Of a stretch of 46,097 nucleotides of DNA, positions 1 to 46,097 are shown in pieces. Source of the DNA: a bacterium (GTDB lineage Bacteria > Patescibacteriota > Minisyncoccia > Phycocordibacterales > CAIZLB01); the NCBI GenBank assembly GCA_037127815.1, contig JBAXXP010000005.1:1-46097 (forward strand). Reading direction: 5' to 3'. The notes beneath the pieces are model-generated. The model worked only from the letters and a program-made list of their open reading frames with translations, had not been told where the DNA came from and made no database searches. The number at the start of each line of letters is the position of its first letter. Positions within the stretch are counted from its first letter, which is position 1. Both the position numbers and the translations under genes were made by a program.

Positions 1-155
1 ATTCAAGACACCATTAGAAGCGTTGAGTGGTGCACTTAGAGGTTGAATGTGCCTACGGTGGTCTTTACAAAAACATTGATGTGTGATTATATTATGCACA
101 GACCTGAACTTTTCAGGGTGTGTTAAAACAAAATAACAACCAAAACCAAGCAAAT

Positions 156-566
156 ATGAAGATGAGGAATGGTATCTTGACAGTGTGCATGATTGGAATG
201 AATGAACAAAACGGACATGCATATATCTATATGCACTATGAGAAGAAGGGAAACAAAAGGGGCCGTATCGCCCCGTTTGAAGTTGAGTGCGGATGCACAA
301 ACAACATCAGACAATGTATCTCCAAATTCATGGAGTCCTACAAGATCACGAAATTCACAATTCACGAAACAAACGAGAGCGTTTGTGTGGTTCAAGTCCA
401 CAGCGGCTATCCACAAAAAGGTGATGAGCCTTTCTCGTTAGTTGACTCAGATGAGGCTCTGCGTCAATTCCAGAATAAGAACGTACTCGCCGGTGGAACG
501 GATGAAGTGGAGGCAATCAGGACCGTAATTGATGGTCTGCAAGCTCTGCTTCTTGTGAGCAAATAA
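156..566 (+). CDS. Hypothetical protein (orphan)
   Basis: ORF 120..566; first ATG at 156; followed by a strong hairpin; no recognised family. Confidence 0.6.
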   Translation: MKMRNGILTVCMIGMNEQNGHAYIYMHYEKKGNKRGRIAPFEVECGCTNNIRQCISKFMESYKITKFTIHETNESVCVVQVHSGYPQKGDEPFSLVDSDEALRQFQNKNVLAGGTDEVEAIRTVIDGLQALLLVSK

Positions 567-579
567 TGTGACTTACGGC

Positions 580-617
580 AACAGCCGCGGACCCTTCGGG
601 GCCGCGGCTGTTTTTTT
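580..617. terminator. Intrinsic terminator between the orphan ORF and convergent leuS
   Basis: AACAGCCGCGG-ACCCTTCGGGG-CCGCGGCTGTTTTTTT: GC stem, TTCG loop, T tract. Confidence 0.8.
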
Positions 618-674
618 GTGCCAGATTGTTTTTTTGAATACCTAAACCATATATCTAATCCATTTAACAAATAG

Positions 675-3167
675 TTAGTAAACCAAATTCACTATTTTAT
701 TAGGCACCACAATCACTCTGCTTGGCACAACTCCCGCATGATTTTCTTGAACATACTTTACAGCAAAAGCCATCTTTTCCATATCTTCTTTTGATATACC
801 ATTTTCTGCTTCAAACTCCCCTCTTACTTTTCCATTTACTTGAACCATCACAGTAACAGTTGAAGATACTAATTTATTAGAGTTGTACTCAGGCCAACTC
901 GATGTATGAATACTGCCCTTCTGTCCAAATGCAAGCCAAATTTCTTCAGTTATGTGTGGCGCAAAAGGCGCCATTAATTTAACCAAAGTTAAATAAACAA
1001 TTTTAGGAATATCCTTAACTTTTTCAAATTGATTCGCAAGTATCATCATTTGAGATACCGCGGTGTTAAACCCAAGAGCATCAATGTCATCGGTAACTTT
1101 TTTAATAGTTTGATTAAATAAAATCTCCGTTGCACTATCTAATGAATCCATACTAAGTTTTGATTCAATCGCTTTATCCTGCAATCTCCAAACTTTTTCA
1201 ATAAATCTTCTTACGCCAATTATATTGTCAGTCTTCCATGATATTTCTTGATCAAACGGACCCATAAACATTTCGTATAATCGTAGGGAATCTGCACCAT
1301 AAGTTTCCACGATAGAATCTGGGTTCACAACATTACCATATCTTTTACTCATCTTTCTTCCGTCTTCTGCAATAATCAAACCAACATTCTGAAGCTTCTT
1401 GAAAGGTTCATCATATTTAACAACATCTATATCAAACAAGAATTTATGCCAGAATCTAGCGTAAATTAGATGCCGTGCAGCGTGTTCTGCTCCTCCAACA
1501 TAGAAATCCACAGGTGACCAGAATTCTTCCTTCTTAGGGTCAACTAGGGCCTTATCGTTCTTATTATCCATATATCTTAAATAGTACCAAGATGAACCAG
1601 CCCACTGAGGCATAGTATTTGTTTCTCTTTTTCCAGGACCTTTACATACAGGACATTTTACATTCACCCATGAATCAATATTAGCAAGTGGAGACTCTCC
1701 ATTACCTGTTGGCTCATAACTTTTTACTTTAGGAAGTGTCACCGGCAAGTCTTTATATGGAACAGGAACAACTCCGCATTTTTCACAATGAATTACCGGG
1801 ATTGGTTCACCCCAATATCTTTGACGAGAAAATACCCAGTCTTTCAATTTGTAAATTACTTCCCTTGTTCCACCAGCTTGTTTTGTAATTTCTTCATAAA
1901 TATCTGTATTAATCTTTCCATCAAATTTTGACGAATTTACCATTACGCCATTTCCTAAGTATGGCAATGATTCAAATTTATCATCAGGAACAACTGAGTC
2001 GATGGAACCATCAACCCCGACAGACACAGGCCTACTCACAACCTCCACCACATCCAAATCGTATTTCTTTGCAAACATGTAATCCCTTGTATCATGCGCA
2101 GCAACAGCCATCACAGCACCTGTTCCATATCCCGCAAGCACATAATCAGCAATAAATACTGGAACCTCATTTTTAGTAATTGGATGCACTGCAAATACGC
2201 CACCTAGTTTTACTCCAGACTTTTCTTTTCCCTCTGACGTTCTATCAATTTCTGTCTTTGCTTTAGTTTCTTCTACATATTTTGAAACGTCATTCCAGTT
2301 TGTAATCCTATCTCTCAATTCCAACACTAATGGATTTTCTGGGGCAAACACAACGTATGTCACACCATACAAAGTATCAGGACGAGTTGTAAACACCACT
2401 ATTTTTTTATCAGATTTCTCTACATCAATTTTGCTTCCATATGTAATATCGAAAGAAATCTTTGAACCCTCACTTCTTCCAATCCAATTTTTCTGCGCTT
2501 CTTTAATAGATTGTGGCCAATCGAGTTTTTCTAAATCATTCAACATTCTATCTGCATAATCTGTGATTTTAATTACCCATTGTCTAAGTGGTTTCTTTTC
2601 AACAACACTCCCACATCTCTCGCAATTTCCATTATCAAGATCCTCATTTGCTAGCCCAGTTAAACAAGTTGGACACCAATTAATAGGTTCGTGAGATTGG
2701 AAAGCAAGCCCTCGCTCTAGCATCTTCAAAAATGTCCATTGTGTCCATTTATAATATTTAGGATCAGTAGTGTTTATCTCTCTATCCCAATCGTAATCGA
2801 ACCCTAAAATAGAAAGTTGCTTTTTATATCTAGCAACAGTTGCCTTAACACCAATCATAGGATTAGTTTTATTCTTTATAGCAAACGTTTCAGCAGGAAG
2901 ACCAAAAGCATCCCACCCCATCGGGTGTAGAACTTTGTAACCACTCATACGCTTCATTCTAGAAACAATATCAGTTGCAATATAACCCTTTGGGTGGCCA
3001 ACATGAAGACCTTCACCGGAAGGATATGGAAACATGTCTAGAACATAGAACTTTTTTTGCCCAACAGCCAGGGTCTTATCATCAGTTTTATAGATCTTAC
3101 TTGCCTCCCATTTTTTCTGCCATTTCTTTTCGATTTTCTTATGATCGTATTCTTGCTTTTTAGCCAT
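675..3167 (-). CDS. leuS: Leucine--tRNA ligase
   Basis: MFPYPSGEGLHVGH (HIGH), KMSKR (KMSKS), WVFSRQRYWGEPIP, CP1 editing motifs; likely start MAKK at 3167. Confidence 0.98.
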   Translation of the reverse strand: MAKKQEYDHKKIEKKWQKKWEASKIYKTDDKTLAVGQKKFYVLDMFPYPSGEGLHVGHPKGYIATDIVSRMKRMSGYKVLHPMGWDAFGLPAETFAIKNKTNPMIGVKATVARYKKQLSILGFDYDWDREINTTDPKYYKWTQWTFLKMLERGLAFQSHEPINWCPTCLTGLANEDLDNGNCERCGSVVEKKPLRQWVIKITDYADRMLNDLEKLDWPQSIKEAQKNWIGRSEGSKISFDITYGSKIDVEKSDKKIVVFTTRPDTLYGVTYVVFAPENPLVLELRDRITNWNDVSKYVEETKAKTEIDRTSEGKEKSGVKLGGVFAVHPITKNEVPVFIADYVLAGYGTGAVMAVAAHDTRDYMFAKKYDLDVVEVVSRPVSVGVDGSIDSVVPDDKFESLPYLGNGVMVNSSKFDGKINTDIYEEITKQAGGTREVIYKLKDWVFSRQRYWGEPIPVIHCEKCGVVPVPYKDLPVTLPKVKSYEPTGNGESPLANIDSWVNVKCPVCKGPGKRETNTMPQWAGSSWYYLRYMDNKNDKALVDPKKEEFWSPVDFYVGGAEHAARHLIYARFWHKFLFDIDVVKYDEPFKKLQNVGLIIAEDGRKMSKRYGNVVNPDSIVETYGADSLRLYEMFMGPFDQEISWKTDNIIGVRRFIEKVWRLQDKAIESKLSMDSLDSATEILFNQTIKKVTDDIDALGFNTAVSQMMILANQFEKVKDIPKIVYLTLVKLMAPFAPHITEEIWLAFGQKGSIHTSSWPEYNSNKLVSSTVTVMVQVNGKVRGEFEAENGISKEDMEKMAFAVKYVQENHAGVVPSRVIVVPNKIVNLVY

Positions 3168-3272
3168 GATAGTAAACATTGTAGTACAAAACAGCTTGTT
3201 TTGCTATGGTGCCCAAAAAATCATGTGTTATGACCTAACAAAGAATCGGCTACCCCTCAAATGACAGAAAGA

Positions 3273-5933
3273 CTATTTACACTTAGTAGTAGAAACTGCG
3301 CCTAAAATCTTCTTGCTTGCGCCAGTATTGTCAACACACCAACTAAAAGTATTATCACTAGCCATAGGAGCGGATAACGCCCAAGCGTCAACCTTTCCTA
3401 ACATTCCCATAGATACACATGTTGCCTTAGAAGGATCATTATTCGTAGCTTGATTTATTAATGAAAACATAACTTTATCACCAAAAAGTGTTCCAGCAGT
3501 TTGCTTACAAACACCGAATCCAAAAGGATTTTTTCCATAACTATTTTTTGAAGACGTACTATTATCGTAGATCAACTCTGCTTGAGCTCTCATATTTGAA
3601 AGCGACGATTGAATAGCGGCATCTTGCCCTTTACTTCTTGCGCCTGTAAGTGAGCTAGACACACTGTCTGAAAGCTTATCTATAGGTGTCGCCCCCACTG
3701 GAGTCTCAATAGTTATAGGCTTATTGATATTCGAAATATCTAATTTAAACGTCACATTGATTTGTTTATCCTTTAATTGAGTAGCATCATCCGGTGGAAC
3801 AACCCTCATTGTATTCTGAACAACAACAGGAAAGCCTTGACCGTCTGTCCATATAGCAAAACTATTATTTTTATCAAAATAGTCAAAGACCTGACTAAAC
3901 TCATCGCTCTTCAAATAATCCAAATAACCTTGGTCAATTCCCGCTGCATATTCTGCAAAATCGGGATTTGTAGTTATTTCGCTCTGTACCCTAGTATAGA
4001 AAGAAATAATTTTTTCTTTTCTCAGACTCAGATCATATTTAACCAAATTACGTCCATCTAAATTCTCAGTTTTTGGTGCATTTCTAAATAGTATAATTTT
4101 CTCCTCGTCAGCAATTGCAACAACCTTTTTAATAAACTTCACAAATTTATCACGATTCTCTTTGTACTTTGCTTCCTGCTCTGGAATTGAAGTCTGTATA
4201 AATGAAAACGGAGAACTTACGTTATCCCCAGTGGATGAAGCTGTAGCCGACTCAGTGGAAGAGGCTTTTGATGGAACAACAACCCACTTTCCTTTAACTT
4301 TTGCCAATGCATCGAATAAAAAGAAGCTTGGCATATTATTTATTTTAAAATAATAATTATCACCCTTTTTAAGAGCGTCTGCATTTATTTTGTAAGTCAT
4401 GTCACCAAAGTCCCCTGTTGCATCCAAATTGAATGACCAATCTGCCATAGCTCCAGCACTTAAGTCTGAAGATGCACTAACTGCGATCTTTGCACTTGCT
4501 TGTGGTGGAATCATGCTAAGCATTCCACTCATTTGAGTTAAGAAAGGCTTTGGAGGCTCTCCACTGAAGGAGTAACTGCTAAAATAACTATCTTTTGTGA
4601 ATGTAACCTTTTTGCCCTCTATTTTTGTACTTGTTGCTGAATAACCTGAACCCTTAATTGTTTTAATTGCATCATCAGTAGCAAAGTCTACAACTAACTC
4701 AAAATTCTTGCCGTCCTCAGTTACTTTATATGCATACGCTGCAGATGTCTCGGGATCAAACAAGGAGTATGTAATATTTTTAGAAGTAAAAGCAGCGACC
4801 AAAGTAGTTGTGTAAGACTTGTATAGCTTTTTTGTTGCAGTTGGAGCCCCGTAATTAGAATAATAACCAACACCTGAATTTAAACCACTTATAATACCCA
4901 ACGCATCTTTCAGACGCGTTCCGTCATAAAAATATTTCAACTTCAATTCTTTATCATTTGAAACTACCAGATTAAAAATTGTTGCATCCTTATCTCTTGC
5001 AACAACATTTACCGCTCCTGATGAAGTATATGTTGCAGTATTAATTTGTCCGATTTTTGCAAGCATACTAGATGAAAAATTAGCCTCCGTGTATGTAGAA
5101 GGTGCAAAAGGACCCATCTTTTTAATATAAGCATACGCAGTAGCACCACCAAGCAATATGATAATTAGTATAAGGAGTAGAATCAAAATTTGTTTTAATC
5201 CTCCACCTGATTTTACTGGTGTAGACGTAGAAGCTGATGCAATCGGATGATTAGTAAATCCATCGTTACTAAATGAATTAACACCGAGGTTTCCAAAAGT
5301 AGGATTTTTAGCACTAACCTGTGATTCTGCTGGAAACCCAGCTGGTGGATTGGCAGCAGAAAAAACATTTGCCACAGAAGGTTCAGACATAGGTGTAGAT
5401 ACTGGCGATGGCTCTGGCACATATTTGGGCATAACCGCATTAACAACCGGTCTTATTTGTTCTACATATTGAAAAGGCTCAACTTTTTCTAGTGTTGAAA
5501 CATGCGGTATTTCAACAATAGGTTCAATTACTGGAGCACCCAGCGGAACAGGAACTACCTCTTGTGCCTGCACAGGGACGGCTGTCTCTGGAATTGGTGC
5601 GAGTGTATTGATTTCAACAGGAGTAGCCATGGGAGAAGCAACAGGAATTGAGACCGGTGAAGTATTTATATTAACAACAGAAAATGGAGCTGGGGTAGGC
5701 AATGGAGAAGGTGTAGGTGACGGAGCCAGTATAGGTGATAAAGCTGAGTCAGGAACATGAGCTTGAGTTGGAGTCAAGTCGATAATATCTGCTTCAACTT
5801 CAGATACACCATCGGTTTCCATTCTAAATCCAACAGGTGGATTTTTAGATGTAAACTCTCTATGTGGTACATTATTTCCGTTTGAAGTACTATTTATCAC
5901 ACCATTTGTATCGTCATCTGTTGAATTAATCAT
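3273..5933 (-). CDS. Large membrane-anchored protein: Pro-rich N-terminal region, one TM, extracellular region with pilin-like segments
   Basis: 886-aa ORF; TM ILILLLILIIILLGGATAYAY; C-terminal ARSKGQDAAIQSSLSNMRAQAELIYD motif. Confidence 0.8.
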   Translation of the reverse strand: MINSTDDDTNGVINSTSNGNNVPHREFTSKNPPVGFRMETDGVSEVEADIIDLTPTQAHVPDSALSPILAPSPTPSPLPTPAPFSVVNINTSPVSIPVASPMATPVEINTLAPIPETAVPVQAQEVVPVPLGAPVIEPIVEIPHVSTLEKVEPFQYVEQIRPVVNAVMPKYVPEPSPVSTPMSEPSVANVFSAANPPAGFPAESQVSAKNPTFGNLGVNSFSNDGFTNHPIASASTSTPVKSGGGLKQILILLLILIIILLGGATAYAYIKKMGPFAPSTYTEANFSSSMLAKIGQINTATYTSSGAVNVVARDKDATIFNLVVSNDKELKLKYFYDGTRLKDALGIISGLNSGVGYYSNYGAPTATKKLYKSYTTTLVAAFTSKNITYSLFDPETSAAYAYKVTEDGKNFELVVDFATDDAIKTIKGSGYSATSTKIEGKKVTFTKDSYFSSYSFSGEPPKPFLTQMSGMLSMIPPQASAKIAVSASSDLSAGAMADWSFNLDATGDFGDMTYKINADALKKGDNYYFKINNMPSFFLFDALAKVKGKWVVVPSKASSTESATASSTGDNVSSPFSFIQTSIPEQEAKYKENRDKFVKFIKKVVAIADEEKIILFRNAPKTENLDGRNLVKYDLSLRKEKIISFYTRVQSEITTNPDFAEYAAGIDQGYLDYLKSDEFSQVFDYFDKNNSFAIWTDGQGFPVVVQNTMRVVPPDDATQLKDKQINVTFKLDISNINKPITIETPVGATPIDKLSDSVSSSLTGARSKGQDAAIQSSLSNMRAQAELIYDNSTSSKNSYGKNPFGFGVCKQTAGTLFGDKVMFSLINQATNNDPSKATCVSMGMLGKVDAWALSAPMASDNTFSWCVDNTGASKKILGAVSTTKCK

Positions 5934-6055
5934 TTAAAAATAATTTATATATAATGTAATAATTATAATACATTTTATTGTATTGAGATAGTAAACTTCC
6001 CACAGTAGAAGCCAAATTTTCACCGTAAATTTTTACATCGTTATAAAAAACTAAA

Positions 6056-6451
6056 CTATCTATTCAAATAAGTAATTGTAAGTTGCAAAACTGTTGCAAA
6101 AGTTACCCAAAGTAAATATGGGACCTGAGCGTACGCGATCCACTTAACATGAGGATAAATTGCGGTAATTGCCCAAATAAGTGTTCCTAGTATTAATAGT
6201 ATATCAATAGCAGCATATAAGTTATTTTTTAGACCAAATTGCAAATACGTGAACATAAAATTAAAAAATAGATTAAGGGCAAAAGGAAGTGCCACAATCC
6301 ATGGGATTTGCTTTGTGAAGGCTCTATAAAATACAGACCCAAAGCTTAAAAATATTATAAAATAAAGCACACTCCAAACTGGACCAAATAGATAACTTGG
6401 AGGCGACCATCTAGGTTTTATAAGCTGAGAATACCAGTTGTATGAGTTCAT
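6056..6451 (-). CDS. tspO: TspO/MBR family tryptophan-rich sensory protein
   Basis: WYSQLIKPRWSPPSYLFGPVWSVLY and PYLLWVTFATVL motifs; start MNSYNW at 6451. Confidence 0.93.
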   Translation of the reverse strand: MNSYNWYSQLIKPRWSPPSYLFGPVWSVLYFIIFLSFGSVFYRAFTKQIPWIVALPFALNLFFNFMFTYLQFGLKNNLYAAIDILLILGTLIWAITAIYPHVKWIAYAQVPYLLWVTFATVLQLTITYLNR

Positions 6452-6522
6452 ATAGAAATTATACCACAGCCTCAAAAAGCCACATCAATTCTACAAAATT
6501 CATTGCTACACACATATGTGCA

Positions 6523-7233
6523 CTACTTAACACCCTTCAACTCTTTGCGGACCTCCAGATAATCAGGAATAGTTTCCTCAACTAATTTCCAAAATTTTTC
6601 TGAGTGATTAAATTGTCCAAGGTGACAAATTTCATGAACAACAAGGTAATCAGCAAGCTTTTCAGGAAGCAAGGCAATTTTATAATTAAAATTCAGATTT
6701 CCATTTCTTGAGCAACTTCCCCATCTAGTTTTTTGATTTTTAATACTTATTTTATCAAATTTAAACTTGTAATGAGCGTTCCATTGATTAACCTTTTCTG
6801 TCGCAATTCTTAATGCATCTTTTTTAACCCTAGCGTATGAGGCCTTAGAGTCAGCATTCTTTTCAGCTTTAGTTTTTCTAGGTTCAAGGGGATTTTGAAT
6901 ATTTTTAAAATGTTCGATTTTTTCCATCACCCATTCTTTTTTTTGTTCAATAATTCTCTCAATCATTAAAATACTCACTCTTGGAGGAGTGGTTACAATG
7001 AATTCTCCGTCTGAATTTATTGCCAGTCTAATGGATTTGGAGCGAGGGTTGAGGCGGAGAGTATAAGTCACATCTTGACCATTCAAAACAATTTTATTCT
7101 GCATGACCTTGATTGGTCTTTTTGCTTTAATTCTAATTACAGCTCTTTTTCTGACAACACGTGTGACCCTTGTAGGTTTTCTTTTCCTAAGTGCAGTTAT
7201 TTTCTTTTTAAGTTTCAGTAACGTGTGTAGCAT
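6523..7233 (-). CDS. M48/YgjP (DUF45, SprT-like) zinc metallo-hydrolase with Lys/Arg-rich N-terminus
   Basis: KTRWGSCS...DYLVVHEICHLGQFNHSEKFW (HExxH); start uncertain. Confidence 0.9.
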   Translation of the reverse strand: MLHTLLKLKKKITALRKRKPTRVTRVVRKRAVIRIKAKRPIKVMQNKIVLNGQDVTYTLRLNPRSKSIRLAINSDGEFIVTTPPRVSILMIERIIEQKKEWVMEKIEHFKNIQNPLEPRKTKAEKNADSKASYARVKKDALRIATEKVNQWNAHYKFKFDKISIKNQKTRWGSCSRNGNLNFNYKIALLPEKLADYLVVHEICHLGQFNHSEKFWKLVEETIPDYLEVRKELKGVK

Positions 7234-7272
7234 TGTTAAAATCTTTATAAAATACTAATTATAAATTAACCT

Positions 7273-7689
7273 TTATGCCCAGAACCCCTCATTATCCTTC
7301 ACGCACTTCAGAATATCGTCTATAGATTCTTCAGGCTTAAAGCCACAAGTTTTCAATTCCTTAAGCGGAACCCAATCGAACTCAATGTGATCCTCCAAAC
7401 TGTGAACATCATTATAATCCGCAAGCTTTACTATATATATTGAAATAAATTCATGCATTTCAATTAGATCTTCAACGTATTCATTCTCAACCTCAATTAT
7501 TCTTTGAACTTTCTCAACCTCCTTACCAATTTCCTCTTGTATTTCTCTTCTGAATGCTTGATCCTCAGATTCACCTTGTTCAATATGCCCACCAGGCAAA
7601 TAGTAATGGCCCTTACTAAGATTCTTGCATAATAATATTTTGGCATCCTTAACGATTATTCCTCTCGCGATTAGATCTATGTTTGTCAT
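7273..7689 (-). CDS. NUDIX hydrolase
   Basis: Nudix box GGHIEQGESEDQAFRREIQEEIG. Confidence 0.92.
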   Translation of the reverse strand: MTNIDLIARGIIVKDAKILLCKNLSKGHYYLPGGHIEQGESEDQAFRREIQEEIGKEVEKVQRIIEVENEYVEDLIEMHEFISIYIVKLADYNDVHSLEDHIEFDWVPLKELKTCGFKPEESIDDILKCVKDNEGFWA

Positions 7690-7716
7690 ACGGCGATTAT
7701 AGCATATATCAAGTGA

Positions 7717-7986
7717 TTACGATCTATCATAAAAAACATTTCCACGACTCTCTATTTCAAGTATTACAATAACGAGTTTTGAATCATAGACCTGATAAAT
7801 CATCCTATAATTGGAAATCTTAATTTTTCTTAGGTGAGAAATTTCTCCATGCATTTTTATTCCAAGTAATGGATTTAGTTCTAATTCACTAATAACATCA
7901 TCAATTCTGACGGCAATATGTCTCGGTATCTTTTGCAATATTTTTTTAGCATCATTATGCAAGTAGACCAAATATCTCTTTACCAT
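7717..7986 (-). CDS. RelE/ParE family toxin
   Basis: 89 aa directly downstream of Phd-like gene; LRKIKISNYRMIYQV pattern. Confidence 0.85.
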   Translation of the reverse strand: MVKRYLVYLHNDAKKILQKIPRHIAVRIDDVISELELNPLLGIKMHGEISHLRKIKISNYRMIYQVYDSKLVIVILEIESRGNVFYDRS

Positions 7987-7989
7987 AGA

Positions 7990-8409
7990 TTACTTAAGTT
8001 TACTTTTAGATCTATTTTCTTGTGCTTTTTTAGCTCCTTGTAAATATTTCCTAGACGGCGCATCTGCAAGCAACAATAGACTATTATTAGATTTTGTTTT
8101 AGTTTTAATGCTTGCACTTATCTTCGAACTTCCTAACAAATCCTCTCTTATACTTTTCCAGGCAGTGTATTTGCCCTCTGAAAATTCTTGTTCAACCTTA
8201 TTAATCTTTGCCATGAATTTATGATTTTTCATAAGCTCCAAATCCTCCATAATATTCTCATAATCATCAGAGCTCATTATCACAACTTTTGGTTTACCAT
8301 TTTCTGTGAATGCAAAAACCTGCCCAGTTTTCTGAACCTTTTCTGCAATTTCAAATATTTTAGACCTAGCCTCAGTTATTGATATAATATTTTTCATTTT
8401 TATATTCAT
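7990..8409 (-). CDS. Phd/YefM family antitoxin with C-terminal extension
   Basis: IISITEARSKIFEI...TENGKPKVVIMS Phd/YefM N-terminal pattern. Confidence 0.9.
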   Translation of the reverse strand: MNIKMKNIISITEARSKIFEIAEKVQKTGQVFAFTENGKPKVVIMSSDDYENIMEDLELMKNHKFMAKINKVEQEFSEGKYTAWKSIREDLLGSSKISASIKTKTKSNNSLLLLADAPSRKYLQGAKKAQENRSKSKLK

Positions 8410-8443
8410 ATGTACATTATAACGTACATATCTATTTAATCAA
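8409..8443 (-). promoter_or_regulatory. TA promoter/operator: TTGATT-N16-TATAAT overlapped by inverted repeat TATGTAC-N8-GTACATA
   Basis: IR arms at 8409-8415 and 8424-8430; -10 at 8416-8421, 6 nt before ATG. Confidence 0.7.
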
Positions 8444-8526
8444 GTTTGCGGGTTATTTAATATTCAAATCTGATATTCCTATACTGATATATTGTACCCA
8501 AAGAAAATCCAAAGATTCAATCAAAG

Positions 8527-8535
8527 TTATCCACA
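8527..8535 (+). promoter_or_regulatory. Perfect DnaA box TTATCCACA
   Basis: Exact consensus in intergenic DNA. Confidence 0.5.
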
Positions 8536-8537
8536 AC

Positions 8538-8566
8538 AAAAAACACCCGCCCATGCGAGTGTTTTT
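8538..8566 (-). terminator. rplI terminator
   Basis: AAAAAACACCCGC-CCAT-GCGAGTGTTTTT imperfect hairpin. Confidence 0.65.
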
Positions 8567-8587
8567 AAAACAACTGTTTATTATTGA

Positions 8588-9037
8588 TTATGCCTCTAGT
8601 GCAACCAACTCAACTGTAAAGTGAGATGTTTTGTCTTGAACCTTAACATCCACCTTGTGCTCACCAATCTCCTTAAGAGCCTTTTCTAGGACAATGTGTG
8701 AAGCATCCATATCAATTTGCTTTTGTTCCTTTAGGGCGTGAATAATCTCGTCCTTATGAATACCAGCAAAGAAATGACCCTTATCATTAGCCTTCCCAGA
8801 GATAACGATTTTAACATCGTTAAGCTCTTTAAGATTCTTCAAAAGTAGAGCTTCTTTAACTGTTTTTACAGCCTCTTCTCCTAATTTGAACTCTTCAACT
8901 CTCTTAATAGCACCTGGTGTAGCTCTCTCAGCTAATCCTTTTGGGAATAGTGAATTTATAGCAAAACCATCAGCTACGTTTATAATATCGTGTTTGTTTC
9001 CAGTTTTTGGAATGTGTTTAAGCAAAATAACTTTCAT
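8588..9037 (-). CDS. rplI: 50S ribosomal protein L9
   Basis: MKVILLKHIPKTGNKHDIINVADGFAINSLFPKGLA N-terminal L9 signature. Confidence 0.96.
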   Translation of the reverse strand: MKVILLKHIPKTGNKHDIINVADGFAINSLFPKGLAERATPGAIKRVEEFKLGEEAVKTVKEALLLKNLKELNDVKIVISGKANDKGHFFAGIHKDEIIHALKEQKQIDMDASHIVLEKALKEIGEHKVDVKVQDKTSHFTVELVALEA

Positions 9038-9055
9038 AGTGGAATGAATATAGCA

Positions 9056-10312
9056 TTAATTAGTAAGAATCTCAATAGCCTTTAACATTTGAGGGTCTGT
9101 ACCCTTTTTAACGTCATCAGCAGTAACCTTAACCTCGACATCTGGAGTAAGACCTCCTTCTGAAATTGACCTACCGTTTGGTGTTAACCATCTAGCGATT
9201 GTAACCTTTAGTGATGTATCGGGAGTCAATTTTACAAGCTCCTGAACAGAACCTTTTCCAAAAGTACGAGTTCCAACAAGCTTAGCCTTTCCATTTTCTT
9301 GAAGTGCACCAGCAAGAATCTCAGAGGCAGATGCAGAACCTTGATCAACAAGTATTACAGTACGTAGATTATCATTAAAGATATTATATCCTCTACTCTT
9401 TTCTGATGTCTCAGGCTTTCCTTTACTATAACTTTCTCTTACGATAGTTTTTCCTGGAGGAAGAAACCAACTTGCCATGTCAACCGCTGAATCTAAATAT
9501 CCTCCTGGATTTCCTCTGACATCTATAATTAGTCTATTGCTTTTTGAATCTACAAAACTCTTTAACGCAACTCTAAACAATGATGCTGATTGTGCAGAGA
9601 AATTATAAAGTTTAATTGTAAATATTCCAGTCTTTGCGTCGTAGTTTGAATCGAGCGTTGGAAGATTTATAACGTCTCTCACTACTTTAATTTCTATTGT
9701 CGATGTTGCATCACCTCTAAGCAGAGTAAATGCCACTTGTGTACCCTTTGGACCTCTAATTAATTTAACAGCTTGTTCAACACTAAGACCTCCTGTTGTT
9801 AGAGTGCTATCGATTTTTAATATCTTGTCCCCACTCATTATTCCCGCCTTTTCAGCTGGAGTGCTCTTTAGGGCAGAAATAACAGTAAGAATGTCATTCT
9901 TAATACCAAGCTCCATTCCAACACCTTCAAAGTTACCGTCTATTTCACTTTCAAAGATTGAGGATTCTGATGGTGTAAAGAATACTGTATAAGGGTCGCC
10001 AAGTGCTGCTGTCATTCCTTTAATAGCACCATACACTCTATCTTGATTAGTTGGAGCGGGTGAGGTTGTTGAATTGTGAGTTGCAACATACTTATCATTT
10101 AATGTTGACCATGCTTTCCAAAATAATTCAAAATCAGCACTAACTTCTTTTGGTTTACTCTTATCTGTATTAACGACTCCTGGGATTTTACTGGCCTCAG
10201 CTGTTCCCATCTGTCCCGATATAAAACCAGATGCAAATACTGCTCCAACAACTAAAACAACTAGTGCTCCAGTTCCAATCCTCTTTAAAATTTCTTTCTT
10301 TTGATTTATCAT
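9056..10312 (-). CDS. ctpA: C-terminal processing peptidase (S41A, PDZ)
   Basis: DPYT, PDZ domain, DVRGNPGGYL, SASASEILAGALQ, TFGKGSVQ, GLTPD motifs. Confidence 0.95.
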   Translation of the reverse strand: MINQKKEILKRIGTGALVVLVVGAVFASGFISGQMGTAEASKIPGVVNTDKSKPKEVSADFELFWKAWSTLNDKYVATHNSTTSPAPTNQDRVYGAIKGMTAALGDPYTVFFTPSESSIFESEIDGNFEGVGMELGIKNDILTVISALKSTPAEKAGIMSGDKILKIDSTLTTGGLSVEQAVKLIRGPKGTQVAFTLLRGDATSTIEIKVVRDVINLPTLDSNYDAKTGIFTIKLYNFSAQSASLFRVALKSFVDSKSNRLIIDVRGNPGGYLDSAVDMASWFLPPGKTIVRESYSKGKPETSEKSRGYNIFNDNLRTVILVDQGSASASEILAGALQENGKAKLVGTRTFGKGSVQELVKLTPDTSLKVTIARWLTPNGRSISEGGLTPDVEVKVTADDVKKGTDPQMLKAIEILTN

Positions 10313-10361
10313 AATATTATTTCATTATCGCAGAGTTGGGTGGCGTGGTCAATGTATAAAG

Positions 10362-10459
10362 ACCAAAAAACTTTCTTTCTATAAGTACGAGGATTTCTTG
10401 CTAGAAATCCTCTCTACTCGTTGCAACTCGTAAGTCTCATAGAAAGAAAGTTTTTTGGT
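10362..10459. repeat. 98-bp nested palindromic element (MITE/REP-like)
   Basis: Perfect 21-bp terminal IR ACCAAAAAACTTTCTTTCTAT / ATAGAAAGAAAGTTTTTTGGT with internal 10-bp hairpin. Confidence 0.75.
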
Positions 10460-10591
10460 TAGCTTCTACTTTTATCATCTTGACTGTAACTTAATTTAAT
10501 GCTTTAATACTACTCGAATTAGTCCTTCCTTATCTGTGGAATTTATGTTTGGAAACAAGATCAGAATTACCTTGCCAAAAGCAATTTAATT

Positions 10592-10804
10592 ATGGTCTTC
10601 AACCAAGCAAGAAACAACACAAGCAAAACAAGCATTATGAATCAAAAAACAAAGGAACTGCCTACCGGATCTGCTCAACAAGTGATCGCCCACGCCAAGT
10701 GGTCACGGTCACGGGGCCGTAACCCCTCCATGTCATTTGGTGGCCTCCGTAAGCCGCGTGAGGCGCTGGCTTTGGCGTTGTGGAGCGTGAAGAAAGCATC
10801 CTAA
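10592..10804 (+). CDS. Small basic hypothetical protein
   Basis: Own promoter-like TTGACT at 10480 and strong terminator; alternative start MNQK at 10637. Confidence 0.6.
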   Translation: MVFNQARNNTSKTSIMNQKTKELPTGSAQQVIAHAKWSRSRGRNPSMSFGGLRKPREALALALWSVKKAS

Positions 10805-10825
10805 CCTCCGGCTCAGCCCGTCCCC

Positions 10826-10857
10826 ATCCCCCGCAAGCTTGCTTGCGGGGGATTTTC
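10826..10857 (+). terminator. Intrinsic terminator
   Basis: ATCCCCCGCAAGC-TT-GCTTGCGGGGGAT then TTT. Confidence 0.8.
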
Positions 10858-10932
10858 CATATCTAATTTTGTAACACCCCATTGAATAGTGTTTGGTACA
10901 TACATAATATATGCTAGAATTCAATCAACATT

Positions 10933-12384
10933 ATGGACAACAACACCACTGAAAACTCGAGTGATATTTATCTATTCAACACATTAGGTAAATCAAAACA
11001 AAAATTCTCCCCCATCACACCTAATAAGGTTGGAATGTACCATTGTGGACCAACTGTTTATGATTACCCTCATATTGGAAACCTAAGAGCCTATGTTTTT
11101 GCAGATACATTAAGACGTGTTTTTGAATACAACGGATATGAAGTTAATCAGGTGATAAATATCACAGACATTGGACATCTTTCAAGTGATTCAGATGAAG
11201 GTGAAGACAAAATGACTAAAGCCATTTTACGCGAAGGTAAAACAATGACCCTTGCATCAATGCGTGAAATCGCTGACTATTATTATCATTCATTCAGGGA
11301 TGCAATAAAAGATCTGAATATTCTAAGTGCATCAACATACCCTTTTGCTAGTGATCATATAAAGGAAGATGTAGATATGATAAATATTCTGCTGGATAAA
11401 GATGTCGCATATAAAACATCCAAAGGAATATATTTTGATACTTCAAAAAAAGCTGATTATGGAAAGCTGGGGCAAACTGCTGGGGATGAAAGTAGAATTG
11501 GTGAAGATTCAGAAAAAAGAAACTATAAAGACTTTGCTATTTGGAAATTTGATGACAAGTTAGGATATGATACTACATTTGGAAAAGGCTTTCCCGGCTG
11601 GCACATAGAATGTTCTGCAATGTCTGCAAAATATTTGGGAGATAGTTTCGATATTCATACAGGTGGAGTTGACCACATCCCAGTTCATCATAATAACGAA
11701 ATTGCACAATCAGAATGTGCGCATGGTGGTGCTCCCCTTGCTAACTTTTGGCTACATAATGCTTTTCTAATTTTTGAAGGTGGAAAAATGTCCAAGTCCG
11801 CTGGTACTTTTATTACAATAGACACATTAAAAGAGAAAGGTATTCTTCCTCTTGCTTATAGATACTGGCTGCTTACAGCAAGATACAGCACTGCTATCAA
11901 TTACTCACATACAGCACTAGAGGATGCCAACCGCGCATATTCAAAATTAATAGACTCTACAGCTTCACTTATTGCAGACGCTGGTAAATATCTAGATGGA
12001 GAATCTGACACATTTAAGGAATATAAGAATAATTTTTTGAAGTTTGTGAACGATGATCTAGACACACCCAAAGCTCTTGCTTTAGTATGGTCACTTCTGA
12101 AGGATGTGGAAATTGAGAACAATGAAAAACTACAATTAATTGAACAATTTGATAATGTTCTTGGATTAAACATAATTCAATCCGCAAAAGACAAGGTTCA
12201 AGCCACAGAAAGTGTTATCGAGGATCTAACTGAAGAAGTGAAGGCTCTCATTGAAGAAAGGGAAAAAGCTCGTAAGGAAAAGAATTGGGCAGAGGCTGAT
12301 TTAATCAGAATGAAAATTAATGATTTAGGTTATAAAGTTGAGGATACAGGAAATGATACAAAACCAAAAATCTCTATAATCTAA
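10933..12384 (+). CDS. cysS: Cysteine--tRNA ligase
   Basis: CGPTVYDYPHIGN, GFPGWHIECSAM, DIHTGGVDH, KMSKS motifs. Confidence 0.98.
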   Translation: MDNNTTENSSDIYLFNTLGKSKQKFSPITPNKVGMYHCGPTVYDYPHIGNLRAYVFADTLRRVFEYNGYEVNQVINITDIGHLSSDSDEGEDKMTKAILREGKTMTLASMREIADYYYHSFRDAIKDLNILSASTYPFASDHIKEDVDMINILLDKDVAYKTSKGIYFDTSKKADYGKLGQTAGDESRIGEDSEKRNYKDFAIWKFDDKLGYDTTFGKGFPGWHIECSAMSAKYLGDSFDIHTGGVDHIPVHHNNEIAQSECAHGGAPLANFWLHNAFLIFEGGKMSKSAGTFITIDTLKEKGILPLAYRYWLLTARYSTAINYSHTALEDANRAYSKLIDSTASLIADAGKYLDGESDTFKEYKNNFLKFVNDDLDTPKALALVWSLLKDVEIENNEKLQLIEQFDNVLGLNIIQSAKDKVQATESVIEDLTEEVKALIEEREKARKEKNWAEADLIRMKINDLGYKVEDTGNDTKPKISII

Positions 12385-12421
12385 TTATTTTACTTACAAT
12401 TACTTGTAGAACCTCTTTTGA

Positions 12422-12451
12422 TTGACATCACTGTTATTTTTATATATTATA
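12422..12451 (+). promoter_or_regulatory. Sigma70-like promoter pointing into the 3' end of the NYN gene
   Basis: Perfect TTGACA at 12422-12427 followed by a TATATTATATAT -10 region; no + strand ORF follows. Confidence 0.55.
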
Positions 12452-12454
12452 TAC

Positions 12455-12507
12455 GCATTACGACAAAAGAGGATCCGAAAGGTGCAAGTGCCTTAGGAGC
12501 CTTTTTT
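12455..12507 (+). ncRNA. Putative ~50-nt structured RNA convergent with and overlapping the NYN stop codon
   Basis: Promoter upstream; AAAAGAGGATCC pairs with GGAGCCTTTTTT; inner AGGTG/TGCCT hairpin; ends in T6. Confidence 0.5.
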
Positions 12508-13062
12508 ATTTACCTCACTTTCTATATATATTTTAATATTTTCAAGGAAGTCATAAAATTTAGATCCAATTTTTTTATATAATGATGAAGCTCTTTTCTT
12601 ATCAGGAAATAGTATCTTTTTAAACTTGTTCTCTTCGATGAGAAAATCTACCAGATTCTTATAGTCTCCATCACCAGAAACTAGAATAACTTTATCAAAT
12701 AATTCATGCTTATATATTTTTTTCATAATAGCGAAGACAATATCTGAATCAACATTGCCTTTTTTAGAACCAGCCATGTTTTGATGATGCTGTCTAAATA
12801 CCAATACAAAGCCAGAAGTTTGAATTTTTTCATAAATTTGTTGTATGCTTTCGCTGTTTTGTACATATCCCAAATGATAAAAAGCTTGTGTGACAAAATA
12901 TTTTTCCGCAAGATAAATTCTAAATTTTTTTAGATCAATACTCCAAGCATCATTTTCCTTCTTAACCGTTCCTATATATAGATTCTGCCCATCAATAAAA
13001 GCATAGTTTTGCTCTCTTTTGGACCTATTCTTACTATCATTGATATTTTCATTTTTGTTCAT
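12493..13062 (-). CDS. NYN domain (LabA/DUF88, PIN-like) ribonuclease
   Basis: AFIDGQNL, KGNVDSD, ILVSGDGDY acidic catalytic motifs; start MNKNE at 13062. Confidence 0.93.
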   Translation of the reverse strand: MNKNENINDSKNRSKREQNYAFIDGQNLYIGTVKKENDAWSIDLKKFRIYLAEKYFVTQAFYHLGYVQNSESIQQIYEKIQTSGFVLVFRQHHQNMAGSKKGNVDSDIVFAIMKKIYKHELFDKVILVSGDGDYKNLVDFLIEENKFKKILFPDKKRASSLYKKIGSKFYDFLENIKIYIESEVNKKGS

Positions 13063-13162
13063 GCGGTTATTATATATTTTACACATGAAGAGAACCCGAA
13101 GATTTTATAAAGAAATGCATCAAAAATAGACTCTTCTTGGGAATCGCTGTATAATTTACTAT

Positions 13163-13741
13163 ATGAACACCATCATCACCCTCACTACCGTACAGCTCGT
13201 ATCAATTGCACTTGGTGCAGCTGCAGCTTTTATTATTGACATGTTTTTTATCGCATCACTCAATCACAGTAAGCTTAGACCAAAAGAAGTTTTGATGGTT
13301 AGAAGATTAAGTTTACTAAGCATCTCTGCTGCAATAATTGCACTATTTATTCAAACGTTAATTCTGTTTATAATCCCCGCAACAATCCCAGATCAATTTT
13401 TAACATTCTCTTTTGTAACAATTCTTTTTACAATTGCAGCCCTCGTTTGTTCTATGACCCTAAGAAGAGTTCATATTCCAGCACTAATAAGACATCAGAA
13501 TCAACACGCTCATTTATCTGAACATCATATGTATCACGGAGAAGAAATTGTTCTAGTTTCAACAATCTCAACTGTCTCATGGCTTACTGTAATTGTAATT
13601 TACGCAGTAGCTCAAATTGGCGAGTATTCATCCCCATACCCCTTCATAATTGGTTACATCATATTTGTAGTGATTATGTCATGGTTGACAAGGGTAATAA
13701 AAAGACATCTACTGGATTCTAGAAAACATAAAAAAGCTTAA
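13163..13741 (+). CDS. Hypothetical membrane protein (about 5 TM, His-rich loop)
   Basis: Hydrophobic segments; RHQNQHAHLSEHHMYHG loop. Confidence 0.75.
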   Translation: MNTIITLTTVQLVSIALGAAAAFIIDMFFIASLNHSKLRPKEVLMVRRLSLLSISAAIIALFIQTLILFIIPATIPDQFLTFSFVTILFTIAALVCSMTLRRVHIPALIRHQNQHAHLSEHHMYHGEEIVLVSTISTVSWLTVIVIYAVAQIGEYSSPYPFIIGYIIFVVIMSWLTRVIKRHLLDSRKHKKA

Positions 13742-13910
13742 TAAAACCTTACGGAAGGCTGTAGAATCTCTCACCCCACAAAGGCGAGAGATTTTTATTT
13801 GTCTTTGTATATTTATGCACACCTTGTGAACATCTTGTACTCCGTTTTGATGTGTTTTAGTGATAAATAATAATTTTTTATTTGTTCTTATGTGCTAAAA
13901 TTGGGATACC

Positions 13911-15338
13911 ATGGCAACAGAAACTAACACATACAGAAAAGGAGGATATAACTCACAAAAAGTTGAACCCTTTCACAATAGAAGAGAATTGCGTATTCCC
14001 CCACACAGCATTGAAGCTGAGCAAGCGGTACTTGGTTCTATCATGCTTCGCCAGGAGGCAATCCTTGACGTCTCAGACATAATTAAAGCAGAGTCCTTCT
14101 ATAGTGAAAAACATAGGATGATTTTTCTTGCAATGCTTGAACTTTCAGGTAAGCATGAACCTATTGACCTTCTTTCCGTCAGATCCAAACTTGAAGAGCA
14201 AGGTATTCTTGATCAAGTCGGAGGAGCTAGTTATTTAACTGAGCTTGTTCACTCTGTTCCATCTTCTGCAAACATTGATCACTACGCAGGACTTGTTCGT
14301 AAGAAGTTTATGATGAGAAATTTAATTGGTGCATCAGAGTATATTTCCCAATTGGGCTTTGATGAACAAGGAGACCTAGACGAAATCCTAGACCTTGCTG
14401 AAAAGAAAGTTTTTGAACTTACAAACGTTGGTAATGCAAAAAAATTCACTGACCTAAAGAGTGCACTTGAAGAAACTTGGAATCATATTGACAGACTTCA
14501 TAATTCTCCAGATGAACTTCGTGGTGTTCCTACCGGATTCAAAGACTTAGATTCAAAATTGGCAGGTCTTCAAAAATCTGACCTGATTATCCTTGCTGCC
14601 CGTCCGTCTGTTGGAAAGACGTCTTTTGCGCTAGACATTGCAAGGCACGCCGCAGTTGATGGAAAGATTCCAGTTTGTATTTTTTCTCTTGAAATGAGTG
14701 CACAGCAGCTTGCCTCAAGAATGCTCTCTGCAGCTTCTCGTGTTGAATCATGGAAAATTAGAACCGCCAAGAATCTTAACGATAATGACTTCGTCATGCT
14801 TCAACAAGGTCTTGGAAAATTAAATGACGCACCAATTTATATTGATGATCAAGCTGGAAACAACATCGTTAAAATGAGAAGTTTTGCTAGAAGAATCAAG
14901 TCTGAAAAAGGTTTAGGTTTAATTATTGTGGATTACTTGCAGCTTATGTCACCAACAGGCGCCAAGGCATCAGATAACCTTGTTCAACAAATTACAGAGA
15001 TTTCCCGTTCTCTTAAACACCTAGCACGTGAGATGGATGTACCCGTACTTGCCCTCTCACAGCTTTCCCGTGCCGTTGAACAGCGTGGTGGTAAGCCTAG
15101 ACTATCTGACCTTCGTGACTCAGGTTCTATTGAGCAGGATGCCGATGTTGTTATGTTTATTCACCGTGAAGATAGATACAAGGAACACAATGAGCGTGAT
15201 GGTATTGCTGAGATTTTGATTGAGAAGCATAGAAATGGACCAACTGGTGTTGTTCAACTTAAATTTGACGGTGAGCATACATCATTCGTTTCAATTGAGA
15301 AGAGTGACTTTGGCGATTTTGATGAGCATATGCAATAA
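13911..15338 (+). CDS. dnaB: Replicative DNA helicase, no intein
   Basis: PPHSIEAEQAVLG, AARPSVGKT, IIVDYLQLM, LSQLSRAVE, LRDSGSIEQDAD. Confidence 0.98.
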   Translation: MATETNTYRKGGYNSQKVEPFHNRRELRIPPHSIEAEQAVLGSIMLRQEAILDVSDIIKAESFYSEKHRMIFLAMLELSGKHEPIDLLSVRSKLEEQGILDQVGGASYLTELVHSVPSSANIDHYAGLVRKKFMMRNLIGASEYISQLGFDEQGDLDEILDLAEKKVFELTNVGNAKKFTDLKSALEETWNHIDRLHNSPDELRGVPTGFKDLDSKLAGLQKSDLIILAARPSVGKTSFALDIARHAAVDGKIPVCIFSLEMSAQQLASRMLSAASRVESWKIRTAKNLNDNDFVMLQQGLGKLNDAPIYIDDQAGNNIVKMRSFARRIKSEKGLGLIIVDYLQLMSPTGAKASDNLVQQITEISRSLKHLAREMDVPVLALSQLSRAVEQRGGKPRLSDLRDSGSIEQDADVVMFIHREDRYKEHNERDGIAEILIEKHRNGPTGVVQLKFDGEHTSFVSIEKSDFGDFDEHMQ

Positions 15339-15404
15339 GCGATTTTTAAGCATAAAGATCGCGTCAGAATCAGCAGACTCTGACGAAAACATAAAATATA
15401 AAAA

Positions 15405-16130
15405 ATGGACTCCCTAGATAAATTAACAGAAATATTCAAGAAATTCCCAGGTATTGGCCCAAGGCAGGCCAAGCGTTTTGTGTATCATATTTTACAAGAA
15501 AATGAAGAAGATGTTGCTACTCTAATTAATGCTATTGGAAACATAAAGCGAGGTATTTCTATTTGCGACAAATGCTATAGATATTTTGAAAACAAAAATA
15601 AACAAGCTATTGTCCCCTGTCCAATTTGTACAAATCCAGCAAGAGATCAATCAACCTTAATGATTGTGGTTAAGGACATTGACTTACTTGCAGTTGAGAG
15701 AAGTAGAGCATACAACGGTCTATACTTTGTCCTAGGAAACACTGTTCCAATATTGGATGAATCACCTCATTTAAAAATAAGACAGGGTGAATTACTATAT
15801 AGAATTAATGAATTATGTGGAACAGAAAGCAAAAAAAATGAGGAAGAAACTATTGAAGAATTATCCAGAGAATTGGATTCTGTTTCAGACACAGTGTCAT
15901 CAACTTTGTCAGAGCAGTCTGTGCCATCTAAATTAAAGGAAATCATTATTGCAACAAGTGTAAACACTGAGGGTGAACATACTGCATTTTATTTGAGTAC
16001 ACTACTTAGACCACAAAAGGAAAAGTCTGGTTTTAAAATCACAACCCTAGGGCGAGGTCTTTCAACAGGAACAGAGCTAGAATATTCTGATGGAGATACA
16101 TTGAAAAGTGCCTTGGAGAATCGGCATTAA
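15405..16130 (+). CDS. recR: Recombination mediator RecR with acidic insertion
   Basis: FPGIGPRQAKR HhH, C4 zinc finger, EIIIATS...EGE, LGRGLSTGTELEYSD. Confidence 0.95.
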   Translation: MDSLDKLTEIFKKFPGIGPRQAKRFVYHILQENEEDVATLINAIGNIKRGISICDKCYRYFENKNKQAIVPCPICTNPARDQSTLMIVVKDIDLLAVERSRAYNGLYFVLGNTVPILDESPHLKIRQGELLYRINELCGTESKKNEEETIEELSRELDSVSDTVSSTLSEQSVPSKLKEIIIATSVNTEGEHTAFYLSTLLRPQKEKSGFKITTLGRGLSTGTELEYSDGDTLKSALENRH

Positions 16131-16214
16131 TAAAAATACACTTCATTCATGTTACTGAAAACCGGAATACTTTTATAATTGCTTTTTTATCAATATACAA
16201 TTATGTATTGACCA

Positions 16215-19200
16215 TTAAATCTCTCCGAATGTACCATTAATAACGCACGATCTGCTACCTAAAGATTGTTCTATTGAATTTTCACCGAGCCCTTTACAAA
16301 ATAATGTATGCGTTCCTACAGATACAGGAATACCTCCGTTTATACTAATAGAGCTATTTGTAACAGGAAGAGATGAAGATGGAACTGTTACCTGATTATA
16401 TCTGTTCTTAACATAACAAAAACTTACATTAGATACATTAAGATATAGTTTACATTTTCCCCCAGAGACTGTCGTACTGGGATTGAAAATATATTCTCCA
16501 ACTATTGGTTTTTTAAGGATACACGTCAGAGAGCTTCCTCCATTTATTCCAAGACAACTCCATATATCTGCATCAGTTGAATCTATCGAAGGTTGAAATG
16601 TTCCAACACTACAAACATCAACTAAATTTCCACATGACGCGCTTTCAGCAGGTCTGTTGATCGAACATACACTTGAAGACACACCTCCGTACAAACCGCC
16701 ACATATCCACGTATATTGAGTTGAAGTCACGGCAGAATTACCAGTACTTCCAAAGTAACACGCATCTTTTACGTTGTTGTTACATGAGCCATTGATTGGG
16801 GACTTATTAATAGAACATGTTCCTGAAGATGCTCCTCCATATAGCCCACTACATACCCAGGTAAACTGAGAACCCACGTCTCTGGGATCAACGGTATTTC
16901 CAAAATAACAGGCATCTTTTATGCTGTTATTACAAGAACCATTTATTAATTCATTTATATCAATACTATGTGTTACCCATGATGAGGTTGCACCATGATT
17001 ATCTTCTGTTCGAGCTTTAAAAGAAATTTTTCCCGATGAACCCCATGTTTTATTAGCATCTTGACTTAATCCCGATGAAACAAACCCCGTAGACGGAAGG
17101 TATGTATCTCCAACACCATCATTATTCCAATCAACAGTATACTTTACACTATCGCCTACATCAGGATCTGTCGCTTGAACAGCAAAGGAATAGGGTGTGC
17201 CAGTATTTCCTATATCCGGACCAATTACTGTTGGAGGGTTTGGCGATTTATTAACTGGAGGCGGTACTACTGCAGTGAAATCATATGTGTAAGATGAGGC
17301 TGATATATTGTACTGATACGGAGCTGTTGTAAGATTGGCCCACATAGTAGCAGGAGTCTTAAGGGTCTCCAGTGGGATATTATTTCCATAACAACCAGGA
17401 ATAAGTGGCAAAGGGGGGTAACCAGTTGATCCTGTTCTTGGGTCATAATATCTATAATAAAATTTTCCAGAAGTTTGTCCAAAAGAAAATATAGGTGAAA
17501 TACCGCCAGCGCTATTTATAGTACATGTCATTGTGTAACCTTGTTTTTCATCATTCAGTAGTTGACCACAAGACATATTATTCGTATTACTAATTGATTC
17601 AACAGGAGGACTTATCATGAGAGGTATATATGCCTTATAATTTACATATTCGAAGAGCGTAGTACTAACATAATCCTTATCTAAACATTCGGGGTTTTTA
17701 ACATAAGTTGGCATAGAATTACCCCAATCTCCATATGGCGAATCCTGAGAATATCCAGTACCAGTCCAGGAAATATCTGTAGACTCATGCTTTAAAAAAC
17801 TAAGCTTAATGGTTGTTCCAACATTTACATTATCACCTTTTTTAATTGACAAACCAGTCGAGGTATCGATAATTTCAATTTTATAGTCCACCTTAATCTG
17901 TGGGTTTATTAATGCTCTAGACCAACCAGAAGAACTCCATCTATTCCAGAAATAGTAAAACTCAGCAGTAACAGTTTTATCAGATGAGATAGTCGTCATC
18001 GCCTCCACCGTATTTAGTGGAAAAAATATAATATTCAGAAAAAATGTCAAAATAACAATAGGTAAAATAATATTTTCCTTAATTCTATTTTTATATTTCT
18101 TAATAAAAATAAAACCAAAAAATAATACTATAATTCCTACAATGGTTAGAAATATTGGTGAGAATATTCTTTTATTACATTTTGTAGGATCAATTAATTT
18201 ACAATCGTAATTCATTGTAGATTCATCAACAATTTTGTCATTATTGAATAGTACGGCATGAACAGAAAAAACATCTAAATCAACCTTAGATATAAAGTCT
18301 TTTTTTACAGCCATCATGTCTCCAGTAACAATACCCTCATAGGAATAAGATTCTATAACCTTACCCTTTTCATCTTTAATTTCCAGCAGAAGCTTATTAT
18401 TCGGGACTTGTGAAGACTGACCACTATTATGCAAACATGTAAACAAAGTTGATGACTCCCCTTTTTTTAATGGAAAAGAAGTAATTGAGGGAAAATTAAG
18501 TCTTACCTTATCAACCTCATCTCTTACGAATCTAATTCCTACAACAGATTTTGAATCTTTGTAAACTAGCTCTCCAACCAGATAATATACAGGTGCATCT
18601 TTTTCAGGAATTGATAATTCTATTTTTTTTGACGATGATGATGCTATTTCAATTTCTGTTGTGAATTCTCTAATTAAATTTTTTGGGTTAATGCTATCCC
18701 ATTGGTATAGTTTCCATTTAACTTGTGTTACCTGCCTTATCTTTGTTGTATTTTCTACAGAAAGAGAGATTTTTACGTCATCTTCCTTTTTAATACGAGG
18801 TGGATAAGCTGCGAAGTAGTAAGGAATAGCATTTATCACCACTGAACTTTTGTTAAACATTACGCCTGTTTTTTCTCCATCAACTTTGAAATTAAATGAA
18901 TTTCCCACAACATCATCTGTAAACGATAGACCGAGCAGATTGAACTTTTTATCTACTATAAAAAAAGTTACAAGCCTATAATCTCCACTCTGTGCATAAG
19001 TAGGAACTTTCCATGTGAATGACGTTGGTATAGAACCATTGGCAGGAATCGCTAGATTATCAACCGCAATAAATTGATCGACAACATCAGGTCCATTAGG
19101 ATTTTTTTCTCCTCCTACATTTTTAAATATTTTAACGTATAAGGTACCTTGTACTATTGGATATTTATTATTATTCTTTATATTACCAAAAAAATTCATG

Positions 19201-19565
19201 TCCATACCAGAGACAGCACTAGAGCTTTGAGACGACATGTCAGCAGAAACACTTCCGAATGTATAATAATCAAAGCAATTTACAACCTCTGAACTTAGTT
19301 TGGCATCTGGTGTTTTTCCCAAAAGTACCGACCCTGGTACAAAAGGAAAAGATGATGATCCTGTTTTTTCTAATTCCTCTTTTTGTTTTTTAATTGTCTG
19401 ATCAGGCGTAAGAGAATTAAGTATATTTTGCTTTTCCGCTTCAGTAAGATATTTAACAGACCCCTCTGATAGTCCATAATCTGCCCAGTTATTAGATTGA
19501 GCAAATACTGGTATTGAGACAATCGTGAAAATAAAAACAGACAGAGCAAATACAACTTTTTTCAT
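16215..19565 (-). CDS. Large surface protein: signal peptide, Ig-like region, internal TM pair, PKD-like domain, three Cys-rich repeats
   Basis: Start MKKVVF; DPDVGDSVKYTVDWNNDG PKD-like motif; NGSC...W.C.GLYGG...C repeats. Confidence 0.85.
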   Translation of the reverse strand: MKKVVFALSVFIFTIVSIPVFAQSNNWADYGLSEGSVKYLTEAEKQNILNSLTPDQTIKKQKEELEKTGSSSFPFVPGSVLLGKTPDAKLSSEVVNCFDYYTFGSVSADMSSQSSSAVSGMDMNFFGNIKNNNKYPIVQGTLYVKIFKNVGGEKNPNGPDVVDQFIAVDNLAIPANGSIPTSFTWKVPTYAQSGDYRLVTFFIVDKKFNLLGLSFTDDVVGNSFNFKVDGEKTGVMFNKSSVVINAIPYYFAAYPPRIKKEDDVKISLSVENTTKIRQVTQVKWKLYQWDSINPKNLIREFTTEIEIASSSSKKIELSIPEKDAPVYYLVGELVYKDSKSVVGIRFVRDEVDKVRLNFPSITSFPLKKGESSTLFTCLHNSGQSSQVPNNKLLLEIKDEKGKVIESYSYEGIVTGDMMAVKKDFISKVDLDVFSVHAVLFNNDKIVDESTMNYDCKLIDPTKCNKRIFSPIFLTIVGIIVLFFGFIFIKKYKNRIKENIILPIVILTFFLNIIFFPLNTVEAMTTISSDKTVTAEFYYFWNRWSSSGWSRALINPQIKVDYKIEIIDTSTGLSIKKGDNVNVGTTIKLSFLKHESTDISWTGTGYSQDSPYGDWGNSMPTYVKNPECLDKDYVSTTLFEYVNYKAYIPLMISPPVESISNTNNMSCGQLLNDEKQGYTMTCTINSAGGISPIFSFGQTSGKFYYRYYDPRTGSTGYPPLPLIPGCYGNNIPLETLKTPATMWANLTTAPYQYNISASSYTYDFTAVVPPPVNKSPNPPTVIGPDIGNTGTPYSFAVQATDPDVGDSVKYTVDWNNDGVGDTYLPSTGFVSSGLSQDANKTWGSSGKISFKARTEDNHGATSSWVTHSIDINELINGSCNNSIKDACYFGNTVDPRDVGSQFTWVCSGLYGGASSGTCSINKSPINGSCNNNVKDACYFGSTGNSAVTSTQYTWICGGLYGGVSSSVCSINRPAESASCGNLVDVCSVGTFQPSIDSTDADIWSCLGINGGSSLTCILKKPIVGEYIFNPSTTVSGGKCKLYLNVSNVSFCYVKNRYNQVTVPSSSLPVTNSSISINGGIPVSVGTHTLFCKGLGENSIEQSLGSRSCVINGTFGEI
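16500..16946 (-). repeat. Three ~150-bp intragenic Cys-rich repeats
   Basis: Units start at 16946 and 16796 (INGSCNN.KDACYFG); a more diverged third unit starts near 16646. Confidence 0.85.
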
Positions 19566-19632
19566 CACTATATTATACATTAAAAAGAATATTTAGTATA
19601 ATTACATAAAAATTACTTATTATTTACCAACA

Positions 19633-19658
19633 AAAAAACCGAGCTTGACTCGGTTTTT
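19633..19658 (-). terminator. rplU terminator
   Basis: AAAAACCGAG-CTTGA-CTCGGTTTTT. Confidence 0.75.
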
Positions 19659-19680
19659 CCATGTTTATCTTTTTAGTAAC

Positions 19681-20046
19681 CTACGCTACCTTTGTAATCT
19701 TAACCTTAAAGAAAGGTTGTCTGTGACCAAACTTCATTGATCTTGAACGAGACTTTTGTTTGTATCTCATTCCTACAACCTTTGCTGATCTTCCGATTTC
19801 TACAATCTCTCCAACAACCTTTGCTCCTGGGATCATAGGTGCTCCTAGTGTTGTTGCTTTACCGTCATCCTTAAGAAGCACATCTGTAAACTCTACTTTT
19901 TCTCCTAGAGCGTGTTCTCCCTTCATAATTTCCATACTTATAATAAGCCCTTCAGAAACTCTGTATTGCTTTGCGCCGGTTTTAATAACAGCAAAAGCCG
20001 CTTCTGCGCTCGCTATTTTAGGTGATATTTTATTAGTTATAGCCAT
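19681..20046 (-). CDS. rplU: 50S ribosomal protein L21
   Basis: FAVIKTGAKQYRVSEG...GHRQPFFKVKIT. Confidence 0.95.
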   Translation of the reverse strand: MAITNKISPKIASAEAAFAVIKTGAKQYRVSEGLIISMEIMKGEHALGEKVEFTDVLLKDDGKATTLGAPMIPGAKVVGEIVEIGRSAKVVGMRYKQKSRSRSMKFGHRQPFFKVKITKVA

Positions 20047-20091
20047 ATAGGTACAGAGTATACACTACTGGCGCGGATTATCAAGCCCCCT

Positions 20092-20119
20092 TGTGGATAA
20101 TTAGCCTTACTGTGGATAA
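20092..20119 (-). promoter_or_regulatory. Two tandem perfect DnaA boxes
   Basis: TGTGGATAA at 20092-20100 and 20111-20119. Confidence 0.6.
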
Positions 20120-20161
20120 TGGCCTATATTACCACTATTTATATGTTAAAATAGCAGTATC

Positions 20162-20557
20162 ATGAACGATTTACAATTTGACGATAGTTTGCAATCACCA
20201 GCACCAGGTAATGGCAGTTTATTGTATTCTAGATTCCAAAAAAGTGATAAACGTCCATCAATGGTCAATTTTCTAATCACAAAGGGTATCATTAAGTCAG
20301 AAAAGGCAGCGAACAACATGTTGCTTGCTCTTTCAGCCTTATTTTTGCTTTCATCTTTTGGTGTAATTTATTATTTCTTCTACTACACACCAAGTGCACC
20401 AGCTGGTCAAAGAAACCTTCCTGTACCTGTTCAAATCATGCAAAAGACAAATGAATACGTACAACAAGGTATTGACCCAACAGAGGCAAGACAAAGAGCT
20501 ACACAAGAGGTTATGAATGCAGAAATACCAACAGGTTCACCTGCTCCAGTTAAATAA
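20162..20557 (+). CDS. Hypothetical single-TM protein
   Basis: 131-aa ORF with TM segment; resembles the next ORF. Confidence 0.75.
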   Translation: MNDLQFDDSLQSPAPGNGSLLYSRFQKSDKRPSMVNFLITKGIIKSEKAANNMLLALSALFLLSSFGVIYYFFYYTPSAPAGQRNLPVPVQIMQKTNEYVQQGIDPTEARQRATQEVMNAEIPTGSPAPVK

Positions 20558-20571
20558 ATATTTTAAACTTT

Positions 20572-20853
20572 ATGCCTATAGAATTTGAAGAATACAAAGC
20601 AGGAGAGCAAATGTTTAGCCCAAATGGAAGATCTTTGGGTAAAGCACCAGCTGTTAAAGAAAAAAGACCAAGTTCTATCTTGGGTTTTTTGATAGCACTT
20701 AAACTTGCCAAGAATGAGGATCATGCAAAGTTTATTTTGCTTATAGTCATCATCATCGCAGTCGGACTGACGATGTATTTTGGAATAAATACATACAGAG
20801 ATTTTCATCCGGATGTATACGTTGCACCTATAGATTTGAATCAATTAAAGTAG
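20572..20853 (+). CDS. Hypothetical single-TM protein (paralog-like)
   Basis: 93 aa; RPSSILGFLIALKLAKNEDHAKFILL vs RPSMVNFLITKGIIKSEKAANNMLL. Confidence 0.7.
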   Translation: MPIEFEEYKAGEQMFSPNGRSLGKAPAVKEKRPSSILGFLIALKLAKNEDHAKFILLIVIIIAVGLTMYFGINTYRDFHPDVYVAPIDLNQLK

Positions 20854-20863
20854 AATCAAAATC

Positions 20864-22069
20864 TTATTCCTCTTCTGTAATCATCGCCGGTTTATCTATA
20901 ACAATAGGATCAATCTCCGCAGTAACTGCACTTTCTGTGATTCTCATAACATCTTTATCTACCTTCGCAAGCTCTCTGTGTGCCTTATTATAATGGCTCA
21001 CTGTAGTCCCCAGAGACTTACCTAATGATTGCATGAATTGCTCGTATGCACCCAAATGCTTTCCCAGGTCCTCTACCCTTTTTCTAATCTCCTTTGCTGA
21101 TTCCTCAATTTGTAGTGCCTTTAGACCTTGTAGCACGGTCTGTAAGTAGGCGAGGAAGGATGTTGGTGAAGTAATGATCACATGCTTCTCTTTGAACGCA
21201 TATTCAATCAAATCTCTTGTATTTATTTTAACAGATCCAACTTGTGCTACCAACAAATCGTAATAAATGGCTTCGTGAGGAATAAACATAAAAGCAAATT
21301 CCATAGTATTTTCTGAAGGCTTAATATATTTTGAAGTCTCATCGATTCTTGCTTTTAAATCATTTCTAAACTGTTTCTCTAGCTTTTCTTTTTCAATAGG
21401 ATCTCTTTCTGCTGATAGTCTATTGTAATTCTCTAAACTAAACTTTGAGTCAATTGGAATAATTTTATCTTTAACAAAAACAACAGCATCCACAATGGTT
21501 CCATCTTTAAATGGATATTGCATTTGAAAGCTTCCTATTGGTAAAACATTCTTAAGCAGTGTTTCTAGATAATATTCACCCAAAATTCCACGTTGTTTTG
21601 GATTCTTTAATATATCCTGCAAGCTTTGTAGTTGATCTGCAAATGATACAACCTGTCTGTTAGTTTCATCGAGTTTTGTAAGACGCTCTGTTACATCCTT
21701 AAGTAACTTAAAAGATTCAGTTGTTTGATGTTGCACTGATTCTCTCATTTCTTTTGACGATTGATACATCTTGTTATCCATATTCTTTGCAACATCGCCC
21801 AGCTTATTGTCCACCGTTTTTGCTACATCTCCAAGCTTGCTGTCTACGTTTCTAGATAGCTCATTTAACTGCTGTAACAGTATTTGCTGAGAGGATTGGA
21901 TAATCTGTTGAGTTGATTGGTCCTTGGCAAAGAACATAGCCTTTTCTTCCTCGCTAAAGCCCTTTGGGGCGCCTGACTTACGCATCAAAATAAACAGAAC
22001 AACAATATTGATAATGACTATCAATAAAGCTATAATAATAACCGCAATTGTGCTGGAAGATATATTCAT
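20864..22069 (-). CDS. rmuC: DNA recombination protein RmuC
   Basis: RGILGE, IPIDSKFSLENY, FMFIPHEAIY, ITSPTSFLAYL; start MNISSS at 22069. Confidence 0.95.
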   Translation of the reverse strand: MNISSSTIAVIIIALLIVIINIVVLFILMRKSGAPKGFSEEEKAMFFAKDQSTQQIIQSSQQILLQQLNELSRNVDSKLGDVAKTVDNKLGDVAKNMDNKMYQSSKEMRESVQHQTTESFKLLKDVTERLTKLDETNRQVVSFADQLQSLQDILKNPKQRGILGEYYLETLLKNVLPIGSFQMQYPFKDGTIVDAVVFVKDKIIPIDSKFSLENYNRLSAERDPIEKEKLEKQFRNDLKARIDETSKYIKPSENTMEFAFMFIPHEAIYYDLLVAQVGSVKINTRDLIEYAFKEKHVIITSPTSFLAYLQTVLQGLKALQIEESAKEIRKRVEDLGKHLGAYEQFMQSLGKSLGTTVSHYNKAHRELAKVDKDVMRITESAVTAEIDPIVIDKPAMITEEE

Positions 22070-22126
22070 GGTAATGATTATACCAAATAACTTAAGAATT
22101 AAACAATCCAAATAACAACAAAAAAT

Positions 22127-22588
22127 ATGACAATCTCAGAACAAATTAGAGCCGAGCTTAAGGAAGCCATGATAGCAAAAGATTCAGTAAAAATGATGAC
22201 TCTTCGTGGTCTACTTTCTGGTTTTACAAATGAACTAGTGGCTGTTGGCAAGAAACCTCAAGACATAATAACTGACGAGGAAGCAATAGCTGTTATAAAG
22301 CGTGCTGTTAAGCAAAGAAAAGATGCTATTGAGCAATTTACAAACGGAGGAAGAGCTGATCTTGCAGATTCAGAGAAGGCAGAACTTGCTTTGCTTGAAG
22401 TCTATATGCCAGCACAAATGTCTCGTGAAGAAATTCAGAAGATTGTAGAAGCTAAAAAAGCAGAGCTTGGAGTTGATACAACAGATAAGACAAAAGCAGG
22501 ACTTCTAATGAGCACATGCATGAAAGAATTAAAAGGAAAAGCTGATGGTGGAGACGTAAAGGCAGTTGTTGATGCAATGTTTGCATAG
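22127..22588 (+). CDS. yqeY: GatB/YqeY domain protein
   Basis: ELKEAMIAKD...KQRKDAIEQF...GRADLA...ELALLEVYMPAQMS. Confidence 0.95.
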   Translation: MTISEQIRAELKEAMIAKDSVKMMTLRGLLSGFTNELVAVGKKPQDIITDEEAIAVIKRAVKQRKDAIEQFTNGGRADLADSEKAELALLEVYMPAQMSREEIQKIVEAKKAELGVDTTDKTKAGLLMSTCMKELKGKADGGDVKAVVDAMFA

Positions 22589-22610
22589 TAGGTATTACAA
22601 AAATGGAATA

Positions 22611-22643
22611 AAAAGAGGGCCGACGCTTGCGCGTCGGCCCTTG
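22611..22643. terminator. Bidirectional terminator
   Basis: AGGGCCGACGC-TTGC-GCGTCGGCCCT between convergent genes. Confidence 0.8.
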
Positions 22644-22689
22644 TTGGTTGTTGAGGCAAGATACGTATAGAGTACCTAGCCTAAAATTG

Positions 22690-23094
22690 TTATCGAACCT
22701 TGGTGTTTCCACCAGAGTCCGCTGTCTTCCTAACTGCTCTTGAGCAGATAGGACCATCGTGAAGTAACCTGAAGACCTTTGCAGGTACGAAGTCCTCTGG
22801 TGTAGCCATAGCCACCTCAGAGAGTTCGCTGAAGGCTTGGAGCTCCTTTGCTTTGATGTCATCACGGCAAACCGTGCCAGCATCTTCGGCGTAGGTGTGC
22901 AAGCACAACACATAGTTGTTGCTTGCAGTCTGGGCCTTACTGGCCAGACGCTCCAATTCTACGTACCTCGGGTCGTGCAATGCTCTCCGGACTCCGTCCA
23001 GATAGAATGCACAGACCATAAGGAAAATCACGGCGGTGACAACCTGCAGCGCAGCTGCAAAGTTGCCCTTACTTACAGAGCGACGTTTGTTCAT
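22690..23094 (-). CDS. Orphan hypothetical protein with N-terminal TM
   Basis: Perfect TTGACA-N17-TACTAT promoter 9 nt before ATG; visibly more GC-rich than flanks. Confidence 0.7.
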   Translation of the reverse strand: MNKRRSVSKGNFAAALQVVTAVIFLMVCAFYLDGVRRALHDPRYVELERLASKAQTASNNYVLCLHTYAEDAGTVCRDDIKAKELQAFSELSEVAMATPEDFVPAKVFRLLHDGPICSRAVRKTADSGGNTKVR

Positions 23095-23188
23095 CTACGT
23101 GAAATAGTAGCATGATTAGCTCATTCTGTCAAGCAAATCACAGGCAAAACTCCTCCTTTAGCCATACAACAGGCTCCGTATATAGGAA

Positions 23189-23219
23189 CAGCGCATTCAC
23201 CATAGTGGTGAATGCGCTG
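23189..23219. repeat. Perfect 14-bp stem hairpin without a clear U tract
   Basis: CAGCGCATTCACCA-TAG-TGGTGAATGCGCTG. Confidence 0.8.
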
Positions 23220-23238
23220 GGTTTGTAGCTTGGGATGA

Positions 23239-23532
23239 TTAGTCCTTAACTACTGACTTTGCTGATAGTATCAGACTACCTTCTGGTGGTTCTCCGTAGA
23301 ACCTATTCGCCAGAGGGCCATAATGATGTTCAGCAATAATGAACACCTCGTATCCGCCCTTTTCATCATCCTGAGGGACAAGAACGCGATAAGAAGTTTC
23401 ATCATCTCGAAACAGAACTCCATTTTCCAAGCAATCCGCCTTGCGTCTGACCATGGCGCAGTACAGAGCATATTGAGCCATCCTAAGGACATCAGTGATT
23501 GGCTTTTTATGATGCGTGAGTAATCTATTCAT
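23239..23532 (-). CDS. Orphan hypothetical protein
   Basis: 97-aa ORF; upstream TTGACA-N17-CATTGT at 23709-23681. Confidence 0.6.
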   Translation of the reverse strand: MNRLLTHHKKPITDVLRMAQYALYCAMVRRKADCLENGVLFRDDETSYRVLVPQDDEKGGYEVFIIAEHHYGPLANRFYGEPPEGSLILSAKSVVKD

Positions 23533-23786
23533 TCTGAGTAATTCTATTGTTAATTGTTATTTGAGTTTACTAGAAGCCAGTTATTTGCAACACCTCATGT
23601 TAGCAAATACCTTCAGACTTCATCGCAAAACTCAAATGACACAAAACATATCTATAAAACTTCAAACTTGTCTATTTATGACAATGCCATATCATGGAGA
23701 AAATGTCAACTATTAAAAAAAATTAGATTCCCTTCTTTAAGACCTTTATGCTACAATCGATTAAACACATAACTAATTAAATAAAT

Positions 23787-24317
23787 ATGAAAATAATAAT
23801 CTGCACAGAAAATAAAGCTAAAGTTCAAGCAGTAGAGAGCGTACTTAATAGAGTTTGGTCAGATTTTTCACTTATTAATGAGAAATTTGATTCAGATATT
23901 TCTGAACAACCATTATCAGAAGCTGAAGGAATTGAAGGAGCAATGAACAGGGCAAACAACGCCAAACTAAAACATGAAGATGCAGATTATTATATTGGAA
24001 TGGAAGGATATGTTGATACAAATGATTATGGAATGTTCTTGGCAGGAGTTGTTGTTGTCATAGACAAAAACGGCAAAACAGGAATTGGATCAAGTGCAAA
24101 AATGCAATTACCAATTAGTATTCAGAAGAAAATTGAAGAAGGCCAAGAACTTGGTCCACTCATGAAGGAGTTGATGAAGGATTCAACTGATTCAATAAGA
24201 CAACTTGATGGTACAAACGGTATTCTATCTAAGGGTTTATATAATAGAGTTGACGAGTTTAAAAACGCCACGGAGTGTGCGTTAACTAGATTTCAGTCAC
24301 CTGAGTTTTTTGACTAG
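23787..24317 (+). CDS. yjjX: Inosine/xanthosine triphosphatase (YjjX/DUF84)
   Basis: TENKAKVQAV, SDISEQPLS, GAMNRA, IGMEG, GTNGILSKG..NR. Confidence 0.9.
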   Translation: MKIIICTENKAKVQAVESVLNRVWSDFSLINEKFDSDISEQPLSEAEGIEGAMNRANNAKLKHEDADYYIGMEGYVDTNDYGMFLAGVVVVIDKNGKTGIGSSAKMQLPISIQKKIEEGQELGPLMKELMKDSTDSIRQLDGTNGILSKGLYNRVDEFKNATECALTRFQSPEFFD

Positions 24318-24381
24318 TTGAATTGGAATCAGACACAATAGTATTTGACCCAGCAATACCTAATCTCAACCCTAACTCAAT

Positions 24382-24798
24382 CTATTGTTCGATACTCTCG
24401 ATCTCCTTTTTTGTTTTAGCAAAATCTCCATCATAAAGAATAGTGTTAATGCCAAGTGCAAATGCAGCGTCGAGAAATATTTGTGTATTATCAATAAATA
24501 CAACCTCTTTGGCTTTCAAACCCATAGTAAACAAAATCTGTCTGTATATTTCAGGTTCGTCTTTACTTAACTTAGCCTTTGCAGAGGTCATTACCAGTTT
24601 AAATAATCTATCTATGCCATCTTTTTTGAGAGTATCATCAAGATCTAAATCAGTATCTGAGATAAGAACAAAAATATATTTTTCCTGATTAGTTTTTATA
24701 AACTGTATAAGCTCCGCGTTAAGGCAGGCCATACCATTATTGTTCAAATATAGTACTCCTCCAGCATCGACGAAAATTGTTTTAATTGTGTTTTTCAT
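24382..24798 (-). CDS. HAD family hydrolase (short, cap-less)
   Basis: FVDAGGVL, LISDT, K.EPEIY, VFIDN; second Asp of motif I is Gly. Confidence 0.8.
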   Translation of the reverse strand: MKNTIKTIFVDAGGVLYLNNNGMACLNAELIQFIKTNQEKYIFVLISDTDLDLDDTLKKDGIDRLFKLVMTSAKAKLSKDEPEIYRQILFTMGLKAKEVVFIDNTQIFLDAAFALGINTILYDGDFAKTKKEIESIEQ

Positions 24799-24803
24799 TT
24801 TTA

Positions 24804-25457
24804 TTATCTTTTACCAATTTTTAAATTCTTGTAATGTCCGGCAAATCTGAAATTTTTAACATACGGAAATAAAATCAGTAATACAAGTGCCGCAACAATA
24901 TTCAGTGAGGAAGCTAGAATAAATACAGCTTCAAAGCCAAATACCGTTGCAATATAGCCACCAGTCAACCCTCCAATTGATGTAGAAACAGTTAGGCCTC
25001 CAACACTGAACAAACTCCATTCGAAACCCTGACTCTCTCTATCAATATGATGAGAAAATATTGCATAATAAGCAGCAAAAATACAAGCATCTGCAATACC
25101 TGTTAAAATTTGTAAGAAATATAGATCATTAATATTTTTAATAAACAGATATGCCAGACTGTAGAATATTGCTAATATTATACCTAAAAGCAGAACGTAA
25201 AAATCATCTCTCTCCCCTTTTGCAATATCTAATCTTCTAGCAATTGGGATTTGAAATATAGCTTTTACAATAGAATAGATTGCGATTGACACACCAACAG
25301 TAGCCAAAGTTGCACCTATTATATTTTGCGTAATAAAAATCGCAATTATTGGCATATATAAACCGGCAGATACATTAAAAATAAAAACAAAAGCTAGTAA
25401 GGTTTTTATAGCTTTGTTTATAATTGGCTTATTCTCGGCTCTATTTTGCAACGTCAT
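24804..25457 (-). CDS. MFS-type transporter half (about 6 TM)
   Basis: FQIPIARRLDIAKGERDD loop 2-3 motif; only ~217 aa; likely start MTLQNR. Confidence 0.8.
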   Translation of the reverse strand: MTLQNRAENKPIINKAIKTLLAFVFIFNVSAGLYMPIIAIFITQNIIGATLATVGVSIAIYSIVKAIFQIPIARRLDIAKGERDDFYVLLLGIILAIFYSLAYLFIKNINDLYFLQILTGIADACIFAAYYAIFSHHIDRESQGFEWSLFSVGGLTVSTSIGGLTGGYIATVFGFEAVFILASSLNIVAALVLLILFPYVKNFRFAGHYKNLKIGKR

Positions 25458-25917
25458 AATCGTAAGCGATTTTAATTTCTGACGCCATAATTGCATCTTC
25501 CAACAAATCAACCTGGTCCTTAAGGCCTTCTTCTTTCAACCTAGGAATTGTTTGGTTTTTTAATATCTCAATATTAGCCTTCCAATCCTCAAGCTCTTTT
25601 TTTGTAAGTATGTACCTACCACTGACTGATCCCTCCATTTTTCTAGAAACTGATGAGGCAAGCATCTCATCACCTCTTTTAATCATATCTGCAAATTCTT
25701 CATATGTTGAATGTAAATTTTCAGTATCTACTTTTGGTAAGAATGTTCTATATGACTCTTCTAAATAATTATTCATCTTAATCAATTCTTCCTGTTTCAT
25801 TTCAACTATCGCCATATATAATTCTATAGAGTTCATTCTTACCTCAACTGAGTTTACTAACCCCATTTCTTCTACTGATAATACTGGTTTTTTGCTTTCT
25901 GGTGATGATTCATTCAT
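25441..25917 (-). CDS. Hypothetical helical protein
   Basis: 158-aa ORF preceded by TGCTATTAT 6 nt before ATG. Confidence 0.7.
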   Translation of the reverse strand: MNESSPESKKPVLSVEEMGLVNSVEVRMNSIELYMAIVEMKQEELIKMNNYLEESYRTFLPKVDTENLHSTYEEFADMIKRGDEMLASSVSRKMEGSVSGRYILTKKELEDWKANIEILKNQTIPRLKEEGLKDQVDLLEDAIMASEIKIAYDYDVAK

Positions 25918-25979
25918 AGACTAATAATAGCACAATTGATAATTTACGACCAAATGATTACATAGGTTCAAGTCAGGTA

Positions 25980-26540
25980 TTACAAACCCATTAATTCCTC
26001 AACTTTCTCCAATACTAGGGGAATTTCTTTATATCCAGCTTTTTTATTCAAATGCTGTCCTCCTTGTATGGTATATAGTTCTGCTCCAAGATTTGTTTCA
26101 AGTTCTTCAGCTTGCCAATACGGAACATGAGGATCATTGTCTGAACTTATTGCGATGATTTTATTTGCCACTCTTTTTATTTTTTCAAAATCCAAAGGAA
26201 TATCAAAAAAACTATTTAATTCCGTAAAATGAATAGGACTCACAAAGCCTGCAACAAGAACTGCCCCACCAGTCTTTATTTCAGGATTTAAATTATTTAA
26301 ATATTGCACAATTGTAATACAACCCAAACTGTGACCTACAAAGTATGTATTTTCATCAGGATTCAATACCTCAGATTGTATATAAGGTAGCCATTCAGAA
26401 CATATTGGGTGATCAGTATTTGGCATTGCTAAAACTTTTACTGTCACATCATCAATTTTTTCCAATTCCGATTTTAGCCATGGAAACCAATTACCATCAG
26501 GGGTTCCTGTGTAGCCATGAACTATATATACTTTTTTCAT
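25980..26540 (-). CDS. RBBP9/YdeN family alpha/beta hydrolase
   Basis: IVHGY..P.GNWFPWL, VGHSLGC nucleophile elbow, SDNDPHVP, GGQHL. Confidence 0.92.
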   Translation of the reverse strand: MKKVYIVHGYTGTPDGNWFPWLKSELEKIDDVTVKVLAMPNTDHPICSEWLPYIQSEVLNPDENTYFVGHSLGCITIVQYLNNLNPEIKTGGAVLVAGFVSPIHFTELNSFFDIPLDFEKIKRVANKIIAISSDNDPHVPYWQAEELETNLGAELYTIQGGQHLNKKAGYKEIPLVLEKVEELMGL

Positions 26541-26588
26541 ATTTTTAGTATAGCAGGAAAAATACAGATGACCGAGAAGTGATTAAAT

Positions 26589-26825
26589 CTAAAAAATTAT
26601 TTTAAAAATAGCAATAAGTGCAACGGCAGTCCAGATTATGTTTAGAATTCCTGGCTGATAGTTCTTTTTTTGGAAGGATACAAGAACAATTCCTAACGCG
26701 CCTGTTCCGTTAAGAATTTGATACCAGACATTATTTGGGCTAATGAAAGAAAAACTTATTAGAATATAGGCAAATACTATTGCAACCATTCCATACCAAC
26801 CATACCATTCTATGAATTTTTTCAT
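26589..26825 (-). CDS. Small membrane protein (CBU_0592-like)
   Basis: GWYGMVAIVFAYIL...YQILNGTGALG...KKNYQPGILNIIW pattern. Confidence 0.75.
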   Translation of the reverse strand: MKKFIEWYGWYGMVAIVFAYILISFSFISPNNVWYQILNGTGALGIVLVSFQKKNYQPGILNIIWTAVALIAIFKIIF

Positions 26826-26980
26826 TATATTTTAGCGATTACTTCTCATATATCTTAACATAAATAATACCTATTTACTTTGTACTTTCTTTATAATGTA
26901 ATTAAAAACACCCCCTAAGACAACGCTTAAGTCGGGTGTTATACGTCAGTTTTGCGTTACTGACACCGGGAGTATTAAAT

Positions 26981-27475
26981 TCAATCGAGGACATCTACTT
27001 TTTTAATTTCAACGCCTCTTTCTGTGAGATTAAAGTTGCCATCATACCAGACGTCGGCAATCAATTTTTCTCCTTTAAGAATACGAGGAATCCAGTGCAT
27101 ATCAGAATCCATAAATTGTTCCTTTGGTGGTAGTTCATCAACTGAAAACCATGTCGGTTCAATCATTTCACCTGAATCAGTCGGTATATCAATAATGTTG
27201 TTTACAATAAATACATGGGCTTTAAAAAGAAAGCTGTCGCCATTATGAAATTCAATATAAGCCACCTTTTCCACATCGCTCTTGCAAATTGATGCGCCTC
27301 CACTTTCTTCTCCAAATTCCCTGACTGCGCAATCGGCAAGGTCTTGGTCCGTCTCTGAATCAAAACCTCCACCGTAGCCATTCCACAGCCCAATTCCAAG
27401 AACTCGAGTCTTTTTTGCCAAAAGAACCATTCCGTCCTTGATTACAAAAACAATTGTACCAGTTCGTTCTTTCAT
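26981..27475 (-). CDS. NUDIX hydrolase, MTH1/8-oxo-dGTPase-like
   Basis: GLWNGYGGG...CAVREFGEESG, EMIEPTWF, FMDSDMHW. Confidence 0.88.
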   Translation of the reverse strand: MKERTGTIVFVIKDGMVLLAKKTRVLGIGLWNGYGGGFDSETDQDLADCAVREFGEESGGASICKSDVEKVAYIEFHNGDSFLFKAHVFIVNNIIDIPTDSGEMIEPTWFSVDELPPKEQFMDSDMHWIPRILKGEKLIADVWYDGNFNLTERGVEIKKVDVLD

Positions 27476-27528
27476 ACTATGGAAATGGTAGCATGAATTG
27501 AAATTATTAAATATGGGTACAAATGAAC

Positions 27529-27553
27529 CCCCGAACCGCTCTGCGGTTCGGGG
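27529..27553. terminator. Perfect 11-bp hairpin, probable terminator
   Basis: CCCCGAACCGC-TCT-GCGGTTCGGGG. Confidence 0.65.
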
Positions 27554-27577
27554 GATTTATATATTTGTACCTCCTTG

Positions 27578-28009
27578 TTAACGTTTAAGCTTCTTAAAGG
27601 CCCTTCTTTTTTTCGAAAGTAAACCATGAGTTCTTTCAAACCTGAATCCGTAGTCGAGCTGACCAACTATCTCTTCTAGCGTGCTTTCAGGTTTGGACAC
27701 TACACATGGAATAATACCGCATCCCTCTTTCTCGTGACTAATTGATTGTTTAAAGTGACCAATAAGTCCACGTACAGAACTCTTCACTTGGAATCGTACC
27801 CAACCGATTACCTTGTGTCGAATCCAAAGATCTACACCACAATGATCTTCATTATCATCTGATTCACAGCACTCCTCATACCACCAAGGTTTCAGTGTTT
27901 CGAGTGCATATATCACCTTAAGCTCATTAAAACGTCCAAGTTTTTTTGAGCTCAATCTTCTCCTGACTTCAGCAGGAGCAATATCTCTGAATGGATCAAT
28001 CGTTTTCAT
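27578..28009 (-). CDS. Hypothetical protein, PD-(D/E)XK nuclease-like
   Basis: ED..GVDLWI...FQVKSS motif. Confidence 0.6.
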   Translation of the reverse strand: MKTIDPFRDIAPAEVRRRLSSKKLGRFNELKVIYALETLKPWWYEECCESDDNEDHCGVDLWIRHKVIGWVRFQVKSSVRGLIGHFKQSISHEKEGCGIIPCVVSKPESTLEEIVGQLDYGFRFERTHGLLSKKRRAFKKLKR

Positions 28010-28047
28010 AACTCCATTGGCTATACTATACTATTTTAAACTAAACG

Positions 28048-28073
28048 CAAAACCGCCACTGCTGACGGTTTTG
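28048..28073 (-). terminator. trpB terminator
   Basis: CAAAACCG-CCACTGCTGA-CGGTTTTG. Confidence 0.6.
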
Positions 28074-28113
28074 ATAATTTTTTCGATTTTAAATTACTGG
28101 CTATAAAATAAAT

Positions 28114-29319
28114 CTATATCTCCAATATTTTAGCAACATAATCTATATCCTTATCTCCTCGGCCAGAAATATTAACAACCATAATCTCATCCTTACTCAA
28201 TGCTGGAGCAAGCTTTATTACATGAGCTACTGCATGAGCGCTTTCAAGGGCTGGAATAATTCCTTCAACCTTAGATAGCTCAAGAAAGGCCCTGAGAGAT
28301 TCATCATCAGAGGCTCCAACATAATCTACTCTTCCTATACTTTTTAAATATGCATGAATCGGCCCAACTCCAGGATAATCTAATCCAGATGCAATTGAAT
28401 GAACCGGCGACGGTTCCCCTTTTTCATCTTGTAAAACAATCGTTTTCATTCCGTGTATTACACCAGTCGTGCCATGTGTAATAGTCGCAGCATGTTCACC
28501 AACCTTATCACTTTTTCCAGCAGGCTCTACTCCAATTAGCTTAACTGTATCATCAAGAAATTCATGAAATAAACCAATCGCATTTGATCCCCCTCCAACA
28601 CATCCAATAATATAATCCGGCAATCTTTTTTCTTGCTCCATTATTTGTTCTCTAACTTCCCTACCAACAATTGATTGAAAATCTCTAACAATCATTGGAT
28701 ATGGATGGGGTCCGACCACTGATCCAATAGCAAAAAAAGTAGTTTTATATTCATTCATGAACTTGATAAAAGCACTGTCCACTGCATCTTTAAGACATTT
28801 TCCACCAGAAGTGACCTCAACAATTTTAGCACCTAATAATTTCATTCTTATAACATTAGGGTGTTCTTTTTCTATATCAATTGAACCCATATGAATTTCA
28901 CATTCAAGACCAAGAAGTACCGCAGCTGTTGCAAGAGCAACTCCATGTTGCCCAGCTCCAGTCTCTGCTAATAATTTTTTCTTACCCATTCTTTTGGCCA
29001 GTAGAGCTTCTCCAATACAGTGATTTATCTTATGTGCACCCGTATGATTTAGGTCCTCACGTTTAAGATATATTTTTGCTCCACCAAGTTTTTCAGTTAA
29101 ATTTTTTGCATAATACAAAGGCGATGGTCTTCCAACATAGTTCTTTAGTAAATCTAGATATTCCTTCTGAAATACTGGATCATTTTTTGCAATTAAATAT
29201 TCCCTTTCTATTTCCTTCAACACCTCAGCCAATTGAGGAGGTACAAAACTTCCTCCAAACTCTCCATAATACCCATCTATATCCGGTAAATTTTTTAACG
29301 ATTTTATTTCTTTGTTCAT
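28114..29319 (-). CDS. trpB: Tryptophan synthase beta chain, stand-alone
   Basis: [14 protein letters not shown] (PLP Lys), [40 protein letters not shown]. Confidence 0.97.
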
Positions 29320-29420
29320 ATAATTTTATTTATTTAATAACTAACTAACAGCAGACGTTTAGTAGTTACGCCAAAATTCAGTACAATGATTTTTAAAAAT
29401 AAATTTAGTCATATAGATAA

Positions 29421-29528
29421 AACAAAAACTCCCACAATCTGTGGGAGTTTTTGTTATTTAAGGAGATAATTATAAATACAACAAAAGCTACCCACTAATG
29501 TGAGTTGCCCACCAAGTTGTATTTATAA
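29421..29528 (-). promoter_or_regulatory. Trp transcriptional attenuator (anti-antiterminator, antiterminator, terminator)
   Basis: 13-bp 1:2 stem (29516-28 with 29470-82); 2:3 pairing of 29473-95 with 29441-60; 16-bp terminator 29421-55 with T tract. Confidence 0.9.
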
Positions 29529-29547
29529 TATTTATATTTCTTAACAC
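29488..29547 (-). CDS. trpL: Trp operon leader peptide (M/V)LRNINIINTTWWATHISG
   Basis: GTG-start 19-codon ORF with tandem TGG TGG at 29514-29509, overlapping the attenuator stems. Confidence 0.88.
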   Translation of the reverse strand: MLRNINIINTTWWATHISG

Positions 29548-29553
29548 GATGAG

Positions 29554-29582
29554 ATTATAGGGTATATATGAATTGAAGGCAA
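29554..29582 (-). promoter_or_regulatory. Sigma70 promoter of the trp leader
   Basis: TTGCCT-N17-TATAAT, 6 nt upstream of the GTG. Confidence 0.8.
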
Positions 29583-29609
29583 GGAACATGTTACAAATGG
29601 AATTAAATA

Positions 29610-30515
29610 TCACTCTGACCCAACAACAAACCAAGCTTCATTTGATTCACTGTGCTGTAGATCAAGATGATTTATAAAAAGTCCTTTCCTGAAATCAACT
29701 GTACAAATCGCATTTACCCCAGATCCACAATACGATATTTCGGGGAATTCAGTATCTATGGGTGTTGTCGTTGAAGGAATTGTACCAGATTCGTTCTCAT
29801 ATACTGATGGAATAATTGCCAACCACCCGTTTTGTTTTAGAACATCTCTTGCGTGATAATAGCTATCTCTAAGCTTATAAGTAAAACTGTCATCTAATAT
29901 ATTTCTAACGTAAGACAGAACCTCCACCTTGCTCTTATTTTTTATTTGGAAGGTATATAAATTACCATTATAAATAAATTCTAAAGTAGGCGTAGTGCGA
30001 GAGCTTTCATTAAAATAATAAGCATCCAAATTTTCATTTATCTTTATTTTTTCCCATCCAAATCCTCCAATATCCTTTGCAGTATTTTTCTTCCCCTCAA
30101 AATACGCCACGGTGCAGAATTCAGCACCATTGCAATTACCATTTTCTGGTACTAAAGTTGAGACATTAACCCTATATCCAACATCTTCAGTTACAGTATA
30201 TTCAGCTTGGATTTTTTCTCCATTTACTGCAAAATCGATTTTCTGAGGTAATAATATAGGTATTTTTATTCCAGAATTCAACATATCAGCATTAATTTTT
30301 GTAAAATTAAATGTACTAGTAGAATTTCCGTTTGTATTTTCTTCTTGTTGGTAAATAACTTTTATACCCTTATTAGCAAGTACAGTTTCTGGATTGATGA
30401 CTGTATTCTCATTTATAATATCTTCTGTAATTTTTCTACTATTTCCCAAAAATAAATATAGACTAACCACTAATAAAAATACCACTAATGCGATTAATAA
30501 AATCCCTTTTTTCAT
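29610..30515 (-). CDS. Hypothetical N-terminally anchored surface protein
   Basis: MKKGILLIALVVFLLVVSLYLFL then soluble domain with Cys pairs. Confidence 0.8.
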   Translation of the reverse strand: MKKGILLIALVVFLLVVSLYLFLGNSRKITEDIINENTVINPETVLANKGIKVIYQQEENTNGNSTSTFNFTKINADMLNSGIKIPILLPQKIDFAVNGEKIQAEYTVTEDVGYRVNVSTLVPENGNCNGAEFCTVAYFEGKKNTAKDIGGFGWEKIKINENLDAYYFNESSRTTPTLEFIYNGNLYTFQIKNKSKVEVLSYVRNILDDSFTYKLRDSYYHARDVLKQNGWLAIIPSVYENESGTIPSTTTPIDTEFPEISYCGSGVNAICTVDFRKGLFINHLDLQHSESNEAWFVVGSE

Positions 30516-30683
30516 ATGTACATTATATCAAAGTATCAACATGTTCACTAAATAATAAATTTTAATAAATTACTTTTTACAATCGTCCTATTTTAAAAAT
30601 TGTGACCCCAAAACATGGCTTTCCGAACTGCTAGCCCTTCGGTCGAGCATCATAAACCTCAGAAAAGAATTATTATCTTATAC

Positions 30684-31706
30684 TTAATTCAATGCTGAAA
30701 TTATCGTCTGTATTTGATTGTAGTAAGTATCGTTTAGTTTATTTACACCTTGATACGAATAACTGAAGCTAAGAGTCTGATTATTTAATATTTGTGTAAT
30801 AAATATTTCATCTGTGTTTTGCAAGACATCTCCCGCTTGGGTCGTTATTAGAAATCCATTAATCCTACCAATCTGATATGGCTTATAAGATATTGTTAGA
30901 GGCAACGCACCTTGTTCTATTGACTGCTTCGCTGAAATAATATCTTTTGCTTTTTGTTCAAGCGATGTGTTTAAGTCGTCAACAGCGATTGAAAGATACC
31001 TCTGACCTTGGTCATTATAAGCAAAAATTATTTTTTGTGGTGTTGAATTACCATTATCAGAAAATGTCGATGGATATTTAAACGAAAATCCCCTACCAGA
31101 GTCATAGGTTTTCCATCCAACAGTTTTACTAGCTGTAGTATTTAACCCAGGAGATGTTGAGTTTATTACACTGACACTTATGTTTTCTATGGTTTTCGCG
31201 CCAGTGCTATCTCTCGCTGTAATTATTATATTAAAATCACCAAATTTTGAATAAGCGTGATAAAATGGCGGATACAATTCTCCAAATTCATACTCTGCAG
31301 TGCCATCACCCCAATTTACAGAATAAGTTAAAGTACTACCCTCACCTTTGTCATTTGGACTAAAAGCATTGACCGTCCACGTACCTTTTTGATTCAAATC
31401 CAATTCCTTTGGTCCATTTACTTTTATCTCCGGAACTTTACATTTTATACTACCCATCGAACCGTTGTTCGTACATGGTTCTGTGGTATCAGATGTTGGC
31501 GTATTTTGAGTATTGATCACCTCCTTTTTGGTCTCTTGTTTAGCTTGAGCTGTTGTCTGAACTTCTGTATTTGTACGAGAGCTGTCAGGTAATATTGGGG
31601 CTTCAGCTTTCTTATTGGTATAAATATAAACACCACCGCCTACTACCAACAAAGCAATAATAGTCAAAAGCACTGGCACAAGGAATCCCTTTTGTATGTT
31701 CTTCAT
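30684..31706 (-). CDS. Surface protein with class III (prepilin-like) signal, PKD-like domain and PsbP-like C-terminus
   Basis: QKG/FLVPVLLTIIALL (lacks E5); YSVNWGDG...HAYSK.GDF PKD motif; GWKTYDSGRGFSFKYP. Confidence 0.8.
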   Translation of the reverse strand: MKNIQKGFLVPVLLTIIALLVVGGGVYIYTNKKAEAPILPDSSRTNTEVQTTAQAKQETKKEVINTQNTPTSDTTEPCTNNGSMGSIKCKVPEIKVNGPKELDLNQKGTWTVNAFSPNDKGEGSTLTYSVNWGDGTAEYEFGELYPPFYHAYSKFGDFNIIITARDSTGAKTIENISVSVINSTSPGLNTTASKTVGWKTYDSGRGFSFKYPSTFSDNGNSTPQKIIFAYNDQGQRYLSIAVDDLNTSLEQKAKDIISAKQSIEQGALPLTISYKPYQIGRINGFLITTQAGDVLQNTDEIFITQILNNQTLSFSYSYQGVNKLNDTYYNQIQTIISALN

Positions 31707-31754
31707 ATATTCAAATCATAGCACAGATGTTCACAACGTCCACATGTTCAGCTC

Positions 31755-31853
31755 TAGTGTGCGCCGCCTGCACCAACGTCTTTTACTTCGCTTCGCTTGA
31801 AAAAGTCTGGGTGCATCGGCATCACTTTTTTACTGTCGTTGCACTCCTTAAAA
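31755..31853. repeat. Structured palindromic element next to the tRNA
   Basis: GCCG..TGCACC / GGTGCA.CGGC stem; CTTTT/AAAAG stem around TTCGCTTCGCTT; TCGTTGCACTC loop. Confidence 0.5.
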
Positions 31854-31857
31854 ATTG

Positions 31858-31929
31858 TGACCCTACCGGGAATCGAACCCGGATTTAAGCCTTGAGAAGG
31901 CTTCGTCCTAACCGTTAGACGATAGGGCC
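31858..31929 (-). tRNA. tRNA-Glu (anticodon CTC), CCA not encoded
   Basis: GGCCCTA/TAGGGTC acceptor stem, AAGCC-TTCTCAA-GGCTT anticodon arm, GGTTCGATTCC T loop. Confidence 0.97.
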
Positions 31930-32030
31930 ATGTTTGCTATTTGTTTAGATTAGCTCTACTAATATCGCACAAAATTTGATATTTATCAATCCCCTATTTT
32001 GGGTAAAGTAAAAGCCTCGGCACCATATAA

Positions 32031-32064
32031 TGGCGCCGAGGCTTGATTGAGACTCAGATAAGAC
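32031..32064. terminator. GC-rich hairpin downstream of the orphan cluster (a second 11-bp hairpin ACTCAGATAAG/CTTATCTGAGT lies beside it)
   Basis: AAGCCTCGGC-ACCATATAATGGC-GCCGAGGCTT seen between about 32010 and 32085; exact limits approximate. Confidence 0.55.
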
Positions 32065-32112
32065 CCTAGGCCTTATCTGAGTACCGTGAACATGGTGACA
32101 CGGGAAAATAGA

Positions 32113-32349
32113 TTAATCGTCATGGTCCTCTCTAAACGGAACATTTCCGTTATTAATAAAAGAGTTGCACGACTTAGAACCACAAAACCTGGAGGCGTCC
32201 TCATGAGCAACGCGCCGTCTCCACATAAGGTCTCGAGTCCTTATCTTCCGCGATGATTTCCTTTGCCGTTTTGGCCAAGCTGATTTTTTGTTTGTAGGTC
32301 CAGTTTTCATACGATCAGTTGTATTTGTATTTTGGTTTACTATTTTCAA
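32113..32349 (-). CDS. Small basic hypothetical protein
   Basis: 78 aa, TTG start (alternative ATG starts), directly downstream of ORF 32382..33062. Confidence 0.4.
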   Translation of the reverse strand: MKIVNQNTNTTDRMKTGPTNKKSAWPKRQRKSSRKIRTRDLMWRRRVAHEDASRFCGSKSCNSFINNGNVPFREDHDD

Positions 32350-32381
32350 TTTTCATATGCGATTTCTATAGGCGGAGAATT

Positions 32382-33062
32382 TCAGAGCATCTTCCCTACC
32401 ACGTAACCATGAACATCAAGAAGATGATTCCCTTTTAGAATAGAGATTACACCTTCTGGACTGAAAAAAACAGCTACTGCAGTTGACCTAGGCTCTAATG
32501 CATAACACACAACAGCAGAATCATTAAAGAAGTTCTTGCCTGTTGCCAGGCGGTATGCAATGTGAATGTACAGAACTTCAATCAGCAAAAGAACTTTTGG
32601 AGAATCAAAGCTTATGCATTTTAAGACAGCAAACCAATTCCATGGTTTTTCATCGAAAGATTCCAGACATTCAATTTCCGGAATCAGGCCGCTGAGATCT
32701 CCAAACATTTTCGGAAAAGATTTTTGCATTAATGAAACTGATATCCCAGTAGGGATATAGAAAAGACAAACGCTTTCGCGCACCTCCCTCAATAAACGAA
32801 GAGAAGTTGGAATCCTCCTTCCACCCAACTGAGTTACATTCTCGATCTGCAATTTAATTTCTTGAGGGCAATGAGTTTCCGTAAAAACCCTGTTTGCTCC
32901 CAGTACTTTTTCAGCAGAACTCAATGCACATCTTAAGATTTTCTTCTTGTGAATTTTTTTTCTTTTTTCCTTCTTGATTTCAATTTGATTGTTGATTGTC
33001 GAACTTCCAAGTTTCTTTGACCGAGTTGTCCAAACCGACGATTTAATTGGCAAGGTTCTCAT
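32382..33062 (-). CDS. Hypothetical protein, paralog A
   Basis: Shares LF.IP...VS......P..FGD.SGL motif with ORF 33243..33938. Confidence 0.7.
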   Translation of the reverse strand: MRTLPIKSSVWTTRSKKLGSSTINNQIEIKKEKRKKIHKKKILRCALSSAEKVLGANRVFTETHCPQEIKLQIENVTQLGGRRIPTSLRLLREVRESVCLFYIPTGISVSLMQKSFPKMFGDLSGLIPEIECLESFDEKPWNWFAVLKCISFDSPKVLLLIEVLYIHIAYRLATGKNFFNDSAVVCYALEPRSTAVAVFFSPEGVISILKGNHLLDVHGYVVGKML

Positions 33063-33192
33063 TTAGATATTTGTTTATCCATGAAAACAATGCCATTTTG
33101 TATTATAAAAGTCAAACCTTGTGATTTAAATCAATACTCTATGATTGTAGTGCTTTTATTAAATCCTAAAAGTTTCAGAATTAAAATATTAT

Positions 33193-33230
33193 AAAAAAAT
33201 CCCGGCGCCAACATCGTGTTGGCGCCGGGA
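33193..33230 (-). terminator. Intrinsic terminator
   Basis: TCCCGGCGCCAACA-TCG-TGTTGGCGCCGGGA with T7 on the minus strand. Confidence 0.85.
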
Positions 33231-33242
33231 ACAGATTACGGA

Positions 33243-33938
33243 CTATCGCTTTGGACCAATTCCCACGCCGTAGACATGGGATCCTTGAATCAATCCATTG
33301 CATGCTGGAATTGTGATTTCCGCATTATCCCGGAAATAAACAGCTATCTTTCCGCCAAAGCCCGTGTCACAAATGACACGTCCGGGGAAGTAGAACCGTT
33401 TTGCTTCTTGATAATAGAGAGCGTTCAAATAGATTAATCGGGCTAGATTCAAGTCTCCGCCTGATGAACTATTTTTGAGCACCCGGCTTGCAAGGTACCA
33501 ACGCCAACTCCTGGTTTCATTATTTTCAGGGATTCCCCGGCAACCCTCAGGAAGTCCAGAGATGTCACCAAACAAGCCCGGATGTGCATCCACAAGTTGG
33601 GACACCCCAATCCGTGGAATTGCAAATAAATGAATGTGCTCAAACGACCTCGTCTTCATCTTCTCAATGTAGTCTGAGCTCAGATCAATAGTTTCCAAAT
33701 TGGTCTGATCTTCGTGACTGGGAACAGTATCCTTAAACAGATAAGGGCAGTGCCGAGGAAAGAACATACGCCCTTCCCCTAAGGCACTTTTCACGTCTGA
33801 AGCACGGCAATGTCCGTACTCCTTTGTCGCAGGACCACACCCTGCTTTGGTTTGTTGTTTAGTTTGCAAATCACCTGCCACCCGTAATGGATGGCCCAAT
33901 TGTGTAGACTGAATATTCATGTTATCAAAGGTCCTCAT
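33243..33938 (-). CDS. Hypothetical protein, paralog B
   Basis: Likely start MRTF at 33938, 11 nt after a TATTGT -10. Confidence 0.7.
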   Translation of the reverse strand: MRTFDNMNIQSTQLGHPLRVAGDLQTKQQTKAGCGPATKEYGHCRASDVKSALGEGRMFFPRHCPYLFKDTVPSHEDQTNLETIDLSSDYIEKMKTRSFEHIHLFAIPRIGVSQLVDAHPGLFGDISGLPEGCRGIPENNETRSWRWYLASRVLKNSSSGGDLNLARLIYLNALYYQEAKRFYFPGRVICDTGFGGKIAVYFRDNAEITIPACNGLIQGSHVYGVGIGPKR

Positions 33939-34026
33939 GACCAGGGAAAACAATACCATTGATTAAAATATACGTCAATGGTTGAGAAAATGGTGTAAAA
34001 AAAATTGTGGGGGGGGGCGACTAAAA

Positions 34027-35856
34027 CTAGATACAATTCTTTCCATTAGGCGCAGTCTTATTGAGCGGTGCAACTCTTCCAGTTCCTACTGGTACAAATG
34101 TAGCAGAAGGTGTTGAGCTTGTGCCCGTGCCTGCCAAATCTACGCCAGCTGGCGCCCTATCTGGTGCCACTTGATAGTAACTGATTAAAAACTTAGATAA
34201 ATCGATAAAAGGAATCGCTAGCGTATCAGATGAATAACTAACTCCCTTTGGATTCACGGTATAAATAAAAACTAAAAACTGTGGATTGTATGCGGGTAAA
34301 AATCCAACAAATGAGTGAAGATAAATACTATCGGAGTATCCCTTTCCACCACGAACCACCTGCGCTGTACCTGTCTTAACTCCAATTGTATAATTTGGAT
34401 TCTTATATAATCCATTCTTTAGTGATGTGTCAAAATTATTAACCATCATATTTACCACTTCAAGCGCAGAGTCCTCCTTTATAACTCGAGCATCCATTTG
34501 AACTGGTATTTTTTTAGAAGTTCCAATCTTATAATTTATTTCTTTTACAAGTCTCGGCTTAACCATTACTCCCCCATTTGCAATAGCTGAAAACGCATGA
34601 ATAGTTTCAATTGGAGTAACAGAAATTCCCTGACCGAATGAAGCTGTAACATGCTCAAGATCTCTATTTGTCTTTAGGTTATCAATCAAACCTGACGCTT
34701 CATTTGGTAAGTCAATTCCTGTTTTATTACCTAGCCCGTAATTTCTAAAATAATTAGAGAATACCTCATTACCAACTTTTTGTTCAACAAATGCAAATCC
34801 AGTGTTTAGTGATTTTGCCAACGCACATTGAAGTGTAATCACACCTCTTCCTTTTTTATCAAAGTTAGAAATAGTTTTATTATTAAAAGTTGCGGAACCC
34901 GTATCGTTGTATGTGGTTTGGGATGTAACCTTGCCTGTATCCACTCCTGTAGACATTGTTAGAGGCTTCATAATAGACCCCATTTCGTATGCACTTTCTA
35001 CTAGGTCATTTCTGAAAAGAACGGGGTCTTTTACACTACTTATATCATTTGGATCAAACGATGGACTCAAACCCATGGCGTATATGTCGCCGGTCTGTGG
35101 ATTCATAATAATAGCGCCAGTTCTTTCTGATGAGTACTGCTTATTAATTTTACTAATCATCTCCTCAACATAAGCCTGAGTTTTTGGTTCAATTGTAGTA
35201 ACAATGTCACCTTCTAATGATTTTCCATCAATTACGGTTTTCTTAATATTTGAAAATGTCTCCACAAAGAAGTTTGCATAGGCATCAGATTGAGTCCTAC
35301 TTAAAACATCGTCATACGCTCTCTCAAGTCCATATCTACCAGCAAATGTATCACCCTTATAACCCATAAATCCTAAAACATTTGAAGCTAAAGATCCCCC
35401 GGGGTAATATCTCCACTTGTCTTGGTACAAGCTTATTCCTGGTAATTTTAGAGCAATAATTTCTTCTCCAGTTTGTTGGTCAACCTTCTTTCTAATCTCT
35501 TCATATGGGTCATTCAACTTGTTTGCTTTAGCTATAAAATCATCGTGAACCAACTCAGGAATAAAAGGTAACAATTTAGTGTAAATATCCTCTGCGTTTC
35601 CTGCTTTTACAGCGGCCGGCTTCATCGCTAAAATAAAACCAGTTTTGAGTGAAGCTGCAGAAATTTGTGTGCCATCTTTTTGTGTAAAGAAAATAGTACC
35701 TCTATTAAAAGCTGTTGCTGGTTTTTGATATTGTCTGTCTGCTCTTTGTCTAAAATCATCAGATTGAACAATCTGTAACATATACAGTTTGATAAAAAGT
35801 AATACGGAGAAAGCCAATATAGCAAACGCGATTAATCTGATTCTAGATTTTAACAT
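34027..35856 (-). CDS. ftsI: Penicillin-binding protein (FtsI/PBP3-like transpeptidase)
   Basis: GSIMK (SxxK), SLN (SxN), KTGTAQ; follows mraZ-rsmH-ftsL. Confidence 0.9.
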   Translation of the reverse strand: MLKSRIRLIAFAILAFSVLLFIKLYMLQIVQSDDFRQRADRQYQKPATAFNRGTIFFTQKDGTQISAASLKTGFILAMKPAAVKAGNAEDIYTKLLPFIPELVHDDFIAKANKLNDPYEEIRKKVDQQTGEEIIALKLPGISLYQDKWRYYPGGSLASNVLGFMGYKGDTFAGRYGLERAYDDVLSRTQSDAYANFFVETFSNIKKTVIDGKSLEGDIVTTIEPKTQAYVEEMISKINKQYSSERTGAIIMNPQTGDIYAMGLSPSFDPNDISSVKDPVLFRNDLVESAYEMGSIMKPLTMSTGVDTGKVTSQTTYNDTGSATFNNKTISNFDKKGRGVITLQCALAKSLNTGFAFVEQKVGNEVFSNYFRNYGLGNKTGIDLPNEASGLIDNLKTNRDLEHVTASFGQGISVTPIETIHAFSAIANGGVMVKPRLVKEINYKIGTSKKIPVQMDARVIKEDSALEVVNMMVNNFDTSLKNGLYKNPNYTIGVKTGTAQVVRGGKGYSDSIYLHSFVGFLPAYNPQFLVFIYTVNPKGVSYSSDTLAIPFIDLSKFLISYYQVAPDRAPAGVDLAGTGTSSTPSATFVPVGTGRVAPLNKTAPNGKNCI

Positions 35857-35913
35857 TACTATTCATTTTACTTTATTATTTACTTCATCGCCACCTGTAA
35901 TTTATAATTACGA

Positions 35914-36240
35914 TTATTTCATTGCTACGTTCTTTGAGACAAATTCACGAGATGCAAATATGGTATTTGCAGATGCATTTTGGAAGCCCAATTCATAAGC
36001 TTTCTCAATTGAAATATTATTAGATAATGACATATATTGAAATTCCAAATCACCTAACTTTGAGTTTAAGGCCACAATTTGTTCATCAGACTGATCCTTA
36101 TCAAAAGCATTCCAAACAGTTTTATTGACCATATATCCATATGTTCCCATAAGAAACATAAAAACAGCCAAAAAAGACCAGAACAATGTTACTGAAATTC
36201 TGTCTATTATATTTATTGTATTTGTTACTTTTGTTGTCAT
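35914..36240 (-). CDS. ftsL: FtsL-like bitopic coiled-coil protein
   Basis: TM + coiled coil + IEKAYELGF; position between rsmH and ftsI. Confidence 0.65.
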   Translation of the reverse strand: MTTKVTNTINIIDRISVTLFWSFLAVFMFLMGTYGYMVNKTVWNAFDKDQSDEQIVALNSKLGDLEFQYMSLSNNISIEKAYELGFQNASANTIFASREFVSKNVAMK

Positions 36241-36272
36241 TTTTTTTGGGAGTCTTACTCCTCTTTTAATTA

Positions 36273-37316
36273 TTAATTTGCTTGAAACACTCTGAGTTTT
36301 GCACTTCTTGACCTTGGATTCTCGTCTGTTTCTTCCTCTGCTGGAACAATTGGTCTCTTTGTAATAATCTTTCCTAGGCCATCTTCTTCAAACTTTTTAA
36401 ATGCTGTTTTGACGATTCTATCTTCAAGACTGTGATATGAGATGACTACAAGCTTCCCATCAGGTTTCAATTTATCTATTGCTTGTGGAAGTGTCTCTGT
36501 GAGTGCGTTAAGTTCATCATTAATCGCAATTCTCAGTGCTTGAAATGTTTTTGTTGCTGGATGCGTTTTTGCATGTCTTGCAAATGATGGAACAGAAGCC
36601 TTAATTATCTCTGCAAGCCTTGATGTTGTTGTGATTCTTTCAAGCGCTCTTGCATTAACAATTCCTCGTGCAATCTTATAAGCAAACTTATCTTCGCCGT
36701 ATGACTCAATGATTGTCTTTATGTTTTCCTCATCCCAATCATTAATAATGTCTTCAGCGTTAAAACTTGTATCTGCTTCCTTATCCAATATCATCTTCTT
36801 ACTTTGCTGTGATTCTGGGTGTTCTCCTCCGTTTGCAAAAGTCATAAGTAATGGTTCATCCTTCTTAAAGCTAAACCCTCTACCTGACTGTTCCAGCTCG
36901 TAAGAACTAAGCCCAAGATCGTAAAGTATTGCATCAGCAGTCTCTATCCCCTTATCGTCTAAAGCCTTTTTAAGATTTCTAAAATTGTCATTTATAAGAA
37001 TTATATTTGGCCGATTTTTTAAATCCTTAAAAGCTATCTCAAAATTTGAAGCTGCCCTATCAATTGCATCATGGTCTAAATCAAAGCCAACAATAGTTAC
37101 ATCTCCATCCAATTGTTTTGCTATTTGCTCGCTGTGACCACCGTCACCAAGATTACAATCAATAAATACCTGACCTTTTTTTAAGTCCAATTGTTCTAGC
37201 ACAGATTGTAAAAGAACAGGGATATGTCTTGTGAATTCCTTTCTAACGAATTCCTTCTTATCCCTAATTTCCCGCTTTCCTGTCTTTTTTCCTTTTTGAG
37301 TTTTGCGTTTTGTCAT
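36273..37316 (-). CDS. rsmH: 16S rRNA m4C1402 methyltransferase
   Basis: HIPVLL, DCNLGDGGHS, DLGLSS, FQALRIAINDEL, SYHSLEDRIVK, NPRSRSAKLR. Confidence 0.97.
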   Translation of the reverse strand: MTKRKTQKGKKTGKREIRDKKEFVRKEFTRHIPVLLQSVLEQLDLKKGQVFIDCNLGDGGHSEQIAKQLDGDVTIVGFDLDHDAIDRAASNFEIAFKDLKNRPNIILINDNFRNLKKALDDKGIETADAILYDLGLSSYELEQSGRGFSFKKDEPLLMTFANGGEHPESQQSKKMILDKEADTSFNAEDIINDWDEENIKTIIESYGEDKFAYKIARGIVNARALERITTTSRLAEIIKASVPSFARHAKTHPATKTFQALRIAINDELNALTETLPQAIDKLKPDGKLVVISYHSLEDRIVKTAFKKFEEDGLGKIITKRPIVPAEEETDENPRSRSAKLRVFQAN

Positions 37317-37321
37317 AATTT

Positions 37322-37765
37322 TTAGATTACACCAACTTCGCCTAACTTCTCAGCGATTTCATCGACATGCTTCAGGTTTTCAAGCTTGTAAGCCTTCCAA
37401 CGTGATTCATCCCAAATTTCTATCTTGTTATATACGCCGGTAAATACCACCTTTCCAGTTTTATCAGAAAGTCCTGCATACTCTCTCAAGAAATCTGGAA
37501 CAAGTATTCTGCCTGCGCCATCGACATCTAATTCAACAGCTCCTCCAAGGAACATTCTGTTGAAACCTCTACTACTAGCCTGCCCCATTGAAAGTGAACC
37601 TAGTTTCTCGGAGATTTTCTCCCATTCCTTGATTGAAAACATAAACAAACAGTTATCAAGGCCGTGAGTTACCACAACTTTTTTGCCAATCTCTTTCTTG
37701 AATTTAGCAGGTAAAGAGATTCTTTTTTTGTCATCTTGGCTGTGTGTATATTCTCCTATTAACAT
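37322..37765 (-). CDS. mraZ: Transcriptional regulator MraZ
   Basis: MLIGEYTHSQDDKKRISLPAKF, DGAGRILVPDFLREYA. Confidence 0.97.
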   Translation of the reverse strand: MLIGEYTHSQDDKKRISLPAKFKKEIGKKVVVTHGLDNCLFMFSIKEWEKISEKLGSLSMGQASSRGFNRMFLGGAVELDVDGAGRILVPDFLREYAGLSDKTGKVVFTGVYNKIEIWDESRWKAYKLENLKHVDEIAEKLGEVGVI

Positions 37766-37826
37766 ATTCTTTCTTTCATGGTTTTTATGGCTTAGTTGCA
37801 ACGTATTTCTCAATTCTCAATCCTTA

Positions 37827-37879
37827 CCACTATTTCCCACTTAGTTACTATTTTATACCACTTACTTCCCACTTGCAAA
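37827..37879 (-). promoter_or_regulatory. mraZ promoter with GTGG(G) direct repeats (MraZ boxes)
   Basis: TTGCAA-N17-TAAAAT; four GTGG units in two pairs spaced about 10 nt. Confidence 0.75.
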
Positions 37880-38056
37880 CTCCTTTATGAAATATCTTGT
37901 GCATAACTTTTGAATCTACAAGCGGTGACGCAAATAATATTGCCATTTACAATATTGGTGGCTTAATATACTATTTGTAACTAGAAATACAGCTCCTAGA
38001 CAAGGGTATATTTTGGAAATTCTGCAATCACAAACACAAACCAAAAAGCCAAATAG

Positions 38057-38761
38057 ATGAACTCAAACAAAAAGTCGTCTGATTCTCGCCGGAGAAGGTC
38101 CCGTGCACAAAGTAGATTGATTGAGGCTAAAAAACAAAATGAGAGGATTATCTTACGAAACAAGGAGTATAATGATGCGAGGTTGGAACCCAACAAGAGA
38201 CGAGATGCAGGGCGGGTTGTTCTCAAATTAGCGGCTCCAAGCTCTCGGGTCGGTGTACCATTTTCAGATTCTGTACACACTGGTATCAATCTCCATCAAA
38301 ATAAGTCCTGTGGAAAAGCTCTTTTGCCATTTCACGACTGCTTTCGTGGCTTATGTTTCAGAAACGAAACAATGACTTTAGAAGACACACTTATTGAAGT
38401 CGGTGTTATCCATCAAAAGGCTGACTGCCATGGTTGTAGGGTGGAGGAAAGATACAACTTCATACTACTTGATGATAAACGGAACGTGATACATGGCGTA
38501 CCTACTGGGCACACATTAAGATACACCTTAAGGGACAGAAATGATTTTATTCACGATGGCACAGAAGGATGTTTTAATTCTGCACATCTCGTCAAATATG
38601 TTTTAAAGATTACTGAAAGACGTCTGAAAATGGGTTGGTTTTGCAGATTAATTTCAAGCATAATCAACAGTAATGCGAGCTGGCGCAGAATCGCAGCAGT
38701 CAAGCTTTGTACTGGAGAAAAAACATTTGAGGAATTTTTAAAAACTACACATCGGGGCTAG
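38057..38761 (+). CDS. Orphan hypothetical protein with basic N-terminus and Cys/His motifs
   Basis: 234-aa ORF; upstream TTTACA-N17-TACTAT; followed by a 15-bp hairpin. Confidence 0.7.
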   Translation: MNSNKKSSDSRRRRSRAQSRLIEAKKQNERIILRNKEYNDARLEPNKRRDAGRVVLKLAAPSSRVGVPFSDSVHTGINLHQNKSCGKALLPFHDCFRGLCFRNETMTLEDTLIEVGVIHQKADCHGCRVEERYNFILLDDKRNVIHGVPTGHTLRYTLRDRNDFIHDGTEGCFNSAHLVKYVLKITERRLKMGWFCRLISSIINSNASWRRIAAVKLCTGEKTFEEFLKTTHRG

Positions 38762-38779
38762 TGAAAGTCCGATACAGCA

Positions 38780-38812
38780 AAAGGCGCATTCCCCTACGGG
38801 GAATGCGCCTTT
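38780..38812. terminator. Bidirectional terminator-like hairpin
   Basis: AAAGGCGCATTCCCC-TAC-GGGGAATGCGCCTTT. Confidence 0.75.
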
Positions 38813-38860
38813 ATTATTTATCATTAGCCAGTAACACGTTTTAGATCTGCGATCAGAATA

Positions 38861-39325
38861 CTATTCTAAAGAAATAACATGATACTCTATCTCTCCTGAT
38901 GGAGTTTTGAATTTAAATTTATCCCCCTTCTTCTTTCCAAGTAGAGCTTGGCCTACTGGAGACTTGAAAGAAATCTTTCCAGCTGAAGTATCAGCCTCTT
39001 CTGATCCAACAAGAGTATAAACCTTCTCAGTTTTACTTAATGAAGTTTTAACATGCACAATAGAACCAATCTCAACCTTATCACTGTGATGAGATTCTAT
39101 TATTTCTGAATTTACAAGAACGTTTTCAATCTGTGCAATTCTATCTTCAAGCGCAGCTTGTGACTCACGGGCGTCATGATACTCTGCATTCTCAGATAAA
39201 TCACCAAGAGCTTTTGCATACTCAAGATTTAGCGCAATTTCTTTACGCTTAACAGTCTTAAGATGCTTAAGCTCAGCTTCAAGTTCCTCAAATTTTCCTT
39301 TTGTTAAATAATCTGTTTTTGTCAT
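38861..39325 (-). CDS. greA: Transcription elongation factor GreA
   Basis: GDLSENAEYHDAR, ISFKSPVGQALLGKKKGD. Confidence 0.97.
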   Translation of the reverse strand: MTKTDYLTKGKFEELEAELKHLKTVKRKEIALNLEYAKALGDLSENAEYHDARESQAALEDRIAQIENVLVNSEIIESHHSDKVEIGSIVHVKTSLSKTEKVYTLVGSEEADTSAGKISFKSPVGQALLGKKKGDKFKFKTPSGEIEYHVISLE

Positions 39326-39450
39326 ATTTTTTATAAGGCGCCAATTATAATCTATTTATCTAATCTTGACAAGAGACTGTTTTTTTATATATATTGTACT
39401 ATTTTACGCCTACAAACAACGTTATTTCAACTAACCTCGCTTGACTTTCT

Positions 39451-41388
39451 TTAATTTGGTCTCTCTATCTCAATTAGATTTGCTGATGTACTACCTTTTG
39501 TATTTAGATCGTTATTTTTGGCTTTTTGTATTAATAAAGTTGAACTTGCGGATAATGAAGGGTCGGCAACATTAGCAGAGTCTGCGCTTACATCGTCCAC
39601 CTTTACATCATCAACTTTGGGTGCCACATAATCTGCAAGATATTGCCTAGCATAAATATTCATCCAGTCCAATGACAATCTCATTACAGCAGTTGATCCA
39701 TACAAAGCATCACTCGGGCCTTTTTCCATTATTACAGCAAACGCATACCTAGGTTTTTCAGCTGGCCAAAATCCAACAGCCCAAGAGTTAATATATTTTT
39801 TTAACGTACCAAGTTGCGCTGTTCCAGTCTTTCCAGCAACTTTTACATACGGTACATCAAGTGCTTTCATTGTTCCATCAGTTACAGTCATCCTCATTCC
39901 CTCTCGTACGACTCTAAAATATTCTGCATTACTTATAGCAATTTTATTTGATGCATTTTTTTGATCTACTAATCCAAATGCATTTAAAGTAGCTGAGTCT
40001 CTTGAAATACCCTGAACAGTATACTCCGACGTCGTTGACGCCATATTTAATGCAGGGGAAATTAAGTACCCACCATTTGCCAGCGCACAAACTGACTTAA
40101 CAGCCTGAATTGGTGTTATCTGAAAACCATACTGGCCAATCGCTGTGTGATATGTATCTCCAAGCCTCCAAATATCGCCATTGAAGTTTTCTTTTTTCCA
40201 TTCCTGAGTTGGAATAACTCCAACCTTACCTGTAAAATAATTATTTTCTGTAGTAGAACCAAAACCAAACATCTTCGCATATTTATCTATTCTATCAATT
40301 CCAAGACCTTTTTGGCCTGGAAAACCTCCTCCAATTTGATAGAAATAGACATCAGAAGAAACAGCTATAGCTTTTCTCATATCAGTCCAGCCGTTAACCT
40401 TCCAGTCCTTAAATATAGTAAACTCTCCAGGTTGATATGGATTAGGAACCTTTAATTGCCCCGTACTCTCTATTTGCTTCTCTGGGGTTATGATTCCCTC
40501 ATTCAATGCACCTAACGCGAATATGGGCTTAATTATTGACCCTGGAGTATACAAACCATCACTAACTCTATCCAAAAACAAATTTGAATCATTAGATAAA
40601 TATGAATTTATTTTTTCCACATCCTTTCCATCAGTCATTACGTTACTATCATATTCCGGAAATGAGACACTAACTAAAATCTCCCCTGTATTAACATCCA
40701 TAATCACTCCAGCTCCGCCTTTAAAACCAGATCTTGCAGCAATATCCTTCATTGATGCATAAAATGCTTCCTGTAGCTTAGCATCAACTGTAAGTATCAA
40801 ATCTGTTCCCTTTTCCATTGGTTTAATCAAACTACCAGGATAAGTTTTTCCATGAACATCAGTTTCTACAATCTTAAGACCGTTTTGTCCAAGTAAATTT
40901 GTATTAAAATATTTTTCTACCCCATCAAACCCTTTTAATTCAGTATTATAATAAAAACCAGATTTATCTTTTTGAGGATACTTTACATATCCCAATAGAT
41001 TATGAGTACCCGCGTTCTCTCTGTAGGATCTTAAAGAAAATTCTGATTGAGTCTCATCAATTTTGTTCCATGCCAAAAGTCTTCCATATCTATCCATTAT
41101 CGCCCCGCGCTCTGCAAATATTAAACTGTGATTTAAGTGATTATTCTCAGCAATCCTTCTAAAATCAGCCCCTCTATTTAATTGTATATCAGCAATTTGA
41201 TACATATATACAATAGCGACAAAACAAAAAATAACACCAACTGCAATGATATTATTAAAATGTATCGGCTTCTCAATTCTTCCTTCAAATTGGTCTTCAT
41301 CAAAATGTGGCAAGTTAGAAGAATCCAGAAAAATATCTTCTGGAAAAATTTCTGCATTTCTTGCTGATCTTCTTTTTTTCTTGAACAT
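39451..41388 (-). CDS. mrdA: Penicillin-binding protein 2
   Basis: PGSIIKP, SSDVYFY, KTGTAQ; downstream of mreBCD. Confidence 0.92.
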   Translation of the reverse strand: MFKKKRRSARNAEIFPEDIFLDSSNLPHFDEDQFEGRIEKPIHFNNIIAVGVIFCFVAIVYMYQIADIQLNRGADFRRIAENNHLNHSLIFAERGAIMDRYGRLLAWNKIDETQSEFSLRSYRENAGTHNLLGYVKYPQKDKSGFYYNTELKGFDGVEKYFNTNLLGQNGLKIVETDVHGKTYPGSLIKPMEKGTDLILTVDAKLQEAFYASMKDIAARSGFKGGAGVIMDVNTGEILVSVSFPEYDSNVMTDGKDVEKINSYLSNDSNLFLDRVSDGLYTPGSIIKPIFALGALNEGIITPEKQIESTGQLKVPNPYQPGEFTIFKDWKVNGWTDMRKAIAVSSDVYFYQIGGGFPGQKGLGIDRIDKYAKMFGFGSTTENNYFTGKVGVIPTQEWKKENFNGDIWRLGDTYHTAIGQYGFQITPIQAVKSVCALANGGYLISPALNMASTTSEYTVQGISRDSATLNAFGLVDQKNASNKIAISNAEYFRVVREGMRMTVTDGTMKALDVPYVKVAGKTGTAQLGTLKKYINSWAVGFWPAEKPRYAFAVIMEKGPSDALYGSTAVMRLSLDWMNIYARQYLADYVAPKVDDVKVDDVSADSANVADPSLSASSTLLIQKAKNNDLNTKGSTSANLIEIERPN

Positions 41389-41392
41389 TTAT

Positions 41393-41668
41393 TTATGAAT
41401 AAAACCTCACCTGTTTCTTTATAACTCTAAAAATTATTATAACGAGTGTTAATAGTATAGTAAAAAACATTGGAATATGTCTACCATAGAAAGTAACAAA
41501 AATATCACTTCTGTATAAAAGGTCCAGAAGTAAACCTGCTATCACAGCTTCATAATATAAATAGAACCACGAGGATATAACAGCCAAAGATAATGGAACC
41601 CACCAAGGCATAATAAAAACGGACAATAACACTATTAGATTAACGTAAAATCTTTTTGATTTGAACAT
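41393..41668 (-). CDS. mreD: Small membrane protein in MreD position
   Basis: 91 aa, hydrophobic, GLLLDLLY motif; between mreC and mrdA. Confidence 0.5.
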   Translation of the reverse strand: MFKSKRFYVNLIVLLSVFIMPWWVPLSLAVISSWFYLYYEAVIAGLLLDLLYRSDIFVTFYGRHIPMFFTILLTLVIIIFRVIKKQVRFYS

Positions 41669-42449
41669 ATCTTAATGAATTCATGTTAATAGGACTTTTA
41701 AAATAGACCTGTGAATATGCATCACCTTCGCTTGAATCAATGACCTCAATTGAGCCCAAAACAATTGTCTCAGATGATGGCCAGACAATAGGATCACCTA
41801 TCTTTACCTTAATATTTTTAGGTAATTTTATATAGAAATTTCCACCACCTCTTCCTTCAACGGTTACAGAATTCAGATAATCTTTATCTTTAATATTTTT
41901 TGTGGTTGTAGAGTTAGCAATATCTTTTGATCCTTCTATTGGAGAATTAATAAGTGCATCAATTTTTTGCCCTGACGATGAGAAAAGTGTCACGGTTGAA
42001 GTATGTTTTGAAACAGAAGAAATTATCCCAATAGCATACATTCCATCGGAAAAAACCATGTCACCTTCTGCAATATCTTGATCATCACCAATATCTAATA
42101 TCAATGAATCAAAAGGAGTTCTTGGAGGCCTCTCTATTACACTCGATAAAATCATATCAGAATTTACTGGTGTTTTTCCAAGCAGTGATCTTAAGTAATC
42201 ATTCTCAGTTTGAAGAGAAACTATCAGCGCCTGCTCAGATAAATTTCTAGGCACAAATCTAGGTTCGCTTGTTCCATTAACTACGTACGCTCGTATATTC
42301 TGAACACTACTGACTAGAGATTTTTTTGCCAATATATAAAGCAGTGCACAGAAAATAAATAAAATTAACAAACTAATAAACTGTATTTTACTAAATACTT
42401 TTTTTTGATTTGAATTATATCTATTTCCTTGTTGGTAGTTCATCTTCAT
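41640..42449 (-). CDS. mreC: Rod shape-determining protein MreC
   Basis: TM, LQTENDYLRSLL coiled coil, beta domain; follows mreB. Confidence 0.88.
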   Translation of the reverse strand: MKMNYQQGNRYNSNQKKVFSKIQFISLLILFIFCALLYILAKKSLVSSVQNIRAYVVNGTSEPRFVPRNLSEQALIVSLQTENDYLRSLLGKTPVNSDMILSSVIERPPRTPFDSLILDIGDDQDIAEGDMVFSDGMYAIGIISSVSKHTSTVTLFSSSGQKIDALINSPIEGSKDIANSTTTKNIKDKDYLNSVTVEGRGGGNFYIKLPKNIKVKIGDPIVWPSSETIVLGSIEVIDSSEGDAYSQVYFKSPINMNSLRYVQIKKILR

Positions 42450-43485
42450 TTTGTATTAGCATTTCCTCAAAAATGTCCATGTCCTCTAGGATTATTCCAG
42501 CCCCTCTTGCAACTGCAGTAAGTGGGTCATCAGCAACAAACACAGGAATTCCAACATAAGCTGATAACACTTCAGGAAGACCCCTAATCAATGCGCCACC
42601 TCCTGCAAGGTGAATTCCATTTCTCATAACATCAGCCAATATTTCAGGTGGAGTGGTCTCTAGAACCTCTTTTACGGCCTCTAGGAAGGTATCTATTGAT
42701 GCCCCTATTGCTTCTCTTATATCTGAGTCAGTTACAATAACTTCTCTTGGTAATCCTGTAACTAAATCTCTCCCCCTAATTGCAGCTTCAAGTGCTGGTT
42801 TATTTTCTACAACACTTGCAATTGCAATCTTTAAATCCTCAGCAGTCTTTTCTCCAATCAGAATTTTAAACTCATTTCTGATATAAGACATTATATCATT
42901 GTTTAGCTTATCACCGGCAACTTTTAGATTTTTTGCGCGAACAATACCGCCAAGTGATATAACAGCAATATCGGTTGTACCCCCACCGATATCAACTATC
43001 ATACTTCCCGTAGCTTCTCTAACTGGAAGTCTTATTCCAATTGCTGCAGCCATAGGCTCTTCAATCACATGAACTTCTCTTGCTCCAGCATTTCTTGCTG
43101 CGTCACGTACTGCACGACGCTCAACATTAGTTATTCCATAAGGCACACCAACAACAACCTTTGGTCCAAGCATCTTCTTTGATAGCTCTTCAGATTTTTT
43201 AATTAAATATGAAAGCATTTCTTCTGTAATTTCAAAGTCAGAAATAACTCCATCAACAATTGGTCTTACAGCAAGAATGTGCCCTGGAGTTCTTCCGAGC
43301 ATTGCCTTTGCTTGTGCGCCAACAGCAACAACTCTTCCAGTTTTTTGATTCACAGCAACAACTGACGGTTCGTTTATTATCACACCCCTTCCAGAAACAT
43401 ATACAAGAGTATTAGCAGTACCAAGATCTATTCCAATCTCATTGGAAGTCATTCTGAAAAATTTAGCTTTGATATTTTTAAACAT
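42421..43485 (-). CDS. mreB: Rod shape-determining protein MreB
   Basis: GIDLGTANT, IEEPMAAAIG, VDIGGGTTD, LAGGGAL; start probably MFKN at 43485. Confidence 0.97.
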   Translation of the reverse strand: MFKNIKAKFFRMTSNEIGIDLGTANTLVYVSGRGVIINEPSVVAVNQKTGRVVAVGAQAKAMLGRTPGHILAVRPIVDGVISDFEITEEMLSYLIKKSEELSKKMLGPKVVVGVPYGITNVERRAVRDAARNAGAREVHVIEEPMAAAIGIRLPVREATGSMIVDIGGGTTDIAVISLGGIVRAKNLKVAGDKLNNDIMSYIRNEFKILIGEKTAEDLKIAIASVVENKPALEAAIRGRDLVTGLPREVIVTDSDIREAIGASIDTFLEAVKEVLETTPPEILADVMRNGIHLAGGGALIRGLPEVLSAYVGIPVFVADDPLTAVARGAGIILEDMDIFEEMLIQNEDELPTRK

Positions 43486-43622
43486 GTATTTGGATGGTTG
43501 TATGATTGGGTCGTCAGTATCGTTTAAGGTCACAAATACAAGTACATTGTACTGGTATGATGCCTGACCCTTATACCGCTATTCTATATAAAATATAGGC
43601 TATAATCAACTTGCCACATCTA

Positions 43623-44786
43623 CTATTTGAACATGTAAAATATATCCTTGAATGTTACAACCACCATTAGCCCAATTAGCACTATAAAACCTATACCATT
43701 TACCCACCCTATGATACTTGCCTTAATAGGTCTTCTTATTATTGCTTCTATTATGACCACAACAACCCTACCTCCGTCAAGAGCTGGGAATGGAACCATG
43801 TTAATTACAGCAAGATTTGCAGAAATAACAGCAATAATCATAAATAGATCTGTAATTCCTGCTTTTGCAGAGTCTCCTACAACATTAGCAATTCCTATTG
43901 GTCCAGTTACCTCTTTAAGAGAGCCTTTGCCTACAAAAATACTCCCAATAAATTTTGATAATCCTATTGTAATATTTTCTAGTAAATTAAATGTCTGAAT
44001 ACCCGCATAGTAAAATGATTTAAAGAATCCTATTTTTGCTTCTCCAATCATGTCCATAGAAATACCAGCCATTTTTTTATTTTGATCGCCCGACACTACT
44101 GGAGCAAAATTAAAAGCCTTTGCTTCTTCCTTTGATGTAATCTCTTGAGTTGATGTCGATGATGTAACAGACGCAGTTGAAGAACTTTTAACACCGGAAA
44201 CAGATAATCTTTTCACTGTTACAGATACATTCTTATCAGCAGTTGAAATTGTTTTTTGAACATTTAAAATAGATAATGTAGGGCCTACAAATAAATCCTT
44301 ACCATTTGAGATAGAAAGTATTTCATCTCCTGGCTTAATCCCAACTAATTCAGCAGGAGCTCCAGGAAGAACTGTTGTAATAATTAACTTAGGGTTTTGA
44401 ACAACTTCTCCAGGGAATGTATCTACAGAAACCTTCGTTCCAATCATTAATGTTGCAACCAAAAATAGATAAGCAAGAATAACGTTAAATGTAACACCAG
44501 CAATAAGTACAACAATTTGTTGCCACTTTGGTTTTGCTAAAATACTGTCTTGAGTAAGACTATCCTCTGGATTCTCTCCATGAATTTTAACGTATCCACC
44601 AAGAGGAACAAGATTCATTGCAAACTTAGTCTTTCCAATCATCATATGGAATAGACGTGGTGGAAAACCAATAGCAAACTCATCAACTCTAATGCCAAAC
44701 ATTTTTGCAGCAAGGAAGTGCCCCAGCTCGTGAATGGCAATAAGAAGAGTTAAAACGAGTACGAATATTATTATTGTAGATATCAT
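43623..44786 (-). CDS. rseP: RIP metalloprotease RseP (M50, PDZ)
   Basis: IHELGHF, PLGGYV, AGVTFN, PDZ domain, NMVPFPALDGGR. Confidence 0.96.
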   Translation of the reverse strand: MISTIIIFVLVLTLLIAIHELGHFLAAKMFGIRVDEFAIGFPPRLFHMMIGKTKFAMNLVPLGGYVKIHGENPEDSLTQDSILAKPKWQQIVVLIAGVTFNVILAYLFLVATLMIGTKVSVDTFPGEVVQNPKLIITTVLPGAPAELVGIKPGDEILSISNGKDLFVGPTLSILNVQKTISTADKNVSVTVKRLSVSGVKSSSTASVTSSTSTQEITSKEEAKAFNFAPVVSGDQNKKMAGISMDMIGEAKIGFFKSFYYAGIQTFNLLENITIGLSKFIGSIFVGKGSLKEVTGPIGIANVVGDSAKAGITDLFMIIAVISANLAVINMVPFPALDGGRVVVVIIEAIIRRPIKASIIGWVNGIGFIVLIGLMVVVTFKDIFYMFK

Positions 44787-44861
44787 TAATTATTTATTAG
44801 TATTATTAAGTAAGATTTTTTATAGATCTTGACTGCCATAAATTATTCTAAATTTAGTAGA

Positions 44862-45413
44862 CTAGATTATTATTTCTTTTTCTTTTTTTGCAAAATGAGC
44901 CTCTAAAATAGCCTCGCATTCCTTTACTATTTTCTCCATCTCTGTCTTTGCGCGCATCATATCATCCTCACTTAATTCTCCATCTTTCTTTTTTGTATTT
45001 ATATCATCAGAAATTTCCCCACGCTCTCTTCTAAGGGCAACTTTTGATTCTTCAAGTTTTTGTTTTGCGATTTTTGCAAGCTGTTGTCTTCTCTCACCTG
45101 TTAGTTCTGGAAAAATAACACGTAGTCCTTTATCGTCAACAGAAACAGAAACACCAAGATTAGCTAGATTAATTGCCTTCTCTATTGTCTGAGTTTGGCT
45201 TCTATCCCAAGGTGTAATTCTTATTGATCTTGAATCCTCAGTCACCAGACTTGCTACACCTGATAAGTGCATAATACTTCCATAAGAATCAACCTTAATA
45301 CCATCAAGGAATGAAACTGTTGCTCTACCTGTTCTTATTCCTGACAACTCTTTAATAAGCCAATCTTCTGTGCCTTTTGTTTTTTGTTTAAATGATGAAA
45401 AATCGTATGCCAT
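44862..45413 (-). CDS. frr: Ribosome recycling factor
   Basis: LSGIRTGRA, IRITPWD, FPELTGERR; start MAYDF at 45413. Confidence 0.96.
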   Translation of the reverse strand: MAYDFSSFKQKTKGTEDWLIKELSGIRTGRATVSFLDGIKVDSYGSIMHLSGVASLVTEDSRSIRITPWDRSQTQTIEKAINLANLGVSVSVDDKGLRVIFPELTGERRQQLAKIAKQKLEESKVALRRERGEISDDINTKKKDGELSEDDMMRAKTEMEKIVKECEAILEAHFAKKEKEIII

Positions 45414-45457
45414 AATGTTTGTATAATACCATATTGAGTTGGTTAAGTAAAAGTTCA

Positions 45458-45489
45458 AATGCCCGGCCCCTCTAGAGGGGCCGGGCATT
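45458..45489. repeat. Perfect 32-bp palindrome
   Basis: AATGCCCGGCCCCTCTAGAGGGGCCGGGCATT. Confidence 0.85.
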
Positions 45490-45534
45490 AATTGACGTAC
45501 AAAACCTGCAGCTGACCAAATGAGATAAAACCAA

Positions 45535-45885
45535 TCAAAATTCAGACAAATAAATACGGTCCTTTTTGTCGCACTTCAATCGTTTGATCTGCGAATTTTC
45601 AGCGCAAACCACAACTCTGAAACTATCCTGAAAAAAGCGAAGGTGAACAAGGTTACTCACCTCATAGAGACTTCTCACTTGTTGAGACAAGACGTTGTCT
45701 TCATCAGTGTCAGACATCTCAATGTTCTCCGTCTTTTCTCCATCTTTTTCAAGGACAACAACATCCTTACCTCGAACGTTAGTCCAACCGCTTATTTTGT
45801 ACCATGCGTCATTCTTTTTGGCGTCCACAATTTCTCGCCAGAAATCACGTAACGATTTTACTTTATTATGCGTGGATATGATCAT
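45535..45885 (-). CDS. Orphan hypothetical protein
   Basis: TTGTAA-N17-TATAAA promoter; likely start MIIS at 45885. Confidence 0.6.
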   Translation of the reverse strand: MIISTHNKVKSLRDFWREIVDAKKNDAWYKISGWTNVRGKDVVVLEKDGEKTENIEMSDTDEDNVLSQQVRSLYEVSNLVHLRFFQDSFRVVVCAENSQIKRLKCDKKDRIYLSEF

Positions 45886-45995
45886 AATTTGTCGCCTCCA
45901 TCTATTTTTATAGCACACACAAAGTATTATTACAATTATTAAATATGTGTAGGATTATAGAAATACTGTCTACCTCAGCAACAAGACTTAACAAT

Positions 45996-46024
45996 AAAAA
46001 TACCCCACGAAACGGGGTATTTTA
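45996..46024 (-). terminator. Intrinsic terminator
   Basis: AAAAATACCCC-ACGAAAC-GGGGTATTTTT. Confidence 0.8.
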
Positions 46025-46048
46025 TATTTTTCATTTTACAACTACTCC

Positions 46049-46097
46049 CTACTTCACTGTCCCATCCGCAAGCATCAACATCAAATCAGTTGCTGCA
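46049..46097 (-). CDS. 3' end of a gene continuing beyond the window (...AATDLMLMLADGTVK*)
   Basis: Open frame ending TAG just before the terminator; too short to identify. Confidence 0.35.
   Translation of the reverse strand, partial: AATDLMLMLADGTVK

Follow-up and report, generated by a model that had tools for sequence, protein, structure and literature searches.

A candidate small RNA gene convergent with accessory NYN nuclease genes in Patescibacteria

Features of the locus

The window analyzed here is a stretch of 46,097 nt that makes up contig C5 of an 842-kb bacterial genome (9 contigs, 95.6% complete), the relatives of which carry the labels Candidatus Paceibacterota, Nomurabacteria or Patescibacteria. 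Between a cysteinyl-tRNA synthetase gene and a membrane-protein gene lie an NYN/LabA-like nuclease gene and, convergent with it, a predicted small RNA (sRNA) gene. The features, in window coordinates, are as follows:

10933..12384, plus strand: cysS (cysteinyl-tRNA synthetase), left flank, outside the cassette
12385..13140, no strand: approximate extent of the putative inserted cassette (sRNA gene and NYN gene), between cysS and the membrane-protein gene, based on an empty site in a relative and on GC content
12422..12427, plus strand: -35 box TTGACA of the predicted sRNA promoter, from the sequence; an equivalent box is present in most homologous loci
12445..12450, plus strand: -10 box TATTAT, after a 17-nt spacer following the -35 box; 11/12 match
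12457..12511, plus strand: predicted sRNA of ~52-55 nt, comprising a leader of 8 nt (AUUACGAC) at the 5′ end, then a hairpin and a U-tail; scores 49.7 bits against covariance model R1 (see below), E = 5e-9; ends predicted
12465..12507, plus strand: hairpin and U6, predicted sRNA terminator, based on folding and on covariation in 13/15 pairs across the family
12493..13062, minus strand: NYN/LabA-like nuclease gene, 189 aa (197 aa from an alternative ATG at 13086); Pfam NYN, E = 4e-17
13069..13074, minus strand: -10-like TATAAT, 6 nt before the ATG at 13062 and without a good -35 box, read from the sequence
13163..13741, plus strand: membrane-protein gene with a weak DUF350 match, right flank, outside the cassette

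The genes around this locus are housekeeping genes (cysS, dnaB) and do not form a defense island. No homolog was found for the GC-rich spacer at 10600-10870.

The original prediction for this locus was that a perfect TTGACA at 12422 with an AT-rich -10 box points at the 3′ end of the NYN gene with no open reading frame to express, and this description holds, the -10 box being TATTAT at 12445-12450 (11/12). The -35 box begins 37 nt past the end of cysS, and TTGACA-17-TATTAT is the top promoter-like site across 9-17 kb, with the sRNA start placed 7 nt past the -10 box, at ~12457. The predicted transcript is without an ORF; a 54-aa ORF starting with TTG (12418-12582) begins upstream of the predicted start site. 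Across the whole genome there are 68 promoters of 11/12 or better compared with 45-60 in shuffled sequence, and because such sites are about as common in a shuffled AT-rich genome, the promoter at this single locus is not significant by itself; its significance derives from conservation in relatives. For the NYN gene, no minus-strand promoter of at least 9/12 was present among the matches listed, and we infer that the TATAAT at 13069-13074 may be a weak promoter that would yield a leaderless NYN mRNA.

From ~12457 the sRNA folds with a predicted free energy of -16.6 kcal/mol (z = -3.3), and none of 200 shuffled sequences was as stable. The fold agrees broadly, but not in detail, with the 12-bp stem with a GAA bulge originally described; the hairpin consists of 8 + 3 + 5 pairs (12465-12472/12500-12507, 12474-12476/12496-12498 and 12479-12483/12490-12494) with a one-base bulge and a GA/A internal loop. 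The U6 end, at 12502-12507, and the overlap of the 3′ half of the RNA with the end of the nuclease gene were correctly predicted: the 3′ arm of the hairpin contains the last five NYN codons (NKKGS) as well as the stop codon (TAA, 12493-12495). On the minus strand, the reverse complement folds as well (-13.0 kcal/mol), with UUUUGU following it, such that at the sequence level a G+C-containing hairpin with a U-run, as expected of an intrinsic bidirectional terminator, is found on each strand. The hairpin probably acts as such a terminator, also ending the NYN mRNA and read-through from cysS; this role is additional to the sRNA gene and does not replace it.

The NYN ORF matches Pfam PF01936 with 63.4 bits (cut-off 24.2; E = 4e-17), which is its sole Pfam match, and no NCBIfam family was found for the protein. 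The nearest solved structure is PDB 2QIP (E = 2e-6). Homologs retain the acidic metal-binding/catalytic positions D32, N35, D113, D139 and D141 (numbered on the 197-aa form) in 19-20 of 20 cases, and the protein is a predicted nuclease with an intact active site. A CRISPR-associated stand-alone NYN protein of Bacteroides fragilis is a sequence-nonspecific, Mn-dependent single-stranded RNase (bioRxiv 10.1101/2024.04.08.588522), and given such nonspecific activity in a stand-alone bacterial NYN, toxicity of an unrestrained copy is plausible. Both 2QIP (VPA0982) and the B. fragilis protein belong to the same Pfam family and have the acidic residues conserved here; unlike in the cassette, however, no partner RNA gene has been described for either. 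Matches in PADLOC were weak (HEC-09 at 2e-5, NYN at 2e-4), and neither the protein nor the RNA matched GenBank phages; the PADLOC matches and one phage-borne orphan copy of the RNA provide weak hints of a possible role in defense.

Conservation of the RNA and selection on its fold

Homologs of the NYN protein in 60 related genomes have 30-66% identity to the window copy, and beyond their stop codons, on the opposite strand, they share a unit composed of TTGACA-16/17-TATAAT, a short leader, a stem and a U-tract. The shared stem has the form AAAAG.CCC / GGG.CUUUU around a variable inner hairpin. An alignment of 17 homologous loci (A1), in the consensus fold of which 12 of 15 pairs have compensatory changes, was used to build the covariance model R1. 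In the window genome R1 has four strong matches, all four convergent and immediately 3′ of NYN paralogs. In the 60 relatives it has 62 distinct matches; 37 are at the 3′ end of a detected NYN gene, and every one of these 37 is convergent with it. The RNA is also present at 9/9 of the closest homologs in the species-genome collection.

Two further sets were not used for building R1. The first consists of 20 fetched R1 matches drawn from 400 genomes sampled evenly across the phylum; among these matches 17 are linked to NYN and 3 are orphans; a promoter is present in all. The second was obtained with a stringent 36-nt degenerate pattern, which matched more than 120 species genomes from nearly exclusively Patescibacteria-labelled lineages. 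Among the 80 loci listed from this search, which come from 80 other species, there are 81 instances of the RNA: 65 are NYN-linked, 12 are orphans and 4 lie too near a contig end for linkage to be assessed. A promoter of at least 10/12 accompanies 60 of 79 pattern-found instances, and a -10-to-stem distance of 20-21 nt is kept in 53 of 60. Counts from the large searches were made with Infernal's strict filters and are lower bounds.

We then considered how the fold itself has evolved, using a larger set of 61 distinct sequences. This alignment was fitted to the model, which favors the structure to some extent. Pairing is retained in 89.5% of cells, and at 13 of 15 pairs both partners have changed in a compensatory manner (150 cells). 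Each of the five structure measures lies above those of shuffled alignments (0-3 of 500 reach them), and the register is well above slid controls. Because a G-U pair on one strand reads as an A-C or C-A combination on the other, the two strands can be compared: there are 113 G-U pairs on the sRNA strand compared with 29 on the NYN strand (binomial p = 7e-13, although the sequences are not independent). This bias argues that the structure is selected on the sRNA strand. At one stem position a U-G wobble is common (30/61). The original prediction had named conservation of promoter and structure at NYN homologs as its check, and both are conserved at homologs of 30-66% identity; this conservation, together with selection on the sRNA strand, indicates that the hairpin is not merely the terminator of the NYN gene.

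Several unpaired positions are conserved as well: the leader, with the consensus AUCACUAC(G), an invariant loop U, and YCGUC at the 3′ side of the apical loop. The leader of the window copy can be aligned to the consensus of the family (AUCACUAC); the conserved loop of the family reads GUUYCGUC. The window copy represents a subtype found with the closest NYN clade, and the inner part of this RNA subtype is UCCGAAMGGU...CCUWAGGA. A resemblance of the loop to a U-turn (YUNR), T-loop or K-turn was rejected by eye as inconsistent across members, and a genome-wide search with the leader motif was uninformative. Rfam 15, including the DUF3800 motifs, gave no match in the window at gathering score, and even at E <= 1 neither 10300-13200 nor four homologous loci matched any family. 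No description of an NYN-sRNA pair was found in Rfam or in the literature searched on NYN in connection with antisense RNA, antitoxins or CPR noncoding RNA. The proposal that NYN has a dedicated small structured RNA partner without a described counterpart is supported by conserved linkage, promoter and structure, and on these comparative grounds the conserved predicted sRNA gene paired with an accessory NYN nuclease is real.

Probable mobility and distribution of the cassette

A genome of the same genus (G005) provides an empty site for comparison: just 32 nt separate its copies of the flanking genes, and nothing is inserted there. GC content is 25-30% in the cassette and 33-39% in the flanks. 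The nearest NYN homologs (64-66% identity) occur in other families of the order, DNA homology to the nearest relative is limited to 12462-13018, and one relative (G457) has a tandem duplicate of the cassette. No convincing target-site duplication or terminal (inverted) repeats were found around the cassette. Most likely the locus is a single copy of a compact cassette of two genes that spreads horizontally and is found widely among Patescibacteria.

The two genes are not equally dependent on each other's presence. Among 28 NYN matches with E < 1e-15, 26 have the RNA, and this includes all 26 full-length stand-alone accessory NYN genes; the two without it are a domain in a 1549-aa fusion ORF and an 88-aa fragment. 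Orphan RNAs make up 15-25% of instances, mostly with strong promoters, and HMM searches beside 18 "lonely" RNA matches identified no NYN remnants apart from short C-terminal stubs. Two genomes (G005 and G012) contain an orphan RNA while the cognate NYN is absent, and NYN copies with in-frame stops retain intact RNAs (L012 and L017; 5 of the 65 linked loci). With respect to their surroundings, orphans adjoin genes with Doc/Fic-, Phd-Doc- and DUF3800-like N-termini as judged by eye; one of them (L038) has a gene whose N-terminus resembles DUF3800, likewise judged by eye, at a distance of 400 nt. One orphan RNA sits on an IMG/VR viral contig.

Within the 842-kb genome, 8 of 9 NYN paralogs have a convergent 11-12/12 promoter, a hairpin and a U-tract. 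Four of these eight units are of the R1 type, with strongly different inner stems, and the other four belong to a clade of 208-225-aa NYN proteins with a shorter hairpin, a type that was confirmed in 3/3 relatives of this clade. The ninth paralog is a conserved housekeeping ortholog that is 70-90% identical across orders. No RNA unit was found at this ortholog here (0/1), in relatives (0/7) or at a further set of loci (0/7; L023-L025, L027, L029-L031), although the latter two sets may overlap.

Possible role of the RNA and comparison with known systems

The pair had originally been labelled type III-like, and this label is not supported. In type III systems (ToxIN, CptIN, TenpIN) an RNase is neutralized by an adjacent small structured RNA, as is proposed here, but that RNA is encoded as tandem repeats upstream on the same strand, whereas the RNA here is single-copy and convergent, and the toxin fold differs from NYN. 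No tandem repeats are present in 12200-13300. Membership in type III was rejected, as there is no upstream same-strand repeat array and the protein does not belong to the ToxN/AbiQ, CptN or TenpN families. Phages escape from type III systems by means of pseudo-ToxI, which the phage-borne orphan copy described above recalls.

The architecture is instead closest to that of convergent type I loci with a shared bidirectional terminator, such as par/Fst; at the sequence level, a convergent sRNA gene with a 3′ overlap and a shared terminator, which defines this subclass, is present. Related convergent type I loci are txpA/RatA and bsrG/SR4 of Bacillus subtilis. The classical type I toxin, a small hydrophobic membrane peptide, is absent, the protein here being a 189-aa soluble NYN enzyme. 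In par of pAD1, the toxin mRNA and its ~40-nt antitoxin, RNA II, are transcribed towards each other into a common bidirectional terminator, the complementary stem-loops of which start the pairing (PMC7472228). Like the cassette, par/Fst is a small, self-contained, often multi-copy, mobile locus. Its toxin is a hydrophobic peptide of ~30 aa, however, compared with an NYN metallonuclease of 165-225 aa; its DRa/DRb-type repeats, which pair with the translation start, have no equivalent here; and, unlike in par/Fst, the RNA sequence itself (leader and loop) is conserved across a phylum.

Toxins that act on nucleic acids instead of membranes and are under antisense control also have precedents in SymE/SymR (PMC1891008) and RalR/RalA, type I-like systems with nuclease toxins. 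In both, a cis or near-cis antisense RNA controls the toxin, in likeness to the cassette; SymR overlaps the 5′ end of symE, whereas the overlap here is at the NYN 3′ end, and these systems have protein folds unrelated to NYN and are confined to enterobacteria. The DUF3800-associated, drum and skipping-rope motifs are terminated small structured RNAs of unknown function found near one protein domain in either orientation (Weinberg et al. 2017, PMC5737381). They differ in their partner domain and show no Rfam match here, and the RNA of the cassette forms just one simple hairpin, whose convergent position is fixed; NYN is not mentioned in that study.

The most likely explanation for these observations is that the RNA is an antidote that restrains the NYN nuclease, mainly as a cis-antisense RNA, within a mobile cassette; we would give this reading roughly even odds (about 0.5). 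By construction, the sRNA and the 3′ end of the NYN mRNA are perfect complements. Of the 65 linked loci, 59 have the NYN stop codon within the sRNA unit (it falls in the hairpin at 24, under the U-tail at 27 and beyond the hairpin at 8), and 6 have it outside. The proposed mechanism would set a weak NYN promoter against a strong sRNA promoter on the opposite strand, with a shared hairpin covering the end of the NYN frame. Abundant sRNA would pair with the 3′ end of the NYN mRNA, possibly starting from toeholds formed by the sRNA U-tail and the A-rich run before the mRNA hairpin, or from the loops; the duplex would then be cleaved, or translation termination would be blocked. RNase III is encoded in the window genome. 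Having lost its protective hairpin and stop codon, the NYN mRNA would be degraded, and NYN synthesis would stay low as long as the sRNA persists. In addition, the conserved unpaired leader AUCACUAC and the loop GUUYCGUC could be recognized directly by a protein, which might be NYN. Neither a conserved NYN 5′ leader nor complementarity of the sRNA leader to the NYN 5′ region was seen.

Pure cis-antisense control leaves two observations unexplained: the unpaired leader and loop are conserved phylum-wide though NYN identity falls to ~30%, and orphans with strong promoters occur in genomes without a cognate NYN (G005, G012). Since conserved unpaired nucleotides and target-less orphans are not accounted for, our main alternative, or a further layer of control, is that the RNA inhibits the protein directly. 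Here, in a manner resembling type III, the hairpin RNA with its 5′ flap would bind NYN as a pseudo-substrate or inhibitor, and the antisense overlap would be incidental. NYN, PIN and FLAP nucleases share one fold, and PIN and FLAP nucleases recognize single-/double-strand junctions; in keeping with recognition of this kind, the leader A7, the invariant loop U and the YCGUC loop motif are unpaired yet conserved across the phylum while the stems covary, and U-G wobble is frequent (30/61) at one stem position. The strong-promoter orphans, including the copy on a viral contig, would also be understandable if the RNA acted on a protein. There is no repeat array and there are no processing sites, however, and the position of the stop codon within the sRNA unit in 59/65 loci would be unexplained if pairing were irrelevant; the divergent inner stems of the four paralogous RNAs fit insulation by base pairing at least equally well. 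As a complete account, direct inhibition seems possible but unlikely.

One may also postulate, with low confidence, a broader scenario in which the pair belongs to neither type I nor type III. A single-copy, sequence-conserved flap-hairpin RNA of ~55 nt would act as a pseudo-substrate that occupies LabA-like NYN RNases and would at the same time be antisense to their stop codon, and a mini-cassette of ~0.7 kb would spread through the Candidate Phyla Radiation with at least 3 co-inherited RNA subtypes and up to 8 copies per 0.84 Mb; free RNA copies in genomes and phages might then represent immunity or counter-defense against incoming NYN cassettes.

It is quite unlikely that the RNA provides ordinary antisense tuning of a non-toxic accessory RNase in a cassette that is neither addictive nor defensive. 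The structural evidence for such regulation is identical to that for an antidote, and the housekeeping context (cysS, dnaB) and weak PADLOC matches agree with it. What speaks against it is the distribution of the two genes: the RNA can stand alone, but every full-length stand-alone accessory NYN examined has it; the cassette is patchy and present in several copies (8 units within 842 kb), with tandem duplicates (G457) and NYN pseudogenes beside intact RNAs; and orphans adjoin genes that, by their N-terminal sequences only, resemble Doc/Fic and Phd-Doc. This combination of asymmetry, copy number, patchiness, duplicates, pseudogenes and Doc/Fic-like neighbors is typical of selfish toxin-antidote modules.

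A positive role, in which the RNA would be a cofactor, guide or dedicated substrate needed for NYN action, is very improbable. Tight linkage to NYN and the conserved unpaired nucleotides would be expected of such a partner, but a leader of ~8 nt and a loop of 6 nt provide hardly any variable single-stranded segment that could act as a guide, the variable parts being base-paired; moreover, a cofactor model expects joint loss, whereas orphan RNAs are common and NYN genes without the RNA are not. Finally, that the hairpin is a mere bidirectional terminator between convergent cysS and NYN genes, with a promoter arising by chance, is hardly credible and appears refuted in practice by the comparative data, for although 11/12 promoters are equally common in the shuffled genome and a hairpin with an A-tract and a U-tract does lie between convergent genes, the promoter is conserved at a constant distance at over 60 independent loci whose neighbors differ, the unit travels with NYN and not with cysS (as at the empty site in G005), orphans retain their promoters, and the G-U bias reflects selection on the sRNA strand.

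Patescibacteria genomes are minimal, yet the window genome spends 8 loci on cassettes of an NYN gene and an sRNA gene, and the pairing is found in more than 120 species; the comparison also indicates that many seeming terminators behind CPR genes are sRNA genes. If the RNA is an antidote, the world of RNA antitoxins would gain both an NYN (PIN-like) enzyme family and a large uncultured phylum, many orphan genes annotated as "NYN domain-containing" would acquire a function, and the cassette would offer a simple, portable pair of nuclease and inhibitor. It would also raise the question of whether such modules serve addiction, phage defense or RNA turnover in episymbiotic bacteria.

A second NYN clade and an RNA-less orthologue

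The genome from which the window derives (G000) also encodes a second clade of NYN proteins, 208-225 aa in length, together with a LabA-like NYN orthologue that is conserved among relatives.

NYN loci elsewhere in the genome (contig and position)
C4, ~58371-59089: second-clade NYN
C4, ~5392-5842: second-clade NYN
C1, ~258679-259100: second-clade NYN
C1, ~329600-330323: second-clade NYN
C1, 155189-155668: LabA-like NYN orthologue, found in relatives at loci L212-L218

Each second-clade gene in G000 has its own convergent 11/12 promoter and a hairpin RNA of the form AAAGGCAUCC-loop-GGGUGCCUUUU, which is shorter than the type described by R1, the covariance model of the sRNA; a convergent promoter and shorter hairpin were likewise present in all three relatives of this clade that were considered. 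The shorter hairpin is a second RNA subtype that lies outside the coverage of R1. The LabA-like orthologue retains 70-90% identity across orders, carries a long low-complexity tail, and is apparently single-copy. Neither a convergent promoter nor a hairpin was found at the G000 copy or at L212-L218, and this RNA-less orthologue is a useful internal negative control.

Sequences flanking cysS

Features on either side of cysS in the window
10313-10932: ORF-poor spacer of 620 nt, upstream of cysS
10592-10804: 70-aa basic ORF
10600-10870: GC-rich island
10822-10858: strong 12-bp terminator closing the island
12409-12420: 12-nt stretch directly upstream of the sRNA -35 box

Between the 12-nt stretch and the sRNA hairpin's 5′ arm (12464-12475) complementarity reaches 92%, and in transcripts reading through from cysS the stretch could compete with terminator formation. 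The island, in which the basic ORF lies, has a GC content of 52-57% against ~35% for the genome, and its fold has a z of -3.2; it returned zero matches to Rfam at E <= 1 and zero in a DNA search of 40 relatives.

Copies of the RNA and its coding complement beside other genes

Orphan sRNA copies, with no NYN gene beside them, were found in both cellular and viral sequences. In the related genome G034, one contig (C25, L042) carries a tandem pair at 1501-1555 and 1610-1664, spaced 109 nt apart and belonging to different subtypes, with NYN absent nearby. On another (C19, L038), an orphan faces a gene ~400 nt past it whose N-terminus (MGMEKKNIYIDESGDTG...) appears DUF3800-like by eye; DUF3800 genes are known to have associated RNA motifs of their own (PMC5737381). 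The single viral case, on a viral contig (IMG/VR UViG_3300012168_000002; L206, 4486-4521), lacks a NYN, runs in the direction of the phage genes and has only a weak promoter; it could represent a counter-defence decoy.

Locus L091 (DAOVPY010000010.1, ~7070-7370 when numbered in the direction of the sRNA) contains an ORF of 99 aa whose paired CxxC motifs look zinc-ribbon-like on visual inspection and whose last residues are KQKAPDGDRTP. The complement of the sRNA hairpin codes for this peptide, just as it codes for the C-terminal tails of NYN proteins, so this is apparently a NYN tail re-joined to a different gene.

Follow-up and report, generated by a model that had tools for sequence, protein, structure and literature searches.

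The tryptophan synthase beta gene trpB occupies positions 28114..29319 on the minus strand of the window, by which we mean the whole 46,097-nucleotide stretch of DNA that was analyzed. Upstream of it, between positions 29582 and 29421 of the same strand, lie a sigma-70-like promoter, a short open reading frame (ORF) with two adjacent tryptophan codons (WW), a set of alternative hairpins and a terminator with a U tract. The trpB assignment is based on a full-length match to TIGR00263 (572 bits, cut-off 392) and on the presence of a PALP domain; the gene is not preceded by a Shine-Dalgarno (SD) sequence. It is followed by a predicted terminator of its own (28048..28073, minus strand), and the unit is therefore monocistronic, with trpB as the regulated gene. 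No conserved promoter was found between the upstream terminator and trpB; this interval contains instead a second conserved upstream ORF, hereafter uORF2. On the far side of the promoter, a minus-strand ORF without a Pfam match (29610-30515) ends at position 29610.

The host genome of 842 kb (35.9% GC) is represented by a 95.6%-complete assembly, in which no TrpA (PF00290), TrpR (PF01371) or Rho (TIGR00767) was detected, while trpS is present. Because no TrpR was found, the attenuator described below is the only recognizable Trp-responsive control in this genome. The lack of trpA suggests that TrpB probably makes tryptophan from scavenged indole and serine, a salvage role deduced from the known TrpB reaction. 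The gene appears to reside in a variable region, since orthologs of the 143-aa gene adjoining trpB (27578-28009) are flanked by different cargo in genomes of the same genus. In L192 and L193 this cargo is a 214-aa membrane protein or a 495-aa oxidoreductase-like protein (compare window positions 26981-27475 and 27578-28009), and genome G002 is devoid of the NUDIX gene. The variable region is located near a tRNA gene at 31858-31929. An exact empty site was not found in the same-genus genomes, whose DNA is too diverged and shares only the neighboring gene, and trpB itself is absent from the 60 nearest genomes of the same genus, family and order.

The promoter consists of a -35 box TTGCCT (29577..29582) and a -10 box TATAAT (29554..29559) on the minus strand, separated by a 17-nt spacer. 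With 10 of 12 matching positions, it is the top promoter-like match within 27000-31000. Six nucleotides (CTCATC) separate the -10 box from a GTG codon at 29547, which opens a 19-codon ORF ending with TAG (29488..29547, minus strand; (M)LRNINIINTTWWATHISG*). This presumably leaderless leader ORF contains a tandem TGG TGG at codons 12-13 (29509..29514), a putative sensing site whose columns are invariant in both alignments of related loci. The preliminary description of this DNA had reported the promoter and the WW ORF with the same coordinates and sequences.

Downstream of the promoter, the leader RNA can adopt three alternative pairings. The 1:2 structure (29469..29529), which is predicted to act as a pause structure and anti-antiterminator, had been described as a 13-bp stem; it actually consists of a 14-bp outer stem, formed by 29529-29516 with 29482-29469, that encloses a 10-bp inner hairpin at 29510-29485. 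The antiterminator 2:3 (29441..29495) pairs a 5' arm at 29495-29478 (GUGGGUAGCUUUUGUUGU) with a 3' arm at 29457-29441 (ACAAAAACUCCCAC). The previously proposed antiterminator of about 20 nt thus exists as a pairing, although not as a continuous helix, being made of 16 pairs with internal loops. The intrinsic terminator 3:4 (29417..29455) matches the earlier account, with a 16-bp stem at 29455-29421 followed by a U-rich tail. The mutual exclusivity of the three pairings, also proposed before, is borne out by the folds, by covariation among relatives and by RNAalifold. When unconstrained, the leader folds into the 1:2 hairpin plus the terminator at -47.6 kcal/mol (z = -6.9; none of 200 shuffles was as good), and the helices taken singly have energies of -24.2 (1:2), -11.5 to -15.5 (2:3) and -22.3 kcal/mol (3:4).

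The position of the ribosome would select among these structures, as judged by folds in which the bases under the ribosome were forced to be single-stranded. With a Trp codon in the ribosomal A site, segment 1 is masked and GUGGGUAG... is freed for pairing with segment 3, so that the window RNA made up to segment 3 folds as the antiterminator. The UAG stop codon sits inside GUGGGUAG in segment 2, and a ribosome located there masks the antiterminator arm and lets the terminator form. This geometry agrees with the earlier proposal, modeled on E. coli trpL, that a ribosome at WW covers segment 1 and a ribosome at the stop covers the antiterminator arm. The folds covered 17 loci. Placing the ribosome at the stop gives the terminator in every one of them, and moving it to the Trp codons gives the antiterminator instead in 13. 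L027 combines a new pairing with a terminator stem that is shortened but persists; in the other three (the window, L029 and L026), whose terminators are the strongest, the terminator stays intact despite the ribosome on the Trp codons. The equilibrium fold of the window with a stalled ribosome thus still retains the terminator, and since the terminator is far more stable than the antiterminator, read-through must be kinetically controlled, as in E. coli. In E. coli trpL the 3:4 hairpin is likewise more stable than 2:3.

A search for WW leaders upstream of trpB homologs from the candidate phyla radiation (CPR), one of the checks proposed with the preliminary description, detected the attenuator layout in 19 core loci and in about nine more distant ones. 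The relatives belong to a trpB clade with 72-86% identity, mostly labeled as Paceibacterota/Nomurabacteria, with a few members labeled as Saccharibacteria, Doudnabacteria, Legionella or Pseudomonadales. The tree groups the CPR trpB genes in one clade of 23 rows (support 99/90), whose sister is a small clade from Actinobacteria. The shared layout begins with a TTGnnn box and a TATAAT-like box, set apart by 17 nt whose sequence varies. A start codon follows 6 nt after the latter box (7-8 nt in a few loci) and opens a homologous 19-codon ORF with W at codons 12-13 that ends in ..AWWTAHISG*; then come the 1:2 structure, a short CCCAC/GUGGG terminator and a U tract. The core stem and the U tract were seen in all related loci, and both core and distant loci keep the Trp codons and the stop codon inside segment 2. 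The unit is kept upstream of trpB although the genes farther upstream differ among the loci.

The alternative structures themselves are supported by conserved pairing and covariation in the 19 core sequences. In the terminated structure, 77.9% of cells are paired compared with 35-50% for slid partners, and pairs that change on both sides number 14, a count not attained in any of 500 shuffles (7.1 +/- 1.7). For the antiterminator the corresponding figures are 68.7% of cells paired and 41-55% for slid controls. RNAalifold recovers the 1:2 and 3:4 helices from the 19 sequences unaided. In L022, ACUCAC/GUGGGU/CCCAC/GUGGG is replaced by ACUCGU/GCGGGU/CCCGU/ACGGG, i.e. four segments change together and three pairings are kept; L106 has a compensatory change within the terminator, and the Doudnabacteria locus L029 retains the three helices with unrelated sequence. 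Much of the pairing shows no variation, since identity within the core alignment is 78%, and the covariation comes from a few lineages. A covariance model of the leader scores 124.8 bits in its own genome, where the next match has 31 bits; it gave no match upstream of non-CPR trpB genes and none in an even sample of 120 further genomes from the class of the host.

Several related loci deviate from the common pattern. Two contigs with a CPR-type trpB and leader carry proteobacterial labels ('Legionella sp.' MAG L030, which also has uORF2, and 'Pseudomonadales' MAG L028), which reflects either mis-binning or gene transfer. In L027 and L030 the promoter spacer contains GTACTAGTAC and the leader has a single Trp codon. 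Seven further cassettes (L017, L019, L024, L031, L101, L104 and L107) include a TrpR-family gene (PF01371, 59 bits in L019); in these TrpR-type loci, palindromes containing ACTAGT overlap a leaderless promoter (TAGCAT-N6-ATG), the leader is of another WW or W type, and uORF2 is missing.

Taken together, these data lead us to interpret the element as a classical ribosome-mediated transcription attenuator of the trpL type that controls a stand-alone trpB, with a probability of roughly 80%. The tryptophan reading put forward in the preliminary description is supported by the identity of the downstream gene and by the conservation of the layout in relatives. In the proposed mechanism we infer the transcription start, the translation of the leader and the dependence on tryptophan from the arrangement of the elements. 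Transcription would begin at or beside the G of the GTG codon, and the 19-codon leader peptide would be read from a leaderless mRNA. When charged tRNA-Trp is scarce, the ribosome would stall at the tandem UGG codons and cover segment 1; the emerging segment 3 would then pair with segment 2, no terminator would form, and the polymerase would read through uORF2 into trpB. When tryptophan is plentiful, the ribosome would proceed to the UAG inside segment 2, or would have left so that the 1:2 structure forms; segment 3 would pair with segment 4, and transcription would end at the U tract.

The second upstream ORF, uORF2 (29359..29412, minus strand; MTKFIFKNHCTEFWRNY*), was not included in the preliminary description. 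Its ATG at 29412 lies nine bases past the terminator stem, and its single Trp codon is at 29373-29371. The peptide is conserved in 25 loci with the consensus M-x-[KH]-[FY]-I-F-K-x-H-C-T-E-[FT]-W-R. At codons 7 and 9-15, pairwise differences amount to 576 synonymous and 183 nonsynonymous changes, an excess indicating that purifying selection acts on the peptide. In contrast, the part past W-R is free to vary, with an immediate stop, a stop a few codons on, continuation across the following hairpin, overlap with trpB at ATGA, an in-frame fusion to trpB, or an out-of-frame run past the trpB start; what matters in uORF2 therefore occurs at or before the UGG-CGN codons. In L015 and L026, uORF2 continues in frame into trpB without a stop codon, and read-through would extend TrpB at the N-terminus; such in-frame joins are about as frequent among 26 loci as expected by chance.

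In most loci a small hairpin starts from the GGCG of the Trp-Arg codons, and in many relatives it is stronger and often followed by U5. Its arms covary among loci (CGU AAU..ACGC, CGC AAA..UUGUGC, CGA CAAAA..UUUUGUCG). The window version (GGCGU...ACGUC, 29354..29372, minus strand) has -3.9 kcal/mol, is no better than shuffles and is not followed by a U tract; the hairpins at the end of uORF2 are weak overall (mean z -1.36), and RNAalifold gave no consensus structure between uORF2 and trpB. A second intrinsic terminator after uORF2 was rejected on these grounds. We also discarded a pairing between the 5' portion of uORF2 and the initiation region of trpB, which was present in one minimum free energy fold only, was absent from the centroid and was lost in distant loci.

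Our best guess from the sequence is that uORF2 most likely adds a further translation-dependent layer of control at its Trp-Arg codons, helped by the nascent chain. A more specific version of this idea is possible, though doubtful: the M-x-K-F-I-F-K-x-H-C-T-E-F-W-R peptide may be an undescribed regulatory nascent peptide on which the ribosome dwells at UGG-CGN, either amplifying the Trp-tRNA signal or sensing a second one such as free tryptophan or indole, which together with the WW attenuator would provide a two-stage control of indole salvage in a Rho-less and SD-less CPR bacterium. If so, the peptide could represent a new sensory nascent chain. It is unlikely that uORF2 is the main sensor, with the nascent ..HCTEFW-R stalling the ribosome and deciding trpB expression while the WW leader serves mainly to fix the basal level of termination or to supply a small RNA or peptide that acts in trans. 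The selection on the peptide, the freedom of the sequence after W-R and the hairpin at UGG-CGN with U5 in many relatives would all fit such a role, and attenuator-derived small RNAs and peptides with roles in trans are known, e.g. rnTrpL/peTrpL in Sinorhizobium (PMC6614838, PMC7298713). On the other hand, the window hairpin has neither stability above shuffles nor a U tract, a TnaC-like mechanism would need Rho, which the genome lacks, and none of the classical parts is missing from the WW attenuator, which also covaries. Moreover, L028, L114, L116 and the TrpR-type loci have a WW leader without uORF2.

The leaderless start of the WW leader, as originally suggested, is supported indirectly, by the conserved promoter geometry and by genome-wide patterns of initiation. 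The distance from the -10 box to the start codon is fixed at 6 nt (7-8 in a few) across about 25 related loci, while the gap sequences vary (CTCATC, AAAAAT, CAAAAT, CAGTAT, ACAAAC, AAAAGC, GAATAT, GCGTTT and others). Genome-wide, TATAAT is found 6, 7, 8 and 9 nt before the first ATG of long ORFs in 35, 24, 17 and 22 cases, respectively, compared with about 1-4 at other distances. When genes with a -10-like box 6-9 nt before ATG are regarded as leaderless-looking, they account for 177 of the 614 long ORFs (~29%) in the host genome. The motifs GGAG, GAGG and AGGA are not enriched at any distance before start codons genome-wide. From the -10 peak and the lack of SD enrichment, the organism seems to be devoid of SD-dependent initiation and to use leaderless mRNAs routinely; it appears to rely on leaderless and A-rich SD-independent initiation. 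A leaderless leader peptide would therefore represent the normal mode of this host. The trpS gene (C2:65491) is itself leaderless-looking (TAAACT-N6-ATG); no Trp leader peptide was found in its upstream region, so the attenuator is carried by trpB only.

The start codon of the leader deserves separate consideration. Of the ATGs that follow a -10 box, 42% begin a long ORF, compared with 15% of the GTGs, the latter value being close to background. Leaderless-looking genes are almost all ATG-started, and the GTG of the window may initiate poorly. The leader ORFs of relatives start mostly with ATG; three loci use GTG, and in one (L011:2756) the homologous ORF has ATA at this position behind an intact TATAAT-N6. 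The low incidence of GTG as a leaderless start and the ATA at the start position of L011 would be accommodated by a real switch with a leadered transcript, i.e. with transcription starting further upstream or translation starting at another codon by SD-independent internal initiation. Leadered genes of this SD-less genome, trpB and uORF2 included, must in any case initiate without SD. We consider this version improbable, more so than uORF2 as the main sensor, since the -35 and -10 boxes and the gap are fixed among the loci while the spacer and gap sequences vary, the 6-nt gap equals the modal distance of the leaderless-looking genes genome-wide, and no alternative conserved promoter was seen upstream.

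There is very little chance that the hairpin and U tract simply terminate the upstream gene (29610-30515) or a small RNA, with the promoter and WW ORF coincidental and trpB expressed from its own unregulated promoter: promoter-like matches in the region are no more numerous than in shuffles and, in this AT-rich genome, short WW ORFs behind a loose TAnnnT box are not rare by chance (7 of 1356), but the whole unit is kept upstream of trpB next to differing upstream genes, its Trp codons are invariant, its alternative helices covary, and a conserved uORF rather than a conserved promoter separates its terminator from trpB. Because WW ORFs arise by chance after loose -10 boxes, the reality of the attenuator is established by its conservation, not by the lone sequence. 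The only other WW ORF behind a perfect TATAAT (contig C6:9175) was rejected as an out-of-frame artifact inside a real gene. This gene (C6:9171-9467) looks leaderless (TATAAT-CAT-ATG) and encodes a 98-aa protein; the GTG-started WW ORF within it merely imitates a leader peptide, which is a warning against scans by pattern alone.

To our knowledge, hardly anything is known of how CPR bacteria, which cannot be grown alone, regulate their genes. The conserved attenuator implies that transcription and translation in these cells are coupled tightly enough for ribosome-mediated control, even on a leaderless mRNA and in the absence of Rho and SD sequences, and that CPR cells monitor the charging of their own Trp-tRNA. 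It also implies that the lone trpB is a regulated and useful gene, probably involved in scavenging indole from hosts or neighbors, which bears on the dependence of these organisms on their partners. The promoter, leader, uORF2 and trpB together form a small self-contained cassette and thus a testable handle on CPR regulation.

Among the known systems, the enterobacterial trpL leader shares with the window a short ORF carrying Trp codons in tandem, three hairpins (1:2, 2:3 and 3:4) that exclude one another, and an intrinsic terminator upstream of a Trp biosynthesis gene, as well as a stop codon placed so that the terminating ribosome blocks the antiterminator, and an antiterminator weaker than the terminator with kinetic control. 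In contrast to trpL, the window leader is apparently leaderless and has no SD sequence, controls a single trpB instead of trpEDCBA, and is followed by a conserved uORF behind the terminator. The conserved extra uORF2 is a feature that no known trp leader has. The likeness does not extend to homology in sequence or structure: the Rfam Trp_leader family (RF00513) gave no match in the window at E <= 10, and its best score among relatives (L099) is 25.9 bits against a gathering score of 41. At gathering scores, the Rfam matches were to tRNAs only, and none were to a leader, T-box or riboswitch family.

The best Rfam match of both the window and the genome is Bacteroid-trp (RF01692; Weinberg et al. 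2010, PMC2864571), which aligns at the leader over the full model length with 34.6 bits (E ~0.01), below the gathering score of 49. The two leaders have in common the AT-richness, the ...N-T-x-W-W peptide and an AAAUACA/UGUAUUU hairpin. Homology was rejected, as the match is sub-threshold and the likeness is specific to the window sequence; the related loci give no match to RF01692, and the likeness is therefore probably convergent. For uORF2, the closest analogy is with TnaC and other arrest peptides, which are also short upstream ORFs with conserved amino acids including a Trp residue and with a Trp-related gene downstream. There is no sequence similarity to TnaC and no conserved stop or Pro position, the C-terminus of uORF2 is free, and the logic of TnaC is opposite to that expected for a biosynthetic gene. 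A TnaC-like blocking of Rho at uORF2 is also unlikely because the genome has no Rho.

A similar regulatory principle is found in Actinobacteria, where classical trp attenuators (PMC1262725) and leaderless polycysteine uORF (Cys) attenuators of mycobacteria (bioRxiv 10.1101/834739) were reported, and where Streptomyces lividans has two leaderless Trp leader peptides, TrpL1 MFAHSTRNWWWTAHPAAH before trpE and TrpL2 MMTRTCTQLWRAA before trpS (PMC8079986). In the leaderless attenuators of S. lividans (TrpL1), C. glutamicum and mycobacteria, the peptide begins at the 5' end of the transcript, and TrpL1 resembles the window leader in its tandem Trp codons and in the hairpin and U stretch upstream of a monocistronic Trp gene (PMC8079986). 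TrpL1 shares W-W-T-A-H with the window leader, and TrpL2 (..TCTQLWR) shares C-T-x-x-W-R with uORF2. Homology to the actinobacterial leaders is not supported, since the sister trpB loci of Actinobacteria have no WW leader upstream and the pattern C-T-Q-L-W-R has 3 matches in 401 actinobacterial genomes compared with 14 for the reversed control; a kinship of uORF2 with TrpL2 was accordingly dismissed. The window leader differs from the actinobacterial ones by belonging to another phylum and by being AT-rich rather than GC-rich. The preliminary description had regarded such a leader as not described, which holds for this phylum but not in general: a search of full-text literature revealed no paper on transcription attenuation in Patescibacteria, and none that links trpB and indole to CPR, whereas Actinobacteria have leaderless Trp leaders (PMC8079986). 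The leaderless Trp leader peptide is new for the phylum and as a variant, and its principle has already been described in Actinobacteria.
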